Positions 1-13,559 of a stretch of DNA of 13,559 nt are shown here, piece by piece (within the stretch, counting starts at the first letter, position 1; the number at the start of each line of letters is the position of its first letter). The notes beneath the pieces were generated by a model, which was given only the letters and a program-made list of their open reading frames with translations, ran no database searches and had not been told where the DNA came from. The position numbers and the translations under genes were made by a program. The stretch comes from a virus (lineage: Duplodnaviria > Heunggongvirae > Uroviricota > Caudoviricetes). The stretch spans positions 1-13,559 of the IMG/VR virus record IMGVR_UViG_3300033075_001617; one strand, given 5' to 3'.

Positions 1-1
1 G

Positions 2-154
2 CAAAATGAACGGCTCTCCCACGTTAGAGGTGTACAACTCCTGCACCCGATTCTTGATGTCTGCGTTCCGACTCTCCAGCGTGGAACGGTCGAGCTTCTG
101 CGGCACGTGCAGCCCATCGGTCTTGGGCAGATATACGACGTAGGGTTTCGACAT
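2..154 (-). CDS. Partial hypothetical protein (N-terminus only; runs off the window edge)
   Basis: Hand translation from ATG at 154: MSKPYVVYLPKTDGLHVPQKLDRSTLESRNADIKNRVQELYTSNVGEPFIL..., open to the edge. Same strand as neighbours and directly preceded by the repeated promoter-like motif. Not in the ORF track because it is truncated. Confidence 0.7.
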   Translation of the reverse strand, partial: MSKPYVVYLPKTDGLHVPQKLDRSTLESRNADIKNRVQELYTSNVGEPFIL

Positions 155-158
155 GACA

Positions 159-188
159 CTTATACGATGAGACGAGACGGAATTTTTC
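159..188 (-). promoter_or_regulatory. Bipartite promoter-like motif, copy 1 (GAAAAATT-N14-CGTATAAG)
   Basis: Minus strand reads GAAAAATT CCGTCTCGTCTCAT CGTATAAG tgtc ATG. Intergenic; same spacing as three other copies. Confidence 0.6.
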
Positions 189-190
189 CC

Positions 191-655
191 TCAGTAATGC
201 ATGTGGATGAAGAAGACGTCCTTGTCATCCTTCCCGCCCACGCCACAGCAGTAGGCTGGGGCGAATTTGGTCATGGCCTGCCGTATCTCCTCATCGGTGT
301 ATCGGCGCTTATGCTCGGGATGAGGCTCGGGGAAGTTCTTCGGGTCAGCGTAATAGCCGCTGTCGACCTTCCGGTTATGGTCCTTCATGTGCCATCCCCA
401 GTAGCCATCACGAAGCACCACGGGCCACTCTTCAGGGTGGTAGTCCTTGGGGAACACGCCCGTGGTGCCATCCTCAGGCGGGCTGCTGAAGCCCACTACA
501 TCACGCCCTCTCTCGTAGTAGATGTCATCCACGTGTTCGATGAGCACGATGGCGTCATCGGAGAGATCCGGGTTGGCTAAGGCCTTACGCAGGTCTCCCA
601 CACGCATGTAATGACCATGACGCTCCGCGAGGCTCTCCTTGGAAACGTCGTTCAT
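191..655 (-). CDS. Hypothetical protein, 154 aa
   Basis: Minus-strand ORF whose start overlaps the upstream stop (ATGA at 652-655). C-terminus has AYCC...FFIHMHY, a Cys/His cluster. No family assigned with confidence. Confidence 0.8.
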   Translation of the reverse strand: MNDVSKESLAERHGHYMRVGDLRKALANPDLSDDAIVLIEHVDDIYYERGRDVVGFSSPPEDGTTGVFPKDYHPEEWPVVLRDGYWGWHMKDHNRKVDSGYYADPKNFPEPHPEHKRRYTDEEIRQAMTKFAPAYCCGVGGKDDKDVFFIHMHY

Positions 656-1194
656 TTCACGCGCTTCTTGACGCCACTGAAGGCGCTGGCGGACATGCGG
701 TCGAAGGTCTGCTCAAGCACATCGGCTATCCACTCGAACGCCTGACGGAACGGATCATTGAGAAGCGTCCACAGGGCCGAGAACGGCCACCACGACATCC
801 ACAACAGAATAGTGGAACGGTGCTCGCGGGCCTTGGGCACGTACTGTTCTTTGAACGTGCCATCTTCATTGAACTTGTAGTCGCTTGAGTCCGAGAACTC
901 CCTCACCTTGCGCTTCAAGAAAAAGAACCACTTGACCACGCTCCACACAGTGCCCAACACAAAGTACCCAAAGAACGCCAAGATGATGTTCACCGGGTGA
1001 TGCACCATGTAGGACACGCCGTTGATGATGGGCTCCTTTGCGCCCAAGAAGAAAAAGAGAAGGCCCAGTACAACGGCCGATATGAACGCGCCCCATCCGT
1101 TGCCCTCCTTGCTCTCCACGAAGTAGGTGATCACTATGGCGCCAATGAAGAACACCAGCCAGAACCAGAAGGTTCCCAATATCAAAAATGCCAT
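652..1194 (-). CDS. Membrane protein, 180 aa, about 3-4 hydrophobic segments
   Basis: Hydrophobic stretches FLILGTFWFWLVFFIGAIVITYFV, GWGAFISAVVLGLLFFFLGA, IILAFFGYFVLGTVWSVVKWFFFL and a Trp-rich ILLWMSWWPFSALW segment. 1-nt gap to the upstream ORF. Confidence 0.85.
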   Translation of the reverse strand: MAFLILGTFWFWLVFFIGAIVITYFVESKEGNGWGAFISAVVLGLLFFFLGAKEPIINGVSYMVHHPVNIILAFFGYFVLGTVWSVVKWFFFLKRKVREFSDSSDYKFNEDGTFKEQYVPKAREHRSTILLWMSWWPFSALWTLLNDPFRQAFEWIADVLEQTFDRMSASAFSGVKKRVK

Positions 1195-1195
1195 C

Positions 1196-1567
1196 TTACG
1201 TTGTTGTTTGTTTGAGTAGTTCGATCACTTCTTTCACGTCGGTATAATCCATCGGCTCCACACGGCCGCTGATGAGGTACGAGGTCAGCCCGACCCCATC
1301 GGTCTTCACGCGTACACGCTTGGAGGTACGGGTGACGACCTTCACCATCACCATCACCTTGTTCTCGTAGACGACTTTGTTCTCCTCATCCCGCTTGGGC
1401 GCCCACTTCCATATCTCACGCTGGGTGTGGTCAATGCCATCGGGCGGCATCATCGCAACCGCCTTGTCGATGTCTGTGAACGCTGGCGCATTCTCGCACA
1501 TATAGGGCAGGAACTTGACGTTGGTCTTGACCTTAACTCCCTTTTCGGCTATCGCTGTTTCGCTCAT
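1196..1567 (-). CDS. Hypothetical protein, 123 aa
   Basis: Fills the gap in the minus-strand gene chain; ATGA overlap with the upstream ORF at 1564-1567. Confidence 0.75.
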   Translation of the reverse strand: MSETAIAEKGVKVKTNVKFLPYMCENAPAFTDIDKAVAMMPPDGIDHTQREIWKWAPKRDEENKVVYENKVMVMVKVVTRTSKRVRVKTDGVGLTSYLISGRVEPMDYTDVKEVIELLKQTTT

Positions 1568-1785
1568 TTCTCACTATAGGGTTTGTCCTTGAACTGTGGA
1601 AAGAAAGCTCTGCCCTCTACCTCTCTCAGGTAGCAACCGAAGTCCGCTACATATTCCGCGTCACGGTCTGCGTTCACACCAGACACAGCCGTCATGTAGG
1701 CGTTCCATCCACCGTCGTCCCTTGATACCGCGACGATGCCGATGGTGTGCGCCGCTGACCTCCACTCTACCGCAATGATGTTCAT
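1564..1785 (-). CDS. Small hypothetical protein, 73 aa
   Basis: In chain with neighbours, with an ATGA overlap downstream. Beta-rich N-terminus (IIAVEW...IGIVAV...WNAYM). Confidence 0.75.
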   Translation of the reverse strand: MNIIAVEWRSAAHTIGIVAVSRDDGGWNAYMTAVSGVNADRDAEYVADFGCYLREVEGRAFFPQFKDKPYSEK

Positions 1786-1822
1786 TGGATCCAGATTCGG
1801 ATGCTAACATAAGTATAATTCC

Positions 1823-2434
1823 TCACACCGTGCTGGCTATCTGTTGTGATATCTCTACGGCGTAAGGCCAACTCAATTTGGTCGGACGAGGCAGAACGAA
1901 ATAAGCGTACGCCAGCGCCATCTGCTGAGCGGCCTTCTGTGGCGATAAGCCACCAGTGAGGGTGCCAAATCCGCAGCAGGCCACGTATTGAATGTCATGG
2001 GCCAAGATGTTGTGTTTCTGGACCGCCATAAGCATGGCCTTCATCGCCAAGTAGGCATTGTCGGTCCCCTCAACACTGGCGGGAACACGCATTGTCGGGG
2101 TGTGTGCCACATACTTCGTGGGGTAGGTTCCGTCCACGGATACGATCATGCTGGTGCCTATGGGCTGCTCTCCGGCGTACTCCTTGATGATGGCCTTCTG
2201 TATCTTCTCTTGCAGTTCCAGACCGAAGCGGTCGATGATGGCCCCGTCGATGCCACCGTCCATCAGGCCGAAGGAATTGGCGGCGCTCACCACGCAATCG
2301 AACTCCGTGTTCTGGAACAGGTCGCATACCACTTCCACATCAGGGAACTTGAAGTGCTTCTCTAGCTCTTCACAAAGCTGCCTGTTGGGGTCGCACAGGA
2401 TGAGCTTGAAGTTCGGCGTCGCGTACTGGTTCAT
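1823..2434 (-). CDS. Macrodomain protein (Appr-1''-p processing / ADP-ribosylhydrolase-like)
   Basis: Macrodomain signature DCVVSAANSFGLMDGGIDGAI, then HTPTMRVP and the Gly-rich ACCGFGTLTGG loop. Confidence 0.9.
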   Translation of the reverse strand: MNQYATPNFKLILCDPNRQLCEELEKHFKFPDVEVVCDLFQNTEFDCVVSAANSFGLMDGGIDGAIIDRFGLELQEKIQKAIIKEYAGEQPIGTSMIVSVDGTYPTKYVAHTPTMRVPASVEGTDNAYLAMKAMLMAVQKHNILAHDIQYVACCGFGTLTGGLSPQKAAQQMALAYAYFVLPRPTKLSWPYAVEISQQIASTV

Positions 2435-3204
2435 GTTCCGAATTTTCCTGTGATTAGCGCCTCTGGCGTGAGCGCCTCCTGACGTCTTGCTCGATCTACC
2501 CTAGAGGGGATAAGAGACACCACCAGCCCATTGAGAAAGACGATGTCCACATCATGTTTGGTGTATTCATCCAACTTCAGTTCCATCTCGATACATCCAC
2601 GGAACATCCCTGCTTTCACGGACCCATCCTTTGCCAAACGCAGGAGGGCGCCTTGACTGTGAGCCACGATACGTTGGGCCGGATTGTGAACACCCTCAAC
2701 GAACTCATGATTCTCTATCGCATTTGCGATGTCCTCCTCATGCACGTGCCATGATGTGGATATCACTATGGGCTTCGGCTGATTCTTGCTTTTACCCTTG
2801 ATGGCCAGCAAAGCACTATTGGGGTCGGTCCCCTCCAGCAAGAAGCCGCGCAATTGTGACCAGTCCGTCAATACGATGTAGTGCGCGGGAAACTCGGCAC
2901 TGCCGATAATGGCGCAGATCACCTGACCATCAGAGTCCGTATGGAACCATGGCACCGTATTCTCTCGCACACCATCAAGGGAGACGCATCCAAGGTCTTC
3001 CCACTCACGCTTCAAGCGGATGTACATCTCCTGTCGGCAGAGCAGCACGTATGGGCCCTTCAGGGTGCCGCCCTTCTTTATGATGCCTCCGGCGAGTTCC
3101 AAGAACGCGTCTTGCAACGCGTTCTTGGTCATCGTATCGGCATCCACTATCTTACCAACATGCATCCTCTTGTTGGTGATAAGCGCCTTTATCATCTCAC
3201 TCAT
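2431..3204 (-). CDS. Hypothetical protein, 257 aa; N-half resembles an HK97-fold capsid A-domain
   Basis: The ORF is solid (ATGA overlap downstream, 14-nt gap upstream). The fold guess rests on the pattern TMTKNALQDAFLEL..GG..PYVLLC..MYIRL..FHTDSDG..IIGSAEFPAHYIVLTDWSQL, matched by eye only. Confidence 0.75.
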   Translation of the reverse strand: MSEMIKALITNKRMHVGKIVDADTMTKNALQDAFLELAGGIIKKGGTLKGPYVLLCRQEMYIRLKREWEDLGCVSLDGVRENTVPWFHTDSDGQVICAIIGSAEFPAHYIVLTDWSQLRGFLLEGTDPNSALLAIKGKSKNQPKPIVISTSWHVHEEDIANAIENHEFVEGVHNPAQRIVAHSQGALLRLAKDGSVKAGMFRGCIEMELKLDEYTKHDVDIVFLNGLVVSLIPSRVDRARRQEALTPEALITGKFGT

Positions 3205-3218
3205 GATGCGTGCTTTTA

Positions 3219-4607
3219 TCAGGCCAAGTCATCCTCGTCGAACTCTACCGACTTGGGAGCGGAACTGTCCCAATCGAAGCCCACGCTCTCGCCCTCCAAC
3301 AAGCCTTGCTCCTGCGCCATTTCGTAGACGGTCTTGAGCAGTTCGGTCGTCTGACTGAACACCGCGCGCACCTCGTCAAGGGTAACGGTCTTCTTCTTCT
3401 TGCTGACGGCGTACTTTACGATGTCCTCCGAGAACTGCTTGATACGCGTTCCGGTGATGCCCTTGTTGTCGGCATCGAACATGTCGCGCAAGGTGTCCTC
3501 GATCTCCTTTTTGGTGCCCTCCACGATCTTGTCCTTGCCGAAGAAGTAGTCCTTCAGATATATCTCGGCGCACTTCATCACGTACTCGCCTTTCAGGTTG
3601 CCGAAAGCGAATATCTGGTCAACACGTCCGGGGCGCTGAAGTATCCTCTTCTCGATCTTCTGCGGATAGTTCGTGGTCATGATGATGTAAGCTCCCTTGG
3701 GGTTGACGGGCTGGTCGATACCGTCGAGGAAGTTGAGCAAGTTGCTCTCGGGGCGCTGGAGGCTGCTCTCGGCATCCTCAAGCACACAGATGGTGCTCAC
3801 GTTGTATTTGGCGCACAGGTTCAAGTGTGTCGCTAGTGATCCGATGTCGGTGAAGAACGTCACGTTCTTCTCCTTCATGTACTGGTTGGCGATGCGGATG
3901 GTGAGGGATGACTTTCCTGTGCCGGGAGGGCCCACGAGCATCACCTTCCTTGTTCCGGGCATGCCCCAGCGGGTGAACAGGTCGAGGTTCCCGAAGAACA
4001 TGTCGATGTCCTCCTTGACGAACTTGACCGATTCATGCACCACAGGGGTCTCCTTGAGCTTCTTGCGGGGCATGTACACACCCTTCTCGTTCTTGTACAC
4101 CTGACCCACTGGTGGCTTCTTGCGCTTCTTCGCCTCCTTGTTGATCAGTTGTATCAACTTGGCCCACACCGAGTCCTCGGTGGCGAAGATGGAATCCACC
4201 ATACGGCTCTTGCCGTCGCCCGTGACCCATTTCGCGAAATACATGAACGTCCCATCGGAGAAGTTCAACTTGAAGATGCCCGTCTGGTCGTTGATGTCGA
4301 TCTCGTTCTTGTTCTTCTTGTTCAGATCAATGGAGAAGGAGAATCGGATGACATCATCATCCACGCTGTCGATGGAGGCGATGTGGAAGGACTTCACGCG
4401 TGAGCGCTTGGCCTGATCCATCAGGTCGCGGAACAAACTGTAGTCGTATTCCGTGGTGTACTGCACGCGGACCTTGCCGCATGTTTTCCCCTTGTCCTTT
4501 TTGTACATGTCTACCAGCTTGTGGTAGTAGCTCTCCGCTATTGCCGTTGTCTTCATCGGCTCCAGTTGTGCCTTCGCGTCGTCCGCCTTGATGGTCTGTG
4601 ATTTCAT
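3219..4607 (-). CDS. AAA+ ATPase (classical AAA clade, BCS1-like core) with an uncharacterised N-terminal region
   Basis: Walker A GPPGTGKS, Walker B ICVLEDAE, LLNFLDG, sensor-1 MTTN, second region of homology RILQRPGRVD. Confidence 0.92.
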   Translation of the reverse strand: MKSQTIKADDAKAQLEPMKTTAIAESYYHKLVDMYKKDKGKTCGKVRVQYTTEYDYSLFRDLMDQAKRSRVKSFHIASIDSVDDDVIRFSFSIDLNKKNKNEIDINDQTGIFKLNFSDGTFMYFAKWVTGDGKSRMVDSIFATEDSVWAKLIQLINKEAKKRKKPPVGQVYKNEKGVYMPRKKLKETPVVHESVKFVKEDIDMFFGNLDLFTRWGMPGTRKVMLVGPPGTGKSSLTIRIANQYMKEKNVTFFTDIGSLATHLNLCAKYNVSTICVLEDAESSLQRPESNLLNFLDGIDQPVNPKGAYIIMTTNYPQKIEKRILQRPGRVDQIFAFGNLKGEYVMKCAEIYLKDYFFGKDKIVEGTKKEIEDTLRDMFDADNKGITGTRIKQFSEDIVKYAVSKKKKTVTLDEVRAVFSQTTELLKTVYEMAQEQGLLEGESVGFDWDSSAPKSVEFDEDDLA

Positions 4608-5182
4608 TGCCCTTGTTCGTTAAGTGTCTCTTGGTTCTCAAATGCTATCCTCCAACCTCCACGTATCTTCCTTACCTTCTTGTTCAGGACGAATCCATGG
4701 CCTCTCGCCTTGTTGTCCACTACTTCATCCACATATGCCTGAGTGACCACGCAATGCATACCGGCATCAACGCGTGACTTCGCGTATCGGCCTGCCGGAG
4801 TGTCCAGCAGGTATATCCTGCCGATGATCGTTCGACTTTCCTTGTCGTACAGAATGTCGAGAAGTTGGAACGCCGACTCGTTCGGATGGAGGATCTCCTC
4901 GTCGTCGAACGTGCCGTCTATGGTCTGATTGGCGGCTATGGCGATGGGGTCCTGTGTGGCGTATTGCTCGTACTCCTCGATGGACATGTCGTTCTCCACG
5001 CTCTCTTGGATGGCCTCCTCCAACTTACCGTAAGCCAAATCGGCATCCACCAGCTTCTTTTTGTAGTAGGCCACTGCCTTCTCCACTGACACCTCATCCA
5101 ACGGAGGTGCCTCAGAGAGCGGCAATGTGTAGAGAACGCCGTCCAAAACGTAGTTCTCTTTATCTATCAGTAGAAGTGACAT
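4604..5182 (-). CDS. T4 gp21-like prohead protease homologue, apparently lacking the catalytic motif
   Basis: TIIGRIYLLDTPAGRYAKSRVDAG matches the gp21-family GxxxILxTPxGxxxxxxxxxG pattern, but the following SSRG motif reads VTQAY. ATG 5182 is preferred over 5224 because a promoter lies at 5200-5232. The ORF is confident; the family call is moderate. Confidence 0.6.
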   Translation of the reverse strand: MSLLLIDKENYVLDGVLYTLPLSEAPPLDEVSVEKAVAYYKKKLVDADLAYGKLEEAIQESVENDMSIEEYEQYATQDPIAIAANQTIDGTFDDEEILHPNESAFQLLDILYDKESRTIIGRIYLLDTPAGRYAKSRVDAGMHCVVTQAYVDEVVDNKARGHGFVLNKKVRKIRGGWRIAFENQETLNEQGQ

Positions 5183-5199
5183 GACTATCTTTAGAGAAG

Positions 5200-5232
5200 C
5201 AAATATAGTCATTGAAACACTCATGCAACAAA
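5200..5232 (-). promoter_or_regulatory. Bacteroidota primary-sigma-type promoter (-33 TTTG / -7 TAnnTTTG)
   Basis: Minus strand TTTG(5232-5229)-N21-TATATTTG(5207-5200), immediately after a terminator and 17 nt before ATG 5182. Confidence 0.7.
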
Positions 5233-5239
5233 TGAGTGC

Positions 5240-5272
5240 AAAAAAGAAGGGGCGGCCAAATGGCCGCCCCTT
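5240..5272 (-). terminator. Rho-independent terminator closing the envelope module
   Basis: Minus strand AAGGGGCGGCC-ATTT-GGCCGCCCCTT-C-TTTTTT: an 11-bp stem plus U-tract, 20 nt after the TAA at 5293. Confidence 0.9.
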
Positions 5273-5292
5273 GCTTGTCGAAGAGTTGTCTC

Positions 5293-7086
5293 TTACCCCT
5301 CCATGGTCATCATGATGTCCTCCACCTGCTGTGTAAGCCTGATGAATTCCGGCATGCGCTTGGTGTGCCTGTCACGATGAAGCCCGAGGTCCACCTTGAT
5401 GTGATGAACGAATTTGGCTGGAGGCTTGCACATGATGTAGATGTCATCCGCCAAGTACACGGCCTCATCAATGGCATGTGTCACCAGCACCACAGTGGGC
5501 TTGAACTCCTCGAAGATGGAGCACATGAGGTCCTGTAGTTGCGCCCGCGTCTTCACATCAAGCGCACCGAACGGCTCATCCAACAACAAGACCTGCGGAT
5601 TGGCGAGAAGGCTGCGGGCGATGGCCACACGCTGTAGTTGTCCTCCCGATAATGTTGGCTTGCGGGCATACTTCATCTCGTGGCCCTCCAACCCTACGCG
5701 CTTGATCATCTCCATTGCCCTGTGGCGACGCTCGGCCTTCTTCACCCCCTGATACTTCAGACCCAAGGCGACGTTGTCCAACACCGTGAGCCACGGGAAG
5801 GAGGAGTACTCCTGAAACACCATGCCGAGGCGTATCATCCAACTGTTGGTGTTGAGGCCATTGACGAATATCTCACCGGATGTCGGTGTATCCAAGTTCG
5901 CCAAGAACCGCAGCAGCGTGCTCTTGCCGCAGCCGCTGGCACCCATGATGATGGCGAACTCTCCCTCCGGCTTGTTGGCGATCACAAGCTCCACATCCTT
6001 CAGTACTGTGACATCCGGACGGGGCTGGGCCCATGAGTTTAACGCGTCGGCCCAACCCAACCACTTGATGATGGAGGCCAGTGTTCTTTTCAAGAAGCCT
6101 GAACCTTCTGGGGTGTCCACCATCCAGTTCAACTCCCTCGCTATGGGCATGAGCCATTTGATCCCCCGTTTGCCCTTATAGGTCTTCGTAACATTGTGGA
6201 CCTCGACCACGTTCTTGCACGTCTCTGCCGGAGTGTTAGGGTCACTCACGGTCGTGCTCGCAGCCTGTACTGTGGCCGCACCGTAAGTGGCGGACCCACT
6301 TGAGGCGCTCTTGTACTTGTCCGGGAAAACGATCCAGTCCAATATCCGCAAGAGCATGTCTTGAACGAAGGCCCACATGATGATCAGAATGACCAACGCC
6401 CATTGTTGTTCATAGCGTGAGTGGCGTCCAGCCTCCTCGATCATAGCGCCTATACCACCGGTGTTATTGATGTACTCCGCTATGACGATGTACGTCCAAC
6501 TGATGGCCACGAGGGAGATTATATCGGTGCTGACCCGACGTAATACGTCCGGAAAGAAGACCGTCCATATCTTCTCCTGCGAAGAGGCCCCCAATGTCTG
6601 GGCCGTGTGCAAGTGGACATCAAGCGTCTCTTGAACACGAGACGCCACGGTCGGTATCATATAGACCATGATGCCGATGGCCAAGAATTGTATCTTGACG
6701 TTGTCATAGATGCCAAACCAAGTGATCATCAGTCCGATGATGGCCGTCAATGGAAGGTATCGAGCGGCCTGTATGTAGACGCCCAAGAAGGCACGCACAG
6801 GGGCAAAGAGGCCAATCAAAAATCCCAACACGACCGAAATGAGTACGGCCTCACCCATGCCTATGAAGTTCAGCTTTATGGAGTAAGCCAAACTATCCCA
6901 CATGCCTCGGTCAATCGCCGAGGGATAGCTCATGGCGACCTTCAGCGGCTCAGGAAGAGTGCTCCGGGAAATGAAGCCCAGTGAGGTGATGGCCTGCCAC
7001 ACCGACAGGATGACGAGAAAGCCCGTGAAGCCGATGATGAACCGCTGAAGAGGCGTCAGTGTTCCTTTGAGTTTCCACATGTTCAT
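5293..7086 (-). CDS. Fused ABC transporter: SsuC/TauC-type permease plus SsuB/TauB (NitT/TauT)-type ATPase
   Basis: N-half has about 6 TM segments, an EAA-like loop HTAQTLGAS and WTYIVIAE. C-half has Walker A GASGCGKST, Q-loop MVFQEY, signature LSGGQ, Walker B LLLDEPFGALD and H-loop VTH. Continuous frame through an S/A/T-rich linker. Start uncertain (GTG 7098, ATG 7086 or ATG 7080). Confidence 0.92.
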   Translation of the reverse strand: MNMWKLKGTLTPLQRFIIGFTGFLVILSVWQAITSLGFISRSTLPEPLKVAMSYPSAIDRGMWDSLAYSIKLNFIGMGEAVLISVVLGFLIGLFAPVRAFLGVYIQAARYLPLTAIIGLMITWFGIYDNVKIQFLAIGIMVYMIPTVASRVQETLDVHLHTAQTLGASSQEKIWTVFFPDVLRRVSTDIISLVAISWTYIVIAEYINNTGGIGAMIEEAGRHSRYEQQWALVILIIMWAFVQDMLLRILDWIVFPDKYKSASSGSATYGAATVQAASTTVSDPNTPAETCKNVVEVHNVTKTYKGKRGIKWLMPIARELNWMVDTPEGSGFLKRTLASIIKWLGWADALNSWAQPRPDVTVLKDVELVIANKPEGEFAIIMGASGCGKSTLLRFLANLDTPTSGEIFVNGLNTNSWMIRLGMVFQEYSSFPWLTVLDNVALGLKYQGVKKAERRHRAMEMIKRVGLEGHEMKYARKPTLSGGQLQRVAIARSLLANPQVLLLDEPFGALDVKTRAQLQDLMCSIFEEFKPTVVLVTHAIDEAVYLADDIYIMCKPPAKFVHHIKVDLGLHRDRHTKRMPEFIRLTQQVEDIMMTMEG

Positions 7087-7101
7087 ATTGCTTTTCACAA
7101 A

Positions 7102-7129
7102 GCGGGGCGTCCAGTTTGGACGCCCCTGC
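7102..7129 (-). terminator. Intergenic GC-rich hairpin (weak terminator or mRNA-stabilising stem)
   Basis: GGGGCGTCCA-3 nt-TGGACGCCCC, a 10-bp stem (7104-7126) between the binding-protein and permease genes. It is followed by only GCTTTGTG on the minus strand. Confidence 0.6.
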
Positions 7130-7151
7130 CGTGCTGTTGGTTCATGACGCG

Positions 7152-8759
7152 TTAGTCCTCCAGTAGCTCGAAGTCGGTGCGACGATACTCCTCGTTGTCG
7201 CCCTCCACACCGTTGGCGATGGCATCCTTCGGGCCGTTTCCGATCACGATGAAACGATTCGGGTCGCAGTCGTATTCCTCTTCGAGGTAGTCCGCCACGG
7301 CCTGAGCGCGTCGCTTGGAGAGCTTCCGGTTGGCCTCCTCACTACCGGTGTTGTCGGTGTTACCGACGATGCGGATACGCGCACTTGCGTTTGTCTTCAC
7401 CGCATCACCGAACTGGCGCTTGATGATGTTCTTGGCCTTGTCATCAAGCTTGTAATTGCCCGTGGCAAAGTTCACCGTCACCGAAAGGTGTGTCAGGGCC
7501 GGTTCCTCGATCGTCTGGGAGGTCGCTGGGGTGAACTCCTTGCGCCCTTCCGCCTTGTGTTCGTCGCCTTTGAGGCGTTCGGCCACCTTGTCGATGATAC
7601 GGCTATCGAATACGGTGCTCCATGCGGGGGGCTCATTGGTGATGTCACCGCTTGCCATATACATGGCACCGAACTTCGAGTAGATTTCCTTGGCCTTCAT
7701 TCCCTTGAAGGACTTGTTCATTCCGAACAGGTTCAGGTTATCACCGATGGTGAGGAAGCGTCCGTTGTCCATGTCAGCCATGGCCGTTGCTTCATCGGGC
7801 CACTTCATGTACTTGACCAAGGCTTTGGCCAAGCGCTCGCGAGCGGGCCTGCCACCCGCCTTCAGTTCAGCGTTCGCCTTCATCCAGCCGGTGAAGAAGT
7901 CCACCACACGATCTTCATGTTGATCCAAATACTCCTTGCGCACCAAGAACACGTTGTAGATGAGGTTTGAGGCGGTCTTGGTGCTGATGAGCACGCGGGA
8001 GCCCTCCACGTCTTCAAGGCAGGCTGCGTCCTCCGGCTTCCACAATACGACAGCATCGGCCTTACCGCTCTTGAACACGGTGGCTGCCATGGCGGGTGTA
8101 AGCGTAGAGATGGGGTTGATGTCTTTGATGGTGAGCCCCGCCGCTTGAAGCGTATTCAAGAGGAAACTGTTGGAGGGGGTGAGCCCGGCGAACGCGACGG
8201 TCTTACCCTTGAGATCGGCAACGCTCTTGATGTCGCTCGTGACGATTATCAAGTCGGCGCCCTCACTGCAATCAGTAGCTATGACAGTCTGCGCCACTGT
8301 CGGGTCCGCCGCTAGGCCTTCCGCCTCCCCGGAGAATGAGTCGATGGTTCCCCACACCGCGTCGATGGCTCCGCTGGTGAGGGCCGCCCGCGTCTGGTTG
8401 AAGTTGTTCATGACGGTGAAATTCACCGGCAAGCCGAACTCCTTGCGGAAACGCGATCCGGGGTTGTCCTTCAGGCCGTTGTTGAAGTCCACGCACGTGA
8501 TGTACTCGGGCCAATCACAAATACCGGCATTGAAGGCTTTCTCATCGTAATTGATGGGCACCTCGGGTGCGATGCCATCGCTGCTGCTGGCGGTGGTCTG
8601 TGGCTGTTCCGTATTGGCCGTGGTAGCTGTGGCGTCCGTTGTTGCCTTGTCGGTGCCGGAGAAAGCCCAATAGGCCAGTCCGGCGATGAGCGCTCCGAAC
8701 ACCAAGAACGGAATGATCTTGGGCGTGCTCTTTTTCTGTGTGGTGTACTCCTGTTCCAT
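7152..8759 (-). CDS. Membrane-anchored SsuA/NMT1-THI5-type substrate-binding protein fused to a C-terminal OmpA-like domain
   Basis: N-terminal TM IIPFLVFGALIAGLAYWAF and a T/A/Q-rich linker. Type-2 periplasmic binding fold motifs IKSVADLKGKTVAF, GKADAVVLWKP and VFLVRKEYL. OmpA-like C-terminus VNFATG..RIRIVGNTDNTGSEEANRKLSKRRAQAVADYL..RRTDF. Confidence 0.92.
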   Translation of the reverse strand: MEQEYTTQKKSTPKIIPFLVFGALIAGLAYWAFSGTDKATTDATATTANTEQPQTTASSSDGIAPEVPINYDEKAFNAGICDWPEYITCVDFNNGLKDNPGSRFRKEFGLPVNFTVMNNFNQTRAALTSGAIDAVWGTIDSFSGEAEGLAADPTVAQTVIATDCSEGADLIIVTSDIKSVADLKGKTVAFAGLTPSNSFLLNTLQAAGLTIKDINPISTLTPAMAATVFKSGKADAVVLWKPEDAACLEDVEGSRVLISTKTASNLIYNVFLVRKEYLDQHEDRVVDFFTGWMKANAELKAGGRPARERLAKALVKYMKWPDEATAMADMDNGRFLTIGDNLNLFGMNKSFKGMKAKEIYSKFGAMYMASGDITNEPPAWSTVFDSRIIDKVAERLKGDEHKAEGRKEFTPATSQTIEEPALTHLSVTVNFATGNYKLDDKAKNIIKRQFGDAVKTNASARIRIVGNTDNTGSEEANRKLSKRRAQAVADYLEEEYDCDPNRFIVIGNGPKDAIANGVEGDNEEYRRTDFELLED

Positions 8760-8792
8760 TTTGTTGATTTTGTCGTTTGTGACGTTATTGAT

Positions 8793-8823
8793 GTTCTACG
8801 TATTTTCTACGCAGAATGTTTCA
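8793..8823 (-). promoter_or_regulatory. Bipartite promoter-like motif, copy 2 (TGAAACATT-N14-CGTAGAAC)
   Basis: Intergenic; minus strand T GAAACATT CTGCGTAGAAAATA CGTAGAAC, upstream of the binding-protein ATG at 8759. Confidence 0.65.
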
Positions 8824-8834
8824 GGTGGGCCCTA

Positions 8835-9908
8835 TTATTTCAGGTACTTGGATGCGGCTTTCTCAGCGGTGTTGGGTGTCGCAACAGGTATCGCCTCAGG
8901 TGTAACCAAGGCAGCATCCCCCTCCAGATAGGACAGGTTGTCCTGAAGCTTGGCGTCCATCTTCTGGTCCCACTCGGCCAGCAGGCGCTTGCCAGCCTCC
9001 TCGCTCAGCTTGGCGTTCACGTCATGCGTATTGAAGGCGCTCTTGAACTCATCCATCATCGCGTCGATGTCGCCCTTGTCCTCGTCGGTCCGCTTGAGCA
9101 TCAACTCGTACGAGTCATCGAACATGTCGCGGGCCGCGCTGCCACCGAAGGCCACCTCGCGTGCGTGCATGAACACGGACCTCGCCTTGGAAATGGTCTC
9201 GTGGTTGCGGATCATGCGCTCCACCTTGCTGGAGAGACGACCAACCATGGCAGCCGTGAACATTTCGGCCTTTCTCAACACTTTGAGCATCAGGTCAAGG
9301 CGACTGCTTTCGGCTTGCAGCATCTTGAGACTTGCGTCGGCATCACCAACGGAACCCGCAATGGTGGTGAGTTCTATCTTCAATTGCTGGATGATCTCCG
9401 GGTCCGTCTCGGTGGCCAACAAACTGTTGATGTCACGCCTGCGCTTGACAGCCTCGTCGATCTCTTCTCGTGTGCGGTTGATGTCCCCATCCACAGTGCC
9501 TTTGCCTTTGCTGACATCCCGGATACTTCCACGGATCAATCCGAGGCTCTCTTGCCGATCATCAATGTAGGTCCTCATGATCTGCACATAGTTCCGGCTC
9601 ACATAGCCGTTCACGATGAACGAGATCAATCCCTTGTACCAATATGACAACATGGTCCTGATCTTCGGGCGTGTCAATGTGTACACGATGAAGCCCACCA
9701 CGCCTACGATCAGCCCTGCGCGTACCAAAGCGAGCGTGAAGTCAGCGGCGCCGTTGACGAAGGCTATCAAGTACGGCCACAACCTGCTGAGGCCGATGAC
9801 TCCGGCGATGACCATGAGCCCAAGGCCGAGCTTGCCCCACATTCCTTCTTTCTTGTCCCAGAACGTCTGCTGCTTGTTGGCATCGTTCGATTGCATGAGC
9901 ATTCCCAT
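8835..9908 (-). CDS. Membrane-anchored long coiled-coil protein, PspA/IM30-like (2 N-terminal TM segments)
   Basis: Two hydrophobic segments (LGLGLMVIAGVIGL..., LALVRAGLIVGVVGFIVYTL) followed by about 230 aa of heptad-rich helix and a terminal KRLLAEWDQK helix. Double stop TAA TAG. The PspA-likeness is an architectural inference. Confidence 0.75.
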   Translation of the reverse strand: MGMLMQSNDANKQQTFWDKKEGMWGKLGLGLMVIAGVIGLSRLWPYLIAFVNGAADFTLALVRAGLIVGVVGFIVYTLTRPKIRTMLSYWYKGLISFIVNGYVSRNYVQIMRTYIDDRQESLGLIRGSIRDVSKGKGTVDGDINRTREEIDEAVKRRRDINSLLATETDPEIIQQLKIELTTIAGSVGDADASLKMLQAESSRLDLMLKVLRKAEMFTAAMVGRLSSKVERMIRNHETISKARSVFMHAREVAFGGSAARDMFDDSYELMLKRTDEDKGDIDAMMDEFKSAFNTHDVNAKLSEEAGKRLLAEWDQKMDAKLQDNLSYLEGDAALVTPEAIPVATPNTAEKAASKYLK

Positions 9909-9928
9909 TTTGTACAGAGGTGTGAGTG

Positions 9929-10672
9929 TTACTTCGTGGTTGTTTCGGTGACGGGGTCGGCGGGCAAGTGCAGTTCGATGTTGTCCACCTTTTCTTGGAA
10001 GTCCTTGATGATGGACCCCATGGTGGCCAAGAAGTTCAGGCGCTGACGGTCCAGTTCGATGTTGTGCTTGGAGATCTCGTCCTCCAAGCCCGCCATGACG
10101 GTCTGCTTCTCCTTGATCTTGCGCTCCAGTTCGGCGCGCTGTGCATCCAGTTCGGCGACCTCTTTGGAGATGGCCTCGTAGTCCTTGCGCTTTGTACCCA
10201 CACGCTCGTCGACGAGGGTCTGGAAAGATACCTCGAAGTCGGTCTGCTCATCGATCAACAACTTGATGTAGTGCCGACCCGACTCCAACAAGGTCTTCTT
10301 GATCGCGGGGTCCTTCTTGCTGAGGCGCTTGATGGTGTTGTAGGCGTTGGTGTATTTGTCCACCGTGCGGACAGTCCCGTCACCATCCAGCAGGTCGTTG
10401 AACTCCTTGAAGTCGTAACCATCGATGTTCCCTTCCTCAATGAGGTTCAGGAGTTGCGCACGCAGGGTATCGTCAACGATGCCCGATTTTGGTGAGACCA
10501 AATCCTGTGCAGGAACGATAGGGGAGGGCGCTGGGCCTGCGGCGGCGGCGGGTGCTGACTGCTGGACCGGGACCTTCACCTCCACCTCATTGAAAAAGGT
10601 GTTGCGCAGGAACGAGCCTATCTTGCTCAGGCCTTGTCCCTTCTCTTCTTTTTTGACTACGGTTGTTGCCAT
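9929..10672 (-). CDS. Soluble coiled-coil protein with an N-terminal amphipathic helix
   Basis: GLSKIGSFLRNTFF amphipathic segment, Pro/Ala linker, helical core (GYDFKEF..Y..L..E..DF) and a long C-terminal coiled coil (EVAELDAQRAELERKIKEKQ..). Confidence 0.85.
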   Translation of the reverse strand: MATTVVKKEEKGQGLSKIGSFLRNTFFNEVEVKVPVQQSAPAAAAGPAPSPIVPAQDLVSPKSGIVDDTLRAQLLNLIEEGNIDGYDFKEFNDLLDGDGTVRTVDKYTNAYNTIKRLSKKDPAIKKTLLESGRHYIKLLIDEQTDFEVSFQTLVDERVGTKRKDYEAISKEVAELDAQRAELERKIKEKQTVMAGLEDEISKHNIELDRQRLNFLATMGSIIKDFQEKVDNIELHLPADPVTETTTK

Positions 10673-10692
10673 TTGGTTTTGGAGTTGTGAGC

Positions 10693-10723
10693 GTTCTACG
10701 ATCGAACTGGTCGAATTGTTTCA
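10693..10723 (-). promoter_or_regulatory. Bipartite promoter-like motif, copy 3 (TGAAACAAT-N14-CGTAGAAC)
   Basis: Minus strand T GAAACAAT TCGACCAGTTCGAT CGTAGAAC. The TGA is also the DUF3228 stop codon; lies upstream of ATG 10672. Confidence 0.65.
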
Positions 10724-11329
10724 CCGCACCATGGCGTGGGTGTTCCAATACCCGCAGGCGGCAATGTAGTCGGCTTTGTCCAGCGGCACCCCATTGCCGC
10801 CTTCTTCTATCCCCAAGGCGTTGCGCATCATGGTGATGGGAGGCATTGGAGGCACCTCCACGCTGTCCAAGGCGAACACCGCGATGACGCTCCAATCGTT
10901 GTCTGGCACTGCCGCCCGCTCCTCGTCGGTCTTGGCCTCCAGCAAAAGCTGCTCGCGGCTGTAGAGCACCAACATCAGTACGTTCGCTGGCGGCTGGGGG
11001 CAGGGAAAGGAGAAGTAGCGGATGAGCACCGGAAGCTCCGAATCGCGCCGCGCCTCGTATTCACTGCGCAACCACTGCGCGTTGCTGTTGTCGATCCTCA
11101 TGTTGGAGAGAGGAGCGCTGGTGAAGTTGCCGATGAAAAGATAGCGGCAGAACGGCATCTTGCTCGGCAGCACGCTACAGACGGACGTGGATGGGGCGCT
11201 CAAGTCCTCGTTGATGTACTTGAGAAAGGAATCAACGGTCAGATCGAACATCGGCTTGCTATTGCCGCCGCCGATGAAGCTCTTCTTGACGAAATCGGCC
11301 GCGCCGATAGAGGTAATGCCGTTTTCCAT
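10721..11329 (-). CDS. DUF3228 family protein
   Basis: Characteristic blocks PFCRYLFIGNFT, LRSEYEARRDSELPVL, LYSREQL, PMPPITMMRNALGIEEGGNGVPLD and YWNTHA. ATG 11329 is preferred because the GTG at 11353 lies inside promoter motifs. Confidence 0.85.
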   Translation of the reverse strand: MENGITSIGAADFVKKSFIGGGNSKPMFDLTVDSFLKYINEDLSAPSTSVCSVLPSKMPFCRYLFIGNFTSAPLSNMRIDNSNAQWLRSEYEARRDSELPVLIRYFSFPCPQPPANVLMLVLYSREQLLLEAKTDEERAAVPDNDWSVIAVFALDSVEVPPMPPITMMRNALGIEEGGNGVPLDKADYIAACGYWNTHAMVR

Positions 11330-11335
11330 AGGGGT

Positions 11336-11366
11336 CAAAGATAAGTGCTGCACTTATACGACCCAA
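11336..11366 (-). promoter_or_regulatory. Bacteroidota-type promoter (-33 TTG / -7 TATCTTTG)
   Basis: TTG(11366-11364)-N20-TATCTTTG(11343-11336), 6 nt before ATG 11329. Confidence 0.5.
11341..11357. repeat. Perfect 8-1-8 palindrome (operator-like)
   Basis: ATAAGTGC-T-GCACTTAT, overlapping both promoter-like elements upstream of DUF3228. Confidence 0.6.
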
Positions 11367-11382
11367 CACAAGAAATTGTTTC
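11353..11382 (-). promoter_or_regulatory. Bipartite promoter-like motif, copy 4 (GAAACAAT-N14-CGTATAAG)
   Basis: Minus strand GAAACAAT TTCTTGTGTTGGGT CGTATAAG TG; shares the 11-mer TCGTATAAGTG with copy 1. Confidence 0.65.
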
Positions 11383-11703
11383 TTACTGAACGTAGTAGCC
11401 TACCTCTCCCTCTTCGTTCTGGTCCAGTATCTGTGGAAGGCTGTAGAAGTTGGGACCATGGTGCAAGGTATTGGCGGACACGAATATGTCATGCTCCGTG
11501 TTCATGCGATCCTTGACCCGGCACATCCAACCGCCCTCGGCCCAGCGAGCGTCATCCAAGGCTATCACCTCGATGTTGCCCCAATTGTGGTGGCACTCGT
11601 AGAACCTGTCCCCTTTCTTCACGTTGGCCACATTGATCAAGCCATCCTTGGCGTCTTGATCCTGTAAGCCCAAATGCTTCGGACGAATGAAATCCCTCAT
11701 CAT
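11383..11703 (-). CDS. Hypothetical protein, 106 aa (beta-rich, possibly SH3-like)
   Basis: In the minus-strand chain. VKKGDRFYE..IEVIAL..GWMCRVKD is suggestive of a small beta-barrel; fold unverified. Confidence 0.75.
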   Translation of the reverse strand: MMRDFIRPKHLGLQDQDAKDGLINVANVKKGDRFYECHHNWGNIEVIALDDARWAEGGWMCRVKDRMNTEHDIFVSANTLHHGPNFYSLPQILDQNEEGEVGYYVQ

Positions 11704-11832
11704 GGCTAGAACGAATTTTATGTTCGACTTCCTGTCTCATGCAACATGCTCCTTCCTCATATCTAAATATGAGTGAAAGACCGCAGAAACAACGGCTATC
11801 GAACCGAAAGAAGAAACGGTTTTTCCCGGTAT

Positions 11833-11901
11833 TTACCCCGTCTTCTTTTTCGTCTCCCGCAGGCCACGAATGGTGTTCATGTAGTCCTCATCGCCAGAGC
11901 T
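11833..11901 (-). pseudogene. Possible orphaned 3' end of the RNA ligase gene (SSGDEDYMNTIRGLRETKKKTG*)
   Basis: GC3-rich codon-like run ending in TAA, truncated upstream by a TGA at the edge of the AT-rich endonuclease leader. YMNTIRGLR aligns with the ligase terminus YWNAINTMR. Confidence 0.35.
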
Positions 11902-11957
11902 TCACTTTTCCAATCTATGTATGTATAGTTATGAACATCACTTAACCTCCATACTAC

Positions 11958-12914
11958 ATGTGGCAACCAGTTCAGCTAGAAAACCCGTGCAAGATATGCA
12001 ATGGACCCATCATCGCCAAAAGAAAGCGCGACTTAGGTAAAGAGGTCTGCGGAAGAGCGTGCGCTGGACGGTTCTATGTTGCCAAGGCCAAAGTCTACGT
12101 TCAATGCCTTCACTGCAAAAAGGAGTTCCTAAGGACATGCAGAACGCAGAACAAGTATTGTTCCAAGAAGTGCTGTGCCCAAACCAAGGTGAAAGTACAC
12201 AAAAGACGGTGCGCTAGATGCAAAAAAGAGTTCACTCTCCAAAACATAGCGTATGAAAGGAGGGGCGGTGGCAAATTTTGCTCTCAAGAGTGTGGAGCAA
12301 AGACTTACCACTGGGATGAGTCATACTTTGAACTCATAGACACAGAACAGAAAGCCTATTGGCTTGGTTTCATAGCTGCCGATGGGTGTGTGGATCGCAA
12401 GGAGTTGCGACTTCATCTATCAGAAAGAGACGTAGAACATATGAAAGAATTCAAGTCGGCCATTCTATCAACCCATCCCATCCATTATACAGCCAACAAG
12501 TCTGTAACATTCATCATCGGCAACAAAAAAATAGTGAAGGACCTGAACTCAGTCGGCATAGCTCACCGTAAGACGTTCACCTTGGAATACCCATCCATAT
12601 CCAAGCGACTGAACCGTCACTTCATTCGTGGTGTATTCGATGGTGACGGTTGCATAACAAACGTTAAAAACAGACACAGTAAACGATGGTCTATCTATAC
12701 AGCCTCAGCAAAGTTCAAAGACCAACTAATCAATGTCATAGAGCATGAAACTGGTGTGACGCCCAGCGTCTATGCTCAACACAAAGGTCACCACATAATG
12801 GTGAACACCAAGGCCGGAATACAGACCCTTGAAAAATACCTGTACAATGGTGCAACCACGTATTTGAAAAGAAAGAGAGAGAAATTTCTCTTCCAGAAGA
12901 ACTCTACCGCTTGA
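11958..12914 (+). mobile_element. Free-standing LAGLIDADG homing endonuclease with N-terminal zinc-finger repeats
   Basis: Three CxxC..CxxxC units (CKIC..CGRAC, CLHC..CSKKC, CARC..CSQEC) and two LAGLIDADG helices (AYWLGFIAADG, HFIRGVFDGDG). The only credible plus-strand gene; about 37-43% GC in two hand-counted lines versus about 57-65% in core genes. Confidence 0.88.
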
Positions 12915-13559
12915 CCCTCATGGTGTTGATGGCGTTCCAGTAGGACGCCGCATCAGACAATGGTATTCCATTGCTATCGGCATAAGCTTTAACCTCACGT
13001 TTTAAGTACGCCCTCTTCCAATGGCGCTCCCAGTGTTCATCAGTTTTGACGTGGCCTTTCCTCACCATCTTCATGATGTTCTGCACAAAGGCGTCCACAT
13101 GAAATCCATCAACGTTCCTGAACACGATTCCTTCTCGTGAACACGGCTTGTTGTCTATAATATCATACGAACCGAACAACTCTGGCTGTGCGCCCAACTC
13201 CTTGACGTACTGCACAAGAAAAGACTCGGCAAGTCCATCCACAGACAAACGACCTAGAACCGGAACAGTCTTCAGGTCGAACACGCTGGACCACCACTCT
13301 ACCTCCTCCCAACTGAGCCATTGGTCTAAATGCCGTACGGCAAAGACGTGGAAGTACTCATCAAGGCAAGGATACTCGATTGAGTGCAAGGCATACAGGT
13401 TCTCACCAAATATCTCCACTTGGTCCTTTTTCAGATCATGAACCATCACCGCATGTTTTTGGCGTAGATAGGCACTCCAAGGCTTGTCGCTCGGGGCCGC
13501 ATGGGAGCGTGCAAACACACCAAACTCGTTCAAACACGTCCCCTCCCCATCCAACTTGC
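12904..13559 (-). CDS. RNA ligase family nucleotidyltransferase (5' end outside window)
   Basis: The frame continues to the edge as xKLDGEGT (motif I KxDG), then GVFARSH, IFGENLY, FHVFAV, EGIVFR and KMVRKGHVKTDEHW. The track's 'M' is a TTG (Leu) within KLDG. The stop overlaps the endonuclease stop by 11 nt. Confidence 0.88.
   Translation of the reverse strand, partial: KLDGEGTCLNEFGVFARSHAAPSDKPWSAYLRQKHAVMVHDLKKDQVEIFGENLYALHSIEYPCLDEYFHVFAVRHLDQWLSWEEVEWWSSVFDLKTVPVLGRLSVDGLAESFLVQYVKELGAQPELFGSYDIIDNKPCSREGIVFRNVDGFHVDAFVQNIMKMVRKGHVKTDEHWERHWKRAYLKREVKAYADSNGIPLSDAASYWNAINTMRVKR

Follow-up and report, generated by a model that had tools for sequence, protein, structure and literature searches.

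A large phage of Bacteroidota appears, judging from its sequence, to hold an intact copy of a widespread operon, one predicted to link an ABC importer with a cell-wall-pinned binding protein to a helical protein and a membrane-anchored, PspA-like protein of the membrane-repair type. The reading we favor, with a probability of about 0.45, is that this is the phage-borne copy of a conserved envelope module in which a wall-tethered ABC importer is coupled to a membrane-anchored PspA/ESCRT-III-type protein. The window, the whole stretch of DNA that was analyzed, comprises 13,559 nt of an 84-kb contig and contains the following features.

10721-11382, minus strand (span including the motif copy at 11357-11382): DUF3228 gene, 210 aa (Pfam PF11539, E 7e-49)
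10693-10723, minus strand: promoter-like motif TGAAACA-N16-CGTAGAAC, 25 nt before the start of the 247-aa gene
9929-10672, minus strand: ORF, partner protein, 247 aa
8835-9908, minus strand: ORF, predicted membrane-anchored PspA/IM30-like protein, 357 aa
8793-8823, minus strand: second copy of the promoter-like motif, TGAAACA-N16-CGTAGAAC, 38 nt before the start of the binding-protein (535-aa) gene
7152-8759, minus strand: ORF, binding protein, 535 aa
5293-7098, minus strand: ORF, fused permease-ATPase, 601 aa
6304-7098, minus strand: permease domain (residues ~1-265), BPD_transp_1 type, about six hydrophobic segments
5296-6210, minus strand: ATPase domain (residues ~297-601), from Pfam PF00005 and motifs
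5247-5272, minus strand: intrinsic terminator, 11-bp stem with 9 GC pairs, 4-nt loop, T-run
3219-5224, minus strand: ORFs, possible accessory pair just past the terminator
4604-5224, minus strand: accessory 206-aa protein, overlapping the start of the AAA+ ATPase gene
3219-4607, minus strand: classical AAA+ ATPase, 462 aa (Pfam AAA, 43.7 bits)

Four co-oriented genes (5293-10672, minus strand, by ORF calls) make up the module, bracketed by the two promoter-like motifs and a strong terminator. They encode a five-part set (partner, PspA-like protein, binding protein, permease and ATPase), the last two of which are one chain here. An initial annotation had read these genes as a discrete unit, which our results support, and ORF, Pfam, hydropathy, motif and terminator searches confirmed every part where it had been placed. 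Its interpretation as a whole stands in part: the parts, the unit and the existence of related Bacteroidota operons held, whereas a coiled-coil pair and a private promoter were not supported.

The 535-aa protein consists of a TM anchor (residues 15-33, the only TM segment by hydropathy and N-terminal), a low-complexity spacer, an SsuA/TauA/NMT1-type domain (~70-400) and an OmpA-like domain (431-525), and a single TM helix is predicted to anchor it in the inner membrane. Pfam matches were NMT1/Phosphonate-bd/NMT1_2 at ~104-311 and OmpA at 431-525 (59.8 bits), PHROG 25518 matched over the full length (E 1.2e-50), and PDB profile matches were to OmpA-like domains, SsuA (2x26) and TauA (6ssy); together with the invariant residues, these bear out the TM-anchored, SsuA-like and OmpA-like architecture originally described. 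N93, D140, D169 and D244 are the invariant acidic or polar residues of the binding domain, and T468, D469 and R484 are invariant in the OmpA-like domain, whose TD...R residues we take to be the peptidoglycan-binding pair. With these conserved residues intact, the domain is predicted to bind peptidoglycan. The protein shares its C-terminal OmpA-like domain and TD...R with the MotB, Pal and YiaD anchors, and its layout of N-terminal TM helix, periplasmic part and OmpA domain with MotB. It differs from those anchors in having an entire solute-binding domain as its periplasmic spacer and an ABC transporter, instead of an ion-conducting stator, as its membrane partner.

The proposed single-chain transporter was recovered as BPD_transp_1 (PF00528, residues 89-254, 44.1 bits) and ABC_tran (PF00005, residues 377-510, 104.3 bits) in one 601-aa ORF. 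The permease domain also matches phrog_6743 and retains the coupling-helix region; the ATPase domain has all expected motifs (Walker A GASGCGKST, signature LSGGQ, Walker B LLLDEP and the H-loop histidine) and an insert of ~50 residues after the first strand. The separate permease and ATPase of LR756501 are 38% and 52% identical to the corresponding fused domains. Among the loci surveyed, the fusion was found only in this lineage. An assembly error was ruled out as its source, since independent wastewater-run contigs span the fusion without an indel and the frame is likewise fused in L009, a relative with 87% identity. The closest characterized systems are SsuABC and TauABC (NitT/TauT type I importers), which share the binding-protein fold family, the BPD_transp_1 permease and the closest ATPase relatives; their binding proteins, in contrast, are free or lipidated rather than TM-anchored and OmpA-fused, and the module differs further in its fused TMD and NBD and in the N-terminal insert of its NBD. 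The best NCBIfam matches of the ATPase domain (TauB, PhnT2, SaoA and NtrCD) all fall below their equivalog cut-offs, and SsuA_fam scores 100 bits on the binding protein, below the cut-off of that model; an Ssu or Tau substrate therefore cannot be transferred to the module.

By hydropathy, the 357-aa protein begins with two TM helices (~27-51 and ~57-75), followed by a cytoplasmic part that is helical throughout and includes a long hairpin. It has 538 representative relatives at E<=1e-3, and several comparisons identify it as a distant PspA/IM30 homologue, as first proposed. PF04012 matched 25 of 91 members of the 2-TM family (the next commonest Pfam family matched 7); 9 of the 11 best Foldseek matches were Vipp1 or Vipp1/PspA entries; hhalign of the family against 22 canonical PspA proteins gave 94% and E 1.4e-7, with a conserved DPI motif aligning with the PspA EDP; and PF04012 scans of five module-carrying whole genomes (E<=0.01) returned only canonical PspA and the module's own genes. 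A Pfam search with the window's own protein gave no match, the family profile found only generic coiled coils among PDB sequences, and in VIA-align PspA, Vipp1 and Snf7 reached Z ~11 alongside numerous helical hairpins of no relation. The likeness to PspA, Vipp1 (IM30) and LiaH of the bacterial ESCRT-III superfamily thus lies in the helical hairpin core, the (E)DP motif where helix 1 begins and the Vipp1 structural matches. Unlike those proteins, this one has two TM helices before the alpha0-equivalent helix, exceeds them in length by ~130 residues and stays under the Pfam thresholds, and the module lacks the PspBC/PspF or LiaIFSR partners of the PspA and LiaH systems.

The 247-aa partner, modeled by AF2 with a pLDDT of 80.7, has an N-terminal amphipathic helix (~16-27), an Ala/Pro-rich disordered linker, a small helical domain and a long helical hairpin (124-235), and no TM segment by hydropathy. 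An LKSLF-V-E motif is common to the N-termini of its family, and jackhmmer placed a partner gene upstream of the PspA-like gene for 137 ORFs in 136 loci. Pfam returned generic coiled-coil matches and no family, and neither PspA nor the 2-TM neighbor shows detectable homology to the partner. The "coiled-coil pair" of the initial annotation is therefore a suggestion from synteny only, and the partner is not demonstrably PspA-like.

The motif copy at 10693-10723 is conserved in relatives L009-L011, and that at 8793-8823 keeps its place in L012, where the proteins are only 43-57% identical. Across the 84-kb contig, GAAAC-N17-CGTA occurs eight times, compared with 0.31 +/- 0.54 in shuffled sequence; six copies fall between genes and precede a start on their own strand by 4-38 nt, among them the copy (11357-11382) in front of the neighboring DUF3228 gene. 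The motif is thus present at both sites first noted but belongs to a genome-wide, ECF-sigma-like class and is not private to the module. The annotated terminator was found at 5272-5247 on the minus strand and is the best in the window. Past it, the 462-aa AAA+ ATPase has AFG2, Cdc48 and YjoB as PDB relatives; co-oriented homologues were found at 6 of 72 viral loci, at distances of 7-1453 nt from the module, and at none of 80 bacterial loci. DUF3228 adjoins the module on the other side, but its membership is doubtful, with homologues upstream of the module only in L009, L010, L102 and L106.

The gene set and its order are kept across many huge phages and Bacteroidota. The initial annotation had called for a neighborhood survey, and among well-flanked loci (at least 4 kb on both sides) 59 of 67 from IMG/VR and 24 of 42 from bacteria, mostly Bacteroidota, had all five parts on one strand and in the same order, indicating that the module is real. 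The set was read directly in LR756501 (a 735-kb phage), Lak-B5 and Bacillus phage G, and Lak phages also carry the module. Of the well-flanked loci, 60 of 67 viral and 37 of 42 bacterial ones have the PspA-like gene upstream of the gene for the binding protein; so tight a linkage to the transporter, across over 100 loci, favors functional coupling and, as had been suggested, speaks against a plain importer. Coupling is not obligatory, however, since the permease and ATPase lie apart from the binding protein in 12 of 42 well-flanked bacterial loci, and at six viral and several bacterial loci the transporter is present but the helical genes are missing. The bacterial loci also bear out the initial statement that similar operons with separate permease and ATPase exist in Bacteroidota. 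In a binding-protein tree of 154 rows, virus and bacterium labels require only 6-7 changes, suggesting that most phage copies have descended within phage lineages and are not recent captures.

This kind of module is not new. By comparative genomics only, Ravi et al. (2024, mSystems 9:e00847-23, PMC11237479, section 18) described PspA/TM-Snf7 operons with ABC and PBPB-OmpA genes in bacteria and proposed a link of membrane remodelling to solute transport. Those operons likewise combine a PspA-type/ESCRT-III protein that has one or more TM segments with another helical protein, the permease and ATPase of an ABC system and an OmpA-fused solute-binding protein, and an AAA+ ATPase sometimes adjoins, as in the window. 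Here, by contrast, the set is in a phage, permease and ATPase form one chain, and the AAA+ protein is a single-domain classical AAA encoded after the terminator. Yuan & Chen (bioRxiv 2026, 10.64898/2026.10.24.761521) reported that huge phages encode PspA beside membrane and transport genes, with 15 cases adjoining complete ABC transporters, and proposed membrane maintenance during infection. Their survey took 200-300-aa proteins with PF04012 as best Pfam family, so it probably would have missed our 357-aa protein, which lacks a Pfam match; the OmpA-fused binding protein and the partner are not described in that preprint. What is particular here is the permease-ATPase fusion, the co-oriented downstream AAA+ ATPase and a promoter motif of the genome-wide ECF-sigma-like class.

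Alternatively, the module could be a plain auxiliary metabolic importer with which the phage boosts uptake of organic S, N or P (taurine, alkanesulfonate or phosphonate) for nucleotide and protein synthesis, the helical proteins serving just as accessories in assembly or regulation and the OmpA domain doing no more than holding the binding protein in place. The closest characterized relatives (SsuA, TauA and NrtA binding proteins; TauB, PhnT and SsuB ATPases) point this way, as do the loci with a transporter and no helical genes, and there is established precedent for binding proteins carried by phages, as with PstS of cyanophages. We nevertheless consider this rather unlikely, given the sub-cut-off NCBIfam scores and the PspA-like gene upstream in most viral and bacterial loci; we know of no ordinary Ssu/Tau operon with such a gene, or of a nutrient binding protein with a double TM and OmpA tether. 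The binding protein, fixed at both ends, is odd for a shuttle, and N93, D140, D169 and D244 could fit an amine-bearing envelope fragment. The wall-pinned protein and ATPase might then import no solute and form a mechanical or trafficking device that acts through the PspA-like polymer as effector and handles, for example, fragments of peptidoglycan or lipids of the envelope. This seems improbable, because the fold of the permease is that of an ordinary BPD_transp_1 type I importer, coupling-helix region included, and to our knowledge no type I importer works in that way.

A comparably small chance attaches to a device for competition that alters envelope properties or repairs the pores of host defence effectors, serving superinfection exclusion or opposing membrane-targeting abortive-infection systems. 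In favor are the established action of PspA proteins against leaky membranes, the enrichment and vertical retention of the module among very large phages, whose infection cycles are long, and an AAA+ neighbor that accompanies only phage copies. No defence link was seen in the window, however, and identical architecture among housekeeping genes of ordinary bacterial chromosomes indicates that the basic function is cellular. Finally, the contig could be a bacterial island or a mis-binned piece of chromosome, since no terminase, capsid, portal or tail genes were found in its 84 kb and CheckV completeness is only 44%. We regard this as highly improbable: the source is an IMG/VR viral record; the contig carries phage-type genes (ribonucleotide reductase, primase-helicase, ligase and sigma factor) and PHROG matches (ribonucleotide reductase, ligase, helicase and homing endonuclease); relatives of the primase-helicase are almost all from Bacteroidota phages (of Flavobacterium, Cellulophaga, Tenacibaculum and Maribacter); one promoter motif recurs before many genes; no bacterial housekeeping genes were seen; and the nearest binding-protein relatives are viral or metagenomic. 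Viral origin, which the initial annotation had asked to be confirmed, is supported by the record and the replication genes; structural genes were not found on this fragment.

If the module is, as we favor, an importer coupled to a PspA-like protein, the phage would express the set from its own promoters, and two fused chains would form a (TMD-NBD)2 importer to which the binding protein, stretched between membrane and peptidoglycan, would deliver a small solute, predicted to be of the organosulfonate, aminosulfonate, phosphonate or quaternary-amine class. The 2-TM PspA-like protein would assemble beside the pump on the cytoplasmic face, the 247-aa partner may be brought in by way of its own PspA-alpha0-like amphipathic N-helix, and in this lineage the neighboring AAA+ ATPase may remodel the PspA-like assembly. 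Roles in holding the proton motive force, countering abortive defence or excluding superinfection are speculation. The likely purpose of the module is to keep the host inner membrane, and the osmotic or energetic state of the host, competent through a long infection.

The four co-oriented genes that the initial annotation had singled out as a cell-envelope module are confirmed, and most of its structural reading was right. In the order of transcription they encode a 247-aa helical protein, a 357-aa protein with two transmembrane (TM) segments, a 535-aa binding protein and a 601-aa permease-ATPase. The following features of the window are referred to below.

5293-10672, minus strand: the four ORFs of the module, which fill this interval
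5272-5247, minus strand: terminator, present as initially proposed and the strongest of the window
11357-11382, 10697-10722 and 8797-8822, minus strand: copies of a promoter-like motif, consensus tGAAACA-N16-CGTAtAAC
3219-5224, minus strand: a pair of genes directly beyond the terminator, of which the first encodes a 206-aa protein that belongs to no known family and runs into the start of the second, a classical AAA+ ATPase
1823-2434, minus strand: Macro-domain protein (Pfam Macro, E 2.9e-15; phrog_2613, E 1.8e-54)
11958-12914, plus strand: free-standing LAGLIDADG-type homing endonuclease (phrog_4645, E 6e-53)

Both copies of the promoter motif previously assigned to the module, one ahead of its first gene and one internal, are present (TGAAACA-N16-CGTAGAAC), but the motif is not confined to the module. 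GAAAC-N17-CGTA occurs eight times in the 84-kb contig versus 0.31 +/- 0.54 times in Markov shuffles, and six of the eight copies are intergenic and lie 4-38 nt ahead of a same-strand start, one of them preceding the DUF3228 gene that adjoins the module. The motif is a genome-wide class on this contig. The copy ahead of the binding-protein gene is also kept in a related locus, L012, although its proteins share no more than 43-57% identity with those of the window. We take the motif to resemble ECF-sigma promoters such as that of B. subtilis sigma-W (TGAAAC-N16-CGTA), a likeness that serves as a lead only. Only one sigma factor gene was seen on the contig (58792-59649), and its product is RpoS/RpoD-like, not ECF. 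Near-identical contigs are present in four wastewater metatranscriptome libraries, in which the whole 13.5-kb window is evenly covered on both strands and across the terminator, a pattern that may reflect DNA carry-over rather than transcription. The runs with near-identical DNA come from wastewater and rivers. Relative to the window, the wastewater contigs have a net 3-nt in-frame deletion at 10536-10541, within the Ala/Pro-rich linker of the 247-aa protein.

The permease and the ATPase of such transporters are usually separate polypeptides; here they form a single 601-aa ORF, as the initial annotation had read it. The chain consists of a BPD_transp_1 permease domain (PF00528, 44.1 bits, cut-off 26.4) with about six hydrophobic segments, followed by an ABC_tran ATPase domain (PF00005, 104.3 bits, cut-off 25) in which Walker A, the LSGGQ signature, Walker B and the H-loop can all be read intact. 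Contigs from independent wastewater libraries span this ORF without an indel, and the identical fused frame recurs in L009, an 87%-identical metagenomic relative, where it runs up to the contig end. Among the approximately 150 loci analysed, the fusion is confined to this narrow lineage; the two genes are separate in L103, the next viral relative, and in all other lineages examined.

The 535-aa protein combines an NMT1/SsuA-type binding domain (PF09084, 45.4 bits, cut-off 20.5) with an OmpA-like domain (PF00691, 59.8 bits, cut-off 27.2) and has one N-terminal TM segment by hydropathy, so the TM-anchored SsuA-like plus OmpA-like architecture proposed earlier holds. In profile searches, the solved structures nearest to the binding domain are SsuA (2x26) and TauA (6ssy), and many solved peptidoglycan-binding domains match the OmpA-like domain. 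T468, D469, R484 and A485 are invariant among 31 diverse homologues, and with the above-cut-off score and the conserved Asp and Arg, this domain is a member of the OmpA-like family that is predicted to bind peptidoglycan. D469 and R484 presumably correspond to the Asp/Arg pair with which Pal and A. baumannii OmpA contact the peptide stem. PHROG 25518 covers the protein from end to end, indicating that phage relatives of it were previously on record.

The PspA-like identity proposed for the 357-aa protein emerges at the level of family profiles. The protein has two N-terminal TM segments by hydropathy, no Pfam match at E<=0.01 and no PHROG match, and it does not reach the gathering score of PF04012, the PspA/IM30 family. 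At E<=1e-3, a profile search returned 538 related representative sequences, each 300-390 aa long and aligned end to end, and of the 91 that were scanned with Pfam, 25 had a sub-threshold match to PspA_IM30 (best E 3.2e-5), while other families matched at most seven members each. Whole-genome scans with PF04012 of five module-carrying Bacteroidota genomes returned, at E<=0.01, canonical PspA and the module's own genes only, with the orthologue of the 357-aa protein scoring 19.5-22.5 bits against a cut-off of 33.9. When the 91-member family was aligned by hhalign with 22 canonical PspA sequences gathered from Bacteroidota genomes, the probability was 94% (E 1.4e-7); family columns 84-159 matched PspA 3-83, the PspA alpha0 aligned with the helix that comes after TM2, and the almost invariant DPI of the family stood opposite the EDP motif with which helix 1 of PspA begins. 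P107 and I110 of the family hardly vary. The AF2 model (pLDDT 75) is helical throughout, and its residues 107-254 form a long hairpin; Vipp1 or Vipp1/PspA structures account for nine of its best 11 matches in the PDB by Foldseek, though these matches are modest (E ~3e-3, TM-score 0.3-0.5). VIA-align placed PspA (4whe, Z 11.2), Vipp1 (8qfv, Z 11.1) and CHMP4B (Z 11.1) amid many unrelated hairpins at Z 10-12.5, and the family profile searched against PDB sequences returned generic coiled coils only. We conclude from profile homology that includes the EDP motif that the 357-aa protein is a divergent homologue of PspA/IM30 with a TM anchor.

The 247-aa protein had been paired with its neighbor as a second coiled coil bearing an amphipathic helix. 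The amphipathic helix was recovered: in the AF2 model (pLDDT 81) it precedes a disordered linker, after which come a small helical domain and a long hairpin, and hydropathy gives no TM segment. A tie to PspA or to the neighboring protein, by contrast, was not found by profile or fold. Alignment of the 247-aa family with PspA by hhalign gave 15% over a short coiled-coil stretch only, alignment with the two-TM family gave a non-significant 43% over 51 columns, Pfam matched generic coiled-coil families only, and the fold search with the model yielded nothing significant (best E 0.046, to AhlC-type hairpins). One orthologue had a weak PF04012 match (E 2.6e-4) in the genome scans. Complex prediction for the 247-aa protein with the cytoplasmic part of the 357-aa protein scored 0.00, which is evidence neither way. 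The sole PspA likeness of the family is its common N-terminal amphipathic motif, LKSLF-V-E, which resembles the MNFFKRLFKIG alpha0 of canonical Bacteroidota PspA. By jackhmmer, the family is present in 136 of the fetched loci, each time directly upstream of the PspA-like gene.

Operons of this kind have been described computationally. Ravi et al. 2024 (PMC11237479, section 18) reported operons that combine PspA or TM-bearing Snf7 proteins with a PBPB+OmpA protein and with a permease and an ABC ATPase, noted that an AAA+ ATPase is sometimes part of such operons, and suggested that membrane remodelling and solute transport are connected. The window contains a co-oriented PspA-type TM protein, permease, ATPase and solute-binding+OmpA protein, and the AAA+ ATPase next to the module echoes the PspA/Snf7-AAA+ association of that study. 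Yuan & Chen (bioRxiv 2026, 10.64898/2026.10.24.761521) found canonical pspA to be encoded 189 times in huge phages, and in 15 of these cases the gene stands next to a complete ABC transporter. The filter of that survey (200-300 aa, best Pfam hit PF04012) would probably miss the 357-aa family. The module is thus a member of an operon class known from computation and untouched by experiment, and the copy in the window is a variant of it in three ways: the permease-ATPase fusion, the nearby AAA+ ATPase and the phage-type ECF-like promoters.

The class is widespread. With the binding protein as tblastn query, matches came from Bacillus phage G, from the 735-kb phage LR756501/LR756503 and from 15 records of Lak phages. 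In each of the Lak, LR756501 and phage G loci, two helical proteins, one with an amphipathic N-terminus and the other anchored by TM, accompany separate permease and ATPase genes and either one or two genes for a binding-protein+OmpA fusion. Pattern scans based on the binding-protein alignment yielded 72 distinct loci in IMG/VR, mostly on contigs of 100-550 kb, and at least 472 relatives among GTDB species genomes. The binding-protein+OmpA fusion is common in Bacteroidota, under the PGAP name 'phosphate ABC transporter substrate-binding/OmpA family protein'. Bacteroidota operons with separate permease and ATPase, which the initial annotation had mentioned, do exist. On chromosomal contigs of Dysgonomonas sp. 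521 and of another bacterial MAG (there a 579-kb contig), the five genes stand in identical order amid housekeeping genes. Using HMMs for the five parts (partner, PspA-like protein, binding protein, permease, ATPase) and only loci with at least 4 kb on either side, we found the set to recur co-oriented and in order in 59/67 viral and 24/42 bacterial loci, and the PspA-like gene ahead of the binding-protein gene in 60/67 and 37/42, respectively. Twelve of the 42 well-flanked bacterial loci, mostly from Saprospiraceae and Chitinophagales, have the helical and binding-protein genes but no permease or ATPase within 5 kb downstream (L021, L022, L026, L032, L033, L035, L036, L041-L043, L065 and L076).

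On a FastTree phylogeny of 157 binding proteins, the labels virus and bacterium require only 6-7 changes, versus about 52 in shuffles, indicating that the phage copies form a few old clades and are not recent captures. The window clusters with two metagenomic relatives and viral L103. The chromosomal locus of Dysgonomonas sp. 521 (L018) nests beside IMG/VR contigs within a large, otherwise viral clade, a position that suggests phage-host transfer in Bacteroidales.

That the contig is viral is supported. The window is the opening 13.6 kb of an IMG/VR virus record of 84,277 bp (CheckV completeness 44%). Genes on this record code for subunits of ribonucleotide reductase, for a primase-helicase, a further helicase and a DNA ligase, and also for a Clp-type ATPase and the sigma factor. 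Nearly all primase-helicase relatives in the phage collection belong to phages of Flavobacterium, Cellulophaga, Tenacibaculum and Maribacter, indicating a Bacteroidota host. The main caveat is that no terminase or other structural gene was found on the 84-kb fragment: a TerL_ATPase search of the contig gave no match, and PHROG scans of 20 further large ORFs gave replication and nucleotide-metabolism genes only. Searched by megablast against phage records, the window as a whole also gave no match. Two very large ORFs at the far end of the contig (74503-79146 and 79324-84270, minus strand; 1547 and 1648 aa) match no PHROG at E<=1e-5. The AAA+ ATPase beside the module has AFG2, Cdc48 and YjoB as relatives, and co-oriented homologues lie 7-1453 nt from the module in six of 72 viral loci from at least three lineages (L101, L103, L104, L142, L149 and L158, all IMG/VR) and in none of 80 bacterial loci. 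The Macro-domain protein possibly acts on ADP-ribose. The homing-endonuclease stretch is low in GC (0.45-0.47 versus ~0.55), and the interval between the 106-aa gene and the RNA-ligase-like gene measures 321 nt in L009 versus 1380 nt in the window, indicating an insertion polymorphism. A few kb from its module, L009 carries an IS605 OrfB/TnpB-type gene with a Cas12f-like TNB domain (2793-4010).

Our preferred reading, to which we give a probability of roughly 0.45, is that a wall-tethered importer beside a membrane-anchored PspA-type assembly maintains the envelope and energetic state of the infected cell. Its main rival, a plain nutrient importer to which the helical proteins would be accessories, seems to us less likely. 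The module does have the parts of a type I ABC importer of the NitT/TauT class (SsuABC/TauABC-like), namely a permease, an ATPase with its catalytic motifs and a binding protein of the NMT1/SsuA class. No equivalog that assigns a substrate was matched, and all NCBIfam transporter scores fall under their cut-offs (SsuA_fam, 100 bits versus 163.5; taurine binding protein, 38 versus 304; TauB, 196 versus 357), so no substrate can be transferred.

A more specific proposal, which we regard as a long shot, starts from the binding protein. Predicted to be fixed at both the inner membrane and the peptidoglycan, it could gauge the distance between membrane and wall, working as a ruler or tension sensor. 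Swelling, plasmolysis or local membrane damage would alter its access to the permease, and the changed access would gate ATP hydrolysis and the uptake of an osmolyte-type solute. The PspA-like polymer would be nucleated precisely where the envelope fails and would be recycled by the AAA+ ATPase, and large phages would carry such a sensor-plus-repair unit to keep the cell energised up to lysis. If true, this would define a new class of ABC-coupled ESCRT-III system.

Few non-replicative gene sets are shared as widely among very large phages as the module, which is carried by phage G, the 735-kb phage, Lak phages and, in a single scan, about 70 IMG/VR contigs, and also by several hundred bacterial species. 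Experiments are feasible in phage G, whose host is Bacillus megaterium, and in cultured Aquimarina, Tenacibaculum and Dysgonomonas, and the single-chain transporter of the lineage described here would ease expression and structural work. The module offers a concrete, testable tie of ESCRT-III-type membrane remodelling to ABC transport, and it may help to explain how huge phages keep their hosts alive during long infections.
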